Part shown: positions 1 through 64,000 of the stretch, one piece after another
Position numbering within the stretch: the first letter of the stretch is position 1
Layout: each line of letters opens with the position of its first letter
Origin: Klebsormidium nitens
Lineage: Eukaryota > Plantae > Klebsormidiophyceae
Length of the DNA: 64,000 nucleotides
Assembly (NCBI GenBank): GCA_000708835.1
Contig: DF237422.1
Span: 1-64,000 of the forward strand
Direction: 5' to 3'
Notes under the pieces: model-generated
Told to the model about the DNA's origin: nothing
Seen by the model: the letters and a program-made list of their open reading frames with translations, nothing else
The model's database searches: none
Position numbers and translations under genes: made by a program

Positions 1-3000
1 CGCCGAGCGGGAGGCTGCCAAGGCGAAGGGCCCAGAAGCGTCCCGCAACTTGCTCGACGGGAAGCGGCTCACACGGTCGCAGCTCGGGGCGGTCCTTGCC
101 CCGTTGATGGAGGCCGTGCGATCAACGGTCGCGTGCGAGTGCGTTTACACCCGATGCGCTGCGCTCAAGGTAGGTTCGCTCTCCGCCTCCAGCGCATTAC
201 CTTAGCGAGAGCTTCTGGGAAGGAGGGTATCTTATGGCAACAAATGCAGCGCTGATTGCTTAGCTGGTCGTCAAATGCCTCACGACGCTGATGGAGGCGA
301 CCGATCGACGGTCGCTTGTGAGTGCGTTTACACCAGATGCGCTCCGCTAAAGGTAGGCACAATTTGTTGTTTCGAGAGGTCGGCTTGGATAGGGCTTTTC
401 CCGTGCTGCGCTGCGCTTATGGTGAATACAAACGTGCGCTTCGGAGAGCTTGGCTTGCAGAAGGGGTTTCTACGATGCGCCGCACTTTTGGCAGACTCAA
501 ACCCGTTTTCTCGACGGCTTCTGCATAAAAAGGGCGTATACGATGCATTGTGCTCAAGGTAGGCTCGCTTTGGATTTCCAGCGGTCCGCTTGGTCCGCTT
601 GGTCCGCTCAATTCCCATCTGGCGACCGATGCACTGCCGGCAAAGTGGAAATTGGTCGCCAAAGGCAGATGGTACCAAAAGACTCAAGCCGTCAAACGAC
701 TCTTTCCTCTTGAATGTGTATGAGCGGACTTTACACCCTCGTCACAACCTGGATTTGCCGTTTCTTGCAGGCACAATTCTGGATACCGATCGATAGCGAC
801 TCCTCGAAAGATCTCTTGTCGACAGTCAGTGTGTTTTGATTCTTCTCTACAATTTCCTTTCTCCGCTGCAAGCAATGATTTGCATGCAAAGCAGACTCCC
901 CCGAAAAAGCTGCAGTTGACGGTCAGCCATCTTAACGCCCTTGGATCGTTGGTACGCCTGTCCTTACGTTACTCAGAGGGAAAAGGAGGAAAAAGAACAA
1001 GCTTTCTCTTCTGTTGCAGGCCATAATTTGGATGCACACTTATACCGACTGCCCTGACGAGCTCCAGTCGACGATACCTCTTTCTCAGCACTGCTCGATC
1101 AAATGCCGAATTACCATTATGGAGCATGCATGCGACAAGTATCTTTCGCAGTGGGTACCCCTGAAGAGGGTGTGGGGTCACGCTTATCTTAGTACTTCCT
1201 CCTCTGCTGCAGGTCTTGATCTGGATGCAAACGGAAACGGACTCCCCGGAAGAGCTCCATGTCGGACGATCAGCCGTCTTAATGCTTTCGCTTCGCTTGA
1301 CCTTAAAGAGGGCGTCAGATTTCAAGGACCTCTCGTGCATCTGAGTCCTAGGGAAATTTCATCCGACGGACCAGATTCCATCTCAACAATTGTCCCGAGC
1401 CACCAATTTGGCTCTATGGGCACTTTGCTGGTCGCCGAGGGGGGACCGGCCCCCCGACACCCTCTTTAAATCACACAACGGAAAATGAGTAGAGAAAAAC
1501 AAGTTCCCTCTTCCGCTGCAGGCCATGATCTGGATGCAAACGGAGACGGATTCCGCCGAAGAGCTCCAGTCGACGATCGCTGGGGAGCTGGCGGACTCGT
1601 TCTGGCCTGCCAGCCTCTTGAACGAACTTCTGCTGCAAATACACTCTCGCTTTAAAGCGACGCCCGAACTGGCGGGCACGCTACTCAAGATCACGAACTC
1701 GTGGGCGACTCTAGTTCCACACAAGGTGAGTTTAAAAGACGAAGTGAGAGATGGAGGGAAAGTGAGTGGAATGTCGATGTTAGACGTGTGCCTCTTAAGT
1801 GCAAGTCACGCTGGAGCTGGCAGGCACGCTGCTCGAGATCACAAACTCGTGGGCGACTCTAGTTCCACATAAGGTGAGAAAAAAGAATGGTGTAATGCGA
1901 AACCGAATGGGCTAAACGGAAATGATGACTTAAGGTTCTGTCATTTTGAGTTGATGAGAGAACTGGCAGGCACGCTGCTCCAGATCACGAATTCGTGGGC
2001 GTCTCTAGTTTCACATAAGGTAAATCGAGAAGCATGACATTTCGGAGCGTGTGGGTAAAATATGGTGAGTGGTGATGGTTCAATTTGTGCTTGTAAGTCC
2101 ACGCTCGAAGTTAGCGGGATGCTGATCAAAAATGGTTCTCGGCCTGAAAGTTCAAGGCAGTCAGAATAAGTGAGATGCTGTTGAATAAACGTTATTGGCC
2201 ATAGGATTCAAGCAAGTCAAAGCAAGCGGGATGCTGTTCAAGAAACGTTCTCGGCCAAAAGGGTCAAGGCAATTAGGGGACTTTTTCCCAAGCTCGTGAG
2301 TCATGGCCAACTCTTGTACCACAGATGATAGTGCAATCAAACTGAAAGCGAACCATGAAATTACAACTTCAAAGTCAAGGCAGGGTGGTACGTTCTGAGG
2401 CCTGCAGAGATTTGATTGTCGATTCAACGAAGGGTTCACGTATAATGTTTTCCACCCAAAATGAACGGGGAGAAAAACGAAAACAAATTAGAACATAGCC
2501 CCTGTTTGCCTGTGGCATATCCTCTTAGGTCGACATGGACTTTCCACTTCAAGTTTTTCTCAAGTGATTCTTCCACGGATCAGTCGATAAATTCATATCT
2601 ACGAAAAGAAGACAGTAGAATTTTTCTGAATGCCGTTTTGTTTTCTTTCAGGTCGACGTGGACGTTCTGCAAACCCTCTGGAAGTCCTGCCTCGTCGGGT
2701 GCGGTCCCCCAGGAAAGCACATCGCACTGGAAGCGGTTGGAAACGTCCTCGATCTGCCGCCACCCAAACCCCCCGGTTTGGCCAAACCCTCCCGAACCCC
2801 CGCTGAGCAAGCGGCGGCTGCTGCGGCGTCGGACCCGAAAGGAGCCACCGCCTTGCAACGGCTTGTACAGGTAGGTGGATGCGAGTAGAAATATTGGAAG
2901 GGATTGGACCCTCCCCGTACGTTGACTCGGCGCTCATTTCGCTTGTGTCATTTAGTTCACAAGGGGATAAGTTGGCTGCAATCAATACAGCTTCTGTCTG

Positions 3001-6000
3001 CCTTTGAAAATGGGAACCACTTAACATTGTGAGCGTTTCGACCAGCATCATCAACTGTTTGAATCCTTCGTTTAGATTCCCTGAAGTTAGATCATCCACG
3101 AATCTGGCAGAATCCTTAAGGCAAGTCTGGTTTGGAAGTCCATGACGATCAATTTTGCAAAGCGTTCTGCGTACACTAAATCTTCGCTTGCTGCCCACAA
3201 CTCCCTCAGTAAAGTTGGCAACGTCTGTACTTGGGACGCAGAAATTTCCTTGTAGCGACACATGGGATGGGGGAAGAGGAGCTTGTCGTGGCAACTGCAG
3301 CTTTCTGCAGGAAAATAAAGGCAAAGCGCTTCATATTGCTGATTTATCTTCGTGCAGGCCGCAGTGTGGTTTCTGGGCGAGAACGCAAACTACGCCGCAT
3401 CAGAGTACGCATGGGAGCCGCAGTCAGCGGCGGGCCAGATGCTGATGATGATGGAAGGGGAGAAGATGGTCATGGCGGCAGGAGTCCGTAACCCGACCCT
3501 TGCGGCGGCGCTAGCACGATTGCAGCGGTGTGCGGTGGCAAGTAGCTGGGAGGTGAGTCGGAATCCTTTAGCGGTTTACCTAAGTTTTGAGTTTTTGTTC
3601 TCATCCTGGGTGTCACTCACTGAAGGATGATGGAAGAAAACACGGTTGTCATGGTGCNNNNNNNNNNNNNNNNNNNNNNNNNNNNNNNNNNNNNNNNNNN
3701 NNNNNNNNNNNNNNNNNNNNNNNNNNNNNNNNNNNNNNNNNNNNNNNNNNNNNNNNNNNNNNNNNNNNNNNNNNNNNNNNNNNNNNNNNNNNNNNNNNNN
3801 NNNNNNNNNNNNNNNNNNNNNNNNNNNNNNNNNNNNNNNNNNNNNNNNNNNNNNNNNNNNNNNNNNNNNNNNNNNNNNNNNNNNNNNNNNNNNNNNNNNN
3901 NNNNNNNNNNNNNNNNNNNNNNNNNNNNNNNNNNNNNNNNNNNNNNNNNNNNNNNNNNNNNNNNNNNNNNNNNNNNNNNNNNNNNNNNNNNNNNNNNNNN
4001 NNNNNNNNNNNNNNNNNNNNNNNNNNNNNNNNNNNNNNNNNNNNNNNNNNNNNNNNNNNNNNNNNNNNNNNNNNNNNNNNNNNNNNNNNNNNNNNNNNNN
4101 NNNNNNNNNNNNNNNNNNNNNNNNNNNNNNNNNNNNNNNNNNNNNNNNNNNNNNNNNNNNNNNNNNNNNNNNNNNCACTGAAGGATGATGGAAGAAAACA
4201 CGGTTGTCATGGTGCGACAGTGAGGACCGACTGCAGCAGTGCGCGGTAGCGAGTAGCTGGGAGGTGAGTCACGTATGTTCTCAGTGATCCAGAACTCTTG
4301 TCGCATGATCACGTGTATCTAATCCGCTGGGTATGCTTTTATGGTGGGGATGGAAGGGGAGAAGATGGTCATGCCTGCGGAAGTGAGAAACCCGACGCTT
4401 GCGGCAGCGCTGGCACGGCTCCAGCGGTGCGCAGTGGTGAGTAGCTGGGAGGTAAGTTGGATTTTTCTGTCGAAGTCGTTTGTCAGATACCTTAGGTCCC
4501 GGTGATAGTCAGATTCGGGCTTGGTAGAAGCTAATGATGCAGAAGATGCAACGGGAAGAAGAAGTGAAAGGCGAGAGTTTGTAGGAGGTGAGTCAAATGT
4601 GGCAGCATCTATCCTATGTATTCGGTGCTCATTTCTGTATGGCCGCAGCCTGAGTGGATTTCGATGGCAAATTGGAACGGACATATTCTCGTGGCAGCGG
4701 GGGTGTGGAAACTTACTCCGTTTTGATCATCGTGTCTTCAAAACAAGATCCTACTGTTAAGTTCGAACTTGCGCAGGTACGTGCAGTGGCTGCGCAGGCG
4801 ATCATCACCGTTGCCCGCCGCTCCGGCAAGCCTTACCGGCTCCTCTGATACGCTTTGCACTGTGAAGAATGCCCATCGGCCTGTACGTCAACGACATTTG
4901 CCTTTCATCGGACAAACAAAAGGTACTGTAGTCTGTACATTCCTACTCAAGACGAGCTAACTGCGGATCCTGATTTTCAAGCGCTGGCTCTTGCAGGTAC
5001 GTGTTGTGGCGGCTCAGGCGATCATCACCGTCGCCCTCCGCTCGGGCGAACCGTACCGGCTCCAGTGCTACGAGTTCCTCACGTCACTCTTGCGCGGCGA
5101 GAAGCTGAAGCACAAGCTGCAAGAGCAACAGGGGGTGGCTAGTAGCGGGGAGGACGAGGGGGGGTCCGGGTCGGGGCTCGCGAACGTGGTCGCACCGATG
5201 CTACGGATGCTGGACGAGATCTACACGGCGCAGGACCAGTTTGTGCGGTGAGTAGGGGGACGGAATTTTGCGCAGAACATTTATTTTCAGGTTTCCTGAA
5301 AGTGCAATTGCATCAGATTTGCCGGTCAAATTTGTTTTGGGATATTGATAGGGGTCCGGATTGGGGCTCGCGAACGTGGGCGCGCCGATGCTGCGGATGC
5401 TGGACGAGATCTACACGGCACAGGACCAGGTTTGTGCGGCAAGCGGTTCTTGCGCAGTACCGCTTAAATTTGAATGTTTCTTAAGGGTAGAGTAGAGTGG
5501 AGGGCGGTAAATGTTGGAAAAGTTAAGCGACAAGGTCGGGTTCAAAAGAGGAGTGGACCGAGCTTCAATACACGGTCTCCTTCGCCTCTCTCTCTGCTGG
5601 AAGGGGGACCTTGCAATGTCCTAGTCGAAAAGACTTACTTAACCTTAACTCTAAACTTTAGCAAAGCTCTTAAAGGGATCTGCAGCAGCATGAAAATCCA
5701 AGGAACGGTGGACCGAACCCCAATTGTAGTCGTTCTACACCACGCACGACACCCTCCTTCGCCTGGAAGTCCTTCATGTGCTTCGAAGGCATGTTCGAAG
5801 ATTCTACCCGGAACCTTCTTATTGCAGTTGAATTCGGATTTTCGTTGTCATGCTTGCGGGGATCTCCGGCAACACGAGGTTCCAAGGAAGAGTGGACCGA
5901 ACCCCAACTCGAGTGGCTACACAACACGCACCGACGCCCTTCTTCGACTCGTCTCCCTCTCTGTTTCAAGTAACACCTCCCACTCGGCACCAGCCTTAGA

Positions 6001-9000
6001 ATACTGAAACCCTAAAATATCTGCCTACTTTTGCAGGGACCTTCGGCAACATGAGAACAGCAAAGAAGAGTGGACCGAACCCCAACTCGAGTGGCTACAC
6101 AACACGCACCGACGCCCTTCTTCGACTCGTCTGCCTCTCTGCTTCAAGTAACACCTCCCTCTCGGCACCAGCCTTGGAATACTGAAACCCTAAAATATCT
6201 GCCTAACTTTGCAGGGAACTTCGGCAACATGAGAACAGCAAAGAAGAGTGGACCGAACCCCAGCTCGAGTCGCTCTTTAACACGCACGACACCCTCCTTC
6301 GCCTCGTCTCCCTCTTCTGTTTCGTCCCCCGCTCCAAGTACCTTCCGCTCGGTCCAACGAGTGCTGACCTCATCGAACAATACAAGCTGGCGCACAACAT
6401 TGTGACGACATCAACGCCGGTTACTCCGAACGATGCTGCGGTTACGACGGGCATCGCGAACTTGACGGTTAGCGGGCCGGGAATGTACATGGATATGCAG
6501 GTGAAAAGGAACTTCGATTTTCCTTCCGTTTGTGAAAGACTTATGTTGTGAGGTTCTGTAGGGTCTCCCGATTGACGTAAAATTTCGATGAATGTTTTCG
6601 CATTTGACTCCACATGATGCTAAGGTTACGACGGGCATTGCGAACTTGACCGTTAGCGGGCCAGGAATGTACATGGATATGCAGGTGAGAAGAGTCGTGT
6701 TTGATGTGGACGTTCTTCGCATTCACAGGTCTATGGGATCTGACGACTGGCGGGTTTTTTCCCCCAAATCACAAGCTCGCTTCGGAGTGCTTTCAATCTG
6801 CCATGTATTTCTTATTGGGTGCACCTCTTGGTCTTCCCAAGAGTTGAAGCCGTCGCCTCAGGGATGTCTCGTCGTGTCGTTGTTATGATTGTGTGGGCAA
6901 ACAAGATTGGCAGGTTTGCCACTTTTGAACGACGTTTTAACGAGGCCGGCTTCATTGCTGGTCAAGACAAAACGTAACTCGCTTGACCAGAGGTCTACCA
7001 CGCCTGACCATTTTTCTGCTGCTCTTTCAAAGCCCGATGAGCGACATGTTTCAGTTCTTTACCAACAGCCTGCGTATTCTCTTCGTATACGTGAGTCTCG
7101 GAGTTCTTTACTAATCAGCCTGCTAATCCCCTTTGCAGCCCTCCCCCGCTCCCGCCGAAAACGGGGGGCCGACCCCAGCCGACGACCCCTGGGCGGGGAC
7201 CCCCCCGGGGATGGACCTGGTGAACGATTTTCTGGGGGGGGCGGTCCCCAAAGTCATCGGCAGTCTGGGCGACGAAAAGGGACCCCCCCCCGGAGAGCCG
7301 GACGCGCCAGTCAACTACGACGATCTATGGGCGAGCACAATGTTGGAGGAACAGGAGGAGGCGCGGGGGGGCGCGGTATCGGACTCGGACGATGACGCCT
7401 CGTCTGTGATCTCGTCCACTGTAAGTCTCGCGGTTCAAACTCCCGGGCCTTTCGCAAAAATGTCATATCTCGAAAAAGTGCAGAGTAAAGGCTGGCCGCG
7501 CCCTTTGGGCAAATAGCGTCCAGGTGCACAAGTGCTTGCGGCTCGGCGTCGGTCCCGTGAAAGACTGAAAGCAGGAGGTTGCATAAGTATAGAGTATCGA
7601 AAATGAGAGCTCCCCTCGCTCCGCAGTGAATTGTTCGTCCATACAAAGCAGTGGCGGCAGCGTTGAGCGCCAGGCAGCTTTTCAAGGTCCCAGACGTTCT
7701 TGCCGCTCGGCTTCCGCTCCCAAAGCCAGGAATGCGCTAATATTCGACACTAAGAAAGCTAGAGTTTCTCCTTGTTGCGCAGTCGGACGCCTCTTTTATG
7801 CAGATTAGCGACGGCGGTGTTGAGCGCCCGGGCAGCTTCAGTTTTCTACATTATCACCGCTCCAGTCTGTCTTCCCTGAGATACGAAAAGCAAAAACCCA
7901 CCAGATTTCACAAAAGTACTAGAGAAAAGTCTGCTCACTTTGCAGTCAGACGCATCGTCCATGCAAACTAGCGGCGGCATCTTCGAGCGCCCCGGCAGCT
8001 TCAAGGTCCAGACATTCTCGCCACTCGGCTTCGCCTCGCCGTCTCGAGAAGGAGGCGCGTCCACCTCCTCCCCCTTCTCCGGTTCCATCACCAACGAGTC
8101 GCCACGTGTCTTCCGGCGCTCCCTTGACTGGTCCACGAGCGGTGAGAAGAATGTCATGGTGACGTTTCAAGCGGTCTGGTATGGATTGTTGCGTCTCGTA
8201 GTGCCGGGTTTCGCTTTCATCCTTTTCCAATCCTCCGGGTCCCTTTACCAAAGTCGCCACGTGTCTTCCGACGTCCCTTGACTGGTCTACCTGCGGTAAG
8301 AATTGTCACGAGACTGTCGCGGAGTGCGGGAAATTCTGAATTGGAGCGTTCAGTGTAGTTATCCACGTGTTTTTTCGACGATCCCCTGACTGGTCCACCA
8401 GCGGCAAGGATCGGAAGATTGTCTGGGTCTTGTAAACGGTATAGCTCCTGGTGGACTCGCCACGTCTCTTCCGAAGCTCTCTTTTATGGTCGACCAGTGG
8501 TGAGAGTCTGTCACGATAACGTCCCTCTGAATACGAGGAGTTTTCGGCTTCCAGAAACGCAGGACTCAATTCTTCAAAGAATCGGTACTCCTTTTAACCA
8601 AAAAGAACTACCACATTACGAAGATTGTCAATGCACTGCCAGTCTCACCGCTGTCCTACGTATTCCTTCGTGCAGCTTCGAGCCCCACCGCCGCCCGAGG
8701 CGGCAACGCTCACTTCGACAGCGTCTCAGCGTCCCAATCGCGGCCGAGCCACACGCGCGGCCTCAGCACGCTTTCCGAAGCTTCGGCGGGGGGGTCCGGG
8801 AAGACCGTGTTCGGTCAGAACGGGGAACCCCCTAGAATGGGCAAGGCGATCTACGACTTTGAGGCGGGTGGCGCGGATGAAGTGGACCTGAAAGTGGGTG
8901 ACGTTGTGCAGATTCAGTACGAAGTGGAGGGCTGGTACCATGTAAGACGTAACCCCAACCCTAACCCTAACCCTAACCCTAACCCTAACCCCAATTCTAA

Positions 9001-9481
9001 CCCTAAGCCTAAGCCTAAGCCTACCCCTGACCGTAAACTTACCTCAATCTGAACTTTAATCTCGACTTTGTCTTGACCGTGAAGAACATTAGCCTGAGTC
9101 TTAACTGTAAAGCTCAGACTTTGAAACCCTACGGATGTGGTTGCATATAAGCCAGGTGTCTTGCATCTCAGGTCGGGCAAGCTTCAAGTTTCTGCTCTCC
9201 TTTAGTGGGTCCTTAATGGAAGAACTGATTCCTGATCTCTACAGGACTCTGAAGGATCAGTTTCTATGGGGCGAGGCCGATCAGGCTCTGTGGTGCACTT
9301 TGACTCCCCTTAGATCCTCAACTTAAATCTTGGAGATGTAGGCAGATCAGTTGGAATATTTTCCTCACATTTTCGATTTGCTGAACGTTTGGGACTGCCT
9401 TGACTGCAGGTGACGAAAGTTGACGCCTATGGACGACCGTCAGGATTGGCTCCAGTCCTATACATCGAAGTTTCACAATGA
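1..9481 (+). CDS. TASH3: TPLATE complex subunit TASH3 (SH3-domain adaptor), 5'-truncated by window edge; 10 exons visible
   Basis: Exons 1-169, 1522-1725, 2652-2870, 3358-3552, 4997-5247, 6215-6500, 7139-7420, 7946-8141, 8676-8941, 9410-9481, GT-AG with consistent phases. Motifs RSTVACECVY, AAVWFLGENANYAASEYAWE, RNPTLAAALARLQRCA, RSGEPYRLQCYEFL, SLFCFVPRSKYLPLGP, VNYDDLWA and C-terminal SH3 GKAIYDFEAGGADEV...EVEGWYHV...GLAPVLY match plant TASH3 as recalled. Confidence 0.9.
3658..4175. other. Assembly gap (518 N) in TASH3 intron
   Basis: Run of N; the same 40-mer occurs at 3618-3657 and 4176-4215. Confidence 0.99.
5530..6214 (+). repeat. Serial intronic copies of the TASH3 acceptor plus 5' part of exon 6215-6500
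   Basis: Unit ...aaaccctaaaatatctgcct(a)ctttgcag|gga(c/a)cttcggcaacatgagaacagc ends at 6036 and 6214 (178-nt period); further decayed copies of gagtggaccga near 5550, 5710 and 5850. Confidence 0.9.
8951..9030. repeat. Interstitial telomere-like (AACCCT)n tract grading into (AAGCCT)n
   Basis: aaccccaaccctaaccctaaccctaaccctaaccctaaccccaattctaaccctaagcctaagcctaagcct, just after the donor at 8942. Confidence 0.9.
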
Positions 9482-10818
9482 CTTTGGAAAACCTTGACTG
9501 TTTCCTAGCAAGTTCAGCTCCGACATCTAGGGTAGCCCCTAGCTTCCTTAGCTCCTGTGGATACCAGCTTGTGTGTTGACGAATCCGTTTCCAGCAATTA
9601 GACGTTCAGGGTTTGCCAACAGCCTCACCAATGGTTTTGTAAGACAAGTCTAACCAAAGGATGTGCATTCTTCTTGGCATAAACAGAGCAGATATTGCAA
9701 ACGGTAGCATTCAGTGGTTGGTGCATGGACAGGCTGGGAAGCATGCTTGCAGCAGTGGGTTTGACCAAATGTCTTTCAATGTGTCTGAGTCAATTGCCAG
9801 CATATCATTGCTGTCATGATGAAGTACGTGGCAGGGTTTGACCTTCCGTAATTGGCATGTGAAATGCGACCCTGCCGCTGCATTGCTGTATATCGTTGCC
9901 AACCGTCGTGGCGCCACAACCATCATGGCATCTGGTCTCTCACAGCCTCTGACCTTTTGATATCTTAACGTTGAAGATATATTGCCCAAGCTTGACTGGT
10001 ATACGGTTCGGATCCAACCCGTGGGTTGGCTACAGCCTCTGACGGTACACGTCAAGAAACTTGCCAAGTTAAGCTCCAAGTGCGCACTATATGATAGTGC
10101 CATGATGAGCCCGCGCTGTCAAGAGGGTTGTGCGGCCCCGCGCGGCGGCGCCGCGCCTTTGCCAAGCACTGCACAATTTGGCAAGTATAGTGCAATAAGT
10201 TCCGGATTAGTTCAGTTAAGTTCCGTCGGAAGTTCAGCTAGATCAACATGAACATGTATCCTGACCGTCGGCAGGCAAACATGCCACGTGATATGCTCCT
10301 AGTGCATGCTCTGTTTGCAGCGCCCACGTGCCATGCAGCTGAGATCATTATTGGATGCATATTACAAACAAGTCACGAGTGGACTTCAATCAACGTCAGG
10401 ATGTGCACCGTCACGCTCGCGCGGTCTTCACGTCAGATTGGGATCGGTCACTGAATGATATGATCACTGCTCCCATGCGCAATCGAACTTTATTGGAACC
10501 CAGGTCAACATTGAGCCGCTGCCAGTCGATCACGCATGACATGACAGCTTCCTCAGTATATGACTCAGACGAGCCTCCCACGGGATACGCGCCATGTGCC
10601 AGCACGCCCAACTGGCATGTGTGGAGTACGTACAGATTGACAAATTGAGAGATTGGTGCCGCGCGCGCCCATGCAGACGATTGTTTACAGGCACTGAGTA
10701 GTGAAGTAACGTGTGTAGAATAGATGAAATCAATTTGATTGCACAGGTCATTCAGAGACTACCAGCATCGCTCAGTGCCAGTCGGCCAGACGTACGGTGA
10801 CTTCCGTTCTATAGACGA

Positions 10819-13800
10819 CTAATTTGACAACGACAACGAATGTCGTCGCACGTTGGACGCGGCAAGCGGCGCCCCAAGCTTCAGCCCTTTGGCTATCAAC
10901 GCCACCTTATTCGCGACCCCGACCACTTCTTCCCCGGACTCAACGCCCACCGTCGGATGCACCCGGTGGTTTGCCCCGGTCACTTTTCTCGAGCTCCTCC
11001 GGCGACCCTGCGGCGCCCACTCTAGTTGCGAGGTCGCCCCTTCGGACTTTCGGTGCACGCGCGCGCTCGCGGCCGCGGCCGCGAGCAGCTGCGACAGCGA
11101 CGGCTGACACGCGTCGCTCAGCTTGCAGCTGCTGACCTCCCCCTCGGGCACGTGCCGCAGCGCGGGCAGGGAAAGCCGCCCGGGTTTTCCGGGCCTGCTG
11201 ACGACACTGCTGGACGCGCTTCGTTCGCTCTCCCGCGACTCCGGTCGACCTTCCGGTCCCCGTTCCGCTCTCCATTCCGGTCTCTGCTCGCGCACCACCT
11301 TTTTGCTGAACAGAGCCATCCAGCTGCTGACCTCAGCCTCCCGCGGACTGACCGTGTTGCTGACGTCACTCCTCCGCGCGAACCGTTCCGCCGCGGCCGT
11401 GGCTGGCCCCTGCGCCTCCAACCAGTCTTTAAGCGCCACGTGGCTTCCATCAGTGTCGGCCGCAACGGATTCCGGCGGAGCGCCCACATCGATTGCCGAG
11501 AACCGGAACACCGGTCGGTCCAGTCTCGGGTCCGGTTTCCTGACGATCCCCCGCGGTTTGAGCAGCTTTTTGAGCTGCTCGACCGTTTTCCGCACCGGTT
11601 TTGACGCTCGCTCTAGTTCCTCCTGCTCCTGCTGCCGCCGCTCTTCCGAGACTTGCGCGATGCGCTTGCGCACTTTGATTTCCTGGTGCTCTGCAGGAAT
11701 GGTGAGTGGGTTTTAGCGGGACGTGCTATGCGCGAGCGGCTATTGAGGCGCAGAATGTGCGCGCACAGCGTGCGAGCTTCGCATTAGCTGAGTCCATTAT
11801 ACGAACTCATCTTTCCGTCTCGATTGATCCGCCAGGAAGCGGAAGTAGCGGGCGCGCTTTCTCACAGCAGAAACATTGAAGTTGCGGCATTTGCTTCGAA
11901 CGAATGGTCCAATTACGGGATCCCAGAAAACAGACACCGTAAACAGGAGCAATCTCGAGACTAAGAATCCTCAGGTCAATACAACGGTTTGCCTTTCTTG
12001 ACGCTTCCTTAAAGATTCTGTGGCGCAGAATGTGTCGCTGAAGTTTGAAAGCAGCGGTGGCAAACTCACACTGATTGCAGATTATTTGAGCGAACGATTG
12101 CCCACCTTGGAAAACGGCCTGCGCCGCCTGTTGCAACCTTTCGTACTTGGCAGCCATTGCCGGGTCGCTCGAGGGCAGTATGCGCTCATACAGCACCTGA
12201 AAGTGCGCCACGAACAGACTAATAATTTGTCCAACAACTTCGTTGCGTCAGCAATACTGACACTTGGTCAGGAAAGGCTCCAAAATGCAGAGCGGAAGGG
12301 AACACTCCAGTGAAGCCTAATGTAACTAGCCGTGAATGACGAACTCGTTGAGAGAAGCAAATTTCGATTCGATTTTCAACAAGACCCGACACGAGTTACA
12401 GGGTCTGATTGGAGACCGGAAGCCCTACGAATTTTCTTACTAAGAGCGCTCTGGCATCACATCGATGATTCGATTTCGACCAATCGCCGGGTGACTCTCT
12501 CGAAAGATCATTCTGATTGGAACAAGTAGAACCAGCGTCTATGGTTGATTTGAGTTGACCTCCTATTTTGACATCTCCCCAGCAACTCACCATCGTCTTG
12601 TCTTCGAAAGCTCGCCTCGACTCCAGCAACGCCTCTAGTTCTTTCCGCCGTGTTGCGGCGCCGTCCGCTGACGGCTCCGCTTCAACGTCGCTAACCGACC
12701 CCAAACCCATTTTCTCAACGAAACCTCCTGACACCGACTTGGCCGCTTCCGGTTCCGCCTCACCAGTTCCGCTGCTTTCCTCGACAGAGACGGAATGCTC
12801 TTCCGTTGCGCCCACTTCAGAGACTGAACTTCGGTCAACCCGATTTGACTCCTTGCTAGACGACTCACAAATTTGATTAAACCTCTCGACACCCTGCTTA
12901 ACCGACTTCAAACCAGACTCGGAACCCGACGGCAACCCATTTCCGCCCGCGTTCCGCTCCTTGGCTGACTCCAGCGGATTCCGTCCGCCGCCTCTTCCGC
13001 CGGGATCCTTAGGCCCTGTTGCCGCAGGTTGGTTCTCTTTTGCGCTGCTTCGTCTGCGGCTGTAGAGCCGTGACAAGGCCCCCGATTTCTCCCCTTCTTG
13101 GTACTTCTGGATTTGGCGATGATCTAGGTTAACGAGGTTGAGGGTTTCGAGGATGAGGGATTCTTTGATGCGGAGGTCGAGCGGGGTGTCGGTGGTAAAA
13201 GACGGGGAGTGGTTCACCTGATCAGGAAAAGCCGTAGAAACGTGTGAGGTCTTGAACAATTGATCAATAACTCGACTGAGGATTACCGAATCTACGATGG
13301 CACATCTTGGAGAAAGTCCTTTTTTTTTAGACCCAAGGTTTCCTCCGGGGAACTGTTCCAAGTTCATAAACGCAAAGGGAAAGTTTGGCGAATTGCGGGA
13401 AATTGACAGTGTAAGCAGAACCAGAAAAAGTCCTCAATTTTCTCTTTACTACCAATCAAATAATCCAGAGGATCCTATTTTGACTCTCTTGTGAATCGTA
13501 TCCTCCCGGTAGTCTGACGCCCAACAGGAACCGCTTGAAAGAGTTCTGCGCAAAGTCTGCTAACCGCAGGCACTTCAACCCATGTCAGAGCGCCACGTGG
13601 CGCACCTCGAGCAGCCAGGGCTTGCATTTGTGGTCCAGGATGACGTCAAGTCCGAGCAGCTCGAAGCACGAGAAGGGGTCGCGGCCGTCGGGGATGCACG
13701 TGCGGTAGTTGTGCGCGAGCAGCGGCTGGATGGAGATCAGGGTTTTGCACGTGACGTCCTGCACACGTCAGCAACGGCTCGGTTTAGGGTTTGAATCTCT

Positions 13801-16800
13801 GGATTGTGGAATCAACAGAAGCCACAATTCCGTCGGGGATGCACGTGCGGTAGTTGTGCGCGAGCAGCGGCTGGATGGAGATCAGGGTCTTGCACGTGAC
13901 GTCCTGCACACGTCAGCGAAGGCGGGTGCTAAAAAGTCCCTGCCTTTGGATTCAGTGGAGGTTCATACTTTCATTGACAATCTGCCGACTTTGAAGACGT
14001 CTTGTTCTGTAAAGTCGAACGGACGCTCAAGGGTATCCCTCAGACATTCCTCTGAGAAAAAGACGTCACTATCAGTGGGCTACACAACTTTTGAACCTTA
14101 AAGAATTCAGCTAAGCTTCAAAGTACATGAAGGAGTAAGCGGTAAGCAACAAGCTCCTGAAAGTATCTAAGATGAATTTTCCTAATTCCCTGATAAAGCC
14201 GTACAAATATTCGATGAGACATAGCTTCTGCAATAGTTCCCTTTCGAGTACAGTTGCCACGCGTCAAGTGGGCTTACCGCAATCTGCTCCCATAGTTTAT
14301 CGACGTCGTGGCCCTTTTTCCGAAGCGCCACCAGCATCGCCGTCAAGCTCCTGCAATGCATGAAGTCATGCTGACCTCATTATCAAACAGAAACCGAAGC
14401 ACACCTGCCCGCAAACCCAGCGTTGCACGTAAGCAGCTGGGTTTCTAGAGATCTTTGTACTAGACGTTGGCAAGCCGATGTGCGCTTTATGCGTTTCTGA
14501 TTCGACTCCGCAAAGAATGCCCAGGAGATTCCACAAGACTTTTCAAAAGAGTGTTCCTATCCTTACCCCAGATCAACGACGACGTACAAAAATATTTTGC
14601 TGCTTACGCCGGCAAGTTTTGAGCCGGTGGTTGAGTCAAAGGTTTCAAGGTTTTCAAGAAACCCTTACCACTTGCTGCCCTCGTCGGCCGCGGCCGCGTC
14701 TTTGTTGAACGCAAACTTGTCGTTCCGCTTGTTCACCGCGTAGTTGGTCAGATGCATGCAAGCCTGGGCCTGGGGTACCAGCAAGATAGTCTCAGCCGAA
14801 TGACCATCATTCAGCTAAGTATTTCTCGTTCTCTCCGGTACAAAGTGGATAAAAGTCACTCATTACCGATTTTCTTTGGATGAATCTGCATTGTAGAAAA
14901 GCGCCCCAGATTTCTCGCTGCTATGTGAAGCAAGCCATCGCATTGGCTCGAATACGCTTTCCGTAAGGTCGGACTGCGGTTGCATCCTTCGATAAGAGCC
15001 CATCTCACGGGTTGCTGGCGTTTTTTCAGCATCACTTGAAAAGAGACTGGCCAGCTAAGTGCTCAACGGCCAAGCCCGCACGACGCAAGTGAATCATGTG
15101 CCAGCTCCGTTGGATAGTGCGCCTTAATCCTGCCACGTCAGCAACATCGCTTTGACTGGAAGTGGGCTCTTACCAGATTGCTCCTCTGCGGGGCGACGTA
15201 CTTCTCGGTGCAGAAGCGGGCCAGCCCCTCCTTGTACAGAAAGACCCGCAGAGGATCGCACGAGAGCACGAGCACGTAGATCCGCAGGTCGAACTTGAAG
15301 TCGTTCACCAACATGGGCTGCGGAAAAGGACCACGTGAAGCGATTTCAGAAGCGTTGATTCCGTCCTTGTCTTCTGCTATGATCATACCCCGAAATGGTC
15401 AAGATGGTTCGATGGCTCTTGCCGTTTCCCTAGTCTTCTGCCTTCTGCCTCTTGCGAAGCGATTAGATGCTCGTCGCAGCTTTGATCCTGTGAGCGCGCC
15501 AGAACCCTTGCGAATGTTTGAATCAATCCCTCGATCAAAACATACATCGCCAACATTGGGGAGATACTCCTGCGCGACGAGCGCCACAGTTGACAGGTTG
15601 CGAAGCGCTTGTGACCCTCCGGCACATTTTTCACAGCTCGCCAGGTTTCTTGCAACTCGAAACGCCTCATCCGTAAAGCCGAAAGCCCCTTGCTCACCTT
15701 GGAAAGATACTTTTGCGCGACAAGCGCCTCCGTTGGGAGGTTTCGTAGCGCCTCGTAAACCCCGGCCTCGTTTTGGACGAGCGCGATGCCGCGGCCCTGG
15801 CAGCCCGTGTCGGGCTTGAGGATGAACGTCTTAACCGACTTCTTCGTGAACTGGGTTAGGAACTCGGGGAGTCTGCAGGAAAAATTTTCTTAAAACGATG
15901 AGGGTAATGCATGTAAAGGCTGTCTTATGCGGGGAAGCTGGATTGGGCTTGAAAGACAAACTCTTAGCCGGTTTTCGTGAAGTGGGTTAGAAGGTAAGGC
16001 AGTCTGCGCCGAAGGTGTTTTAATGGTAGCTACTCTTGTGCCAGGATTACGTCACAGGGTTGAGATGGGGATTCGAATTTGAGGACGACTACCTATAGCG
16101 AACTCTCCGTAGAGAGTGGATATAAAAGCTGAGCAGCCTGCGGCAAAACATAGAGCAGAGTATTCCAAAATACTGACCCAGGCGCATTGGTTGATGCGCG
16201 AGTATTGCACGCGGCCGCTTTGAGACACGAAGCCGGCTCCTTGAAAAGCCGAATGCATTCGATCATTCGTTTGTTGGACACTTACTCGATGGGCAGCACG
16301 AAGCTCTTGGGCATGAAGTTGTACTCGTTGGAGGCTAGCTTTTTCAGTTTGTATAGTTTTTATTTACTTCTAATAGGGAAAGCCCAAATGCAGCTATGAA
16401 CGCGACCGCTTTCTTGAGCAAAGCAGACCGTCTCTTAAAAGGCCCACACTCGACCCCCTTTGCCAGCGTTGATAACTTACTCAATCGGCAGCACGAAGAT
16501 CTTGGGCATAAAGATGTCCTCGTTCCATGCGAGCTTCTTCTTTTTGCACAATTTGAATTGTGTACTTATGATAGGGGGTGCCCGAGTGCAGCTATGAACG
16601 TGACCGCTTTCTTAAGCCAAGCAGACCGTCTCTCAAAATGGCCACACTCTTCCCTCGTTAACTCACTCGATGGGTAGGACGAAGCTCTTGGGCATAAAGT
16701 TGTACTCGTTGGGCGCGAGCTTCTTCATGGCCGCAAAGTTGCGCGAGAGTGCCTTCTTGCGGCAGACCTCGAGCATGCCGAAAAAGTGGTTGATCTTCTG

Positions 16801-18093
16801 CGCGCGCACCGGGAGAAACTTCACATCAGCGTCAGCACTACGTCGTAGCTGGAGTTGCACATTCACAGGAGTACGTCCGTACTACGAGAGCGGACACTTG
16901 AGCCGCACAGGTATATACCCGGCCTGCCAGCATCTTATCGAACAGTCTCCTTGGCTGGTCCACGGTGCCACTCCTTCAAAGCTCACTACGTCCGGTTTCG
17001 AATCTGTGTTGCGGCTTCGAGGTCGTTGCGCTTCGTCAAAGGCTCAAAGAAAGGGCGTTCTTTGCATAAGCGAGAATGGCATACGCTTGTTCAATGCAGG
17101 ATGCAATTTGTAACCGCTAGGGTGTACTGTTCCGAACCGCATCGTGCTTACAGTCAGCAAAGATGGGTCAAACACAAAGTTGGAAGTAAGACTAGAGCGG
17201 GGAAACCTTTACCTGGTAAGGCTCTAAGCGGAGCAGCCGGTCTGCCCCGATTGACGTGTCGGTCCAGTAGACGTGCCATTCGTCCTCGTCTCCGACTTCC
17301 TTCCATCCTAGAGTCCGCTGAACCCGGCGCACTGTAAGGTAGAATCAGTTCCAAAATGAAAATGAGAATGAGAATGGTTTTGCTTGTTGTAAGTCTGACG
17401 GTTCTTCTCGTGGATTCAAGCCCTTATGCCTCTCGTCAATTTGTTCAGCGGAGTTTCAGGACAGACGACGACTGGAGGAGCTCAAGGACTAGACATCAAA
17501 AAGGCGATGTGTCATGAAGACGCTACGTGTTATCATAGTTCTTTTTAACGGTGCCATTCGTCCTCGTAAGTTCGCTGAACCCGGCGGACTGTATCATACA
17601 AAGCAACACAAGCTAAAACTTGTGAACCACTTTGTAAACATGATTTTAAGGGCTCTACTCTCGGACTTTATTTCCCTTGCCTCTTGTTTGAATTGTCCAG
17701 CAGGGGCTTATGTTTCACACACAAAAGTGCGAGTTACGACAGAACGCGACTGAGGGAGGTTATGTTTCAAAAAGCTGGATAGCGACCTCAAATCAAGAAG
17801 TTACGGGAGTTTTGCGAAGAGGCCTGATGTCGGTAAGAGCATTCGCTGATCCATGTTTCGAGGGTTGTATGCCTGGGTCCTTGGCACCTTACACCGCAAA
17901 CAAGAGTTACGAATCCGCTGAATGATCCTCAGAGTTCTCATGTAATATCAACAGCGTCGATCCGATTCTTACCGACTTCGTACTTGCAGTTGCTCAGATT
18001 GAGGGCCGGTTTCAGGGTCTTCTTCTTGATTTTTTTCCCGCTTGAGACACGTTTCCGAGCATCCTTTGGAGGGAAGCGGCTTTCACCAGCCAT
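10819..18093 (-). CDS. TTLL6: Tubulin polyglutamylase, TTLL6/TTLL13 family
   Basis: Exons in transcript order: 18093-17973, 17331-17213, 16797-16667, 15872-15698, 15317-15174, 14769-14669, 14350-14278, 13758-13606, 13217-12591, 12196-12106, 11690-10819. Motifs LNLSNCKYE, WHVYWTD, QKINHFFGM, FILKPDTGCQGRGI, KFDLRIYVLVLSCDPLRVFLYKEGLARFCT, MHLTNYAVNK, CFELLGLDVILD...PWLLEVNHSPSF. The last two exons and the start codon are less certain. Confidence 0.9.
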
Positions 18094-19038
18094 TCCTTTA
18101 ACACAGGAAAAAGTACTCCATCAGTTGCTCTGTTTCAAGTGGTTGCCCAATTTCTGTACAGGGGACAGGAGCTCCTTAGAAAGGAGGCTGATAGAAGCGG
18201 AGTCTGAGGAGTGGCACCAGCAGTGCGGTGAGTAAAGGGAGAGTTGTCTGCCATCAAAGAGATATGGACCCAGATACAGCATCAGCAGCTAATCTTTTCA
18301 AGTTCAATTTCGAGGGACGAATTCTGGAGCTCGTTTTTGGTTGCAGTTCCACCAGCAAAGTACGGCAAGAAAAGTATCAGAAAACCATACTGTTCCTTAA
18401 AAGAGCTACGAAAACACAGGAATCTCCTTCATGAGAAGAGCTAATGTCGACGTTGCCAGCTGCTAGCGCCCCAGGTACGAAGACTGAAGGAATCCTTAAT
18501 CACAATCATTGTCAATGAGTGCTTCGTAAGATGGAATACGGGCCTGCTCCAAAGGTGCTACTTCCACTCTGCGCAAGAGACATACCTTTCAACCAGAGCT
18601 GGCCTGTGAAGAATTAACCATGCTCCTCCCGAATCGAAGGCGCACCTCAAACAGAGAAAGTCCGTAGACCTGTTTGAATCACATCAGCTCTCTCTGAGAA
18701 GTGAACGCTATCACCAGGAGCTGAGAGTCTTCACTAGTTATAAGAGCAGAGGTTACTTTGTTACACTTGGGGAGCATGTTCGCCCTTTCTGGGAAGAGTT
18801 GTCACGAAGGGCAATCCCTGATGCAACACCTAAGCCTTGTCGGTTTTCGCCCTAATATACGCCAGTTTTCCTCTACCAACGAATGTCACCTGGCCGTTGC
18901 AAGTACGTAAAAACAACTGTAGTACTACAGCATTGCACGTTCCACCAGAGTGTTGATCGCCCTCGAAGCTGCCAGACTTCGTCTAGGAAGCATACTGACG
19001 TGATTTTCTGAAAACCTCAACGCCCCTTCCAGGACATA

Positions 19039-19231
19039 CTGGTAACTCCCATTTCACTTAAGGGCCATTTCAGTTAACATACGAGCTACCCGGGCAAACT
19101 AACAAAAAACCCTAACCAACAGAATCACCCGCTCCGCACCCGAACCCACCCTAACCACCAAACCAACCCTACCCGTCTCCCGGGCGCCTATCCTAGGTGA
19201 AATGGCTCTCAAGTGAAATGGGAGTTACCAG
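19039..19231. mobile_element. 193-bp MITE-like foldback element (family A, copy 1)
   Basis: 34-bp terminal inverted repeats (ctggtaactcccatttcacttaagggccatttca / tgaaatggctctcaagtgaaatgggagttaccag, 2 mismatches) around a C-rich core (cccgaacccaccctaaccacc). Confidence 0.8.
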
Positions 19232-20234
19232 AGTTTCATGGACACCAGCACAGGTCTCCATGAGTCAATCTGCATTGCACGCGAATGCAACCTTGTCTTC
19301 TACCTCCTCTTTCCTGGCCGCAGTGTGACAAAGCGTTTGGCTATCTCGCCGCCTCTCGCTCACTATAATATCATTCATCAAGAATCTTGAAGGTCTCCTG
19401 CGTGTTGCATGCATATCCAAGATCCTACGTGTAAATACATGCACAATCTTTTTCCCAAGTGATCTGCATACGGAATCTAGGACAGTTATGTCCGGTTAAG
19501 CATTCTGACACTGCTGATGATATGCAATATGACGCGACAGCACAGTATCATATCTTTCCTCAAATCCTAGAATCTGTTTTCTTCACATTGTTACCCACTA
19601 CAGACTACGTCGACAAGAAGCGGCCTTAGGGCGCCGCCTTAGCAGCTCAGTGGCTCAGGCCTCTTTCTCGACATTGAAGAACCTCCTTTTCATAGTTGAT
19701 GATATTTTAGGTGCTGGACTAATTAACGTTGGAACGTTGCACCAAATTGCACTGATCTCATCGCTGTCAATACAAACTCTACCGTGATGTGCACAAGATA
19801 TTCCATAAGGCCCTTAATCCAGTGCTGCTCACGTGTTACAGTAGGCCTTAGAATAGTGCATCAGGCTCGGAGTCCAAATGGCTTGAACCGAGTGTAAAAT
19901 GAGTTCAGCCGGCTGAGACGCTCTAACCGTCGCCTGTTTCATTTACCACACTTGATTTGACTTGACTGAGTAATGATCACAGAGTTTTATCGACGGCATA
20001 TTTTCAGAAGGAATATCGGACGGCACAAAAATCACGACCGTGTACATATGCTGCATTATGCATCCACGGGACGAAGAAGCAAGTCAGCATTAAATATGAA
20101 ATGATTTGCTTGTTTTTCTGGAACATTTCACAACAGCAGCCCCATCCGAAAAGCTCTTTGAACAACAACCTGAAGGACAAAAGCTTGCTAGCTCCAAAGC
20201 AAGGAGAGAAGAGTTTCTAACCAAGGGCGTAGCC

Positions 20235-23200
20235 ATGGAGCGTCTGCAGCAGTCCCTGGAGGCATTGCAGCTCCACTCCTTATCCAACTCAGCTCAAGCT
20301 GTAACCGTCTTGACTGGTCTTCTGACCGTTCTCCTCTTCTCGGTGCGCATCTTCGTCCCAACAAGGGCGGCCCGCTGGCTGCGCAAGGTTCCTGGGCCTC
20401 CTTCTTATCCCGTCGTAGGGAACCTCATTGAGATTTTCAGCAAAGGGTATCATGAGTGCCATAAGGAATGGCTATCGATGTATGGCTCGGTGTATAAGTA
20501 TGTGATGGGGGACACGTTGCTGGTGGTTTCAGACCCTGATGTTGTGCAGCAGGTGAGCACTCTGCAAGCCTCTGGCGGCGTCTGATTGCGCCTGAGCTGG
20601 TCGTATGCATGCAGTACAATGCTGTACGTTGTTTTGGTGATGATCAGGAGAGGATGGAAGCGACTAGCATTGCTGCAAGATGATTAAGAGATGAGGAGGT
20701 TCACAAGTATATCTAGCAATGTCTTCTGAGGTTCTATTTGAAGTTGAATAATGAAAGATGAAATGACCTCAAAAAATGTTAGTGGTGGTATGATTGTCGG
20801 CGACCATTCTTCAAGTAGTCGCAAGGGCAGCATTCGTGTGTGAGCCCTTCAATATGTTTCATGTGAGCAGCATCAAACCTCTGAAGTCAAAAGTCATAGC
20901 TGGTTCTTAACAAAAGAGTACGCGATTCCACAGTGTTGCAAAAATGGGGTTTGCATCATGCAATTCAAGCCGCAACCCCAAGTGCTCTTTTTCCTTTTCA
21001 TTATTGTGATATATGACAGCACCTTCAGTGGTCATTTCTGGTTCTACAAGTCTGTGTATGAACATCTCTATCAAGGGGCAGTTTGGACAAGAAACTGGAC
21101 AGCCAAGAGCTGCCAAGGGCAAAAGTTTGTCAGAGAGGTCTATGAACATTGCAAGCGCTTTCTCTAGTCATGACAACTGCAACAGCATGGAGATTGCTTT
21201 TGGAACTTTTTGGCCAAGGCGCTGCTTAGGGCGCATACCAACAAAAACCTCGTGAAGCTGTCACTCAATACCATACCAAAACCATGCTTGTTGGAAGGAC
21301 TGTTTTCTCATTAAATCAGACACAAGCCCGGCACTGGAGTTCCTAAAGAGAACCTCGTAAACGACACATGAACCCCTGACACTCCCTTCTCTCCGGAAGG
21401 GAAGCAGACACTATCTGCCTTGCAATCACAACGAAGAAAAGACGCTTGTCATTGAGAATCCTGACTGTAGAGAAGGCCATTTCCTTGGAGTAGAGCTGAA
21501 CAATGAAGCTCTAATTTTGCAGGTTGGGATCCGTATGTTCAAGACTTTTCACGACCGGCAGATGCCAGGCTTTCTGGATGAGAATCAAGCGGGCAAGGCG
21601 CTTGTCTTCAGCAAGTGAGCATCTGTGCTTGTCTTTATCTGCCAACTGACCTGCATAATTGAAACGTTTGGAGCATCGAAATATGATTTCGTAAATTATC
21701 AGTCGAGCTATATCCTTTCTACAGAGGCCAATACTGGACATATGTGTGCAACGCAGTGCTCACACCCTTGATAATCACAACCCTATTTCTCTGAAACGTT
21801 ATCTTTGTTCCATGTACAGGGGCCCATACTGGTCTGGCGTGCGTAACGCAGTGCTCCCCCTTTTTCACACCGCAAAGCTTCAGCACTTTGGGCGTACCAT
21901 GCATGAGTGTGCAGAGCTCTTGGTAACGCGCCTTGAGAAAGCCGCTGCGAACAAGGAGCAACTCAACCTGCTGGAATGGGCGGGGGAAATGACCATGGAC
22001 GTGTTAGGGTCTTCAGCCTTTGGGGTTACTTTCAACAGTCAGGTGAGATCTTGATTGCAGTTAGGGAAGGTTCTGATTTTGCTCTTTGTCGCTTATAGTC
22101 TTAGGTGTGCCCCTCGAGAAAGTGGATGAGAACGGGTTCCAAGTTGATCCGCTGAAGGGTGAGGAACAATTGACCGTGGACGTGTTGGAGTCTTCTGCCT
22201 TTGGGTTTCTTCCCAAACAGTCAGGTGAGATTCTGGATCTTGGTTAGGGAAGGTTTGGTGTAGTAATTCGTCAATCTCAGTTCCAAATGTGCACCCGGGA
22301 AAGGCTCTGAAGAGGAAGCAAGTCAAGCTGCTTAAATGGACGGGTTGGGGTCTTCCTCCTTTGGGATCACTTTCAACGGTCAGGTAAACCCTGGGTCTTA
22401 ACTATTAATCTTGTGACCTGTCAACTGAGTTCGCTCTTTGAGAAAGCGAATGCAAAGGGCGAGCAAGTTGCGTTGCTATAGTGGGCAGGGGCGATGGCCA
22501 TGGACGCATTCAGAATCTCCTCTTTTCGTCCATTTTAGTTGGTGCTTCCTTCTCTCAGTGTTGGTTGGAAAATGGCGTTTCCAACCTAAGTTTAGCGTGA
22601 GCCAATCTTCGGACAGCACGGTGGCAACTGTGCTTTCGCATTCTGCTTGCTTCGGTAGAAAATGAGGTCCGAAGAGAAGCAAATACCATCAGAATCTGAT
22701 TTCATCAGCTGGGATCCAAGCCCAAACAAAGATCGACCGCTTTTGTCAGCCAAGCAGGATTTGCGGACACATTCATCTTCCCTTTCTATTTCCGCAGGTC
22801 GGCGAAAAGACCGAGGGCCTCAATTTGACAAAGGCCGTGAGCGGGAATCTCGCCAGCATGGCGGAACTGCGCTTCAGCACTCTCCTGGCGATCCTGTGCC
22901 CTCCTCTACGGAAGCCCGCGCAATGGCTGATGTCACTCATTCCCGGGACGGGTGACAACGTGGGTAAAAAGCGGAACGTCTACATGATGCGGGAGAGCAA
23001 GAAGATCATCCAGGCTCGACGGAAAGTGAGGGCCATCTTATTCTCTGATTTTCTATTCTCTGATCCTCTTTTGATTCTTGTACGTGTCGTCGTATCAGAA
23101 CTGCCCGTTCGCGTTTCTGCAAATGCCCTTCGCTCGTTACTGCTCTTCTGACCTTGTTTGTATTCAATAAGGAGTATCTTTGTTTTTTGGTGTATTCGCG

Positions 23201-26200
23201 TACGTATCGTCGTATCAGAACTGCCCGTTCGCGTTTCTGCAAATGCCCTTCGCTCGTTACTGCTCTTCTGTTCTTGTTTGTTGTCAACAAGGAGTATCAC
23301 TGTTTTTCGTTTATTCGCGTACGTATCGTCGTATCGGAACTGCCGCGTTTCTGCAAACGCCCGTCGCTCCTTGCTACTTCCCTGTCTCTGTTCTTGTCGA
23401 TGAGCAGTCTTCTTTATGCACTGAAGTACGTCTCGTCATATCACAGTCGCCCGTTCGCTTTTTCTAGCCGGGCTCGTCACTCTCCCTCTGCCTTTGTTTT
23501 TAGTCGATAGGGAGTATCTCTTGTTTTCATTTTCTCGAACGCCACGTCGTATTGGAAATGTCCGTTCGCTTTTCTGCGAACGCCGTTTGCTTGTCACGGC
23601 ATTTGTGTCTTTGTTCTTGTCGATGATTAGTATTCTTTATGCCCGTACGTGTCGTCGTAACAAAGTCGCCCGTTCGCTTTTTCTGCCCGCGCTCGTTACT
23701 GATCTTCCGTCTTTGTCAATAGAAACCTTCTTTCGCTAGACTCGCGCTTGATTTTCAAGGCCTTGCTCTGATTCTGTGCTAGTCGGTCGAGGTCACCCCG
23801 CTAATTCCAAAAGCTTCCTGGTACATTCAGAACACAAATTGAGGGTCCACTGACTCAAAATGTAAAGGGTCTGTTGAGAGCCTTCGTCACGTAGTTCAGT
23901 GTGATCGAGCGCTGCGGGGTTTTGGAAGCAAGCCGACGTCATCTGTTCTGCGGTCTTCTATACAGCAGGCTCAATGCCGACGCTTTACCGCTGTCACGAA
24001 CGATATGGAGTGGGGATCTAAGCATGCTAAAGTTCTGCGGCGTGTTAAAAGCGCTTGGGTGAAACGCCTGGGTAAAAGCTTTCCGACCCCTTTTGCGTCA
24101 TCAAAGATCAAGCTGCGTCTCTCGAGCGCGATAGCCTTCGATTTGCAAGTGTTCTGACCCGAAGCAGCTGTTTGCAGAAAGGAAGAATTTTAACAAAAAC
24201 AAAACAGCAAAACGAATTAACAATTAAAAGTCAGAATGGAAGGTGAAGAGGCAATCTGGGAGCAGAACGACGAGGAGTAGATGAAACTCAAGAAAAATAA
24301 TATTTAGCCCAGATAATAATAAGGTAACCGCACTTTGACGGGTAGGGTTAGTATGGTGGTTAGGGTGGGTACGGGTGCGGAGCGGGTGTTTCATTATAGG
24401 TCAGGGTTTTTATTGTTAGTTGGAGCTTACTATTATCTTGGCTTACTATTATCTTTTTTGAGAGCTATGGGATGTAGAGGAACGAGACTGTTAGAAATCA
24501 TCCGTGCAGGAGGCTGACGTGGCAGAGACCCGTCACGATTTTCTGAGCATGCTGACGCAAGCCCGGGACAAGACCACGGGAGAGCCTCTCTCGGACGCGT
24601 CGATCCAGGCGATCGTGTACGAGTTCCTTGGCGCGGGCACGGACACGACAGCCAACACGTTGAGCTTCGCCGGTAAGCTATGGGTATGCTCATAAGCTAT
24701 CATAAATTTCTGCAGTAGTACTGCTGCGCGTTTTTGAGTATCCAACGGAAGGAGTCAGTTGCTTTTCACTTTCTTTGGTGCGGGGACGGATACGACTGCC
24801 AACACAATCAGCTTCGCCGGTAAGCTATGGGTATGCTCATAAGCTGTCATAAGTTCCTGCAATAGTACTGCTGCGCGTTTTTGAGTATCCAACGGAAGGA
24901 GTCAGTTGCTTTTCACTTTCTTTGGTGCGGGGACGGATACGACTGCCAACACGTTAAGCTTCGCCGGTAAGCTTTGGGTTGGCTCATAATCTATTAGAAG
25001 CCATTAAGTTCCTGTAATACTACTGCTGCGCGTTCTGAGTCTTCAACGGAAAGAGTCAGTTGGTTTTCACTTTCTTTGGTGCGGGGACGGATACGACTGC
25101 CAACTTGATCAGCTTCACCGGTAAAACACGGGTGAATTTATGCAGAAGTACTGCTGCACATATTGTGGCTTTTGACCGAAACTTTCAGTTGGTCAATCTT
25201 GGATCTGTTGGCGCCGTGACGGTTACGACGGCCAACGCGATTAGCTTTGCCGGTAAGCTATGGTTACGTTGTTAAGCTATTCATTAGATGCAACTGCGCC
25301 TCTCAGAGAACTGCTAGGGGGGCCTTGCTGGGATCTAGTCGCTCATGTATGAGGAATGCGACTGCTGACACAATCAGCGTCGCCGGTAATCGATAGGCAA
25401 TGCTTGAAGCAAACGTTTTCTCGAGCAAAGTGATGAATCTTTCTTAGTTCTGGATTCTGCGGATAAAACAAATGATGGTCAATAAGGCCGATTTTATTAA
25501 GAGTCGCGCTCGACTTCTGACACCGTCAGCTGCGCGGATAAGCGATGGGTATTGCTCATAAGGTAATGATGGCTTGACCCGTTGATGGTGCTTCTCCTAG
25601 TCCGCTCTGTTTGGTTCTGTTTGGCGCAAAATAAACGAGGCGATAAAGATGACCCAACTCTGCAATCCTTCTGTCTGATCTGGCTATTTGGACTAAAATT
25701 TTCCGTCGACAAAAGTTTTCCATCCAAATCTTCGAGCTATCTTAGGCCAAAGGCGGATATTTGTAACATTTTCCGGACTCCTCCGAAGTTTAAGTTGGCC
25801 GGAATAGGATCCTGAATGGCATAAGCCACGAACTCGCTTTGATCCGGCCGGTCTCTGCAGTGTACTCGTTGACCAACAACCCGGCGGCCGAGGAAAAGAT
25901 GCGCCGCGAGATCCGCGCCTTTTACGAGAAGCTCGAGAAAGAAGGAGTGAAGGACACGGCATTCCGCCCGACGTACGACGAGCTGGCCCAGTTTCCGTAC
26001 GTCGAGCAGGTAAGGATCGGCGGAGGGTTGTTTTGTGCAACTTTGTTTACACAGGGTTTTGCCCGGGCGTGAAGACAGGGTGTTTGGTTGTTTTGGAGAG
26101 TGTTGCACCGTTCTTACGAGAGATGGAGAAGATACTAGATTGGTTTTGGTTGGCGCCCTCTTCTGTTATCGGCAGATTGAATGACGGATGGTTTGTATCT

Positions 26201-27871
26201 GCCCTCTTCTCTTGTTTGCAGATTGAATGAAAGATTTGTGCATGGTGCCCTCTCCTCTTGTTAGTCGAGGGAAACGTAGAGAAGACTTTTTCCAGCAAAG
26301 CTCACGAGTAGTACTTATTGTCAGACAAGCACAACTTAGCGCGGGGTTGAAATTTCCGGATTTCGGGAGAGTACGAAAGGCAGTATTTATTACAACTATT
26401 GATACGTCGCGTTAGGACACAAGCCGCTATTCTCGACAAGAATCACGACCACCCGTTCGTTTCTCTTGACAAGTCTCGCGGCTACGGCACTGTCTGTTTC
26501 GGCTGTCCGCACGAGATGTCAGTCCGCTTTTTCGCTTTTCCGCTTTTCCGCTGTCTTCGCTGTCTCATCTGGCGGAACAGTGGTCAGTCCAGTCATATGC
26601 TCTTGCTTTTGGTCCATGTGAAAGCTCCGAATTTTGAGGGCTTCTGCGGGGAAGATTTCAGGACGACTCTGGTCAGTCCGACTTCTAAGGCCTCGTGCGA
26701 GGGGAAAATCGAAGTGATTCTTGGTCGCTCTCCTCACAGGTGGTCCAAGAGACTCTGCGGCTCTACCCGACGGGAGCCGTTCTTTCGCGCCAGGCGTCCG
26801 AGGACTGCCAGGTGGCGGGCATCCACCTGCCCAAGGGCGTCAATGTACGGTGCCGATGAACCCTGCCAAAAAATATCCATTGCATTGGCATACGCGTTGT
26901 TTTCATCGGTGGTTGAAATCATTTTGCTTCCGCATGCTTGAGGAGACTGCACCCTTCTCCTTCAAATGAATGTTTCTTACCGCAGCTCTTGTCTTGGTTC
27001 AGTCCGGAGGGGTTCAACTTGAAGTGGTCTTTAGATCTCAGGTCTGGTCACTAGGTTCGACTGCGGGTTCTCAACTTTTAGTCGACTTCCATGGACGAAC
27101 CCGCTGGACCCCTAACTTTTGGTTCTGCTCCGCAGCTCTCACCAGTCTCTGCAGTTCACGTTGAACAGAGTAGCGTCGGAATTTGACGACCGTTAAGTAT
27201 GCCGACGTTGGATACATCTGACGTCAGAACAGCATTTCTAACATGACTCTCGCGGCACCTTCCATTTTGAAAAGGTCGTCCAAGTCCTTCTCCTTGAAGC
27301 TCCGATTCCGTTCCACAGGTATTGATTCCGGTCTACGCCATGCACCACAACCCGGAAGTCTTTCCCGACCCAGAAGAGTTCCGCCCGGAACGGTTCGATC
27401 CGGCGGAAGTTGCTGGAAGGCATCCGTACGCTTACATCCCGTTCGGGTAAGTACTATCTCAATCGCAAGTGCACCAGACATTTGATGCTTTGCCAGAGCC
27501 CTCGCGCAGTTCCGCGCTTCCTCGTTGCCTTGCCAACTGGGAATGCTCCCATTTGTTAAGAGCCGGTGTCATTCTCTCCGGTTCTTTGAAGTTTATTGAG
27601 GGAAAAGAGCCTTTGCCCCTTTCATCTTGAAATATGATCCTCAAACCCACCGCTTATCTCCATGTCTTACAGGCTTGGCCCACGGATGTGTCTGGGACAC
27701 CGCTTTGCGATGGAAGAAGCAAAGCTCGCGCTCATTCGGCTTTACAAGACACTCACCTTTTCGGTGGTCAACGAGAAGATTCTGCGGCCTGACGGAAAGC
27801 TAGATCTTCAAGTGGGAATTGTGCTGAAGCCAAGGAACGGCATGTGGGTCGTGCCGCAAGTACAGCGTTAG
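20235..27871 (+). CDS. Cytochrome P450 of the CYP711/clan-3-like group, copy A (9 exons)
   Basis: Exons 20235-20552, 21523-21614, 21820-22042, 22798-23025, 24510-24672, 25861-26009, 26740-26844, 27319-27446, 27673-27871. N-terminal [14 protein letters not shown]-helix [10 protein letters not shown], ExxR (ETLR), PERF, heme motif [10 protein letters not shown]. Clan assignment is by recalled similarity only. Confidence 0.93.
23060..23740. repeat. ~120-bp minisatellite, about 5-6 decaying units, in CYP-A intron 4
   Basis: cgtatc(a/g)gaactgcc...gcgtttctgcaaa.gccc.tcgctc.tt.ct.ct recurs at 23091, 23211 and 23330; further degenerate units run to about 23720. Confidence 0.9.
24330..24425. mobile_element. 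Family A element, core only (partial copy 2)
   Basis: gacgggtagggttagtatggtggttagggtgggtacgggtgcggagcgggtg matches the reverse complement of the 19039-19231 core. Confidence 0.7.
24673..25560 (+). repeat. Tandem copies (147,147,154,132,133-nt spacing) of the I-helix exon 3' end plus donor in CYP-A intron 5
   Basis: ggtgcggggacggatacgactgccaac...agcttcgccg|gtaag recurs with last exonic G at 24672 (real), 24819, 24966, 25120, 25252, 25385, decaying with distance. Confidence 0.93.
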
Positions 27872-28619
27872 TGAAGTTGTCAACCCTGAGTTCGCGCCGT
27901 GATGATCTTAGTAATCTAGTAGCGTGTAAAGTTGCATGCGATTCGTACCGGAAGCCGGTTCTGGTGCCGTTGCATGTTTTCTACAAAGATAGACGTTCGA
28001 GTGGCTCGCAATTTGTACCATCCAAATAAGGTCATTGAAGTAGTAGACAAATCGGACGTATCACTGTATATCTTGAGACCGGAAGAGAGTGTGACAGGGG
28101 GGCCGGATCAGTCGGATGATGTGTTTGAATTTTTTTGCTGCAGTGGTAGCTTGGTCTCGCCGGCGGCACCATCCCACGATCAGGGACTTTAGCAGATCAA
28201 GTCTGCTGAAAGCCTCAATGTTTGCAAGAGTTGCCTTGTGAAAGGCACCGGTGAGGCACCGGCCGTACGTACCCAGTTAACAAACATATGGTTGATATAT
28301 TGGAATGTTTGGAGCTATACCATCACAATATCGTCGCGCCGAGTGCAGAAAACCCAAGTCATTGACGAAGTTGAACGCGATGTATTTGTGCAACAATATT
28401 CGATGTTCTCTGATCATTGCATGAAGTTGAACGCCAGTGAAAATACTTACCAAGCGGCTGCCGCCGCGATACATACATAGGACTTTAAACTAGGATCGAC
28501 TTTAAACGGTATATGTTGATATGTTAGCAGCTCTAGAAGCGGATCGAATATTCCAACAACAAGTGACCTCCGCGTGAGAATTGTCACTGCGTAAGTCGCA
28601 TGGATAAAAGTGGACGGTC

Positions 28620-29440
28620 GCTCTGGAGCTTAGCGTTGCACGAGCATGCCGAAAAAGTGGTTGATCGTTTTCGCGCGCACAAGGAGAAACCGCCGTTCAG
28701 CGTCAGCATGTCCAAAATCATAAACAGAGTACAGTGGCAACTTATAAGGCTGCATCCATCTATTTTTGGAAGATCGTACGCGTTTTCGAGGCGGACATTA
28801 TTACATTTTGCCTGCACCTTTTTGATGGGTTCCTTGACATATACGTTTACCTCTCTTGTAAACTTCGTGTGAATGGGACCTACCGGTTCGATCGTACGTG
28901 CAGGTCTCCGGTTTGGGGCGCTGTTGCTCGTGGCAAAAAAGCTCAAGAGCTTGCCTCGATACACGCAAGGGTGGCAGAATTTTCTCAGGAGTTCACAAGC
29001 GCAGAGAGTCGAGAATCGTCCGATCGAACATCCAGCAAAAAATAGTAAACACTGATTAGGAGATACAACTAGAGCGACGAACAATTCGCATACCTGGTAA
29101 GGCTCCAGGCGGAGCAGCCGGTCGGCGCCCATGGAGGGGCAATGAAGGTGCCGGTAGTCCGACTAAACTCTCGGCATGTGACCTAAGAGGCATGTGACCT
29201 AAGATACGCACCCGGGGGTCGGGTGGGTTAGTTAGGTGGTTAGGGTGGGTTGGGGTGCCGGAGCGGGTGATTAATTTGGTTAGGTATCTAGTTTGAAGTG
29301 CCCGGATAACTCAAATCTTTTACCGGTATGGTGCCCGTATGGTGTGGATCCAATAAATTTGCCATTTGTAAATTTGCCATCCCCATTTTCGTCCTCGTCC
29401 CCGACTTCCTTCCGTCCCAGACTCGATTGAACCCTACTAC
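28620..29440 (-). pseudogene. Degenerate duplicate of TTLL exons 2-3, interrupted by a family A element
   Basis: Minus strand gives RKEVGDEDE (about 29375-29420), GADRLLRLEPYQ|GT (about 29094-29132) and INHFFGML (about 28640-28670, acceptor destroyed, truncated), matching TTLL exons 17331-17213 and 16797-16667. Confidence 0.88.
29170..29326. mobile_element. Family A element, copy 3 (opposite orientation, one arm reduced)
   Basis: G-rich core gggtgggttagttaggtggttagggtgggttggggtgccggagcgggtgatt; ends aact|ctcgg ... ttaccgg|tat; direct repeat gcatgtgacctaaga x2. Confidence 0.72.
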
Positions 29441-30873
29441 GCACTGCAAAACACAAACGTACGCATCCAGACTGAATTCGATGCAAGCAAAATGGTCTTA
29501 CAAGGATATTTACAGCTAGTCTCAATAATAGTAGGCTAATAGGCTGACCGGACTTTACCAGTTGGTTTCCTGGATTGGAAGTCGACCGCGCAACCGAGAT
29601 TTGGGAGGAGCATGTTTGCTCGTCCGCATGCCAGCTCTGTTTAAATGGTAGATTGCTGCGGCGGCAGTACCAGCTGGAAGCTGTAAGTCTAGACGTCCAG
29701 GTTTACACACGAAGAGAGTCCTTCCTGACGCCTACGTCGCTCACTACAAAGCAGACTTTGCCTTTTCTCTTGCCTTATTCTGTTGGCCGTAATTGTGAAA
29801 CGAAGGTCGAGCTCTAAACAAATTCGATCCTTAGAATTAGCTGTCTTGGTTGGAGCAGGGTCAAGGGTGAGAGGCCGCGGGGCGCGGGGGGAATGAGGGG
29901 GTTAGCTGCTGAGGCTGCATCAGGGCAAATGGTAGTTCAATAGCAGAGCAGCAGAGACTCCTCGCCTTTGCTTACCACTTTCGTGTTTCAGATCTCAATT
30001 CCCACCCACTTCCAGCTGCAGCTGGGTTCCAGCTGCACTTCCCACCTCTATATATCCTAGCCTCATACAGAGGTACCACTGGTACCACTTTTGCACTTTC
30101 CTCAGTCTCTGGTACACTGAGCCGGACAGGCACCTGAGCAAAACAGAGTAAGTACAATAGACTGACTGGAACGGAGCAATTGAGTAGCCTTGTGCATGTC
30201 TCAGATATTATGGCTGGTAAGAGCCGAGTTCCTCCAAATAATCATATTTAATGCGGGCTTCAAGTTGAAACTCAGTGTGTGGTATAATCGTATAAGCTTT
30301 GGAAATGTATAATCCCCCCTATTCTTGATTCTAGACAGTCAAGACTGCATTATGCAGCCTTGTAGACCAGCTGTATACGCATCCGTCGAGAGAACCATGT
30401 TAAAAGTATTTCGAGGCCCGCATTAGATCTGCGGAAGATTGATGCAATGAATGCAAAAAACGCCAGAATGCAAAAGCGAGTCCAGCCGGCCTAAGTTAGG
30501 CTATAGCCTGCTGACTGGAAAGTTTCAAACCGCCGCCTGATTGATCAGCCTTCCCACGGTCCAGTGAACTTCGCGCGACAATTGTCAATCTTTCTGCGTC
30601 AGCGACGGCTGAAGTTGCATAACTGATTCGAAATCGACGGCAAAATATGCCCGAGCTTGCACAACGTACATATGCAAGTTTCATAATCACAGCAAGAGGC
30701 AAGCCAAGAAATGCGCACGGGTGCATTATGCAACCACGAGAAGCCTCTCCGGCTCCTGAGTCCTTTGTTGCCTTCTGCAGAGGAGCTTGCATTGAATCAT
30801 GATTTAGACAGAGCTCGCCCGCACAAGAGAGGGCCAAAGACGGACTCTCTGACTCTCGCAAAGGACATTCGCC

Positions 30874-33800
30874 ATGGAGCTTCTGCAGCAGTACCTGGAA
30901 GCATCGCACCACTTTGTCTCAGCCCAAAGCGTGACTGTTCTGATCGGGCTTTTAACAATTCTGCTCTTCTCCGTCCGCATATTTGTTCCTACAAAGGCGG
31001 CCCGCGCGCTCCGCAAGGTTCCTGGGCCGCCTTCTTATCCTATTGTAGGAAACCTGGTTGAGCTCTTCAGCAAAGGGTATCATGAATGCCACAAGGAATG
31101 GTTGAGGACTTATGGCTCAATGTATAAGTATGTGATGGGGGACACGTTGCTGGTTGTGTCAGACCCTGATATTGTGCAGCAGGTGAGCACCGTCCTAAGG
31201 TCTCAATTTTGTTAGCGTCCGCGCCCGAGCTGCCTGTATGCTTTCATTATAATGCTGTCGTTGCGGGTCAAGATGAGGACTTGAGGCGACTACCCTTATT
31301 GCAAGATGATGGTTGGAAAAGAGATTTTGCAGAAAGGACAATGCAAAGCTTGCACAATTCTCAGGATAATGTCCTGTAGAACTGTACATGGCACTGGGGC
31401 TTTGGCAGGACAATTGTAGTGTGGCCTGATGATCTCGTAAAACATTGGGTGGTACAATTTGCGGGTGAAACATTTCATGTGAGTCACCAGCTCCCCATTT
31501 ATTGTCAGCTCTCAATCAAATTTCCAAGCAAGCAACAGCAGCCCTTCTGAGTACCTTGGCATGGTTGGGCTTCTCCAGAGAATAATCAGCGGGTATCATA
31601 GTTTTGCGCCATGGCTGGGGTATCGCAAGACGCGTTTCACCATCTTGCACTTTCGCACGATGTATTCAACATGTGTCTCAGTTTTGCAGAAGCTGGGTTT
31701 GCGTCAGGCAGTCCCACGCCCCTTTTCTTTTTTGTTGTCGTTATGTATCACAGCAGCACCAATGGCTCAGTTCTGTTTGAACAGCTTGTTTCCTGAATAT
31801 CTCTTGAAAGGGGCAGTCTGGCCCAACCGAAAGTACGGCCCAATGCTGCCTTGGCGTGGGAGTTTCTCTGAGATCATTATTTCATGCAAGCACTTCCTTC
31901 GATCAATGACAACTTGCACCGCACAGATAGTGCCTGAATAAAGACTTGTGGACCAAACGCTGCTGTTCGCGAGTCTGTGAAAAGCGCATGAAGCCGTCAC
32001 TCAGTCTTGGTCCAGAACCATGTTTCATGCAAGGCAAACTTCAATCCTAGAATCAGACACAAGCCCAGCATTGTGGTGTCTCAAAGAACCGACCTTATAA
32101 CCACACATGAACTCCTGACATTCTTCATATACCCGGGAGGAAAGCCCATACTATCCTCTCACAAGAAAAGAGAGGCTCGGTTGAAACCCGACTGTCAATA
32201 AGAAATGTTCCCCCGCGGTAGAGATGATGAAACTCAACTGCGGTTTAGGCTAAACCAAGCGCTTCGATTTCCCTTCACAGGTGGGGGTGCGGATGTTCAA
32301 GACGTTCCACGACCGGCCGATGCCAGGTTTTGTGGATGAGGAGCGTGCCGGGAAGGCGCTCGTCTTTAGCAAGTGAGAATCTTGCCCTTCTTTCCATTCT
32401 GCGATGCTCGTAGTTGAGATTCCTTCTGAAATAGAGCGTGTCTGCAGATGCTTCTCTCCACCACAGACATAGGTAGAAGCTTTTGCGATTCGGCCGCACC
32501 ATGCATCTTCGGTTGTCCCACACTCACGCCGTATGTTGTTAAAGAAACCCTTATTTCTGAAAACCCAGGCTATCAAATCTGTCTTCCTTCTGCAAGGGCC
32601 AGTACAAAACGGGGCGTCTGCAAAGCAGTTGTGCTCCCCCTTCTTCATTCAGAAAGCTCAAACACTTTTAGCCTTATCAGGCACGCATGCTTGCCAGAAT
32701 CAAAACGATGGAGCGTCACAATTCCAGTCGCCATATTGAGTTCAAACCACCTCCATATCCCATGTACCGAGGCCATACAGCATGGGCCTGCGCAACGCTG
32801 ATCTCCCCATTTCCAGCACTTTGGCGGCACCGAGGCATGCACTGCTCTTCCAAACTCGAAACGCTTGAAGCATCCAAATCAGAACCCCGAACCAAGCCAA
32901 TCCATCTCCATGTCGGAATCTACAAAGCGCAGTACTGGACTGCCGTGCGGAATCGCTGTGCTCCCCCTTTTCCACACAACAAAACTCCAGCATTTGAGCC
33001 GTTCCAAATTACGCCCTACAGCAAAACAACCCAATGCTTTTGAAACCCAGAATATAACATCTTTCTTCCGTCTACAGGTGCCAGTACTAGACTGGCGTGC
33101 GCACGGCGGCGTATCTTTTTCACACCGTAAAATCCAACATTTCGATGTTCATCAGCCATGCATGCCCCCCCAAATTAAATCGCCCCGAGCCAACCTATCT
33201 TTATTTCCCATCTACAGGGGGCCGATACTGGACGGGCGTGCGCAATTCAGTGCTCCCCCTTTTGCACTCCGCGAAACTCCGGCACTTTGGCTGATGTCCT
33301 TGGTTCTCAATCTTTATACCACATAGTATCATAACCGCATTTTGCCAAAGCCAAAACCATCATCCTATGTCCCACGCTTGCAGGGGCCAATACTGGACGG
33401 GCGTGCGCAACGCAGTGCTCCCCCTTTTTCACACCGCAAAGCTGCAGCACTTTGGCCGTACCATGCACGAATGCGCGGAGCAATTGGTGGCGCGACTCGA
33501 GAAAGCGGCTGCAAACGAGGAGCAAGTCAACTTGCTGGAGTGGGCGGGGGCGATGACCATGGACGTGTTGGGGTCTTCTGCCTTTGGGGTTACTTTCAAC
33601 AGTCAGGTGAACACAGTCATTTGCACTGATTCTTGAGAGCTTCTACAACGCTTTCGGGAAAGCAGCTGAAAACAAGGAGCTGATCAACATGCTGGAATGG
33701 GACTATGGACGTGTTGGGGTCTTCCGCCTTTGGGGTTACTTTCAACAGTCAGGTAGGTAATGGCCTGGGAATTTCCATCAGAGATCGGTGATCTTCTTTA

Positions 33801-36800
33801 AAGTTTTTGTCCTTGAATTTTGGGCTTCAAGAAAGCGGCTTCAATATGGAGCAGATCAACTTGCTGGACAGGGGAGATGACCATGGATCCGTGTCGGGTT
33901 TTCTTGCGGGTTTCGAGTCGCTTCCAACTTTGTGGTGAGACTCTGGGATGTTCGCTTGGAGAGTCCATTTTGCGTCAGTGATTCGTCTCTCTTCTACACA
34001 ACCGCGCCTCGAAAAGTCAATTGTAAGAGGAGAACAAGTCATGTAGAGTGGTCGGATAAATGCTCATGGACGTCTTGGGAATGCTTGCCTTCGGCATCAA
34101 TCCCAGGTTCGATCGGCGTTGCAAAAAACCGGAGTAAGAGGCGGCTTTTGATGTTACACTTCTTTCAGATTTCCTTGTTCATGCCAGGTACGACTTCTCG
34201 TGCTCAATCGTCTTCTCTACTGAGCTCCTCTCATTATTCCAGGTTCACCGAAAGACGGAAGGCCAAACCTGACGAAGTTCCTGAACCTAGTCTAAAAAAG
34301 CATGCCAAGTCGCGCTTGAGCTCTTTGTTCTCGTCACTGGTTGAATAAAATGTTCCGGATGAATTTGCTGTTAATTCAAGCGGCTTTTCAAAATTTCCAG
34401 TCACCTCAAGGTGGGCGAAGAGACGAAGGGCCCCAACCTTAAGCAATTGACTCGAGCAGCATCGCAGTTTCTGGATCGCTCAATCTTTCCAAATCCACTT
34501 CAGAACCTTGAATCCGAATACATACGCGCGGTTCTGATTCCCGGAGTTGCTAAGCCCCATCGTGTGCCATTCCATCTAGTAGGTCTTTTCTTTCCTCAGG
34601 TAAGAGAGGTTCCAGCCTAGCCGCGATAGCGTTCTCTTCTTTGCGGTCTTGGTTCCTTAGATGGAAGATCAGGAAGAAAAGCAAGACCCATATGCACGGT
34701 CTGAATGACATTCAATTCCCGGTTATGTCATCCGAAGATCAAACGCCCATCATGTCCTCTTCTAAGGCAGCCTAGGCACAATCACCCGCACTGAAACGTC
34801 CTTCGCTCCTCTTTGCGCAGGTCGGCGAAAAGACCGACGGCCTTACCCTGACAAAAGCCGTGAGCGAAAACCTCAACAACATCGCGAAATTGCGCATCAG
34901 TACTCTCCTGGCGATCCTCTTCCCTCCCCTCCGGAAGCCCGCGCAATGGATGATGTTACGGATCCCTGGGTCGGCCGATTACGTCCATAGGCAACGGACC
35001 GCGTATATACTGCGGGAGAGCCAGAAGATCATCGAGGCGCGACGGAAAGTGAGAGAGTGTGTTCGGACTTTCGTCTTTGCATTCTGGTCATCTCATACGT
35101 CGATGTATGGCTTGGAGAATCTGCTTGGTTTCTATTGCTTCTTGGGAAGGCGGCTACTCTTAAGGCATCTCAGCAATCTGGATCTTTGGAACGTGGGGAA
35201 CATATCTGGAGCGCACGAGATGAGAATCTATTCAAATCCTGTTACCTGTAACACGTTCAGATGTCCCTTGTTTTCCGCCAAGCTCTTAACCCGGAATTTG
35301 GTTAACGTTCCCGTGCAAGACGCAGACACGTGGCGCCCCGTTGAGCATCCAAAGCAAATGTATCACTCCTGCGTACAGCCGAAAACTGTGACCCAGCCCC
35401 AGATCGGAAACATTGGCAGAGCTTGCTGACGTGGCGGTTCCACAATCAATTGATGGCGCCCCGGGGTGGAAACGCGGACAGCAATTTTAACAAGAACTTT
35501 ACACAGCCGACTCTCATCTTAGTAACGTCAGAAACTCGCAGTCGGGACATTTTAAAAAGAAACACGTTCTTGTAGGCAAGCGGACGTTCTTTGTGCGGCG
35601 AAACTTCTGAGCGCGCACGGCAACCGACTCGCGTTTACCAGACTCCAGAGGCGCAACAGTGTGAACAGACCCTCAGACCAGGGTGTAAATAGGCCCCCTG
35701 TTTGAGGAAAAACGAGCCGTCAAGCCCAAGCCTCGAAGCACGTGTCTCGCTTCGTGACGTGCTGACGTCGTACTGCGTGCACGGGACGCCGTCACGAAGG
35801 CAGATGCATAAACTCGGTTACTCTACTTTAGGTTGCTGACGTCTCCTGTGCAGGAGGCTGACGTGGCGGCTTCTGAGGTTGCTGACGTGTCCCGTGCAGG
35901 AGGCTGACGTGGCAGAGACCCGGCACGACTTCCTGAGCATGCTGACGCAAGCCCGGAACAAGACGACAGGGGAGCCGCTTTCGGACAAGGCGATCCTTGC
36001 GCTCGTGTTTGAATTCCTCAGCGCGGGGACGGATACGACCGCAAATACGCTCAGTTTCGCCGGTGAGCCAATAGCCTATGAACTTTGCTGATAGCTTATT
36101 CGTTACTTCCGGTGAATAGACGGTTCGTATCTAGGAGCGCTACTATGATTTGCACGTGGAAGAAAACGAGTTCCTCGGCGTGGGGACCGGATACGACCCC
36201 AAACACTTTCAGTTTCGACAATAAGCTATAGCATACGAGATATTGTTGATACTTAATCTCTTACTTCCGATGACTAGACGCCTCAGATCCAGGAGCGCTA
36301 TTTTCATTCTTATCTTTCTAAGGGGAAACACTTGCGCTCGTGTACGAGTTCCTCGGCGCGGTAAGCTATCGCTTATGGGGTTTGCTGATCGCTTATCTCT
36401 TCCCCGCTCGTGTACCAGTCGTCGGCGCTGAGACTGATATGACCGCAAGCACAGTCAGCTTGCTGGTAAGCAATGGGGTTTGCTGATAGCTTGTTGCCGA
36501 ATTTCCTTGAGTCGATGGTCCGACTGAAGAACTGCTCTCTGGTTTATGAAGTTTTTGAAGGAAGAGAGTGTGAGCGTTTCTTTACGAGTCCCTTGGCGCC
36601 AAAACGGACACAAATTCACACACAATCAGCTCCACCGGTAAGCTATCGCCTTCGCCCTAAGCTTTTTCGGATATGCGATTGTTCCTGCTATTTATTTCAG
36701 GAAAATGCAGCCGGAGCGTCACACAAGTTAGTGATAGTTGAAACGCTCTAGGCGCAAGAACGGGTACAGTCGCAAACCGCAACGCAACCAGCATCACCGA

Positions 36801-39462
36801 AAGATGGAACCGAGTGCCGATTTTTGAGTAACCGGGTACCGGATACCAAGACTCCCCACAGAGCGGCTTGCATCAAGGGTCTGAATATTCTCTTCGCTTT
36901 AAAGTACACCCCCGAAACAACACCGTTCCTTTTGTGCATTGTAGTCATTGGCGAAGAGCCCAGCCCCCGAGAAAAACCTTTGCGAATCGCAACAAAGATG
37001 CGAAAGTCTGGCGACCAATCAGCTGTTGCCAGGTGTCTGGTCTCTGTCCCTCTCTAAATCCCTAAAGGGACGGCGCTGGCCTTATGAATCTGCGCAGTCT
37101 ACTCTTTGGCTATAAGTTGGTGACAAGCTGTCCCGCGTTGTCCGGGGTTTCACGTGAATTCACGAGAGAAAAGGAATGACCAACCCCAAGTCCAAATGCC
37201 AAACACGAACTGCCACGTGTCTGGATCGCGGCCTCGATTCTCTATCCAAGCAAACAGTTCCGCCCTTGTTATTCCTGGCAGTGTTCTGTTTGACCAACAA
37301 CCCGGCCGCCGAGCAAAAGATGTGCCGCGAGATCCGCGAGTTTTACGAGAAGCTCGAGAAGGAAGGAGTGGCGGATAGCGAGTTCCGCCCGACGTACGAC
37401 GAACTCGCCCAGTTTCCGTACGTCGAGCAGGTAAATGATTGGTCTTTCCCAACTTTCTTTGAATGCCTCGTTCAGGCAAGCTTCTGCGAGAGCTCTTTTT
37501 CGGAGCCGTCTTCAGCCTTGACGCTTTCCCAAAGGACGTGGTCATATTCGTAGCGATTCTCAGTCACGTATACACCACAAAGCCTGCGCGTGTCGCTTGA
37601 GAGCCGCGTCGGGGGAAGCCCACTTTTAACGTCAGAGATACTGGCAAATCAAGTGTGACTGAAGCGGCGTATGACTTAAGATTCATGTACCCCGACCAAA
37701 CAAACTAAAAACCCTAACCTGAACAATCACGCGCGCGGCACCCCAAGCCACCCTAACCACCAGACTAACCCCACCCGTCCCCCGGGTGCCTTTCTTAAGT
37801 CACGCGGCTTTTGAGTCACACTTACGTTACCAGAGTTCCTCAGAGTTGTGAGTTGACCTACTCCAACTTTATCCATACAGGTTGTCCAGGAGACGTTACG
37901 GCTCTTCCCCACGGGAGCCGTCATTTCGCGGCAGGCCTCCCAGGATTGCCACGTGGCGGGCATCCACCTACCCAAGGGCGTCAATGTACGGTCACCCTTG
38001 GACCTCCCTTACTGTTTCTTTGTGCTTTCCTCCCTTTCTTCTCCTCATCGGTCCACTCGTCCCGAGCGTTGCTGAAAAGTGCGACATGAAAGGAACACGG
38101 AATCCATTCCCGCGCACCTCGTAGCCTTCCAGAACAGAATGTACACTTGTACGTACTGGTTGAGAACTGAGTGTGGGCAGAAAAGTACATACAAAAACTA
38201 TGCAGCTGGGGACTTCTGTTTGTCGGTGGTCGCACTTTTCGAGAGACGTACTGACCCTGCGTTGCCCGATGCAATTGCTTATCATGTATTACCGGCCAAC
38301 GATCTTGTCTCGGGACAAGAGCCGAGTCAATTTCCGGTTCTGTCCACGGGTTCCGGACAGCGGCTTGTAGTCCTCACGTGCCGGAATCGATCTGTTACAA
38401 AGCGTCGACGACTATGACAGGAGATCCAACTCTTTGGAGCATTGAATCGGGTCCGCAGTCGTGCCTGGCTCAGAATTCTGGTCCGGTTAAATTGCTGGTT
38501 CCGTTTCGCAGGTCTTGATTCCGGTCTACGCCATGCACCACAACCCGGAAGTTTGTCCCGACCCAGACGCGTTCCGCCCGGAGCGCTTCGATCCGGCGGA
38601 AGTCGCAGGAAGGCACCCGTACGCCTTCATCCCGTTCGGGTGAGCGCTGCGTCATATGCTCTTGGCCGTCAAGACTGGAAAAGGGATCCTTTGTGAGAAC
38701 CCTTGAGCGCTTCCTCGCTCTGTTATTCTCCTGGTTAGTGCCATTCTGGCTAGCTGATCTTGGGTACTCTTGCTGCGTGTCAGTTCCTATTCTAACTACT
38801 GAGGATCTTTCTTGGTCGCAAAAGATTAAAGGAAGGGCTTTCCCTTGTTTGGAAAGGGCTGTGATCCAAGATGGCGAATTTTGCGGAGGTCTTGCATGCA
38901 CCCGTGCAAGTGGTTATCCTTCTTGACCTAGTAACTCATCCGCTGTTCGCATAGCGTAAGTTTCTTTTCTCAGTACTCTTCTCCTTCATTCAACCCCAAA
39001 GTGTGCTTATTATCGCAATGAACGCGCAACGCTTTACAAGCACAATCTCCTTCCCACTCCAAATGTCATGCCCTTTTTCCGGGGCGTCTATCTGAGAATC
39101 GTTTTCCCCTTTCAGCTTTGCTCCGAGTTGCGCTTCAGCGACCGCTATGGAAGAAGCAAAGCTGGCAGCCATCCTGCTTTCTTCTCGCCTAGCCCTTTTG
39201 CATGACCCCCTCGCTCCAAAGCTCCATCAGAGTTTAAACGCTTTCGTTCATCGCTTATAGGCTCGGTCCACGAATGTGCATTGGGCACCGCTTCGCGATG
39301 GAGGAAGCAAAGCTCGCGCTCATTCGGCTTTACAAGAGACTCACCTTTACGGTAATTAACGAGAAAATCTTGCGGCCCGACGGAAAGTTAGATCTTCAAG
39401 TAGGGATTGTGCTGAAACCAAGGAACGGCATGTGGGTTGTGCCGCAAGTACAGAGTAAGTGA
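30874..39462 (+). CDS. Cytochrome P450 of the CYP711/clan-3-like group, copy B (9 exons), tandem paralog of copy A
   Basis: Exons 30874-31182, 32281-32372, 33384-33606, 34821-35048, 35900-36062, 37282-37430, 37881-37985, 38512-38639, 39261-39462. Same intron positions and phases as copy A; [28 protein letters not shown]. Confidence 0.93.
37641..37833. mobile_element. 193-bp family A element, copy 4, in CYP-B intron 6
   Basis: Arms ctggcaaatcaagtgtgactgaagcggcgtatgacttaaga / tcttaagtcacgcggcttttgagtcacacttacgttaccag; same C-rich core, length and flanks (ata| ... |agtt) as copy 1. Confidence 0.78.
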
Positions 39463-40276
39463 AGCTGCCGCCCTCGGGTTGCGCCGTTATACTCTTTGAA
39501 TCATAGTAGGGTGTATATTGAGGACATCTGCGGTCGTTCGAGAACCGGGTGCTATGCATGTATTGTACCAAGATAGATAGACCAGTTGCTCGAGATTTGT
39601 ACCATCCTTTGAATCCAGATGGGACCAATGGACTGGCAGACAGTCGGACGTATTTGTTCTTGAATTCTTCTTGAGAAGTGAAAGAGGCTGTGACATGGTC
39701 GGCCGCATCGGAATGATGCTTTCCGGGCCGATTGAGATATCTTGCTACAGCAGTATTTAGGCATGCGTGCAAAATTGTGAACATACGTACATGGCGCGGC
39801 CTTGCCGGCGGCCCCAGCCCCCAATTCCAAGAAGGGGTTGTCAGCACAATTGCCAGAAGTTGCGGATGGCAAATTGGCATATTTGGAGCATGCGTACCAT
39901 TTACACCGGCACATCTACCGTAGCCAGAGGAAATCCCATTCCCGGCCCGGAAGAGCGACAAAGTCTAATGGTACATCCAACCAGTACGGTACTGATACCG
40001 TTTCAGCCATGTAATGCTGGTAGATAAAAGTCAGAGCTAGCTCCTGCATGTGGGGCTGCCGGCGCCGGCCTGTCATAGATATGTAGGATCGACTATACGG
40101 GGCCCAGGTTGTTGATAGCAATTATTAAAGCGCGGGCGGCAAAATCCATTATACACCGCGACAATTGCATGTCGAATGGTATGATGCAGGAATTGATACT
40201 GGACTCATGGTGCGCCACGTGGCAACATAACCTAGGGTACCGTACGTCTCTCTGACCACATCTGACATATCACCAA

Positions 40277-40441
40277 GGGTAAGGTCATGTTGAAGCTGAC
40301 CCCCTATGTTCAGTTCAGAGGGTGGGGGGTTGGGGGTTTGGAATAGTAAGGGCAGCGAAAGGGGGGGGGGGCTTGGCCGTTCGGGTCTCGAGGGGCTCTG
40401 GACTGAACATTTAGGGGGGTCACTACAAAATGACCTTACCC
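40277..40441. mobile_element. 165-bp MITE (family B), possibly PIF/Harbinger-Tourist-like
   Basis: About 45-bp imperfect TIRs gggtaaggtcatgttgaagctgaccccctatgttcagttcagag / ctctggactgaacatttaggggggtcactacaaaatgaccttaccc; flanks caa / taa resemble a TAA-type 3-bp target duplication with one mismatch. Confidence 0.72.
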
Positions 40442-41223
40442 TAAGTCTCAATCCAGCTGGCGCCGCCGGGTCGCATAGAAGATACGGCGGCCACTGATGT
40501 GTGCCAGCCACATCTGTATGATCCCGGCTAGATCGATCATTGTATATAGCACCCGCCAACCACTGCATGCAGGCCATGCAGAGAAACACTAGCTGCAATG
40601 TCGAACTGTGGAACTCTTCCGGCCTGCCAAAATCATTGGATGACACTGACAGAAACGTATGTCAGGATCGGACTCATCGCATGCCAATACTATTCCATTC
40701 CAATTCCATTTCAGTGACTCATTGATAATGATTGACTTAAAGTAGTAACTTAACAACTCATCTCACGAGCCACAGTCTTCCCGGCATGAAACGCATGCAA
40801 GCCCCTGATTGAGACGAGAAGGATCACATGCAACTCTATGTTTGCAACCATCGCCACGGCGGTCAAAAGTGGGAGCCGGAGCCCAGCTATGGCAAGATGC
40901 AGAGCCGCAGCACTTTCAAGTTTCTAAGCCCTATGATTAGCAACGCATAGTTTCTGCAAAGGCAGCGCATATCAGATTCCTACTTTTGAGTCGAGAGTTG
41001 CTCGAACAGTCGTACACCTCTTCCAAAATCAGCAACCGAACAAATGACGTGATTAGTCTCTTCGGATTAGCGAATTTGACGTTGACCAGAGCGGCCAGCT
41101 GGATGTCGGGCCCTTCCGGTCCATCTTGCTATCAACAGCTTATTGCTACAGAATCTAAACATCAACTCTAGGATGTATTAACAACAAATGGCGAAAGCGC
41201 GTGCATTGGTCGGGACGATCCGG

Positions 41224-44200
41224 TTAGTAGCAGTGCTCACTGTACACCTTGTCTACATTCTGGCCCCACTCGTTGTGGTACTTGTCGAGGAGCTTGTCGG
41301 CAGGGCACATGCCTGCATACGGCAAAGGTGGCCACATAAAGCGATGCTCAGGAGATTGAACTCTCAGGTGGAGCAAAGCAAGCGCAGTAAACAGAAGACT
41401 TTTGAGCTGACGCCGTGCAGCCAGGCGACTATCGGTACAGCGAGCGAAACAAGGGGAACAAAGTCTTCTGTGCAATATTCCGAGGCCGACAACAACTCGG
41501 GCCGCCATTAGGCAGGACAGCAGGACTGCGGTTGTATTGACTCCCATGTTTACGACGCCGTTCGAACTTCAAACTCTGCCGTGACTCCAGAAACATGGGT
41601 TACTTTGAGCAGAAAAAGGGATATGATGCAGGCGACCCGCCGATGACACGTGTACCCAGGCTGTTCGCTTTTGCAGAAGAAGGAGAACGCCGACCAAAGG
41701 AGAAAGCTGTACACGGATGTTCAGAAGTGATAGATACCAACGAAGCGTCACCTTACCTGTGCGCGCAATGTCTTCCAGCATCTCAACGTACTTCTCTTCC
41801 TTCAGACCCCGCCTCTCAAGGCCCTCCTGCGAGGAGCGAGGCTATAGTCAGTTACTTGTGTTGTTAAGACTGTCGTTTTCCAAAACGGCCTTCTGTTACG
41901 GTATACTTCCAAGGAAGTGACGGAAGCTTAAATCTGCACCACTTGACTACCACCGGAAGAACAAGTACAAAAATGAGAAAAACACAGAAAAGACTGGCTT
42001 CACAATAGCAAGCGACTGGTTCCTGCGCAACTGGCTGGGCAATCGCTCCTCGGAACGGCGTCAGACGGCGTCCATTCCGCTGCACTCCAAAACAAGCTGA
42101 AACCTTCGAGACGGAACGAGAAACTGAATTTGCAAGTGACAGAAATGAGACAAGAAATTCGATTTTTTTAAGGCAACCTGCGATATTATGCGCAATCCTT
42201 TTGACCGGTCGTGTCTCGAATCGGCGTTGAATAACGTTCCGATCCGCTGCACTTCAAGTCAAACTGAAGCTCTGAGAATGAAATCGAGAACTGAATGTGC
42301 ATGGGCGGAATGTAAGAAGGGCGGATCGGCTTACTTTAGCGAGCTGCACGACTTGATTTGAAAACCTCAAAACTTAGCCGGGACAAGATTTTGCAAGGAC
42401 GAAACGAGACAAGGGCGGATTCGGCTTACTTTGGCGAAGTGCACGACTTTTTGGGCAACCTTTGGACTGTCCGGTCGTTTCTTCAAGGGGCGTAAAAAAG
42501 TCGTTCCATTCTGCTGCCCTTTAAGACAGACAGAAACCTCCAAGACGAAACCAAACAAATAGAAATCACCAAAGACAAACCCACGACGAGGAGAGACTGT
42601 CTTACTTTGGCGAGCTGCACGACCTTTTGCGCAACGTCTTGAACGGTCGTGCCTCGAAACACCGTCTTCAACCCGGTCCTTGGCACGTTGTTGCGCAGCG
42701 CATCGCGCTCCTCTGCGGTCCAATCCTTGATGAGCTGGAGCGCGGCCTGGAGCGACTTGTCATCATAGAGGAGACCAACCTGGTGCCGCAGAGGAAAAGG
42801 TTTAGGAAGGAGCAACTTAGCAGCTAAGAAAAGGGCGCTCCTCTGCGGTCCACGCTGCAGTAAGCTGGAGCGTGGCCTTGATGGACTTGTCGTCGTAGAG
42901 GAGACCAACCTGGTGCCGAAGAGGAAAGAGTTTCAGGAGGGAACAACTTAGCGGCTGATAAAGCGTTCCTCTCCGGTCCAAGCTGCAATAAGCTGGAGCG
43001 TGGCCTTGATGGACTTGTCGTCGTAGACGCGACCAACCTGATGCCGAAGAGGACAACGTTTCAAGAGGGAGCGACTTAGCGGCTGATAAAGCGTTCCTCT
43101 GCGGTCCAAATTGCGATGAGCTGGAGCGCGGCCTGGAGGCACTTGACTTCGCAGGAGAAACCGACCTGGTGCCAAGAAGGAGAAGGCGTGAATTGATGGC
43201 ATCCATTTTCTGTTTGGCATAAGCAGCTGAGGTGTGATTTTGAACGCCTTTATGCACCCAACAAAAGGGCGCTCCTCTGCGGTTTACGTAGCTATGAGCT
43301 GGAGCGCGGCCTGGAGCGATGCCAAACGTGGCATCGTAGAGGAGATCAAGCTGTTTCGGAAGAAGGAAACATTTGGGATGGTGGCTGTCACATTCACCAG
43401 CTACCAAAAGGGGCAGTCCTTTGCGGTGCAGTCGGGAACAAGCTGTACCGCGGACTGGAGAGACTTGTCGGCATAGGGAATTCCACTCTGATGCCAAAAA
43501 TATAACGGGAGGCTTAAACAACCAGATGCCCGGGAGGAGTGGCAAAGCTTGCGAAGGCCCTGAATTGCTATTGTTTTGCGGTGCGTTCTCCTCATCGAGC
43601 TCGGTAACAGACTAGAGCGACTTGCTGTCGTGAAAATGACCTAGTGCCGAGGAGAAGTCAAGAAATAGTTCGAAGCGCAACATGCCAGATACGACAACAG
43701 TGGCTGACAGGAGAAGAAACTTCAGAACGAATGGCGTTTTCACGTGCCCGCCGACAAAGACAATCAAGTCGAGGGGAGGGGTATTGATCACGACGACAAA
43801 GTCCAAACGTGTGAAGATCAAACACCAGTTTAGAAGACTCTGAAGAAGTCGGCTATGAACAGCAATCGTCATCAACCGACTCCCGATTGTGTTGGGGGAA
43901 GGAACTACTGCACCAAGACGAATGCCTGTAGCCGGAAATGGCGTATCAAGTTTGCAGGACTACGGCTGCAGGCGAATAATCGCTTGGATGAATGAAGGAC
44001 GGAGAAAGCACGGGTCTTTCGATGTGCTCACCCAGAGAGCGGACTGCGCAGTGATGTGCTCGGGCGGGCCGTTGTCCGAGCCCCGCATCTCGACGATGTT
44101 CTTTAGCCGCACCTGCGTTGACAAACAAAAGGGATGAGCCGAATTTTCAAAGCTAGAACGGGGTCAGGAATCTCGCTCATGAAGACGCCATGAAAGTGTC

Positions 44201-47200
44201 TCTTACTTCAAACCCTGATTCTGGCGAACCCAGTTCCTTAGAGCTCCAATCTGTCGCAGCTCACCAGAAACACTTCCCTACGTAAAGATGTACAAAATGG
44301 AAGAGGAGCGGTTCAGGACGCGCCTGTCGTGATCTTAACGATCCTATAAAATCTGCACAGACTGCCAGATGTATTCTAATGACGTGCGTTGCAATATCGT
44401 GTCCTGTCTTTGTCGATTGCCTTCTGATGGATCCATTCGCTCTGACAAAGTACACAAGACAACGATCGTCATCGAAGATGCTATCATCTGAGTGACTAGC
44501 CTCACCTCCGACAGTATGCTGTTGAGCTGGTTCAACCAGTCCGCCATAGTTGGGTACTTTCCAGGGAGGGGCTCGAGCTTGCCAGCCATGAAGTCCTGGA
44601 AACAATGCACCGTGGTTGAGGGTTGGAGGAGAAAGCAAATGGGTACAATATCTGAGCTGCTACCGTCGTTTTGCAATTGACACCGGCTAAAAGTTTTGCA
44701 CTTGACATCGGCTGAACGAACTGTACTTACGACTCCTCCTTCTGTTCCGTTGAGCGGACAGGAGTGTGGATCTTCCACTGTTTACCAAGTAATTGAGATC
44801 GTTAGCAAGGATACTGCGCGTCTCAGCGCAGTGCCATCGAACCCTCGAGCTAGATCCCACAGCCCGCTGCCTGTTGGGTGAGCACCGAATGCAAAAAACC
44901 CTCAAACTCTACGAATGCACAGAACCCTCCATGAAAAGATGCAGCACAAAGCGTCAGTTTCTGAGCCTTGACACATTGAAACTTACCTTGAAATCCAGTC
45001 CCAGGGCCTTGACGTACTCCTTCCCATTCTGGACGTAGTACATGGGCACGTCGAGCGCCCAGTCTACAAATTTCTCAAACCTGTAACGAACAAGGTTGCC
45101 GCATTAGGGCATCAACTTACAAACATGGCCACAATTGTCGTAACGTTGATTGTTATTGCGGAGTTCGTCCGAGCTGATACCGTTTCTTATTCTACCATCG
45201 TAATTCTAAGACAGTCAGTCTGGCCCAATGGCAATTTGGGCGATCGCATGGTGTATGTGGGCAGGGGGCGGTTTCCTTCGTTAGTAAAAAGCGAAGCTAC
45301 ACAGCGTGTCCGCAACTTAGTCCGTCGCGGCGCTCATCTTTTCCAACCAATGCATGGATTCAAGCCAATCAATCGTAGACGGCCTAGCTTTGCGAATCCC
45401 AGGGATAGCCCCCCGTTCGCAATGGAAAAACATGCCGCTATCACCACTGGAAAATTTTCGAATGAAACCGAAGCGAAGTATTGTAAAGGCAAACGTTCTC
45501 AAAACGCACCCAAAGTCGTCGTCGAACACGAACGGCAGCATTCCGGTGCGGTCCGGGTCGGTGTCGGTCCACGTGATGCTGCGGTAGCTCACGAACCCGC
45601 TGGGCTTCCCTTCGTAAAACGGCGAGTTGGCGAAAAGCGCTGTGGCAATCTGGGGGCAGAAAACTCGAGAATTCAAAAACCCCGCTACCCGAACCACGCT
45701 TCTTTGTTTTGGCCGCAAGCCTGGTGGCTCGGAAAAACTACCACCCGCCGCCGCGACAGTCAATCTGCATTCTCCACCTTGCCGACTACGCTGTCAGCGA
45801 GACTTTGATCAACCGCAGCCTCCATCGCTAAGTAGGTCCAACAGGAATGGTGTACCAAGAGAATAACAAGTTACGTTCGCGTTCAAAGAAACTCACCGGT
45901 TGCAGCGCCAGACCGACGCGCATCTTGTTCACCATGTCCTGCTCCGACTCATAATCGAGGTTCACCTGCACAAAAACGACGATAAAATCATTCTGAAGTT
46001 GCGGGATCTCATAGGTGTTTCTATCCGCAACGCAGCCGTTTATCCAGGACCCAGCTGTCTTCTGACGGGTGCCGAGACATTCAGATGCCGCGCACAACAC
46101 ACCACCTTTTTGCTGTCAGACCAAAGTTGACAACGAGCCCTGGTTCGTACCTGGACCGTGCACGTGCGATACATGACGTCATGTCCGTGCTCCCCCTTCT
46201 GTGAGATGAGGTCACTGGCCAGGATGTGCCGCTCCTTGGGAATAGTCGGAGATGACGTCCACTTCGGATCGAAGCCTAGGGTCAAGAAACCTGCGCCGAG
46301 CTCCTTGCAGACTGCCTTAACCTGGAAATGAACCCGGATATGATGTTGATCTGAATGACCCGAGTTGAAACCGAGTTTGAAGACCGAAACTCATTTTGGG
46401 CCAAAGCCAAGGGTCAAAAAACCTGCGGCGAGCTTCTTGCAGACTGCCTTTACCTGGATATGAAGCTGGATATGAAGCCGAATATGACGCCACTTCAGAT
46501 GGGCTGAAAGAAACAGAGTAAAAACATCTCCAGATTGACTTGAGCGGACCCGAATATTTTTAGACTAACCCGAGGTTTCTAGCTAATCCCCTAAGCTCTT
46601 CCACCCGAAAACCTAAACGTTTATCCTGCAACATAATCACGATCACGGTGGAGTAGATAAGCCGGCTTCAACTTCAACTAATACAGGTTTGGTGAGGCAG
46701 GTTGCCCGGCTCTTCACGAATCGCTTCGACCTGAAAAGTTCTGTAATCGAGTACATTGACTCCTAGCCATTGACGCAAGGTTTCGAACCACTGGCGGAGT
46801 GCTCCCCCGCTGTATCACATTCTATACTGTTCTCATGAGCACCCCAGAAGGGCGGCGTCGAACGAGCTGCTGAAATCCCACGTTTGCCGAGGGGGCATCT
46901 GAAAATCAAGCAATGCATATTACACCCACATACTGGAACGCTCCCAACCTGGAACGACACTGCTGACAACACGTCCAGATGGGAGTGTCCGCCTGTCACC
47001 TTCGTTCCAGATTGTTGACTGATCTTCAATGAAAACATTCGACATTCTTTCTGCATCTTGTGGAGCCTGCTGGAAAGTGATCAATGCTCGCGATTGGCCC
47101 CCGAAGCCCTGACAGTCCCGACTTCTCATGCAAACCATACGTGTGCATCTTGCTTACTTCAGCGCACTCCTCTTCGCTTCATACAATTGGGCCGAGCTTG

Positions 47201-49394
47201 CTGAGATCATAAGGACGCGATGTGAGCAGACTCCGTACCCAGTACCTCATTTGAGCACTGTGAAAAAGAGGAACATGATTGGAGTATGAAGAAGAGGTTA
47301 GTTGAACCGACCTGACTGATGTGGTTGTTAACCTCCTCAAGCGTCTCATGCAACGTCTTGAACGGCGCACCACTCAACTCGAGCTGGCCCCCAGGTTCCA
47401 ACGTGATGCTGGCACCGTTCTGGAAATGAAATTCTGTCAGCATATGGTGCAGTTTACAGTCAAAAACCAAATGAGGACAAGGATTCGGATCAAGCTCAAG
47501 ATGAGGAATGAGATCGATTCTCTGCAGCAACGGTCCGTAGTATCTGCATTCTTGATGACAAACTTGTGGCCCGATGAGAAAATAGTACTGTGTTGATGCA
47601 GCTTGTGTGCCAGCAGCTCTTACCGCCAGCATTCCAGCTTGATGCGTGCATGGATTCCAAAGCAATCCTTGGTTGCGACGCTAACATGCTTCAAAAAATA
47701 TCATGTGCCAGAATGTCGACTTTACTAAATGTTGACCAGTACAGTCTTAAGAGGCCTGCCGCTGCCAAAAGTAGCGATTGCTTTCTGCGGCTCGGAGGAT
47801 CAGGGGGTGATATGACAGACTCAACGCAGATTTACAGATCTGTTGAAAACATCTCCAGAATCGTGTCTGGAAAAGTCTGATCTGAAGGACGATTAGAAGA
47901 CGAAATTTCCACGGAGAAAGCTAGGGATTCCGAAAGCCGTTCACATGAACGGTTGCGTCGCCAATTGTGAAAGTATGCTATGCGAAAGAGATCTCTTATG
48001 ATTGAATTTAAGCTTTTTTCCAGGGGAGATTCGAGCGTAAGTGAGTTGAACCAGCTTAGCAGAAGACTCGTTCAATCCTGATTGTAGGCAGTAGAATCTT
48101 CCGATGACATACCCCAACAGAACAATATGCCAATCTTTTCAATCAATCTGAGCAAGCTTACTTAGGTAATTCCTGTCAAATGCATTCCAAGATGTTTTGA
48201 AGGTCACCTGCTTGAGCGCGAGCAGGTTGCCATGTTCAAACGACCGCTCCCACCCAAACTTATCCGCTAGCTTTCCCAGAATGGTGCGGATCTCCTCGTA
48301 GGTCAGACGCTTCTTGTCGCTGACCCGGAAACCAATCTTCTCATGCTCGGTCCCAATCCTGTAGACATTTCAAAACATCCGATAAGTTTGAAAATTCCTG
48401 CTCCTTGACATTAGCTCTGACAGATGCCTCTTGTCACAGCCCGGAAGTTTTCTTCTTCTCATCCTCAGGTTCAGTGGCAAGGTGGACAGACGCAGTGTTA
48501 CAGATGCAAGGCTCTTTCATTCAAATATTGCAATATATCTCCCAATTCAATCTGGCATTGAGCAAAGAGTGCCTCTGCTGTAGGTTTTTTCGCGGAAAGT
48601 GGACCTCCTGGTCGCTTTGACTGAGCCTGTGGTTGACCCGACAGCCCGGTCTACTTATGAAAGCCATAACAACTCTTGTTAAGAGATTCCAATTGTGGCT
48701 CATTGGTTTTGATGAAGAAGCTGAGTTGTAGCCACATAGTTTGTGGTCCATTCTTTGTTGAATACATTGTGACTTAACAGTAGCTTTCATATACCCACCC
48801 ATTTGTAACGACCACCTTAGAAACAACATGGTGAATGGCAAACCCAATGCTTCAGAGCTTATTCTTGGCTGAATGAGCTAGCAAAGTGCAAAGAACACTT
48901 GAGCTAGAACCACATACAAAAGAAAGGCGCTGTGAATCCATTCTCTTATGGACACTAACACACTTACAGAAGTCTTATTCAACCATGGCGGCATGTGATA
49001 CGTCATGCATGCAAAGGAATAGCATCTACAAGCAGATGCAACCTGCATCCTCTACCAGGAATTCTCATGAAACAGGCGCCAATGTGTACATCGGCTTATC
49101 ACACATGCAAAAAAGTAAGTTCCCAGAGCATGAGAGCAAAATCCTAGTTGCACTTCACATACCACCACATTGCATCACAACATCAAAGATAGGACTGGAT
49201 CAACAATTGAAATTCTGATGAATTACCAAGGTGGTCTCTATATCCTCTCACACAGCCGGATTGAAGCATCAGACTCACCGCCACTGGTCCCTTGGAGTGC
49301 ACGCCTTTTTGAAGAAGTCAACAAGATCTTGCTTCGTCAACCTGGCTTCCTCTCCATTTTCCCCCTTGGAGCCGCTCGCTTTCTGATCAGCCAT
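41224..49394 (-). CDS. Divergent plant-type glutamate-cysteine ligase paralog (GCS2 family), 450 aa, no transit peptide
   Basis: 12 exons: 49394-49279, 48358-48208, 47419-47312, 46321-46151, 45965-45897, 45649-45510, 45080-44987, 44595-44506, 44112-44032, 42779-42606, 41826-41757, 41312-41224; 1353 nt, GT-AG, no internal stop. Motifs [62 protein letters not shown]. Confidence 0.93.
42780..43500 (-). repeat. About 5-6 serial decaying copies of the acceptor plus 5' end of exon 42779-42606
   Basis: agctggagcg.ggcc...gacttgtc.tc.tag...gaccaacctg.tgccg recurs at roughly 125-nt spacing upstream of the real exon. Confidence 0.9.
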
Positions 49395-50455
49395 CTTTCT
49401 TGACAAGTCGAATGATACCTTTTGTCCCTACCTGTCCGACTGACCTTCCCCCTGAAATTCCCAGCTTCGCGAAGATCACGCTGCTCTGTTCCTCCAAACA
49501 AGAACGTCTGTGTGGGAAAAATGGCAGTGGCAATTGTTGCCTTCCTTTTCGAAGCTGGGAGGGATTCTCTCTGCTGCGTCCATAGGGGATCACTACCGTT
49601 CGATAGCACGCCATGCACGCCAAGAAGGCCACGTTTGGCGCCAGCGCTGTTCTGCTGCACCGCCATGTTCCAACTTCCACCACTTGTCGCTTCCACTGCA
49701 ATTGGCGCAATTGCGGGGCATAAGCTATGCCCTGGAAAGTCAAAAGTTTGGCTCCTCTAGTTACAAGCCTGCTGAAGTTACTACGGTAGTACTACCGTGG
49801 TATGTACCAGCCGACCAGGTACCGGTATTCATTGTGCAGAGTCGGACCTTTCAATCATTGAGCTCTTCAGGCCACTGTAATTGCGTCAGAATGACGACAA
49901 CGTTGAACGCAGAATTCGCTCTGTCTTATCTTCAAGTTCTGTTCTTAACCGCAACTTCTCCCGCAGCCAAGTTTCTGGCGCTTCTGAGATTTGTAGAGTA
50001 GGTATCGAAGGTAGTACTAGAAGGGAGGTCCTTTAAACTTTTAATATCCGCTGTAACCATGTAGCGGGTTAGGTCTTACCTACGTTAGCAATCCAATCCA
50101 AATCGGGTTACGAAAACAACATGGAATGATCCTGAATCTTAACACAGCATTTCTAGCGCTATCATCATGTACGGTTCCTCCGTATTTTGGTGTTCAAAGC
50201 GCTTTCCTGGTCCTGCTGGACTGCAGCAGCGCTGCCCCGTCACTCATCCCTGGCGAGTCCGCGCAATCTGGATTGGCTCTTTTGCGCTGCTCTGAACATT
50301 TTGTGGCGGCTTCAAGTTGGTCCTGTTGACAATCTCTGAGCGAAGTGCAACCTGCCACATTCATCGCTTCCATGCAGATCTTCATGCAGCTCGTCTTGCG
50401 CACGGAGGGCGTCGTTGGCCAGACTTAGGGGTAAGGACGGATCGGCATTTGCTCG
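49395..50455. promoter_or_regulatory. Putative bidirectional promoter/5'UTR interval between the two GCL genes
   Basis: 1061 nt between divergent start codons at 49394 (-) and 50456 (+). No specific cis-elements identified. Confidence 0.5.
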
Positions 50456-53400
50456 ATGGCGGACGGGGCGACCATGAGGGCAGCCTGCGGGCACGCTCTT
50501 CCTCACCACGCGCCTCTTGGTCAGCGGCAGGGATCCAGGCAGGAAGCATCCGTTTCTTCTAGGCTTGTGAATGTGGGCCCAGGACGAGTCCACAGGCATG
50601 CTTCAAATGCACGCGCCGGCCCACAGATCTTGCCTCGGATACGACAAAATTGTCTTGCTTCTGCACCGGTTGGTTGTAGAAAGAAAAGCTTAGAGCATGC
50701 AGTTCACGGGAGGCATCGGCTAGAGGGATCGGTATCGAGGTTGAGCGGAGGGTCTGACTTGAAGTCAGAATCGACGATGCACAGAAGAGGGAAAGGGACG
50801 ATTGTTGCCGCAGGACCGCCGACTGAGGAGGTTGTCACGGATACGAAGATGCTGACAAAGGCTGACCTTGTTGAGTACATGAAGAAAGGATGCAAACCGA
50901 AGGAGAATTGGCGGTAAGAACCGCTGCAGTTTATTGTCAGATTCAATCCACAAGATTGACAAGATTGATAGATTGTTATCCTGGTCTTAAGGACCGACTT
51001 GAATCTATCTCAAATGTGGCTTCAGCTTTTCGATGGTGGTACATCTGTTCGCTAACCCTAATCTGCCATTCTGTGCTTATGTTTTGAAGATGCATCAACG
51101 GTGCATGTCATGGCGATTTCTGGATATGTGATTGGTCCGAGATTCAAAAGGCCGCCAGCCTTTCGGCATTGGTGGATGAGGCCCAAACATCAACACTATT
51201 GGCCTCTTTGAGAATTTTCTAAGCATGACACTACGGTTTGTATTCTTGCCTGGCTTGTTGGAAGCACATTCTGATGTCCTGGGCGGAGCTAAGAGAGCAA
51301 AGGGCTGCAGATTGCTCACGATCAACAGCGTCCAAGCGCTGTCACCTTCCCGCTTCGAACTTGACATCTGATACGATCCACCTTCAAGTTCCAGCAATTT
51401 GTGTGACAACTTGATTACCACAAGCTGAAAAGCTGGCCTCTGAGTTTTATCTCTGCTTGTTTTGAAAGAAAGTCTGTTGAAAGAAAGAGAGGATGGATTC
51501 TCTACAGCACAGATTCGAATCAAGCTGACGGTTTCCGTTTCTTTTTGTAACCTGCATGAAACAATTGCATATTTAGTTGATGTTTTCTGAGTCCGTTTAT
51601 AACCTGCACAAAATGCTTGAACTTTTTACTCTTATCCCTCCCTGCATTTCAGAGCAGATGTGTAACACAGAGGTCATGAAAAGTAAGGTCAGAAAACTCA
51701 CTCTAATCATATCAAGTTAAGATTTGTCAGGGTCTGACTGTACAGCACCTGCTCTGCAGCATAGGGACTGAACACGAAAAGTTTGGGTTCAAGTTTGAGG
51801 ACAAGCGGCGGCTAAACTACGAGGAGATCCATCAGCTGCTTGAGGCGCTGGCTGACCGGTTTGGATGGGAGCGGGTGTTTGAGAACAACAAGTTGATTGC
51901 ACTTAAGCAGGTAAAACAAGAAGCAGTCCCCTTCCATATGATCTGGAATTTGCAGTTCATGGATGAAAGCAATCGTGCTTTCTGAGGGCGTTCGGCGATT
52001 GGTTTTACACTACTCATCATTGGCTTTTCGGAAAGTGGTATAAGGTACATAATGATGCTAATGAAGACAATTGTTGCTTGTCCATCCATACAAACGCTGC
52101 GAGCTGATGCATATTCAAATATACTGTAGTGACAATCAAAGACTTTGGAGTTAGCAGCTGACAGATGTGATCAAGTGGACGAGCCTTTTCCCCCCGAGGA
52201 ATACTAGCAAGTGCTTTGAACCTTGAGACACGCTTCATGCTCAAGCAGGGGTGCTAGGCTCGAGCTAGATGACCTGCCTCCTTCACTACTTCCTTTATTA
52301 CAAGTAGCTGATTAGTAATTTGCTTCGTCCTGCAGAGCGGCCAAAGCATCACGCTAGAGCCAGGGGGTCAGTTTGAGCTGAGCGGGGCCCCCTTGAGCAC
52401 TCTGCACCAGACATGTGGAGAGGTCAACAGCCACCTGTATCAAGTGAGGCTGCTGAGCAGCCTTTGTTGCCACTGTCCCTCATTTGACATTGCCATCTGG
52501 TGGGAGAAATCCTGCTATCTGCAGTTGCCACCTATGATTAAACCACCACCCCGGGTATAACTCGGGGCAAACCGGCTGGCATTCGCTCCAGCGGCCACCG
52601 AAATTCAAATTTCGGCCCGAAGGCGCCCGCTTCCAGCTTGTGCATTTTTGACCTTATACATCAAAGAAACTAAAGCATTACTTCACCGTTTTAGGCGGTC
52701 TTGCTTTCTAGAGCTCTATCTTAGTGGTATCAGCAAGGCCAGGTCGAAACCGCCGCTTAATTCGTGAAGGAACGGCCTGTTTTAATGTAGGCAAGGGTAC
52801 CTTCTTTATGTGTGCGTCCAGTGTGCGCCCGTCGCGAATTCAAGTTGCGAACTTGATTATGAGCATTCCTGGTTACCAGGAGTATTTATACCTTGGGTGG
52901 TGGTTTAATCGTGGAGGATTGGTCAAGGGGGTTTGTGAACTGAAATACCTGTCGTTGTGTCCAAGGGCTAGGAGATGCTGAGTCTCCTTATGGAAAGGAC
53001 GATATAAAAGTTTGCAGTCATTCGAGACAGGATCAGGAACTCCCTAGGTCTGACAGAAAGGCTGCCAGAACAGCAGATTCGCAATAGTGAAGGCTGTGTT
53101 CAAGAGTCCACTTCAGAACGACTTCCTGTGTTCAGCATGGTCTGGTATTTGGATGCCGGCAACCCCTCACTGATAAAAATAAGGAAAAGAAGGCAGAGGA
53201 CATTCACCTCACTGATTGGTACCTGACCATAGAAGCTGAGAACAAGCACGTATGCAATGAAATGCTCTGTAACGAGCAACAAAGGAGTGCGCCCTATCAT
53301 AGATCAGGTCCACAAGAGACTGGTGCCACGTAGTGTGCCACCGTAGTGTGCGACAATGACAGTACTTTCAAATAGTGAGTTTGCAGTGCCGCTGTGACAG

Positions 53401-56400
53401 GCTCTTTCAGTTTACATATTTGCTTTGATTGCCCTTTCAGGTGAAGACAGTCTGTGAGGAGATGGGTGCCGGCTTTCTGGGGCTCGGTTTCGACCCCAAG
53501 TGGAGCATCGAGGACATTCCGATCATGCCAAAGGGCCGCTACAAGCTGATGAAGGAATACATGCCGCGCGTGGGGTCTCACGGGCGCGACATGATGTTCC
53601 GCACATGCACCGTGCAAGTCAACCTGGACTTTGACACCGAGCGCGACATGATCAACAAGATGCGGGTCGGGCTGGCTTTGCAACCGGTGAGTTTGGGGGT
53701 TGGCTCGCAGGGGTGAGATGACGTGTCAGAGGGGAATTCATAATATCATCGAAAGGATGGTACTGTTGACACCGAGCTCGACATTGTGTAAGAGATGCGG
53801 GTCGAGCTGGGTCTCCAACCGTTCGGATCTAACTCGCTCAGTTGATGAATGGCCTGCTTTTAAACGGACATGACATGTCATCAAGGGATATCATGATCAT
53901 ATTGTGCCGGCAAACACACGGAACATCCGGACGGCTGGAGCTGCATCTGGTGTCTTCCAGAGGTCGATCTAAACGTAGAAAAGGCAGTAGTTTACGATAG
54001 TCAGAAGCCATCTTCCAGAGCTCCCATTGTGCCAACCGCTCGCGCTTTGCTGACCCGTCTAGTTCCACCAGCAGCCCCGTGCTGACTCCCTATCTCGATC
54101 ATGTTTGGCAGAAGCTTACAAAGGCTCAAGTTTCTCGCTTGATCATTGAATTCTTTTGCTTGTGACATGATGGACTTCTCACACTCTCTTCTGCACACCG
54201 CTCGCTCTTCGCTAACCAACTCCGATCTACACCCCTTCAGATCGCGACGGCTCTGTTCGCCAACTCCCCATTCACTGAGGGCAAGCCCAACGGCTACCTG
54301 AGCTTCCGAAGTCAAATCTGGAAAGACGTGGATCCCCACCGGACGGGCATGCTGCCGTTTGTCTTTGACGATGATTTTGGGTGAGCCGTTTTGCTGGACG
54401 CTCGGCCATGGTCGACCCAGATGCGACATGCAACTGACTAGTTAGAGTAGCTTTGAATGGAATGGAGAGAGAGGACTTGTCTTTCGTGCTTCAGCAGCTA
54501 TTACCAGATTTACAGTAGCCGCTGTCACGGAATGCTGTCAGTTGCAATGATCATCTGGAGGGGTGGGGGGGAGTCGAGACCTGAAACAGTTGCTTCTCGT
54601 CACGGTTTCAAAGCCTATGTTTCGGAGGCAGACCGCAGATATAATCCAAGAACCAGAGATCGGGATTTGGACGCTTGTGTTTGGACTATCCACAGACCGA
54701 CTCTGAGCTCTGGCCTCGAATATCGAAGCTCTTTGGGCCTAGCACTCGTTTGATCAGAAAGCCTTAACCCCGCTCTCGAACCCTGACCTCTAACCTTGAA
54801 TTAGAAGCCTGGCATTCACAATCTGGATTGCGACCGTCCTCTTCAGACTTGTCCGGAAGATTGAATCTCGGAGCGAATGTTGCAGGTTCGAAAAGTACGT
54901 AGACTACGCTCTAAATGTGGCAATGTACTTCGTGTACCGGAAGAAGGGGTACGTGGACGCTCTTGGGCTGGACTTCAAGGTATTGACCGCAGCCTCGTTG
55001 ATTTTGCCGCGTTAATCTGTTTTCCGTAAATGTCGCTTTTACTTCCATCAGCATATTTGCAAATATGGTTTTGTATGTTGAGTGCGAGTACTTTGGCTTG
55101 CTTTCTCATGACCGATTGCCGTCTGTCTACTTTTACGGTTTGCCTCCTTCCGGCCGATTCTCTTTGGTCCATCATTTTTCTTTGGTTTGCCTTTCTCCTT
55201 AAGCGACCAGTTTGAAAGGAGGACACTCATGGCGAGCACGACTTTCGAATTTTGGGCTTTTGATCCCTCATTTTCAATCTGGCTCGCCAGAACGATGCCT
55301 ACAGACACCTGGCATACCTTATCGGTGACATTACGTCCCAACATGCAGCTTTTGATCGCTTGACTTCCCATTCCGGTGGTGCATCCACCGAGATCGTATC
55401 GATCAATCATCACTGGCACAAACGTAGCCGGGATGATTTAAGATTCAAACCTACTGTCAAACCTACTGTAAACCACACCCGCTCCCAGTGTCATCTGCTA
55501 ACCTGTTTCGCTCTGCCACGTGGCTAGGATTTCATGGCGGGCAAATTGTCGGCCCTGCCCGGAGAGTATCCGACAATCAACGATTGGGAAAACCACCTAA
55601 CCACCATCTTCCCCGAGGTAAGCAAAGCGCGGCCAACTTCCTCACATCCCCGTACTCCTAGGACGGTTGTGAACTCCCATCTTCTCCATCGTCAAATCAG
55701 CACCATTGTTTGCCCTACTGCTCTAGTGGACCATTGAGTGGATGTGTATTTGTACGGTGCAAGCTATACGAAGGAGCCTTTGATCACAATCCAGCCTTGC
55801 AGGCCGCCACGACAGAGACCTTAATTTCAGCTGTCAAGAAACTCACCTCATATTCGACCTGTGTCGGACCTGTGATGTTTCGAGGAACATTTTTGCTGTG
55901 AATCTCATCTTCCTTTTGATTGGCTTTGAACAGTTCTTTGCGGCCTTATTTAAGGGCCAGACACGTGGCACTGAAAAACGATATTAGTTCATCCCTTCTG
56001 ACGTGATTCTCAATTGTCAAGGCTCGGCGCTATCGACAGCCGTGGTTTGCGTTTAGCCAGGGATGACACGTATCGCTATCGGAGGCAAATGTGGACATCA
56101 CTTGAGAGTCGCCAAACTGGTCCACACACAACCAATCAATCCCCTCACTTCAACCATTGCTGCCAAGAGATATTTCAAAAGCGACGTATTTGACGCAGCA
56201 AGTGCCTCGGATTGAATGTCTCCCGAGACGAACCCCTTTGTGACCACGCCATCTAGAATCCGCCCAAGTCCGAGATGAGAAAACTTTCTCGAACCATTGG
56301 CAACATTTACATCGCACATACTCATGAGCACCCAAACGCTCGCAAAAACGTACCTCCAAGCCCATTCCACGCACAGTAGGCCGCCTCTTACCCGCCCCAC

Positions 56401-58561
56401 TCTCGCCGCAGGTACGCCTGAAGAAATATATCGAGATGCGCGGCGCGGATGCGGGCCCGTGGAAGTCGTTGTGCGCGCTGCCCGCGTTGTGGGTATGTCC
56501 CCGCAAACCCTAAACCCCGGACCGCTCTGCTCACGCACCGTCTTTTTCCTCGTCCGAATGCTGCAGGTGCGACTGAAACGGTACATTGAAATGCGGGGGG
56601 CGGATAATGGGTGTGTAGACCTGATTCTGGGGCAGTCGGCCATGTGGGTGAGTCGAGAAGGAGGCGGTTAGAAGGGCCTCCGTACCGCTGTCACTCCCAT
56701 CTTCCGAGTCGGTTTTAGAAAGGCCTGCATCATGTTTCATGGAAGCAGACTTTCCTTACATCATCGGTGTGTGAGAGCTGGATGTTACGAGGATTTATAC
56801 ATCGGGTCTGGAACTCTCGAGCTGTTGCTAGAGGGCTCAACTTGAAACACACCACCTTGTGGGGCAAGGATAACGCTCAACCGAGTGCATTCCACATCTG
56901 GTTTCTCAGATTTGTGCTGCAAAGAAGGTTGCTGAAGGGAATCCGCTGTTTCATAATCTGTCGGGCCAGTCGTTTCGCCCAATATTGTTTCCATCCTTTT
57001 ATTACAAGAAGTCCTCCTTAAATCGTGTCATGAAGGCCTTTCTGCTTGATAAGCTCCCCCCTTTCCTTTCCCGCACCCCTCTGTATTGGAAGAAAGTCTC
57101 GGGCTCCTTCTGGAAACAGGGGTGTCCCAATCACGGTCACCCAGTCCTTGCTGCAAGCGACTACCAAAGTGATTCCCCTGACTCTCAGTCGCCCAAAAGG
57201 CGGTGGATCGGAGGACGCCATCTACTGTAGCCCCTCCCGATTGCTTTGCCCCACTCTCTGCGCAGAACACGTCACCTTAGCATACTCTAGAGCGGCAACC
57301 ATGATAATTGCCGTCCCGACCACATTGGAATGTTCAGCTGGAACGCAACCGTTGCCTAGTGATGAACCGTTTAATGAAAGGTGTAGAGTAGATTTTCAAT
57401 CCGCACTGCCTCTGTCCCATCGCAGCTGGGGCGGTCGGACCTTTGTTTTGACAAGGAGTCGCTCTCAAGGGTGCCTGGACCCGAACCCCGACTGTTTGAA
57501 CCCTCTATTCAAAACCGTAGTCGTCCACAAGCAGGATCAACCTCAGTGTACCAAAATCCTTTTCTCCTTTCCCCCGTCACAGGTCGGGCTTTTGTACGAC
57601 GAGGAGTCGCTACAAGGCTGCCTGGACCTGATCTCCGACTGGACGACTGGCGAGATGCAAATGCTGCGCGACAAGGTCCCGGTCACCGGCCTGCGCACGC
57701 CCTTCCGCGACGGCATGGTCCGCCACGTGGCACAGGATGTTCTCAAGCTTGCGAGGGTGAGCGTTCGAGGACCCTCCTTTTGCATACCGTACAGAACATG
57801 ACATCGTAACAGCACAGAGGGGGGATCATCAAGTGCATGTACACGCAACTCTTTTTGACAGCACGGCCACTGTCCTGAAGCTCGCGCGGGTGAGCTCCCA
57901 AAAAACGCGTTTTGATTCGGAGCGGCTTGAAAGCTGCAAGCTTCGAGAGGTGCACTTCCTGAGTACCGTGCATTATTGCGCGCCCTCTGGAGAAGTCAGT
58001 TTGCTCAAAGTCCTTTCCAAGTCGCATTGGTTAGCGTACAAAGACTTCCAATCTGAAAAGCCTGTTACTGCCCAGCGTACGCATTTGTGTGGTTTATGCT
58101 AAATGGCTTAGTGCTTTGATTCGTTCCCGTTGTCTGGGTTTGCCATTTGTGCATTGTTGGAACAGGACTTGGAGGTCACGCTTATAGGAGCATTTACGTG
58201 CATACTAGAACCGTTGCTGACAGTCTGTTTGCTTGCTTTCCACAGGAGGGCCTGGAGCGACGCGGCTTCAACGAGGCTGAGTTCCTGAAGGGTCTGGAGG
58301 ACATCGCACGAAAAGGTGAGGCATTTGCGCGGGACAAGTTCGAAGTAGGAACAGATATGCAGACTCCGACGGCGCTGAAATATCAACGGACACGTACTCA
58401 GACAAGTGGGTTCTAATAGTAAAAGGTGTGCATATCTCACGCCCTCTGAACAAGTGCCTTCTTCTTCTGCAGGAGTGACGTCCGCTGATGTCCTGCTTGA
58501 CAAATATCACAACGAGTGGGACGAGGACGTAGACCGAGTCTACGACGAGTTTCTCTACTGA
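50456..58561 (+). CDS. GSH1: Glutamate-cysteine ligase (gamma-glutamylcysteine synthetase), plant GSH1 type, with ~115-aa transit-peptide-like extension; 566 aa using exon 8a
   Basis: Exons 50456-50913, 51760-51910, 52336-52443, 53441-53686, 54241-54380, 54886-54979, 55528-55617, 56412-56492 (8a), 57583-57756, 58246-58315, 58473-58561. Motifs [88 protein letters not shown]. Confidence 0.96.
56567..56647 (+). CDS. Second copy of GSH1 exon 8 (8b), candidate mutually exclusive exon: [27 protein letters not shown]
   Basis: ctgcag| 81 nt |gtgagt; same length and phase as exon 8a, no stop, catalytic EMRGAD intact, 8 synonymous versus 1 nonsynonymous difference over the first 13 codons. Confidence 0.8.
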
Positions 58562-60734
58562 GGGCGCTGCCTGAGCAAAGGCACTCTTTCTGGCAGTACT
58601 TTGAACGGCGGGCAATCCCTTGCAATATAAGCTGTATCGTTTTAGTCTCAAGCACAGGCGAGTATCTCGATTCTTTGCTAGATGCAGGAGGCTCCGCTTC
58701 TGCGTGATCATATGCACAGCTCCGGTTCGGGTGTGAGTTACTTATGTCCGGACTGTGCTCAAGTAGTGTTTGCTGATCTGGTGCTCGCTTTTGCCGCTTG
58801 TACCTTAACGAGTCAGCCTAGGAATGAGATCGAAAGATGCATGGACGGTGCAGGTAATTAAATAGAACGAACACGCTCTCAGGAATGTGCTCATATGCCC
58901 TCCTTTATGATGACGACGAAGCTTGCAAGCAGATTGGACAACAAAAAGTTTGTCAAAACCACCCGTTCAGCCTCCCAGTTGGTTCGCTCTGGCATCATTG
59001 CCAGCAGCGCAATACGTTTCAGGCGGCCCGTCATCATGATGGTTTGGACGGGCTTAGGTACATGCGTGCGGGGGGGACATATTATGTCGATCGAATCGTA
59101 ATGATTGCATATGTCTGAATTGACCACATAAATTTCACTGTTGTCCCCGATTGGGAACGCATCAAAGAAGACGGATCAACGAACAGATACAGCCGCCGAC
59201 ATAAGATATGCTTGCCGAGTATTTGCCAATAAGCAAATCCTATTGTACTGAAGGTCACCTTTATAAGTTCTGGATTGCGTACATCGCCGATATCCTCGTG
59301 TCTCGGATGTACTTGGCTGGCATGTGCAGCTGGGCGCCCCGGCCGGCCAGAAAAGTACGGTAGGATCTTGCATGCATGTTTGATGCTATTGACCTAGCAG
59401 GATCTGGGTAGGCCATATAGTCGAATATCGTCGGACCGGCATGGCCCCTCACCATAAACGTGAGCATAAGAACATGCTTGCATGACGTTCCAGCTAGAAG
59501 CTATCATTCAAAAAATAAATGTTCAACGGTTGCTTTCAATCAGGTCATCAGCCGGGCAGCTGGCGTAAGGCACGGTAAGGGTTTGTGGTAAGTTGACATC
59601 CACTTCATCTTCGTTCCTTGCACTGGCTGCCACGAACTCGTCCAACGGGACTCCCCTAGTCTCCATTGTGATGGGTTCATGCCGCCGTGACTATTTGATC
59701 AAAGCCGTGCATGCACGCGCATCCAAAAATGTGAAACTCACTGGTTCAAAAGATCGCCGTTGGCTTCCAGGCTCAGCCTAGATAATCCTTGCGAGAGAAG
59801 CACGCATTTGCGTGGCCAGATGTTCAGGGCCAACTCGCAAGCGCGTCTCTGCTTGCCAGCAATCACCCGTTTGTATCAGAAGGTTCCCAAACGGCGCCAA
59901 ATGAGCCTCGAAGCGTTGAAGTATCCGGCGCCCGCCCGACCGTACAAAAGGCGCCCGGCCGGGGCGGCTGCGGGCATGTCCGATCGTCACCTGCCGAAAC
60001 CCTGAACCTCGCCGGCTTCATAGGCAGACACGTGGTCTCTTGGATTGACGGCGTCGCGTGACCGTACATCTTCGCGCAGCTGCCAAAGTTTTCGATCAAC
60101 GTTTTCCGCATGATCTTGTAAAGATAATAAAAACGGTTGCCTTTCATATGTCTTTGACTGAGGACAGGTCAGAGGGGTGGTCAAATGAGCTGGGCTCGCG
60201 TTCCGCCCATCAATCTTTTCACGATCAAAAAGTGAAGCCAGAAACGGCATGTCCCTGCGGTGAGTGAAACCACGTATTGTACTCGCGCAAATAGCGGATC
60301 TGGCAAGGCAGGATTACAAAAAATGGGATTGTCGGCTACAAATCCGAGCGCTAAGAGGCGTTGTTTTCGCTAGATCTTGAAAGAATGGTAAAGCTGTAGC
60401 CGTGCGCAGCGTTCGGAGCAAAAGCGCACGAAGCCTTTGCTGGGTCCTCTTGAAGAAAGTATTCGGGTCGCGGAAGCTGCACAAAGTGCTCAGAGGGCAA
60501 CACAGAACCCTAGGCTCTGGTAGCGTTCGTTCAATCTGCCAAGATTGTAGGCAAGATTCTGCTTCTCGTAGCTTGGAGCTTAAGACCTCGTATCCCTTTG
60601 CAAACAAGAACCCTCAAGTGCTGCGCCGTCGATTTGGCTGCAGAACAGGCTTTCCAGGGTTTGCGACGTTCAATCAGATTCTAGGAGTTGTGATTCTCTG
60701 AGCTGCATTTTGCCCGCAGACCTGGCTGAAAGCA

Positions 60735-62818
60735 TTGGGCTCCCAAATACCCGCGAGGATGATTGTATTCATCAGATTTCTGGGGGTCATCGCCGGTGGG
60801 CTGTGCTCAGCTTTGCTGCTACGTGCATGCTTTGTTGAGGAGAACGAAAAGGCGCCTGGAGAGACCGGAGAAGAGCCCGGGGAGAAAGAGAGCGAAAAAT
60901 TGGCTCTGGTGGGCGGGGGTGATTTGGAGCCCGGTGAAGATGACCGAGCAGTCACGGATTCAGTCGGTGGGAATGCAAGCGGCTCCGAAGCGGATGCTTC
61001 CGAAGAGAGGAAGGCTGGGAACGAGTCATATTCCAACAGAGAGGATCTTGGATCCGGTTCTGAAGCGGACGTAATTTCACAAGACAGCAAAGTTGGAACA
61101 AAACCAGAGTCGCCCAGGAAGGAGCTTGGATCCGAAGAGGAAGACTCGGACTGCGAGACAGGCCCCTGTGAAGAGAGCATTGCGCAGACGACTCTAGCGC
61201 CACCTGAACGCGGCGGCAGTTCTCAGGGTGCTCGAGAGTGCGAGCCCGGTACGAGTCCCCGAGCAGATGCGAAGCCTCAGAATGGCGGTGTCAAGCGCAA
61301 CTCTGAGATTCTGAGGGAGCTGGGCCGGAAGATTGGTTCGGGGGACTTCACTGGGGATGCGGATCTGAGCGCTGTTTTGAACACCGGGAAGCAGGTGGGC
61401 ACTTCTAACCTGATACTGAAAAGCACGACAAAAAAGGGAGAAGCAGCGAATTAACGCCCAAAGAGGCAATTTGTGAGGCAAAGGGCAGCTCCGCAAAGTC
61501 GGCGTCGACAGAATCTGTTTAGACACAACCCACACCTTATTCTTGTATTCGGTGGCATCATTGGGCAGTCTCTGACGTCAAGGAAGAGAAGCAGAACTCC
61601 AAGTTTTTGCTTCTGCTCCCGCCGAGATACATACTTCGTGACTTCCCCACAACAGAAAGGTTCTAGCAGACTCTTCGATGGACGAGATCCAATAATGTGA
61701 TGAGATGTTCACTGAATGTAATAAGGAATCCAATAGAGGTGATTTGTGAATCTCAGATTTTATTCATTCGTGTGCAGGAGATAAGGGCGATGGAAGAATT
61801 TGCTGTTCCTCTCTACTCCTTGTCCGAACAACAGATTTTTCTAAGATGTCGAGCATGCAATGACATTCGAAGGAATCTGACTATAGAACGGGGAAGTCGA
61901 GGCTCACGGTGTTTTAGCTCTCGAGCAGTTGTGCTGACCTGCGTTTTGCGATTCTTAACCTTTTCTGACACCCTCCTTCAGCGAGGCCCTGAGAATCGAG
62001 ATCAAACCGCCTTCCTACATCCCTTCGATACCGGTCTCATACTCTCAACTTCACCAGTTGTTCTGGAAGAACACAGCGCGTATTCCCTGTAATCAATTAA
62101 GAGTCTGCATTTGCTATATTTCTGGAAGCCATTATTTCCTCATTTGCAGATGCACCCAGCAGCTTCCGCGCCAGTCAGCGTCCCCTCGAGCGGAACGGCC
62201 CGCCAGAACGCGCACGCAACAGAAAAGCGGACCGCGCAGAAGCAGTCAACCTGGTTCGGGGGGTTCTTCCCGTCCAGTGTGAAAGCCCCCCCAAAGTGCA
62301 GTGCCAAGAGTGGAGAGCTCGGCAGCGGAAGCATTTACACCGGGCCCGAAGAAGACTGGGAGACGGTCGGGTATCGGAACGTTCCGGCGGAAGGATGCGG
62401 CGCTCCGGCGGAACACATGCTGGCGTCCATGATTGTGATTGGGGAGGAGGAGAAGAGTGCGCTATCAGACGTGGGGACGGAATCCGTTCACACCGGAGCG
62501 AAGTCTGGGGCGACGGAAGCGGAAAGGTGTGGCTCAGAGATCTGGGCTTCGATGATATTCGTTGATCCGCCGGAAACGGAAGCTTCGCCGGAAAAGGGCG
62601 ACCAGACGTGCCGGGAAATCATGAAGACGTCGCCGCCAACGGAAGTCGTAGCCAGGTCGGAAACGGGACAGGGAAGGAGTGTTAGAGAGAATTTTAATGC
62701 AGAAGAGAGGGCGAAGGGGTCTTATCAAGAATTAGAAGGGGCTTTGCGAAAGGCAGCGATCGAGGAAGATTTGCCTGTGTCTGAGTCGCCCAGCGAAGAC
62801 GGGAGTGCAGATTTCTAG
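60735..62818 (+). CDS. Hypothetical acidic, low-complexity protein (at least two coding blocks)
   Basis: ORFs 60735-61454 (239 aa) and 62111-62818 (235 aa) are E/S/G-rich. Plausible donor at gggaagcag|gtgggc (about 61395) and acceptor ttgcag|atgcac (about 62149). No recognisable domain; 5' end not defined. Confidence 0.45.
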
Positions 62819-64000
62819 TAGGGCTTCTGTTGCTCAAACCCCGCGTTCGCGCCGTTCTCAGGAGATTTTGTATTCGGAGTTTTAAGCAGGAAACGAGAGA
62901 TTAGATTGCGGAACTCAGCTGTTGAGAAAGCAGCTAGTGCCTCATGGCTATCGGAAGGCAAGACTGGACGGGTAGAATCGGTCGAAAGGTGGGGCGGGGC
63001 AGGGTGCTACTGATCGAAAGATCGACGATACTGTTCTCTGGGGGTGTGTGTAAACAGGGGGTCAGGTGGCTTGTGATAGATCCGGAGTTTTAGTCGAATA
63101 CGATAGCGCGCCAGGATGAGGCAGGGTCTGAACACAGGAATGAGTTCGAGACGGTTTACACGTTCAGCTGGTTTAGGGGCCTTGGCTTGAGTTTTGTAGG
63201 CACCAAAAATGAAAGGCATTTGCTTAATGGTTGCGAGTTTATTGACAGTTTGAAACCGTTCTGCTACTTGGTGCGTCGAACCTCAAATGTCTAACTCTCT
63301 TGTTGAGTTCTTGGAGACGAGCTTACACACCAATCGACCGTCACGATATGCTATAGGATTGAAAGTCCACGCCCATATATATCGCTCGCGCAGGCTTCCG
63401 AAAACGGTACTGGATAAAGATGGACAAGCTGCTTACGGTTATTCAGTGGTCGAACTTTGCGTCACGCGCCTTTTCATGATTTGAAAAGTCCCACCGGCCA
63501 GCTTTGCATTGGGCTACAACAGGCGGCTGGTTGGTCCTCCCAGCTGGGACCCGTCAGAATCCTTGCCCCTGATCGCTCCCTCAATCGAGAGTGTACGTTG
63601 AGTACTTGTTTTCCTCCTCAGTCAGCTGCTAGGCAATCATATGCATAGCTAAGTATTCCAATTCCTTTCTGTCCTTTTAACTATGACAACCGACATTGAA
63701 CTTCAAGGACTGTTCTCAGGTTGTCTGCAACGTTCATCATGCTCCAAACCGGATCACAGCAATGCTTAGGAAAGTTGCAACTTCGATATTCAAGGGTCGA
63801 AGCCGTCCTCTCCAGGCTTTTTGGCATGGACGAATTATACAGTTTGTTCCAAGCTGTAGCGGTGGTGAGCCGATCATATGGTCAGCTCACGGTGGAAAGA
63901 TCAGAGATTCGGGAGTCCCGGCTCCTGTGTGTCGAGACGTCGACGTTATACTCATCATTGTCATCATATGTTGGAGGCATTACCTAAATCAATCATTGCA

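Follow-up and report, generated by a model that had tools for sequence, protein, structure and literature searches.

Two glutamate-cysteine ligase (GCL) genes lie head-to-head in the window that we analyzed, which is the whole 64,000-nt stretch of the Klebsormidium nitens contig DF237422.1 (positions 1 to 64,000). The gene on the plus strand is canonical. With some reserve, we favor from sequence the reading that the gene on the minus strand is a paralog of the plastid GCL, functional and maintained by selection, which would encode a probable monomeric, extraplastidic ligase devoid of the Cys186–Cys406 switch (Arabidopsis, At, numbering). This paralog would have arisen by local inverted duplication, before the split from at least one other alga. 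A burst of changes on its stem branch would have removed both cysteines of the regulatory disulfide, together with most of the conserved residues of the homodimer zipper, both salt bridges being reversed, and the N-terminal presequence. Purifying selection has acted on it since, and the enzyme probably still produces gamma-glutamylcysteine.

The paralog spans positions 41224..49394 of the minus strand and consists of 12 coding exons forming a 1,353-nt CDS that encodes 450 aa. From high to low coordinates, exons 1–4 are located at 49394-49279, 48358-48208, 47419-47312, and 46321-46151, exons 5–8 at 45965-45897, 45649-45510, 45080-44987, and 44595-44506, and exons 9–12 at 44112-44032, 42779-42606, 41826-41757, and 41312-41224, stop codon included. 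A previous analysis of these letters without database searches (the sequence-only reading) had placed the paralog at 44032-47419, a span that brackets both motifs described below but is not the gene. The modelled protein is identical to the annotated K. nitens GAQ88957.1 (P0236), retrieved by an alignment query made of three full-length rows and minus exons 2–11; GenBank labels the gene simply "glutamate-cysteine ligase." All 11 introns have GT-AG borders. Eight of them, within 43600-49500, are found as joints in transcript contigs with no mismatch (four runs from four studies), and a loose contig end links exon 9 to position 42779. That these runs are RNA is a guess, although contigs free of introns are hardly explicable otherwise. 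Transcript contigs are also continuous from 49278 past 49500, that is, across the start codon (49392..49394, minus strand), and an in-frame stop is found 11 codons upstream of this ATG. The 12-exon model, the correct splicing, and the expression bear out the earlier claim of an intact ORF.

By family and by fold, the encoded protein is a plant GCL. P0236 matches profile TIGR01436 (glu_cys_lig_pln) over positions 5-446 with 575.3 bits for a cut-off of 463.15, compared with 592 for its orthologue in a second species, 683 for the plus copy, and 835 for Arabidopsis; a PF04107 (GCS2) match is also on record. The structure prediction against Brassica juncea GCL that the sequence-only reading had proposed was run with AlphaFold2 (pLDDT 91.1, pTM 0.91) and the plant GCL fold is kept, the top Foldseek matches being chains of 2gwc (TM 0.96–0.99, rmsd 0.8 Å over 436 columns). 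The paralog thus shares family, fold, and 55% identity with the redox-switched plastid enzymes (Arabidopsis GSH1; B. juncea GCL, 2gwc/6gmo). Unlike them, it lacks Cys186 and Cys406, Tyr194, Trp402, and a transit peptide, and its salt-bridge partners are like-charged, whereas the K. nitens plus copy carries the same switch and interface residues as these enzymes.

Alignment to the solved plant GCL chains 2gwc, 6gmo, and 9ufc confirmed that both switch cysteines are gone from the minus copy, as had been proposed, and all four motifs on which this proposal relied were found: at 47312-47353 and 44041-44070 (minus strand) for the first- and second-Cys sites of the minus copy and at 52402-52443 and 56454-56483 (plus strand) for those of the plus copy. 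A Leu aligns with the first cysteine and a Thr with the second, 220 residues apart, which is the spacing of At C186 and C406. The Leu codon at the C186 site (C178 in B. juncea, Bj) occupies 47339..47341 of the minus strand, according to the alignment to 9ufc/2gwc and a column table drawn from an alignment of 31 family members; the orthologue has Met. The loss of the interface Tyr, Trp, and basic residue was likewise correctly recognized (Y194S, W402P, and R403E in At numbering). According to the column table, the Ser codon at the Y194 site (Bj Y186) is at 47315..47317 on the minus strand, where the orthologue has Asp, and a Lys codon, Lys in the orthologue too, replaces Glu at the E201 site (Bj E193; 46304..46306, minus strand). 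In place of W402-R403-x-L405-C406, the minus-strand codons at 44050..44064 read P-E-H-I-T, with Pro at 44062-44064 (W402 site), Glu at 44059-44061 (R403 site), and Thr at 44050-44052 (C406 site), as placed by the alignment to 2gwc and the column table; the orthologue reads A-E-Q-I-V.

These positions are highly conserved in canonical sequences (land plants, chlorophyte-like sequences, and the plus copy with exon 8a): C186, N190, Y194, and C406 are invariant, and E201, W402, and R/K403 are each retained in all except one. The minus copy carries Q184E, C186L, Y194S, E201K, W402P, R403E, and C406T and retains N190 and K479. At the two positions that form the regulatory disulfide, the K. nitens paralog thus has Leu/Thr and its orthologue Met/Val. 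The zipper, which relies on the E141–R403 and E201–K479 bridges and on the aromatic residues Y194, W402, and F483, is similarly affected. Both salt-bridge pairs are like-charged, D/E141 lying opposite E403 and K201 opposite K/R479; with E201K, the charge opposite K479 is reversed. Position 194 is S or D and position 402 is P or A, and only F143 and an F/Y at 483 are left. Among the columns with a conservation of 90% or more across 23 canonical sequences, to which the test was restricted, 6/8 switch or interface columns are changed versus 34/188 elsewhere (one-sided Fisher P = 0.0011). The change at switch and interface sites therefore exceeds background divergence. These sites also differ between the two orthologues more often (8/13) than the others (24%, P = 0.004), which fits a released constraint. 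Both orthologues have gained a Cys at the penultimate position of the alignment (At 521), which could provide another form of thiol control.

The plus-strand gene (50456..58561) encodes a protein of 566 aa, about 130 of which form the presequence. Its exons 1–5 are located at 50456-50913, 51760-51910, 52336-52443, 53441-53686, and 54241-54380, exons 6 and 7 at 54886-54979 and 55528-55617, followed by either exon 8a (56412-56492) or exon 8b (56567-56647), and exons 9–11 at 57583-57756, 58246-58315, and 58473-58561. The public model GAQ88958.1 (459 aa) begins at Met108 of this model. The start that we assigned is conserved, the second species reading MADTATMRAAC. With exon 8a, all switch and core interface residues are present, and the statement of the sequence-only reading that the plus copy keeps both cysteines holds for this form. 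It fails for exon 8b, which is equal to 8a in length and phase and lacks C406 as well as W402 and R/K403. As this Cys406-less exon lies inside the plus gene, the absence of the second cysteine may not be unique to the paralog. The second species also has a conserved exon 8b; its sequence, GADNGPVEHIIAKSALW, resembles that of paralog exon 9. The exon-8b isoform and the paralog both lack W402, R/K403, and C406 and have diagnostic exon-9 residues in common; the isoform, however, arises by exon choice and retains Cys186, Tyr194, Glu201, and the presequence, whereas the paralog is a separate gene. We found no 8a-like Cys-bearing exon hidden in introns 8 or 9 of the minus gene in either species. The divergent start codons are separated by a 1.06-kb spacer (49395..50455), about 1.25 kb in the second species, which has the same head-to-head layout. 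Given this layout, the spacer is presumed to be a shared, bidirectional promoter region; a spacer-versus-spacer comparison of the two species for conserved promoter elements returned just one 21-nt match, near the plus start.

The second species carries the same GCL pair on a 110-kb metagenome contig, and the orthologue survey proposed by the sequence-only reading thus revealed the same paired loss of cysteines. The topology is (plus,(minus, orthologue)) with a support of 100/99, and the minus stem (0.91) is long compared with the plus branch (0.18). Except for one additional intron in the minus gene, intron positions are common to the two K. nitens genes, which are 62% identical with a pS of 0.77 (synonymous sites saturated). 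The minus pair shows 75.7% amino acid identity with pN 0.154 and pS 0.707; a pN of 0.15 against a pS of 0.71 corresponds to a dN/dS of about 0.1 (omega ~0.08–0.12). The plus pair shows 90.3% identity and an omega of ~0.03. These omega values are rough because dS is near saturation. A search of representatives with exon 4 returned matches of 53% identity at most; many were fragments, one was the full-length fern protein P0080, and none came from a close relative.

Two other histories were weighed against these data. It is extremely improbable that the minus gene is a decaying duplicate whose open frame survived by chance, even though its divergence exceeds that of the plus copy (it is 62% identical to that copy and 56% identical to land-plant sequences) and it misses conserved regulatory residues: its 450 codons are free of stops and frameshifts and its 11 GT-AG introns are intact despite a pS of 0.77 between copies, it is correctly spliced in four studies, and its orthologue is intact in the second species with pN far below pS. 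A dN/dS near 1, earlier proposed as the sign of decay, is not what we obtained. We therefore rejected a pseudogene on the basis of gene structure, splicing, orthologue, and pN/pS. The switch might also never have been present, the paralog deriving from an old Cys-less lineage, bacterial-like or with an 8b-type exon. Exon 9 of the paralog indeed has DNG, Ile405, and Gln408–Ser409 in common with exon 8b, the 8b of the second species is closer still to it (20/27 residues), and a sequence taken as bacterial has I-T-A-x-S at the matching place. Yet the tree places the paralog within the canonical, Cys-bearing eukaryotic clade, where its sister is the K. nitens plus gene (100/99), and its introns are placed as in the adjoining plus gene. 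At least the loss of the first cysteine is real, since its site falls in exon 3 and no alternative copy of this exon exists. Over the whole exon, moreover, 8a, 8b, and the minus exon are about equidistant (15–16/27 aa), and minus exon 9 and exon 8b may have converged. We consider this origin improbable.

Proteobacterial plant-type GCLs resemble the predicted state of the paralog in lacking both a working thiol switch and a dimer transition. As reported in PMC9426629, which cites Gromes et al. (2008), they are monomeric and DTT insensitive, and some with both cysteines are nevertheless unregulated (PMC9426629). The sequence taken as bacterial has small or hydrophobic residues at 186 and 406 and I-T-A-x-S at 405–409, as in the paralog. 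However, the paralog is a eukaryotic, intron-bearing duplicate that branches from within algal and plant genes with the switch, so that its state is secondary. Some green algae were said to lack both cysteines (PMC9426629); both are present in all 13 sequences of the clade to which the named chlorophytes belong.

R403E, E201K, and Y194L each suffice to turn AtGCL monomeric in vitro, and C186S abolishes its response to DTT (PMC6463388). Glu141/Glu403, Lys201/Lys479, Leu194, and Ser186, engineered one at a time in AtGCL (Yang et al. 2019, PMC6463388), all have counterparts in the paralog, which combines E403, K201, a non-aromatic residue 194, and the absence of Cys186 in both species. The resemblance of R403E, E201K, and the Tyr194 loss to these mutations strengthens the case for a monomer, and by analogy the paralog enzyme is most likely monomeric. 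Its changes are, however, natural, combined, old, and set amid many other substitutions. The AtGCL interface mutants retained the disulfide and the redox response (PMC6463388), whereas no such disulfide is possible in the paralog, whose activity is most likely not adjustable by the Cys186–Cys406 switch. The view in the sequence-only reading that activation is coupled to dimerization is out of date, redox activation not needing dimerization (PMC6463388). Taken together, the lost switch and interface residues, the selection, and the missing presequence give good inferential support to a non-plastid enzyme that is monomeric and blind to redox state. In AtGCL, the state without the disulfide, or reduced, is the one of low activity, and a Cys-less paralog could by analogy be weakly active at all times unless this is offset by other changes.

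The GCL of land plants is described as exclusively plastidic and that of Arabidopsis as single-copy (PMC6463388, PMC9426629). Plus-type proteins have a long, poorly conserved presequence behind a conserved start. In the paralog, the conserved LTK.DLV core begins after just 18 residues, which leaves no presequence; the orthologue has nine residues before the core, and its transcripts likewise show in-frame stops upstream. No N-terminal plastid transit peptide is thus found in the paralog pair, and the protein probably acts outside the plastid.

The paralog may be more than the usual enzyme with its switch removed. It retains 91–93 of the 105 columns invariant in the canonical and three outgroup sequences and changes 12–14. 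The changed columns cluster at At 224-249, 339-342, and 383-397; the cad2 and rax1 alleles presumably lie within At 228-239. Segments 224-249 and 339-342, remodelled in the paralog, are conserved in every other sampled GCL, so that catalytic efficiency or acceptor substrate may differ. The enzyme might then be neofunctionalized, its acceptor pocket altered for non-Cys or broader acceptors rather than for bulk glutathione synthesis. This possibility agrees with our preferred reading on redox control, monomeric state, and location, and differs in the substrate alone. Both orthologues are changed at columns invariant in 23 canonical sequences (Y229, M232, M236, P237, M246, F339, Y341, R342, F383, A397, L408, P409, and others) and the minus stem branch is long. 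Two divergent Adiantum proteins are changed at 10 of 20 of the same sites versus 3.2 expected (P = 9e-5), which suggests a repeatable functional shift, and Arabidopsis gsh1 alleles are all around the active site (bioRxiv 10.1101/2025.09.18.677034). Conversely, the paralog still scores above the curated GCL equivalog cut-off, its predicted fold superposes at 0.8 Å, and it retains Arg220, which in AtGCL touches the glycine end of bound glutathione. On balance, we regard neofunctionalization as possible but rather unlikely.

The Adiantum proteins (P0080 from A. capillus-veneris and P0115 from A. nelumboides) form an independent long branch inside ferns; a search with P0080 returned land plants only. 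They carry C186S, N190S, Y194S, E201K/R, and W402V/A, with 6/8 conserved switch or interface columns changed as in the paralog, and share with it the ten changed invariant sites. Unlike the paralog, they retain R403 and C406 and have an N-terminal extension. The Adiantum GCL gene model spans 140 kb. This parallel suggests that switch and interface form one evolutionary module. It is likewise possible but rather unlikely that streptophytes evolved such a GCL-derived enzyme repeatedly, in Klebsormidiophyceae and in Adiantum, shedding switch and zipper and remodelling segments near the active site (At 224-249, 339-342, and 383) in a matching way, which would define a new, unrecognized extraplastidic gamma-glutamyl ligase subfamily. 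If so, this subfamily would have an altered regulation and possibly another acceptor substrate.

In the usual description, glutathione synthesis in plants is governed by a single plastid enzyme via one disulfide. Klebsormidium is a streptophyte alga, an early-diverging relative of land plants, and no paper on its GCL was found in the collection that we searched. K. nitens has the canonical enzyme, whose gene can also shed half of the switch through exon choice, and a long-selected copy without the disulfide, the dimer surface, or the transit peptide. The paralog is thus a natural experiment on the purpose of the switch and of the dimer and a ready candidate for a redox-independent GCL, and it allows one to test whether the confinement of GCL to plastids and its thiol control co-evolved.

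Six-frame comparison of both regions revealed two plant-type glutamate-cysteine ligase (GCL) genes arranged head-to-head, in DNA that is eukaryotic, intron-bearing, and of ~50% G+C. We assembled both gene models manually, following reading frames and splice sites. The minus-strand gene (49394–41224) comprises 12 coding exons with a CDS of 1,353 nt, that is 450 codons, free of stops and frameshifts, and its 11 introns are all of the GT-AG type. The canonical plus-strand gene (50456–58561) has 11 exons, the eighth modeled as two alternative 81-nt exons on that strand, 8a (56412–56492) and 8b (56567–56647). The four peptides cited in the sequence-only reading occur exactly where it had placed them; the span it gave for the paralog (44032–47419) does contain the motifs but is far shorter than the real minus gene. 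Using a profile of minus exons 2–11 aligned to three full-length relatives, we retrieved protein P0236, "glutamate-cysteine ligase [Klebsormidium nitens]" (GAQ88957.1, 450 aa), identical to our model at every residue. The plus gene corresponds to GAQ88958.1 on the same 73-kb scaffold. This match assigns the window to the streptophyte alga K. nitens. The minus gene was thus already in the public annotation, under a generic name only. The window also contains an assembly gap of 518 N at 3658–4175.

Transcript evidence came from four public runs, each belonging to a separate study, whose contigs were mapped to 43600–49500. All eight introns in this interval are excised exactly as modeled, with no mismatch, and the joints, CT..AC on the plus strand, read GT..AG on the strand of the minus gene. 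These runs are only presumed to be RNA, but contigs lacking introns are hard to account for otherwise. Full-length contigs measure 1.9–2.0 kb; they attest splicing, from which no expression level can be read. Intron positions are common to the two genes except for one additional minus-gene intron (46150–45966), removed by splicing in all four runs, which interrupts the counterpart of the contiguous plus-gene exon 4 (53441–53686). It is also missing from the minus gene of a second species (DNA sequence L002, contiguous over 9914–10171) and looks like a lineage-specific gain. Intron 9 of the K. nitens minus gene harbors at 42705–43185 a tandem repeat (3.7 copies of a 128-bp unit). Each unit combines the final ~53 nt of the intron, acceptor included, with exon 10's first 25 codons, so that three decoy acceptor/exon starts precede the true exon 10 (42779). 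In transcripts, exon 9 is joined only to the true exon 10, never to the decoys: the loose contig end at 44030 continues at 42779, where exon 10 begins, and matches none of the upstream repeat copies. Intron 3 contains a stop-terminated partial copy of the exon-4 acceptor and first 24 codons (46394–46465), unused in the mapped transcripts. A comparable pseudo-exon copy is present in the plus gene of the second species (L004, 10336–10514).

The regulatory disulfide of plant GCL links Cys186 and Cys406 in Arabidopsis (At), equivalent to Cys178 and Cys398 in Brassica juncea (PMC6463388, PMC9426629), in agreement with the positions given in the sequence-only reading. Alignment to the solved plant GCL chains confirmed that both cysteines are gone from the minus copy: a leucine pairs with the first and a threonine, 220 residues later, with the second. 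The B. juncea dimer zipper consists of 11 residues, E133, F135, E136, Q176, N182, Y186, E193, W394, R395, K471, and F475 (PMC6463388, PMC9426629). We compared these sites in a 31-sequence alignment whose canonical set consists of land-plant and chlorophyte-like sequences together with the exon-8a form of the plus copy. Cys186 and Cys406, invariant in canonical sequences, are Leu and Thr in the K. nitens minus protein and Met and Val in its orthologue from the second species, so that the paired loss recurs. The invariant Tyr194 is replaced by Ser and Asp, respectively, and the invariant Asn190 is kept in K. nitens and is Lys in the orthologue. At three positions conserved with a single exception each, Glu201 is Lys in both proteins, Trp402 is Pro in K. 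nitens and Ala in the orthologue, and Arg/Lys403 is Glu in both; the variable Gln184 is likewise Glu in both. As a result of these replacements, both salt-bridge pairs are left with like charges (D/E141-E403 and K201-K/R479).

This loss exceeds background divergence: when columns with 90% or greater conservation across 23 canonical sequences are considered, six of eight at the switch and interface are changed in the paralog versus 34 of 188 elsewhere (P = 0.0011), with the same figures for the orthologue. Between the two orthologues, 8 of 13 switch/interface positions differ, compared with 24% of the remaining positions (P = 0.004). The switch/interface sites behave like surface positions released from constraint rather than like a new interface. 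Dimerization of GCL accompanies oxidation, yet activation does not require the dimer (PMC6463388, PMC9426629), contrary to the initial premise that the two are coupled. In Arabidopsis GCL, R403E, E201K, and Y194L each singly abolish the dimer, and C186S removes the response to DTT (Yang et al., PMC6463388); the paralog combines all these kinds of change in one protein.

The paralog belongs to the family, exceeding the curated cut-off of TIGR01436 (575 vs. 463 bits; 683 for the plus copy and 835 for Arabidopsis). Its AlphaFold2 model (pLDDT 91, pTM 0.91) superimposes on B. juncea GCL (2gwc) with a TM score of 0.96–0.99 and an rmsd of 0.8 Å. Changes extend beyond the switch: canonical sequences share 139 strictly invariant columns, 20 of which are altered in both orthologues. 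Of the 105 columns whose invariance also holds in three outgroup sequences, 12–14 are altered. The altered columns cluster at At 224–249 (Y229, M232, M236, P237, M246), 339–342, 383–384, and 397. Two Arabidopsis gsh1 alleles presumably fall within At 228–239. The known gsh1 alleles all lie around the active site (bioRxiv 10.1101/2025.09.18.677034), and this location, combined with the clustering, suggests that the acceptor pocket or lid of the paralog may be changed. In addition, the codon preceding the final Tyr (41230–41232) encodes a Cys where canonical GCLs have Leu or Met; this residue, at the second-last aligned position (At 521), is kept in both minus-type orthologues and could be a new thiol site.

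A parallel case was found in ferns, within which the GCLs of Adiantum capillus-veneris (P0080) and A. nelumboides (P0115) form a long branch. They carry C186S, N190S, Y194S, E201K/R, and W402V/A, with Cys406 retained, and six of the eight conserved switch/interface columns are changed (P = 0.0006). Of the 22 invariant sites altered in these fern proteins, 10 are also among the 20 altered in the Klebsormidium paralog, compared with 3.2 expected (P = 9e-5). The A. capillus-veneris gene model is 140 kb long and may be a mis-join.

In a full-protein search, the only cluster nearer to the paralog than its plus neighbor was P0246 (447 aa, 76% identical), the orthologue from the second species. Its coding sequence occurs without introns in transcripts of a JGI metatranscriptome and of a Logan run (L001, L003), and its exons were located on a 110-kb metagenome contig (L002/L004), where minus-type and plus-type genes also lie head-to-head, ~1.25 kb apart. 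In the maximum-likelihood tree, the two minus-type proteins together form the sister lineage of the K. nitens plus protein (support 100/99), on a long stem branch (0.91 vs. 0.18). Tree placement, common introns, and gene adjacency indicate a local inverted duplication in the shared ancestor and a subsequent burst of change. The switch is present in the sister gene and in every canonical relative, so its absence from the paralog represents a loss. The sole element conserved between the spacers of the two species is a 21-nt match (20/21) at 50379–50399, 57–77 nt ahead of the start codon of the plus gene and probably within its 5' UTR.

The paralog is clearly constrained despite its faster evolution. 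The minus pair shows 75.7% aa identity, with pN 0.154, pS 0.707, dN 0.173, dS ~2.1, and omega ~0.08 (0.12 by an ungapped exon-wise estimate), and the plus pair 90.3%, with pN 0.05, pS 0.671, dN 0.052, dS 1.68, and omega ~0.03; the replacement-site rate of the paralog is thus ~3 times that of its neighbor. Between the two K. nitens genes (62% aa identity, pN 0.248, dN 0.30), pS is saturated (0.77), and dS and omega are not estimable. Omega in the minus pair (~0.08–0.12) is far from the value near 1 named as a sign of decay.

W402, R/K403, and C406 are likewise missing from the plus gene's exon 8b, which has DNG, Ile405, and Gln408-Ser409 in common with the paralog's exon. Exon 8b is kept in the second species (L004, 14390–14476), where 20 of 27 residues agree with exon 9 of the K. 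nitens minus gene; K. nitens 8b is less like the paralog's exon than this one. Common descent, gene conversion, or convergence could each account for the likeness. A sequence taken as bacterial reads I-T-A-x-S at the same site, which favors convergence. An 8a-like exon hidden in the minus gene was sought in introns 8 and 9 in both species and none was found.

The two proteins differ at their N-termini. Minus-gene transcripts are continuous from the first coding exon past 49500, and 11 codons before the ATG (49394) they carry an in-frame stop, so the protein starts just 18 residues ahead of the conserved core. The second species' minus-type protein likewise lacks a presequence, and in-frame stops precede its start. 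The plus ORF, which opens at 50456, extends a further 107 codons 5' of the annotated start (50456–50776), the public GAQ88958.1 (459 aa) beginning at Met108. Its first 11 residues correspond to MADTATMRAAC in the second species, and the next ~120 are poorly conserved, a pattern as would be expected for a transit peptide. The conserved start followed by a variable stretch suggests that the public 459-aa model is truncated and that the plus protein probably carries a presequence of ~130 aa. In both species the plus type has a long presequence and the minus type none, a contrast that points to separate compartments for the two GCLs, as judged from their sequences.

According to a review, both cysteines are missing from some GCLs of green algae, and some proteobacterial enzymes lack redox regulation (PMC9426629); a plant-type GCL without the switch is therefore not new in itself. 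The paralog's active-site surroundings have changed as well as the switch, and its GCL activity and substrate are putative. We infer that it would be a redox-insensitive monomer outside the plastid, a proposal that passes every computational test applied and that the mutagenesis literature strengthens. Such a paralog, moderately rather than radically surprising, would be of real interest for plant redox biochemistry.

What the first reader, a model, noticed from the sequence alone, without database searches (positions are those of the whole stretch)
44506..46321. Cysteine-acceptor pocket of the GCL paralog is remodelled while Glu/ATP/Mg residues are kept
+ copy: [34 protein letters not shown]. 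- copy: [18 protein letters not shown] (plus a 2-aa deletion upstream), [16 protein letters not shown]. The changed positions (RY->RH, M->A, YMP->LIS, FP->LS) are those recalled as lining the Cys/BSO pocket, in the segment hit by Arabidopsis rax1-1 and cad2-1. GTEHEK, LEPGGQxELS, TCTVQVN and EMRGxD are unchanged. The prediction is an ATP-dependent gamma-glutamyl ligase for a non-cysteine amino acid or amine, an activity I do not know to be described for plant-type GCLs.
Basis: partly seen in the sequence, partly recalled or inferred. Interest (0 to 1): 0.85.

Follow-up and report, generated by a model that had tools for sequence, protein, structure and literature searches.

The report
Expressed GCL paralog with rebuilt acceptor site
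This green alga keeps and transcribes a second copy of the first glutathione-making enzyme whose glutamate/ATP side is intact but whose cysteine-side loops are rewritten, so it may join glutamate to something other than cysteine, though only an enzyme assay can show that.

Summary
The minus-strand gene (CDS 41224-49394, here KnM) is an intact 12-exon, 450-aa plant-type glutamate-cysteine ligase. It lies head-to-head with a canonical copy (KnP, 50456-58561). Spliced ~2 kb RNA contigs from four studies confirm nine exons and ten junctions. Every quoted motif is present; TCTVQVN is only restored by splicing.

- **Age and selection:** synonymous sites between the copies are saturated while dN is 0.29. 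KnM is therefore an old, selectively kept gene on a roughly ten-fold longer branch.
- **What is kept:** the catalytic motifs, the four reported glutamate ligands and Arg220.
- **Where the changes fall:** changes at family-invariant positions pile up in two segments (11 of 23; Fisher p 2e-6). One is the loop carrying Arg220 and the cad2-1 site. The other is [12 protein letters not shown], next to zir1.
- **Family model score:** the pocket exon loses half its TIGR01436 score (44 vs 89 bits).
- **A second case:** an independently arisen Adiantum paralog changes many of the same positions.

I could not measure distances in the BSO-bound structure or find KnM orthologs. A non-cysteine acceptor is plausible (about 0.4), and a cytosolic cysteine ligase with altered kinetics or feedback is nearly as likely. 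Other first-stage notes of this scan cover this same stretch; none is on other DNA.

The parts
41224..49394 (-). KnM: complete coding region of the diverged GCL paralog. It has 12 exons and encodes 450 aa, with ATG at 49394-49392 and stop at 41224-41226. Exons: 49279-49394, 48208-48358, 47312-47419, 46151-46321, 45897-45965, 45510-45649, 44987-45080, 44506-44595, 44032-44112, 42606-42779, 41757-41826, 41224-41312.
   Evidence: All splice sites are GT-AG and the ORF is open. Junctions of exons 1-9, and 9->10 via the loose end matching 42748-42777, are seen in spliced contigs of 4 runs from 4 studies. Junctions 10->11->12 are inferred from homology and GT-AG. An in-frame stop lies 10 codons upstream of the ATG.
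46151..46321 (-). Exon 4, the 'pocket exon' (KnM residues about 127-183). It contains segment [19 protein letters not shown] (46193-46246), the 2-aa deletion, DVMYR and TCTVQ.
   Evidence: Its TIGR01436 score is 44.0 bits against 89.4 for the same exon of the + copy. Changes at near-invariant positions: M152I, Y157H, M160A, Y163L, M164I, P165S, V167K. Arg156 (= Bj Arg220) is kept.
44506..44595 (-). Exon 8, containing segment [12 protein letters not shown] (44506-44538; KnM 303-313), in place of [11 protein letters not shown].
   Evidence: Changes are E304L, H306Q, T308N, T309S, F311L, P312S; E313 (= At E385, the zir1 site) is kept. TIGR01436 score is 19.2 vs 40.3 bits.
48337..48354 (-). GTEHEK motif (KnM 41-46), kept. 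E45 aligns with the reported Glu ligand StGSH1 E116.
   Evidence: PMC12884754.
47372..47401 (-). [10 protein letters not shown] motif (KnM 96-105), kept except F102L.
   Evidence: L occurs at this position in 13 of 67 family representatives.
45966..46150 (-). Extra GT-AG intron that splits TCTVQ|VN. The + copy has no intron here.
   Evidence: (joint 45963->46149, CT..AC on the + strand).
44032..44112 (-). Exon 9 with EMRGSD (EMRG at 44080-44091). It lacks the Cys406-equivalent and resembles alternative exon 8b of the + copy.
   Evidence: C->T at KnM 334; C->L at KnM 116 for the Cys186 equivalent.
42705..43322 (-). Tandem 128-nt repeats inside intron 9. These are degenerate copies of the acceptor plus the first part of exon 10. 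The mRNA uses only the last, intact copy (exon 10 starts at 42779).
46394..46465 (-). Partial duplicate of the acceptor and first 72 nt of exon 4, lying in intron 3. It ends in a stop and is not in the main mRNA.
49395..50455 (.). 1,061 bp between the two divergent start codons. It holds the 5' UTRs and probably a shared promoter region.
   Evidence: The KnM contig continues at least 56 nt (and 220 more contig letters) upstream of the ATG.
50456..58561 (+). KnP: the canonical GCL copy. It encodes 566 aa, has an N-terminal extension of about 130 aa, a canonical pocket, and alternative exons 8a (56412-56492) and 8b (56567-56647).

Best explanation
KnM is a functional, transcribed, probably cytosolic paralog of plant-type glutamate-cysteine ligase. 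It arose by an old duplication of the neighbouring canonical gene. It keeps the half of the active site that binds Mg-ATP and L-glutamate and forms gamma-glutamyl phosphate (inferred from retained residues). The loops that form the acceptor (cysteine) side have been rebuilt. The most likely consequence is a changed acceptor preference: an ATP-dependent gamma-glutamyl ligase that prefers, or additionally accepts, an amino acid other than cysteine. Because Arg156 (= Arg220) is kept, the acceptor probably still carries a carboxylate. Loss of Tyr, Met, Phe and Pro side chains suggests a differently shaped, probably roomier and more polar pocket. Shown here: gene integrity, expression, long-term constraint, and the location and rarity of the substitutions. 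Inferred: that these residues shape the acceptor pocket, and that specificity has changed.
For: 1. Real gene. It has 12 GT-AG exons and an open 450-codon frame. Spliced ~2.0 kb contigs occur in 4 runs from 4 studies at word depths 18-195.
2. Old and constrained. Against the + copy, pS is 0.77 (saturated) and dN is 0.29. KnM is sister to the + copy (SH-aLRT 98), with branch lengths 2.34 vs 0.22.
3. Glu/ATP side kept. GTEHEK, LEPGGQxELS, TCTVQVN and EMRGxD are present. The equivalents of the StGSH1 Glu ligands E116, T251, R301 and W305 are all retained.
4. Changes at invariant sites are concentrated. Eleven of 23 lie in residues 150-168 and 303-313 (Fisher p 2.3e-6). Among 131 family cluster representatives, the motif MPKxRYxxMxxYMPxVG has Y in 126/129, M in 124/129, Y in 118/128 and M in 121/128. 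KnM has H, A, L and I there.
5. Link to the pocket. Arg220 is described in the cysteine-binding pocket (PMC6463388). The cad2-1 residues P237, K238 and V239 are exactly the YMPKVG loop, and zir1 E385 ends TIFPE. All gsh1 alleles are stated to surround the active site (bioRxiv 10.1101/2025.09.18.677034).
6. Family-model score. The loss is local: the pocket exon scores 44.0 vs 89.4 bits and exon 8 scores 19.2 vs 40.3, while exons 5, 6, 10 and 12 are unchanged.
7. Independent parallel. The Adiantum paralogs P0075 and P0133 branch with ferns, and an AU test rejects a common clade with KnM (p 0.0012). They change 13 of the same universal positions (expected 3.8). Their new pocket is 88% identical between two Adiantum species, against 82% overall.
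Against: - No distance to the ligand was measured. Pocket lining rests on one literature statement about Arg220, on mutant positions and on conservation.
- Arg220 itself is unchanged.
- cad2-1 plants still make 15-30% of wild-type glutathione, so this loop tolerates change while cysteine remains the substrate.
- KnM is diverged throughout: 74 of 261 plant-conserved positions change, against 26 for the + copy. Raw identity of the pocket exon (58%) is no lower than that of exons 9 and 10.
- The positions shared with Adiantum are somewhat more variable than other universal sites (1.85 vs 0.57 deviant plants). On the strictest 89 sites the overlap is only 3 (p 0.022).
- No KnM ortholog was found, so selection on the new pocket itself is untested.
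- No candidate acceptor or product is known.
Confidence: 0.42

Rival explanations
1. KnM is still a glutamate-cysteine ligase. It would be a cytosolic isoform without the redox switch, whose remodelled loops change Km for cysteine, glutathione feedback inhibition or stability rather than the identity of the acceptor.
For: - Arg220, all catalytic motifs and the Glu ligands are kept.
- GSH occupies the same tunnel, with its glycine carboxylate on Arg220, so changes here could tune feedback.
- cad2-1 and rax1 alleles in this loop only lower glutathione levels.
- KnM lacks the N-terminal extension and both Cys186/Cys406 equivalents, which fits a change of compartment and regulation.
- Other GCL families bind cysteine with unrelated residues (general knowledge).
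Against: - Bacterial plant-type GCLs are reported not to be redox-regulated, yet they keep the canonical loops. These residues therefore do not look like regulatory extras.
- Seven near-invariant residues change at once in one loop, plus H306Q, F311L and P312S.
- The summed exon scores fall well under the curated equivalog cut-off (376.9 vs 463.15 bits; the + copy reaches 493.6).
Confidence: 0.38
2. KnM has lost efficient catalysis. It would persist as a weak enzyme or as a non-catalytic protein, for example a binding or regulatory partner, and the pocket changes reflect relaxed constraint on acceptor binding.
For: - It sits on a ten-fold longer branch, and 28% of plant-conserved positions are changed.
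- Truncated GCL-like copies with degraded pockets exist in Quercus, Morella, Rosa and Riccia. This shows the loop decays when constraint is lifted.
Against: - Catalytic and Glu-binding residues are all kept, although synonymous sites are saturated.
- Substitutions are concentrated, not spread evenly.
- KnM is full-length, correctly spliced and well represented in RNA assemblies.
Confidence: 0.13
3. KnM is a transcribed pseudogene.
For: Decoy partial exon copies lie in introns 3 and 9, and low-depth unspliced contigs cover part of intron 9.
Against: The frame is open for 450 codons across 12 exons with canonical splice sites, even though dS is saturated. dN/dS is far below 1, and GC3 is 0.77, like the + copy.
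Confidence: 0.03

Closest known systems
Plant-type glutamate-cysteine ligase (GSH1; TIGR01436, Pfam PF04107 GCS2; structures 2GWC/2GWD, 6GMO, 9UFC)
   Same: All ten tested exons match TIGR01436 colinearly, at profile positions 24-446. The exon phases match those of the neighbouring canonical gene. Catalytic motifs, Glu ligands and Arg220 are kept. Identity is 64% to the + copy and about 56% to land-plant enzymes.
   Different: There is no transit peptide and no Cys186/Cys406 equivalent. Seven of eleven key positions of the MPKxRYxxMxxYMPxVG loop and six of the [12 protein letters not shown] segment are changed, and there is a 2-aa deletion. The summed exon score is below the equivalog cut-off.
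Adiantum GCL paralogs (P0075 GOP47_0026840 of A. capillus-veneris; P0133 of A. nelumboides), uncharacterised
   Same: They are full-length plant-type GCL paralogs beside canonical fern enzymes. Both segments are rewritten (MPQNKIKVMRNCFDISG; DWGNHLTQLYGE), and 13 universal positions are changed in common with KnM.
   Different: Their origin is independent. The replacement residues differ. Arg220 becomes Lys, LEPGGQ becomes LEGGGQ, and a Glu-ligand Trp becomes Tyr. An N-terminal extension is present. No function is known.
Homoglutathione synthetase of legumes (a paralog of glutathione synthetase)
   Same: It is a precedent from the same pathway: a duplicated ATP-dependent ligase changed its acceptor (Gly to beta-Ala) through a few active-site changes (general knowledge; mentioned in PMC3606967).
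   Different: It belongs to a different enzyme family (ATP-grasp, second step), and its function is proven biochemically.
YbdK/EgtA-type carboxylate-amine ligases (GCS2 relatives; TIGR02050, TIGR03444)
   Same: Same superfamily. Weak matches to exons 3 and 6.
   Different: KnM matches the plant-type model far better. These relatives are bacterial and are also annotated as cysteine ligases or weak ones.

Membership tests
Plant-type GCL (TIGR01436 / PF04107) | Colinear full-length sequence match to the family model | tested here: met
   Ten exon peptides hit TIGR01436 at successive profile positions 24-446. The best structure matches are 2GWC, 6GMO and 9UFC.
Plant-type GCL (TIGR01436 equivalog) | Whole-protein score at or above the curated cut-off of 463.15 bits | tested here: inconclusive
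   The spliced protein has no reference, so only exon pieces were scored. The sum is 376.9 bits for KnM against 493.6 for the same ten pieces of the + copy. Exons 1 and 11 were not scored. KnM probably falls below the cut-off.
Plant-type GCL | Catalytic / metal / Glu-binding motifs: GTEHEK, LEPGGQxELS, TCTVQVN, EMRGxD, and the StGSH1 E116/T251/R301/W305 equivalents | tested here: met
   The Glu ligands are as named in PMC12884754.
Plant-type GCL | Conserved Arg220 of the cysteine-binding pocket | tested here: met
   KnM R156 aligns with At R228 / Bj R220; PMC6463388.
Plant-type GCL | Near-invariant acceptor-side loop MPKxRYxxMxxYMPxVG and segment [11 protein letters not shown] | tested here: not met
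   KnM has [17 protein letters not shown] and [12 protein letters not shown]. The loop positions are 92-98% conserved in 131 cluster representatives.
Plant-type GCL (streptophyte plastid enzyme) | Redox-switch cysteines Cys186/Cys406 and an N-terminal transit peptide | tested here: not met
   KnM has L116 and T334 at the two cysteine positions. The ATG lies 18 codons before the conserved core, with an in-frame stop upstream. The literature notes that some green-algal GCLs also lack these cysteines.
Plant-type GCL | ATP-dependent ligation of L-Glu and L-Cys; inhibition by BSO | not testable with these tools
   This needs an enzyme assay.
Gamma-glutamyl ligase with a non-cysteine acceptor (proposed) | Preference for another acceptor; a corresponding gamma-glutamyl product in the cell | not testable with these tools
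   The tools here cannot assay this, and none of my ten paper searches was aimed at such products.

The most novel reading that the evidence does not exclude
Two streptophyte lineages, Klebsormidium and the fern Adiantum, independently turned a spare plant-type GCL into a gamma-glutamyl ligase for a different acceptor by rewriting the same two active-site segments. This would point to unknown gamma-glutamyl metabolites, and to a compact specificity code for this enzyme family.
Probability: 0.33. Interest if true: 0.8.

Novelty: new variant of a known kind. Interest (0 to 1): 0.6.

Why it matters
Plant-type GCL is treated as a single-function, rate-limiting enzyme of glutathione synthesis. None of my paper searches turned up a paralog of it with another acceptor, though no search was aimed squarely at that. 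A maintained, expressed paralog with an intact glutamate/ATP half-site and a rebuilt acceptor half-site is a direct, cheap biochemical target. The protein is only 450 aa and needs no transit-peptide trimming. It could reveal a new gamma-glutamyl compound in an alga close to the origin of land plants. Together with the Adiantum case, it could show which residues set acceptor specificity in this family. If it proves to be an ordinary cysteine ligase, it would still show cytosolic, switch-less glutathione synthesis alongside the plastid enzyme.

Tried and rejected
1. **Protein id for the spliced KnM.** I wanted one for homolog search, ortholog search and structure prediction. It was not possible, because the 450-aa sequence has no contiguous reference and I did not type it.
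2. **Scaffold-plus-exon alignments as profile queries (A1-A3).** MAFFT mis-aligned the fragments, and I reproduced this offline. A simulation showed KnM would still rank below the 120 listed hits, so I dropped this route.
3. **Searches for relatives of the pocket exon.**
   - 1.84 billion cluster representatives: best identity 54%, and no hit lacks the 2-aa insert.
   - 5.8 billion proteins of fragment length: nothing found.
   - JGI metagenomes: only a canonical bacterial GCL, L001.
   - KnM orthologs therefore remain unknown. The clustering and length filters mean this is not evidence of absence.
4. **Region search with the Adiantum pocket.** It found only the two Adiantum proteins.
5. **Literature.** Hothorn 2006, Galant 2011 and Ball 2004 are not held. 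The supplementary contact table of PMC6463388 is not held. I therefore have no residue-level contact list. All ten paper searches are used. None of the 15 listed hits of the Klebsormidium/GCL search mentions Klebsormidium.
6. **Neighbouring genes.** Pfam scans of ten large ORFs elsewhere in the window gave nothing, so there is no neighbourhood clue.
7. **Pseudogene reading.** Rejected on ORF integrity, splicing and dN/dS.
8. **Single ancient origin of the KnM and Adiantum paralogs.** Rejected by the AU test.

Full report
**What is there**

The window is intron-rich eukaryotic DNA of about 50% GC. Earlier notes of this scan name the genome as the streptophyte alga Klebsormidium nitens. I did not verify the name. 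In my tree the canonical copy branches beside the land plants, which fits.

Two plant-type glutamate-cysteine ligase (GCL) genes lie head to head. Their start codons are 1,061 bp apart. I call the minus-strand gene KnM and the plus-strand gene KnP.

**Observation check**

The 2-aa deletion upstream of the first segment is also real.

The finding's limits, 44506 and 46321, turn out to be true exon boundaries.

There is one correction. In KnM, TCTVQVN is interrupted in the DNA by a GT-AG intron (45966-46150) that KnP lacks. Splicing restores the motif.

**Gene model and expression**

I laid contigs of four runs from four different studies on 43500-49450.
- Each run holds one spliced contig of about 2.0 kb with eight identical joints.
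- All joints are CT..AC on the + strand, which is GT..AG for a minus-strand gene.
- There are no sequence differences, and word depths are 18-195.
- The contigs' loose end beyond exon 9 matches 42748-42777 exactly.

With these joints, plus homology and GT-AG sites for the last two junctions, KnM has 12 exons and an open frame of 450 codons.

The ATG at 49394 is preceded by an in-frame stop ten codons upstream. The protein begins only 18 residues before the conserved core, whereas KnP has about 130 extra N-terminal residues. KnM is therefore probably not plastid-targeted, as another first-stage note also proposed.

**Age and constraint**

KnM is 64% identical to KnP, its closest relative, and about 56% identical to land-plant GCLs. 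KnP is about 70% identical to land plants.

In a maximum-likelihood tree KnM and KnP are sisters (SH-aLRT 98). The KnM branch is 2.34 against 0.22 for KnP.

Synonymous differences between the two are saturated (pS 0.77), while dN is 0.29. An intact 12-exon frame after that much time means purifying selection. The pseudogene reading is very unlikely.

**What is kept**

GTEHEK, LEPGGQxELS, TCTVQVN and EMRGxD are present.

The residues named as L-glutamate ligands in the potato GSH1 crystal structure (E116, T251, R301, W305; PMC12884754) align with KnM E45, T178, R228 and W232.

The arginine of PKGRY (Bj Arg220 = At R228) is also kept.

**What is changed, and whether it is special**

In an alignment of 118 land-plant GCLs, 261 positions are at least 95% conserved. 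KnM differs at 74 of them and KnP at 26. KnM is therefore diverged in general.

A stricter set gives a clearer picture. I required the plant consensus to be shared by KnP and by at least three of four bacterial plant-type GCLs, which leaves 156 positions.
- KnM changes 23 of them.
- Eleven of the 23 fall in residues 150-168 and 303-313 (Fisher p 2.3e-6).

Across 131 cluster representatives of the whole family, the loop MPKxRYxxMxxYMPxVG is nearly invariant. The counts are Y 126/129, M 124/129, Y 118/128 and M 121/128. KnM reads [17 protein letters not shown].

The second segment, [11 protein letters not shown], reads [12 protein letters not shown] in KnM.

Raw identity of the pocket exon to KnP (58%) is no lower than that of exons 9 or 10. 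What differs is which positions are hit. This shows in the exon-by-exon scores against the NCBIfam equivalog model TIGR01436:

| Exon | KnM (bits) | KnP (bits) |
|---|---|---|
| Exon 4 (pocket exon) | 44.0 | 89.4 |
| Exon 8 | 19.2 | 40.3 |
| Exon 9 | 17.0 | 39.4 |
| Exons 5, 6, 10, 12 | unchanged | unchanged |
| Sum of ten pieces | 376.9 | 493.6 |

The curated cut-off is 463.15 bits.

**Link to the cysteine pocket**

I could not obtain the 2006 structure paper or any coordinates, so this link is indirect. Three points support it.
- I checked mutant numbering on an Arabidopsis-type sequence, P0228. P237-K238-V239 (the cad2-1 lesion) is exactly the PKV of YMPKVG. E385 (zir1) is the E of TIFPE. 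C186/C406 are the known switch cysteines.
- A 2025 preprint states that all six gsh1 alleles surround the active site.

That each changed side chain touches the acceptor remains unverified.

**An independent parallel**

The only other full-length sequences in my sets with both segments rewritten are two Adiantum proteins, P0075 and P0133.
- They branch with ferns, and an AU test rejects a common clade with KnM (p 0.0012).
- They change 26 of the 156 universal positions, and 13 of these coincide with KnM's 23 (expected 3.8).
- Their new pocket is 88% identical between the two species, against 82% overall. This suggests the new state is itself conserved.

There is a caveat. The shared positions are somewhat more variable than other universal sites. 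On the strictest 89 sites the overlap is only 3 (p 0.022). The parallel is suggestive, not decisive.

Truncated GCL-like copies in Quercus, Morella, Rosa and Riccia also have degraded pockets. This shows what simple decay looks like. Unlike KnM, those copies are not full-length.

**Interpretation**

KnM keeps the machinery to activate glutamate and has a rebuilt acceptor side. I consider a changed acceptor preference the most likely reading (0.42).

A cytosolic, switch-less cysteine ligase with altered kinetics or feedback is nearly as likely (0.38). Arg220 is intact, glutathione binds in the same tunnel, and plants with lesions in this loop still make glutathione.

Against that rival, bacterial members of the family are reported not to be redox-regulated, yet they keep the canonical loops.

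A weak or non-catalytic protein (0.13) and a pseudogene (0.03) are less likely.

**Limits**

- The spliced protein could not be handed to the protein, structure or cluster tools, so I have no KnM orthologs, no model and no whole-protein family score.
- Searches with the pocket exon found no close relative. The filters make this weak evidence.
- None of the 15 listed hits of the Klebsormidium/GCL paper search mentions Klebsormidium.
- Other first-stage notes of this scan cover the same stretch. They are not independent support.

Noticed in passing
window 42705-43322 (- strand, intron 9 of KnM): Four degenerate tandem copies (128-nt period) of the acceptor site plus the first part of exon 10 lie upstream of the real exon 10. 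The main mRNA uses only the last copy. The copies could act as decoy acceptors.
   Followed up: partly
window 43500-44059: Low-depth contigs in three runs (depth 19, 6 and 5, against 195, 116 and 59 for the main mRNA) cover the 5' part of intron 9; the X1 contig runs unspliced from exon 9 into it. This may be intron retention or a minor isoform.
   Followed up: no
window 46394-46465 (- strand, intron 3 of KnM): A partial duplicate of the acceptor and first 72 nt of the pocket exon, ending in a stop codon. It is absent from the main mRNA.
   Followed up: partly
window 45966-46150: KnM has an intron splitting TCTVQ|VN where KnP has one continuous exon (53441-53686). This is an intron gain or loss since the duplication.
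   Followed up: partly
window 56412-56492 and 56567-56647: KnP carries two 81-nt alternative versions of the EMRG exon. 8a has the canonical Cys406-type sequence. 8b lacks it and resembles KnM exon 9. Another report of this scan covers this.
   Followed up: no
P0075 / P0133 (Adiantum capillus-veneris, A. nelumboides): Fern GCL paralogs in which both acceptor-side segments are rewritten, Arg220 is Lys and LEPGGQ is LEGGGQ. They are uncharacterised and were found only in Adiantum in a 5.8-billion-protein search.
   Followed up: partly
P0036, P0059, P0030, P0102 (Quercus suber, Morella rubra, Rosa rugosa, Riccia sorocarpa): Truncated GCL-like proteins of 177-293 aa with degraded pocket loops, probably decaying partial duplicates.
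   Followed up: no
window 3658-4175: A run of 518 N, which is an assembly gap.
   Followed up: no

Follow-up and report, generated by a model that had tools for sequence, protein, structure and literature searches.

Introduction

Glutamate-cysteine ligase (GCL) of plants, the product of GSH1, is described as exclusively plastidic (PMC6463388, PMC3388825) and for Arabidopsis, Indian mustard and legumes a location in plastids alone has been reported (PMC3388825). In the Arabidopsis enzyme, AtGCL, residues 1-73 form the transit peptide and a regulatory disulfide between Cys186 and Cys406 serves as the activating switch of the plastid form (PMC6463388). A different solution is known for another enzyme of the glutathione pathway, Arabidopsis GSHS (GSH2), which reaches two compartments by means of two transcript populations (PMC3388825, citing Wachter 2005). 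No case of a cytosolic GCL or GSH1 in plants was found in the literature searched. One paper refers to a diatom GCL as cytosolic in passages that do not give the supporting evidence. Klebsormidium and glutamate-cysteine ligase were found together only in one phytochelatin review, and no published description of the gene analysed here was found.

The window, a stretch of 64,000 nucleotides from Klebsormidium nitens (contig DF237422.1, positions 1 to 64,000), contains two plant-type GCL genes that lie head to head and are divergently transcribed. The plus-strand gene is a canonical copy with a basic presequence. The minus-strand paralog belongs to the same family as the plastidic plant enzymes (GSH1; AtGCL, Brassica juncea GCL, PDB 2gwc/2gwd/6gmo) and has their core motifs, but differs from plastidic GSH1: it has no transit peptide, it has no regulatory cysteine pair, the loops encoded by its exon 4 are rewritten and its branch is approximately five times longer. 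A sequence-only reading of this DNA had predicted a cytosolic enzyme and pointed to the plastid restriction of the Arabidopsis protein, a point with which the literature cited above agrees.

Structure of the minus-strand GCL gene

The minus-strand gene extends from ATG 49394 to a TAA stop codon at 41226-41224 and comprises 12 exons, with all junctions GT-AG and in frame (Table 1). Minus-strand matches to translated pieces of the plus gene occurred in the same order along the gene, an in-frame GT-AG solution existed at each junction, and the family alignment was reproduced by the joined exons. The exon-intron layout is identical to that of the neighbouring canonical copy. Exon 1 codes for 18 new residues followed by 20 conserved residues and terminates at a GTGAGT donor at 49278 (GT at 49278-49277, phase 2), in agreement with the start codon and exon end that had been proposed from the sequence.

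The encoded protein is a member of TIGR01436 / Pfam GCS2 (PF04107). In profile searches that were carried out exon by exon, 10 of the 12 exons tiled TIGR01436 positions 24-446 in order, exon 11 and the conserved part of exon 1 (20 residues) being below scorable length. The core motifs IGTEHEK and LEPGGQ.ELSGAP are kept, and exon 4 aligns to residues 123-181 of 2gwc with a two-residue deletion and rewritten loops. A tandem array with a period of 128 nt (3.7 copies, 82% identity) occupies 42705-43185, in intron 9 and the start of exon 10. This array duplicates the acceptor and the first ~78 nt of exon 10, and only its last copy continues in frame. Pfam analysis of ten long open reading frames elsewhere returned no matches, and scanning the window for Rfam families and tRNAs gave none either.

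Table 1. Features of the divergent GCL gene pair. Coordinates are window positions.
Feature	Position	Strand	Basis or remarks
Exon 1 coding part, minus GCL	49279..49394	-	start ATG 49394-49392, context AGAAAGATGG
Exon 2 (IGTEHEK...)	48208..48358	-	sequence model, RNA
Exon 3 (HETLEEV; family: HQTC)	47312..47419	-	sequence model, RNA
Exon 4 (rewritten loop)	46151..46321	-	sequence model, RNA
Exons 5-12 and stop	41224..45965	-	family alignment and GT-AG junctions
Exons 5-8, minus GCL	45965-45897, 45649-45510, 45080-44987, 44595-44506	-	
Exons 9-12, minus GCL	44112-44032, 42779-42606, 41826-41757, 41312-41227	-	
5' leader, unspliced, ~272-285 nt	49395..49678	-	RNA contigs
In-frame TAG kept in mRNA	49428..49430	-	sequence and RNA contigs
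Upstream ORF 1: 109 codons from AUG 49666 (strong context), not in the GCL frame	49337..49666	-	overlaps main AUG
Upstream ORF 2: AUG 49614, 75 codons	49387..49614	-	stop TGA 49389-49387 overlaps main ATG
Upstream ORF 3: AUG 49583, 35 codons	49476..49583	-	
Gap between 5' ends of divergent transcripts, ~535 nt	49679..50212	.	zero contig depth 49678 to 50213
Exon 1 coding part, canonical plus copy	50456..50912	+	117-residue basic presequence, then AAGPPTEE...LTKADL

Transcription of the gene pair

Public RNA data were used to determine whether the minus gene is expressed. Across 22 runs, between 1/4 and 1/3 of the sampled words of 47200-52000 were present, as would be expected if the runs contained nothing but exons of this region. 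For four runs from four studies, assembled contigs were mapped on 46100-52000, and in each of the four a single contig joined 46149-46319, 47310-47419, 48208-48357 and the sequence from 49278 onward. The resulting joints (48357 to 49278, 47419 to 48208 and 46319 to 47310) are all GT-AG on the minus strand; as the skipped parts end in CT..AC on the strand shown, the contigs derive from spliced RNA. Lack of transcription, one of two outcomes that the sequence-only reading had named as contrary to its prediction, is thus not observed: all four runs show RNA of the gene with correct splicing.

Coverage of the plus transcript starts between 50213 and 50277, and a joint links the end of its exon 1 at 50912 with 51759. 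The spacer of approximately 535 nt that separates the two transcripts is probably a shared bidirectional promoter region. The plus-gene leader (~240 nt) carries an 18-codon upstream ORF of its own at 50372-50428, with AUGs at 50372 and 50384.

An unspliced leader with an in-frame stop codon

The second contrary outcome was an upstream exon encoding a transit peptide that is spliced in frame. No such exon was found. The exon 1 piece of the contigs runs without a joint to 49665, 49673, 49674 or 49678 in the four runs, and the spliced contigs of these runs contain neither joints nor loose ends within the leader or past it. The leader therefore continues unbroken through the in-frame TAG, which means that the main mRNA includes this stop codon and has no upstream coding exon spliced on. 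The TAG is 36 nt upstream of ATG 49394, as previously noted, and the 11 sense codons between them include no ATG. These statements concern assembled contigs, in which rare isoforms are lost and neither the exact 5' end nor the strand is fixed.

One element of the sequence-only reading did not survive. It had held that none of the AGs in this interval is preceded by a polypyrimidine tract, but pyrimidines make up 56-62% of the sequence ahead of AGs 49400/49399 and 49396/49395, comparable to the 56-69% measured at the RNA-proven acceptors of the same gene. Because this share equals that of proven acceptors and the AG nearest to ATG 49394 shares its phase (phase 0), an acceptor is not excludable here by sequence alone; the question is settled by the RNA contigs, which pass through these positions and exclude it. 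A minor or condition-specific isoform might supply a presequence and make the gene dual-targeted or plastidic, either by an alternative start site, by an upstream exon spliced to AG 49396/49395, or by removal of 49444-49395, which would bring 74 codons of upstream ORF 1 into frame. The phase and the acceptor-like pyrimidine content of AG 49396/49395 are compatible with this idea, as are the phase 0 position of the donor GT 49444 within upstream ORF 1, the loss of rare variants from contigs and the precedent of Arabidopsis GSHS with its two transcript populations (PMC3388825). However, upstream ORF 1 enters the GCL frame only if the 50-nt GT..AG stretch is removed, and all four contigs keep these 50 nt with no joint or loose end. 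In addition, the proven introns measure 788-990 nt, which makes a 50-nt intron atypical, and the upstream ORF 1 peptide has no family match, contains several acidic residues and is unlike the plus presequence. Overall, we regard a presequence-supplying isoform as very unlikely and an mRNA that encodes the GCL frame from ATG 49394 as the main product of the gene.

The 285-nt leader contains three upstream AUGs, so the main AUG, flanked by A(-3) and G(+4), comes fourth along the transcript. Since upstream ORF 1 has a strong-context AUG and overlaps the main AUG, protein output may be low, and the upstream AUGs may limit translation of the minus GCL such that its output is low or conditional. AUG 49666 is within ~12 nt of the observed 5' contig ends and may therefore often be skipped. 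No Pfam match was obtained for the upstream ORFs, and their GC3 is uninformative, with values of ~0.5 in all frames and a similar 0.52 in the real plus presequence. A decayed transit peptide within the leader was also considered, but comparison of 49395-49760 (three frames and DNA) with the plus presequence gave scores within the shuffled range (best z ~2.3). A search for inverted repeats returned short chance pairs only.

The predicted minus-strand protein begins near the start of the mature domain

The alignment of plus exon 1 with solved plant GCLs sets in at RRG..TIVAAxPPTEE, and AASPPTEE is the first stretch of the Brassica crystal construct, which indicates that the minus protein begins about where the mature plastid enzyme begins. 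The earlier proposal that the gene starts directly at the mature domain is borne out by a conserved 21-residue stretch that aligns with the plus-copy stretch located 15 residues after AAGPPTEE. The distance to the conserved LTKxDL helix is 18 residues in the minus protein versus 15 in the mature plus protein. These 18 residues include four Asp or Glu and carry a net charge of -1, whereas the plus-copy presequence spans 117 residues with 5% Asp or Glu and a net charge of +13. The minus paralog thus has no plastid transit peptide of the GSH1 type, its leader being unspliced and interrupted by an in-frame stop. Alpha-proteobacterial plant-type GCLs likewise have no presequence, with 11-13 residues before the LTK-equivalent helix. 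The plus copy also features an internal in-frame AUG at 50777, from which a protein without most of the presequence would be made.

Together, the unspliced leader, the in-frame TAG and an acidic N-terminus unlike the plus presequence support a cytosolic enzyme as a prediction. Import into plastids without a cleavable presequence exists for a few plastid proteins, and an internal or non-canonical signal could in principle direct the minus protein into plastids or mitochondria. We consider such a route highly improbable: the N-terminus is acidic, the C-terminus (..SEHCY) does not read as PTS1-like, a PTS2 pattern is absent by the same reading, and the missing plastid-type redox pair suits a protein that resides outside the stroma.

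Loss of the regulatory cysteine pair

Both cysteines of the regulatory pair (Cys186-Cys406 in AtGCL) are missing from the minus paralog. At the position of the first, exon 3 encodes HETLEEV where the plus copy has HQTCGEV, and the second is gone from exon 9, which corresponds to SLCALPALW in the plus copy. The pair is present in 148 of the 153 scorable eukaryote-like GCLs that were fetched, and its loss fits an enzyme that works outside plastid redox control.

A second, independent loss among eukaryotes was observed in GCLs of a group around Helicosporidium, a green alga that does not photosynthesise (P0022, P0239 and P0247), where both redox cysteines are gone. The plus gene itself contains two adjacent versions of the exon for the second redox cysteine, at 56412-56492 and 56567-56647, ~75 nt apart; one encodes SLCALPALW, while the other has no cysteine and resembles minus exon 9.

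Several alpha-proteobacterial plant-type GCLs are also without the cysteine pair, like the minus paralog. Minus exon 9 (44032-44112) is nearer to the alpha-proteobacterium-like sequence P0084 (GPPERIVAQSALM) than any plant sequence is, and the two have the motif GPPE.I.AQSAL in common. This likeness reflects either convergence or chance. A bacterial origin of the minus paralog, which the motif might suggest, is ruled out by the tree and the shared introns: with eukaryotic introns and a sister position to the alga's canonical copy, the bacterial resemblance is secondary and does not reflect descent or transfer.

Origin and divergence of the minus paralog

To place the two window copies, a tree was constructed in which their exon translations, with X at the junctions, were combined with 34 named GCLs of land plants, chlorophytes and alpha-proteobacteria. 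The minus and plus copies group as sisters (99/98), nested in a streptophyte clade (100/99), and intron positions are common to both, so the minus paralog descends from a streptophyte GSH1 gene. Its end branch is 0.82 compared with 0.15 for the plus copy, an approximately five times faster rate of evolution. Over 428 aligned codons, the copies have 64% amino-acid identity and a dN of 0.27-0.28, dS is saturated, and identity at four-fold sites is 27%. These values place omega at no more than ~0.13. The duplication that produced the minus copy from the plus copy is old and took place within the alga's own lineage; there was no recent gene conversion, and the minus copy is under purifying selection. 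Because neutral sites are saturated, truncation at duplication and later decay of the presequence are not distinguishable.

Six of the 78 family-invariant columns are changed in the minus copy (G31A, L124I, M154I, M162A, Y260F and H311Q) compared with one in the plus copy, and 22 of 142 near-invariant columns are changed compared with two. On the basis of these substitutions, the minus paralog may no longer make gamma-glutamylcysteine.

The minus copy might instead be a decaying or regulatory duplicate, transcribed only because the promoter of its neighbour is bidirectional, and yield little or no protein. The leader is consistent with such a fate, having one strong upstream AUG whose frame overlaps the main start among its three, as are a branch ~5x that of its sister, the changes at family-invariant residues and the lack of any ortholog among the sequences searched. 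Against this, ~470 codons over 12 exons remain open and the splice sites canonical despite saturated synonymous sites, a dN of 0.27 and the low omega are accompanied by a GC3 of 0.77 (0.76 in the functional plus copy), 72 of the 78 invariant columns are kept, including those of the IGTEHEK and LEPGGQ.ELSGAP motifs, and four independent studies each yielded an assembly of the mRNA. We therefore judge this outcome unlikely and continue to favour a gene that is translated into a GCL-family protein.

No ortholog of the minus paralog was recovered when exon 4 was searched against 1.84 billion representatives, where the best match had 53% identity and matches had the canonical loop length only. Word searches returned land plants, chlorophytes and alpha-proteobacteria, and no ortholog. 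Two sets of sequences were considered as orthologs and rejected. Algal ORFs with short N-termini include several that look like 5'-truncated transcript calls, and the seven that were checked all retain both cysteines and resemble the plus copy more than the minus paralog. The Helicosporidium-like group has lost the pair, yet is only 46-50% identical to the minus paralog.

A parallel in mode of evolution is provided by GCL paralogs of the fern genus Adiantum, which are likewise lineage-specific and fast-evolving, with an exon-4-type loop rewritten and the first cysteine lost. Unlike the minus copy, they have a long N-terminal extension (at least 81 residues) and keep the second cysteine, and their origin is independent. 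These paralogs, from A. capillus-veneris and A. nelumboides (P0080 and P0191), have a branch of 0.54 and the rewritten loop MPQNKIKVMRNCFDISGETGYNVM.

Discussion

We consider it probable that this locus harbours an expressed, old GCL duplicate without a presequence beside a plastid-type copy, with a product that is cytosolic by default. According to this model, the minus copy goes back to an old duplication, lies head to head with its parent and has kept no more of exon 1 than the mature part, with the ~535-nt spacer serving both genes as a putative bidirectional promoter. Its main mRNA starts near 49678 and carries the 285-nt unspliced leader, and GCL-frame protein would come only from AUG 49394, presumably after the three upstream AUGs are bypassed by leaky scanning. 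The protein, having no presequence, would stay in the cytosol, no longer subject to the disulfide switch by which the plastid form is activated, and would be expected to retain gamma-glutamyl ligase chemistry. A more specific proposal, that the paralog is a cytosolic gamma-glutamyl ligase outside plastid redox control whose rewritten loops let it use an acceptor other than or besides cysteine, is put forward tentatively and is on balance doubtful. On this proposal the streptophyte alga would possess an additional gamma-glutamyl pathway outside the plastid, driven by the bidirectional promoter that it shares with the canonical enzyme.

The arrangement resembles that of Arabidopsis GSH2, where a glutathione-pathway enzyme is put in the cytosol by omission of a presequence, a location that is predicted here. 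It differs in that GSH2 is one gene with two mRNAs, whereas the K. nitens paralog is a separate, diverged gene and encodes the first enzyme of the pathway.

The rule in the literature is that GCL resides in plastids and that gamma-glutamylcysteine is exported to the cytosol. If the model is correct, a natural gene that is expressed and under selection, in an alga placed as sister to land plants, would show that the compartment and the redox control of GCL can be shed together. The minus-strand gene would also offer a test case for why the first step of glutathione biosynthesis stays in plastids, and is a candidate for a new ligase specificity.

What the first reader, a model, noticed from the sequence alone, without database searches (positions are those of the whole stretch)
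56412..56647. Candidate mutually exclusive exons that toggle the redox switch of GSH1
Exon 8a (56412-56492, [27 protein letters not shown]) and exon 8b (56567-56647, [27 protein letters not shown]) are both 81 nt, phase 0, with strong AG/GT sites. Over the 13 catalytic-half codons there are 8 synonymous changes, 1 conservative K->R and 4 identical codons, a purifying-selection pattern unlike the frameshifted echoes elsewhere. The second half replaces exactly the regulatory Cys (C406 equivalent) and the Trp/basic interface pair, and adds a Cys five residues earlier. The 74-nt spacer is far shorter than any other intron modelled here (minimum 157 nt), and branch-point-like motifs (ctaaac 56510, ctcac 56530) lie under 50 nt from the 8a donor, the classic steric basis for mutual exclusion. 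This would let one gene make redox-regulated and redox-independent GCL by splicing, which I do not know to be described.
Basis: partly seen in the sequence, partly recalled or inferred. Interest (0 to 1): 0.92.

Follow-up and report, generated by a model that had tools for sequence, protein, structure and literature searches.

The report
Alternative exons swap GSH1's redox switch
A green alga's gene for the first enzyme of glutathione synthesis has two alternative 81-base exons, only one of which goes into each mRNA; one encodes the cysteine and contact residues of the enzyme's known redox switch and the other lacks them, so splicing chooses between a switchable and a switch-less enzyme.

Summary
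Exons 8a (56412-56492) and 8b (56567-56647) of a plastid-type glutamate-cysteine ligase gene (GSH1) are both 81 nt and phase 0, with a 74-nt spacer between them.

- **Splicing.** RNA contigs from 8 runs in 6 studies show exactly four GT..AG joints: 7->8a, 7->8b, 8a->9 and 8b->9. None shows 8a->8b or 7->9. Sixteen RNA runs hold half of the sampled words of the 236-nt stretch, as expected if both exons but not the spacer are present.
- **Usage.** Both forms are major, and their depths sum to the depth of the flanking exons. The balance ranges from 8a-only contigs (X11) to 8b-only contigs (X15, X16).
- **Age and constraint.** The first 13 codons differ by 8 synonymous changes and one K->R. Synonymous sites are saturated. 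8b is therefore old and constrained, unlike the young intronic exon echoes nearby.
- **Protein consequence.** 8a carries the equivalents of Arabidopsis W402, R403 and C406, the regulatory disulfide partner and two dimer-interface residues. 8b has V, D and L there.
- **Source.** The window matches Klebsormidium nitens. Its public protein model uses 8b only.

The biochemical consequence, the way exclusion is enforced and conservation in relatives remain untested. No paper describing this was found. Other unchecked first-stage notes flag similar exon pairs in two other genes of this genome.

The parts
50456..58561 (+). GSH1 gene, a plant-type glutamate-cysteine ligase. It has 11 coding exons per mRNA and encodes 566 aa in either isoform, with an N-terminal presequence of about 110 aa.
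   Evidence: Gene model and translation. N-terminal exon found by tblastn. The public protein P0277 scores 683.5 bits on TIGR01436 (cut-off 463) and matches PF04107.
52414..52416 (+). Cys codon in a constitutive exon, equivalent to Arabidopsis C186. It is one partner of the regulatory disulfide and is present in both isoforms.
   Evidence: Alignment to PDB GCL chains and ungapped alignment to the Arabidopsis-type enzyme P0236.
55528..55617 (+). Exon 7, the constitutive upstream exon. Its donor joins either 8a or 8b.
   Evidence: Joints 55617->56412 and 55617->56567.
56412..56492 (+). Exon 8a, the canonical streptophyte form. It encodes W, K and C at Arabidopsis positions 402, 403 and 406; the Cys codon is at 56472-56474.
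   Evidence: Joints. Land-plant and other streptophyte-alga GCLs all carry this type.
56493..56566 (+). 74-nt spacer between 8a and 8b. It is never seen removed as an intron. The only well-placed branch-point-like motif (ctcac, A at 56533) lies 40 nt from the 8a donor.
   Evidence: Sequence. No 56492->56567 joint. RNA runs hold the words of both exons but not those of the spacer (share 0.50), while DNA runs hold all of them (share 1.00).
56567..56647 (+). Exon 8b, the alternative form. It has V, D and L at positions 402, 403 and 406, and a new Cys at position 401 (codon 56612-56614). This is the form used in the public K. nitens protein model.
   Evidence: Joints. P0277 is 100% identical to the 8b isoform over 412 aa.
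57583..57756 (+). Exon 9, the constitutive downstream exon. Its acceptor receives either 8a or 8b.
   Evidence: Joints 56492->57583 and 56647->57583.
41224..49430 (-). Head-to-head GCL paralog. It has the same exon plan and a single exon 8 (44112-44032, [27 protein letters not shown]). It has no presequence and lacks both switch cysteines.
   Evidence: tblastn. Model and 64% identity to GSH1. N-terminus.

Best explanation
**What it is.** GSH1 of this alga, most likely Klebsormidium nitens, contains an old tandem duplication of one 81-nt exon. The two copies are spliced in a mutually exclusive way, so every mRNA carries 8a or 8b.

**What the exon encodes.** Its first half encodes a catalytic-core strand (the invariant E..R.D motif) and is kept nearly identical in both copies. 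Its second half encodes a loop and the start of a helix, which in plant GCL carries C406, W402 and R403. C406 forms the activating disulfide with C186. W402 and R403 lie in the homodimer zipper.

**The two proteins.**
- 8a keeps W, K and C at these positions, giving the canonical thiol-switchable, dimer-capable enzyme.
- 8b has V, D and L. It cannot form the C186-C406 disulfide and probably cannot dimerise.

Splicing therefore sets the share of the plastid GCL pool that responds to the thiol redox state. That share differs strongly between data sets.

**Shown here:** the exon pair, the four junctions, comparable abundance, the residue replacements, purifying selection and old age.

**Inferred:** the loss of redox control and of dimerisation in the 8b enzyme, that it is active, that the switch in usage is regulated, and that the 74-nt spacer is too short to be spliced out.
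For: **Junctions and depths.**
- Four GT..AG joints are seen, with no 8a->8b or 7->9 joint.
- Depths for 8a/8b are 185/162 (X1), 120/247 (X2), 197/151 (X9), 179/135 (X10) and 41/34 (X12).
- In the four deeper runs these sums approximate the flanking-exon depth, for example 347 against 344 in X1; in X12 they fall short (75 against 92-148).
- Single long contigs carry only 8a (X11, 2733 nt) or only 8b (X15 1327 nt, X16 2283 nt).

**Wider survey.** Sixteen RNA runs from six studies hold exactly half of the sampled words, consistent with both exons without the spacer. Four DNA runs hold all of them.

**Selection and age.**
- codons 1-13 show 4 identical codons, 8 synonymous changes and 1 K->R.
- 0 of 200,000 neutral simulations reproduce that pattern.
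- 3 of 13 conserved-residue codons are identical, against 0.45 expected at saturation and 0.39 between GSH1 and its paralog.

**Residue mapping.** map the residues.

**Literature.** PMC6463388 and PMC9426629 establish that C186-C406 is the regulatory disulfide, that the S186 mutant is DTT-insensitive, that R403E abolishes dimers, and that related proteobacterial GCLs are neither dimeric nor redox-regulated.

**Natural precedents for 8b.**
- natural Cys-less GCLs carry ...G.VDMMVAQSALW, resembling 8b.
- C186 and C406 occur together (209 of 274) or are both absent (50 of 274).

**Fold.**: the 8b isoform models at pLDDT 93, with pLDDT 92-98 in the exon. The model superposes on PDB 2GWC at TM 0.95 and rmsd 0.7 A.
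Against: - The RNA evidence is from assembled contigs, which drop rare variants. Low levels of double inclusion or skipping cannot be excluded, and 'only 8a' or 'only 8b' means 'the other form is several-fold lower', not zero.
- Sample conditions are coded, so regulation as opposed to batch or strain effects is not shown.
- In Arabidopsis, losing C186 or C406 is recalled (Hicks et al. 2007, not read here) to lower activity about 20-fold, so 8b could be a weak enzyme.
- 8b adds a Cys at position 401 and keeps C186, so a different disulfide is possible.
- No relative's sequence could be examined, so conservation of 8b is unknown.
- No significant competing RNA structure was found, and the minimal intron length in this species is not known to me.
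Confidence: 0.75

Rival explanations
1. 8b is a decaying pseudo-exon. On this view it is one more of the small tandem 'echoes' of exon pieces that litter this gene, and is included only as splicing noise.
For: The gene and its paralog hold several 128-162-nt tandem echoes of exon ends inside introns. The Closterium GCL locus has a degenerate exon-8 echo containing a stop codon.
Against: - 8b makes up 33-100% of transcripts in seven of the eight runs laid.
- Its catalytic half shows only synonymous change plus K->R.
- It is far older than the echoes: 56% against 80-86% nucleotide identity.
- It is in frame with good splice sites.
- The echoes in the laid stretch are not spliced in.
Confidence: 0.03
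2. 8b makes a constitutively low-activity ('locked reduced') enzyme. Switching to 8b would then be a way to turn GCL activity down, not to free it from redox control.
For: In plant GCL the disulfide activates the enzyme, and its reduction lowers activity considerably (PMC9426629). Cys-to-Ser mutants of the pair are DTT-insensitive (PMC6463388). They are recalled (Hicks et al. 2007, not read here) to be about 20-fold less active.
Against: - 8b does not merely lose the Cys. It replaces the whole helix start with a sequence pattern found in natural Cys-less GCLs and in the paralog (G.VD...[GA]QSA.W). Those enzymes presumably work without a disulfide.
- Related proteobacterial GCLs are active without redox control.
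- 8b is the sole form in some data sets (X15, X16). That would be odd for a crippled version of an enzyme of this importance, although the paralog might compensate.
Confidence: 0.15
3. 8b re-tunes the switch rather than removing it. Its new Cys at position 401 would pair with the retained C186, giving a disulfide with a different midpoint potential or geometry.
For: 8b keeps C186 as an otherwise orphan Cys, which is rare: 5 of 274 GCLs have C186 without C406. It also gains a Cys five residues before the lost one. In the model this Cys sits in the loop just before the helix that normally carries C406.
Against: - No coordinates could be measured here.
- Only one other GCL in the sample has a Cys at that position (P0323), and it lacks C186, so there is no co-variation in support.
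- C186 lies in a constitutive exon and cannot be removed for one isoform alone, so its retention needs no functional explanation.
Confidence: 0.1
4. The two forms come from two alleles, strains or gene copies rather than from alternative splicing of one pre-mRNA.
For: Some runs show only one form (X11, X15, X16).
Against: - DNA contigs hold the whole 8a-spacer-8b stretch (share 1.00).
- Unspliced RNA contigs run from intron 7 into 8a, and from 8b into the downstream intron, but not the converse (table 8). This fits a tandem layout.
- All laid contigs are identical to the window, with no other letters.
- Runs of one study differ: X11 has only 8a, X12 has 41/34.
- The paralog's exon 8 is only 58-62% identical in nucleotides, so it cannot be mis-laid at 95% likeness.
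Confidence: 0.02

Closest known systems
Mutually exclusive exon pairs that arose by tandem exon duplication (for example alpha-tropomyosin exons 2/3, where a branch point too close to the upstream donor prevents joining; pyruvate kinase M exons 9/10; insect 14-3-3 and Dscam clusters)
   Same: The exons are adjacent, of equal length, in the same phase and homologous. Each is joined to the same flanking exons and never to the other. The spacer is very short, with the only well-placed branch-point-like motif 40 nt from the upstream donor. As in pyruvate kinase M, the swapped segment changes the regulatory behaviour of a metabolic enzyme while the catalytic core is kept.
   Different: It occurs in a streptophyte alga, a lineage where mutually exclusive exons are, to my knowledge, rare. 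Co-inclusion or double skipping would stay in frame, so nonsense-mediated decay cannot be what enforces exclusion. No docking/selector RNA pairing was detected. The steric mechanism has not been tested.
Plant glutamate-cysteine ligase thiol switch (Arabidopsis C186-C406 disulfide with monomer-dimer transition; PDB 2GWC/2GWD, 6GMO)
   Same: Isoform 8a has C186, C406, W402 and a basic residue at 403, together with most of the zipper residues. The fold is the same.
   Different: Isoform 8b lacks C406, W402 and the basic residue. The second, rosid-type disulfide (C349-C364) is absent from both isoforms, which have Ala at both positions. In land plants the switch is fixed in the protein, whereas here it is optional at the RNA level.
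Cys-less plant-type GCLs of proteobacteria and some green algae, reported as non-dimerising and not redox-regulated
   Same: The second half of 8b follows the same residue pattern as one such class (for example L005 ...GADAGRVDMMVAQSALW) and as the neighbouring paralog.
   Different: Those proteins also lack C186, whereas the 8b isoform keeps it. In those organisms the state is fixed in the gene, not chosen by splicing.

Membership tests
Mutually exclusive exon cluster | Adjacent exons of the same length and phase that are homologous to each other | tested here: met
   Both exons are 81 nt and phase 0, 155 nt apart start to start. Twelve of the first 13 residues are identical.
Mutually exclusive exon cluster | Each exon is spliced to the same upstream and downstream constitutive exons | tested here: met
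   Four GT..AG joints are seen across 8 runs from 6 studies: all four in five runs, one pair (7->8a, 8a->9 or 7->8b, 8b->9) in each of the other three.
Mutually exclusive exon cluster | Exactly one exon per transcript: no co-inclusion and no double skipping | tested here: met
   No 56492->56567 or 55617->57583 joint is present in any contig. In the four deeper runs the depths of 8a and 8b sum to about the flanking-exon depth. The limit is that contigs drop rare variants, so rare exceptions cannot be excluded.
Mutually exclusive exon cluster | An identified enforcing mechanism (steric hindrance, competing RNA pairing, U2/U12 incompatibility or frame-dependent decay) | tested here: inconclusive
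   - Frame-dependent decay is excluded, because 81 nt keeps the frame.
- All splice sites are GT-AG of the common type.
- No structure is more stable than shuffled controls (z = +2.1).
- One borderline pairing exists (8 of 200 shuffles as good).
- The 74-nt spacer fits steric hindrance, but this is untested.
Plant-type glutamate-cysteine ligase (TIGR01436 / PF04107) | Profile match above the curated cut-off, and the fold of the solved plant enzyme | tested here: met
   TIGR01436 scores 683.5 bits against a cut-off of 463.15. PF04107 scores 273 bits. The model matches 2GWC at TM 0.95 and rmsd 0.7 A.
Plant-type glutamate-cysteine ligase (TIGR01436 / PF04107) | Catalyses ATP-dependent ligation of glutamate and cysteine | not testable with these tools
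   This needs an enzyme assay of both isoforms.
Thiol-switch GCL (regulatory C186-C406 disulfide) | Both cysteines of the regulatory pair are present | tested here: met
   Met for isoform 8a. Not met for isoform 8b, which has Leu at position 406.
Thiol-switch GCL (regulatory C186-C406 disulfide) | Dimer-zipper residues W402 and R403 are present | tested here: met
   Isoform 8a has W and K. Isoform 8b has V and D, so the feature is not met for 8b. The residue list comes from PMC6463388.
Thiol-switch GCL (regulatory C186-C406 disulfide) | Activity rises on oxidation and falls with DTT; dimer-monomer transition | not testable with these tools
   This needs recombinant protein, activity assays with and without DTT, and size-exclusion chromatography.

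The most novel reading that the evidence does not exclude
The alga uses regulated, strictly mutually exclusive splicing to decide, condition by condition, whether its plastid GCL is a thiol-activated dimer or a switch-less monomer. This would be a post-transcriptional control of glutathione synthesis unknown in any organism.

The exon pair would be older than the duplication that produced the neighbouring presequence-less (possibly cytosolic), Cys-less paralog, which would descend from the 8b form.

It would be one of several such exon pairs in this genome, all generated by a genome-wide process of 130-160-nt tandem duplication.
Probability: 0.35. Interest if true: 0.88.

Novelty: new variant of a known kind. 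Interest (0 to 1): 0.78.

Why it matters
Redox activation of GCL through the C186-C406 disulfide is the textbook post-translational control of glutathione synthesis in plants. It is regarded as a fixed property of the protein. Here a close algal relative of land plants makes that switch optional by splicing, and both forms are abundant.

- **A natural experiment.** The same gene and the same catalytic core occur with and without the switch and the dimer contact. This bears on the open question of what dimerisation and redox control are for in vivo (PMC6463388 leaves it open).
- **A correction to the public record.** The only database protein for this gene is the Cys-less isoform, so comparative studies would wrongly score this alga as lacking the switch.
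- **Alternative splicing in the plant lineage.** Confirmed, protein-changing mutually exclusive exons are, to my knowledge, few in this lineage. This gene also shows young tandem exon echoes beside the functional pair.

Tried and rejected
**Pseudo-exon.** This was my starting guess, at 65%. Junction depths and the codon pattern rejected it.

**Recent gene conversion from the paralog.** Rejected.
- Nucleotide identity is 47/81 for 8b-paralog, 50/81 for 8a-paralog and 45/81 for 8a-8b.
- Amino-acid identities are 16, 15 and 15 of 27.
- 8b and the paralog share only N399 and the QSA motif.

**A relic 8a-like exon in the paralog.** A weak tblastn hit at 43569-43519 proved to be chance.

**Docking/selector RNA structures.** No fold is better than shuffled controls. 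The inverted repeats are short. One pairing, between the 8a acceptor tract (56376-56411) and the 8b donor region (56641-56673), scores -31.7 kcal/mol against -24.0 +/- 3.9 for shuffles. That is borderline, and its expected effect (hiding both sites) does not fit the data.

**Conservation in relatives.** This could not be settled.
- The closest protein representatives were land plants with genes of 90-140 kb and no DNA available.
- Bacterial contigs were found, and an unrelated alga with a single canonical exon 8.
- A metagenome scan returned GCL genes with no intron at the exon-8 borders, presumably bacterial.
- A region-restricted search of 5.8 billion proteins found an 8b-like segment only in the K. 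nitens protein itself. That collection also lacks the alga's own 8a isoform, so the blank says nothing.

**Technical failures.**
- An alignment of separate exon translations to a backbone protein was scrambled by the aligner. A cleaner four-exon version did retrieve the K. nitens protein.
- The first attempt at the metagenome scan failed because the query was too short.
Full report
**The observation.** Both follow a cag acceptor and precede a gt donor (gtatgt for 8a, gtgagt for 8b). They lie in phase 0 and are separated by 74 nt. Over the first 13 codons there are 4 identical codons, 8 synonymous differences and one K->R. Over the last 14 codons, 11 residues differ. If 11 substitutions are placed at random in the first 39 nt, none of 200,000 trials leaves one or fewer amino-acid changes, and 31% create a stop.

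**The gene.** I rebuilt the gene. It has eleven coding exons per mRNA, from an ATG at 50456 to a stop ending at 58561, and encodes 566 residues with either exon 8.
- The N-terminal presequence is about 110 residues, rich in Arg, Ser and Ala.
- It ends in the [10 protein letters not shown] motif that aligns with the land-plant VAASPPTE motif.
- All other introns are 157-997 nt.
- The product is a plant-type glutamate-cysteine ligase: TIGR01436 scores 683.5 bits against a cut-off of 463, and PF04107 also matches.
- It is about 70% identical to every land-plant GCL sampled and 55-64% identical to two Closterium species' GCL.

**The organism.** A database protein named glutamate-cysteine ligase of Klebsormidium nitens (P0277, 459 aa) is 100% identical to the 8b isoform over 412 residues, and 97.1% identical to the 8a isoform.
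- The window is therefore almost certainly from K. nitens.
- 'Organism B' in the run tables gives contigs identical to the window. This fits the strain's former name, K. flaccidum, which I state from my own knowledge.
- The public model uses exon 8b only and starts at an internal Met.

**Transcript evidence.** Assembled RNA contigs of eight runs from six studies were laid on 55400-57800.
- Only four joints appear, all GT..AG: 55617->56412, 55617->56567, 56492->57583 and 56647->57583.
- No contig joins 8a to 8b or exon 7 to exon 9.
- Word depths for 8a/8b are shown below.

| Run | 8a depth | 8b depth |
|---|---|---|
| X1 | 185 | 162 |
| X2 | 120 | 247 |
| X9 | 197 | 151 |
| X10 | 179 | 135 |
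| X12 | 41 | 34 |

- In each of the four deeper runs the two depths add up to roughly the depth of the flanking exons. In X1 the sum is 347, against 344 for exon 9. In X12 the sum (75) falls short of its flanks (92-148). In the deeper runs this leaves little room for co-inclusion or double skipping.
- Both co-inclusion and double skipping would stay in frame. Their absence therefore cannot be due to nonsense-mediated decay.
- In X11 a single 2733-nt contig runs 7-8a-9. In X15 and X16 single contigs of 1327 and 2283 nt run 7-8b-9.
- X11 and X12 belong to the same study.
- A word search with the 236-nt stretch 8a-spacer-8b found four DNA runs holding all sampled words. It found sixteen RNA runs from six studies holding exactly half, as expected if both exons but not the spacer are in the RNA.
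- Limits: contigs lose rare variants, 'only' means several-fold dominance, and sample conditions are hidden.

**Age and selection.**
- 8a and 8b share 45 of 81 nucleotides.
- Among the 13 codons for identical residues (Met and Trp excluded), only 3 are identical. That compares with 0.45 expected at saturation from the codon usage, and 0.39 observed between GSH1 and its paralog.
- The duplication is therefore old, and both copies have kept the catalytic half intact.
- The other tandem echoes in this gene are different. They lie at 53766-53821, 57441-57494, 57871-57895 and 54027-54055, with spacings of 133-162 nt. They are 79-86% identical to their sources and out of frame or partial. The one that lies in the stretch laid (57441-57494) is not spliced in.

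**What the swap changes.**
- Exon-by-exon alignment to solved plant GCLs and an ungapped alignment to the Arabidopsis-type enzyme place the constitutive Cys of exon 3 at C186 and the 8a Cys at C406.
- The rosid-specific pair C349/C364 is Ala/Ala in both isoforms.
- Published work (PMC6463388; PMC9426629) shows the following:
  - C186-C406 is the regulatory disulfide, and its reduction inactivates the enzyme.
  - The S186 mutant is DTT-insensitive.
  - W394/R395 of the Brassica enzyme (Arabidopsis W402/R403) belong to the eleven-residue dimer zipper.
  - R403E alone abolishes dimers.
  - Related proteobacterial GCLs neither dimerise nor respond to redox.
- 8a has W, K and C at positions 402, 403 and 406. 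8b has V, D and L, plus a Cys at 401.
- Most other zipper residues lie in constitutive exons and are conserved.
- An AlphaFold model of the 8b isoform (mean pLDDT 93; pLDDT 92-98 across exon 8) puts the first half of the exon in two strands holding family-invariant residues, and the second half in a loop plus the first turns of a helix. The model superposes on PDB 2GWC at TM 0.95 and rmsd 0.7 A.

**Is the 8b segment a plausible working variant?**
- In 274 plant-type GCLs gathered here, 209 have both C186 and C406, 50 have neither and 15 have only one. The pair therefore behaves as a unit.
- GCL genes on metagenome contigs, uninterrupted at the exon-8 borders and so presumably bacterial, include a class reading ...GADAGRVDMMVAQSALW or ...AEMMIAQSAFW. 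This class has no Cys at either position.
- The second half of 8b ([13 protein letters not shown]) and the paralog's exon 8 ([13 protein letters not shown]) follow the same pattern.
- This argues that 8b encodes a coherent alternative helix start rather than a damaged canonical one. It does not prove activity.

**The paralog.** A second GCL gene lies head to head with GSH1 (41224-49430, minus strand).
- It has the same exon plan, with one extra intron and a single exon 8.
- It has no presequence, and has Leu and Thr at positions 186 and 406.
- It is 64% identical to GSH1 and about 57% identical to land-plant GCLs, so it arose in this lineage.
- Whether its exon 8 descends from an 8b-like exon cannot be resolved from 27 codons. 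No relic of a second exon 8 was found in it.

**How exclusion may work.**
- The 74-nt spacer is less than half the length of the next shortest intron in either gene.
- The only branch-point-like motif in the usual window lies 40 nt from the 8a donor (ctcac, A at 56533). The other (ctaaac) lies about 20 nt away.
- This fits steric hindrance of the tropomyosin type, but I could not test it. I do not know the minimal intron length of this species.
- No competing RNA structure stood out.

**Novelty.** Full-text searches returned no paper on this:
- mutually exclusive exons together with glutamate-cysteine ligase;
- alternative splicing together with GSH1;
- Klebsormidium together with mutually exclusive splicing.

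A fourth search, Klebsormidium with GCL terms, listed only papers without the word Klebsormidium. The kind of mechanism is well known in animals. What is new is its use to make a well-studied thiol switch of a key metabolic enzyme optional, in a close algal relative of land plants.

**Verdict.** The splicing claim is established at the level that contigs allow. The protein-level consequence follows directly from sequence and published mutants. The activity of the 8b enzyme, the regulation of the choice, the exclusion mechanism and conservation in relatives are open.

Noticed in passing
window 41224-49430 (minus strand): A GCL paralog lies head to head with GSH1, and their first coding exons are about 1 kb apart (49430 against 50456). 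It has no presequence and lacks both switch cysteines (L at 186, T at 406). It is 64% identical to GSH1.
   Followed up: partly
window 42705-43185: A tandem array with a 128-nt period (3.7 copies, 82% matches) repeats the start of the paralog's exon 9 and the intron before it. The extra copies carry stop codons.
   Followed up: partly
window 53766-53821, 54027-54055, 57441-57494, 57871-57895: Young tandem echoes of exon ends or intron pieces lie 133-162 nt from their sources and are 79-86% identical to them. Small tandem duplications of roughly nucleosome size seem frequent in this locus, and are the likely raw material of exon pairs such as 8a/8b.
   Followed up: partly
L001:18485-26184 (Closterium sp. 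NIES-65 GCL locus): The GCL gene of a distant streptophyte alga shows the same habit. Several exons have degenerate tandem copies in the adjacent introns, including an exon-8 copy with a stop codon at L001:24302-24427. The public protein model (1523 aa) fuses GCL to an upstream MRS2-like gene.
   Followed up: no
P0277 (public K. nitens GCL protein) against window 50456-58561: The public gene model starts at an internal Met (window 50774), so it lacks about 107 residues of presequence. It also contains only exon 8b. Database users therefore see a Cys406-less enzyme without a transit peptide.
   Followed up: yes
window 56376-56411 and 56641-56673: The pyrimidine tract and acceptor of 8a can pair with the donor region of 8b at -31.7 kcal/mol, against -24.0 +/- 3.9 for shuffles (8 of 200 as good). 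The meaning is unclear, because such a stem would hide both sites at once.
   Followed up: partly
L005-L016 (metagenome contigs): A class of GCL genes, uninterrupted at the exon-8 borders and so presumably bacterial, reads ...MM[IVL]AQSA[LF]W in place of the Cys-bearing ...C[AG]LPA[LF]W and also lacks C186. Across 274 GCLs the two cysteines are nearly always both present or both absent.
   Followed up: partly
same genome, other windows (first-stage notes s1-270335, s1-285433): First-stage readers flagged similar tandem, possibly mutually exclusive exon pairs in proline dehydrogenase and in a MUT9-like kinase of this genome. If real, this kind of splicing may be recurrent in this alga.
   Followed up: no
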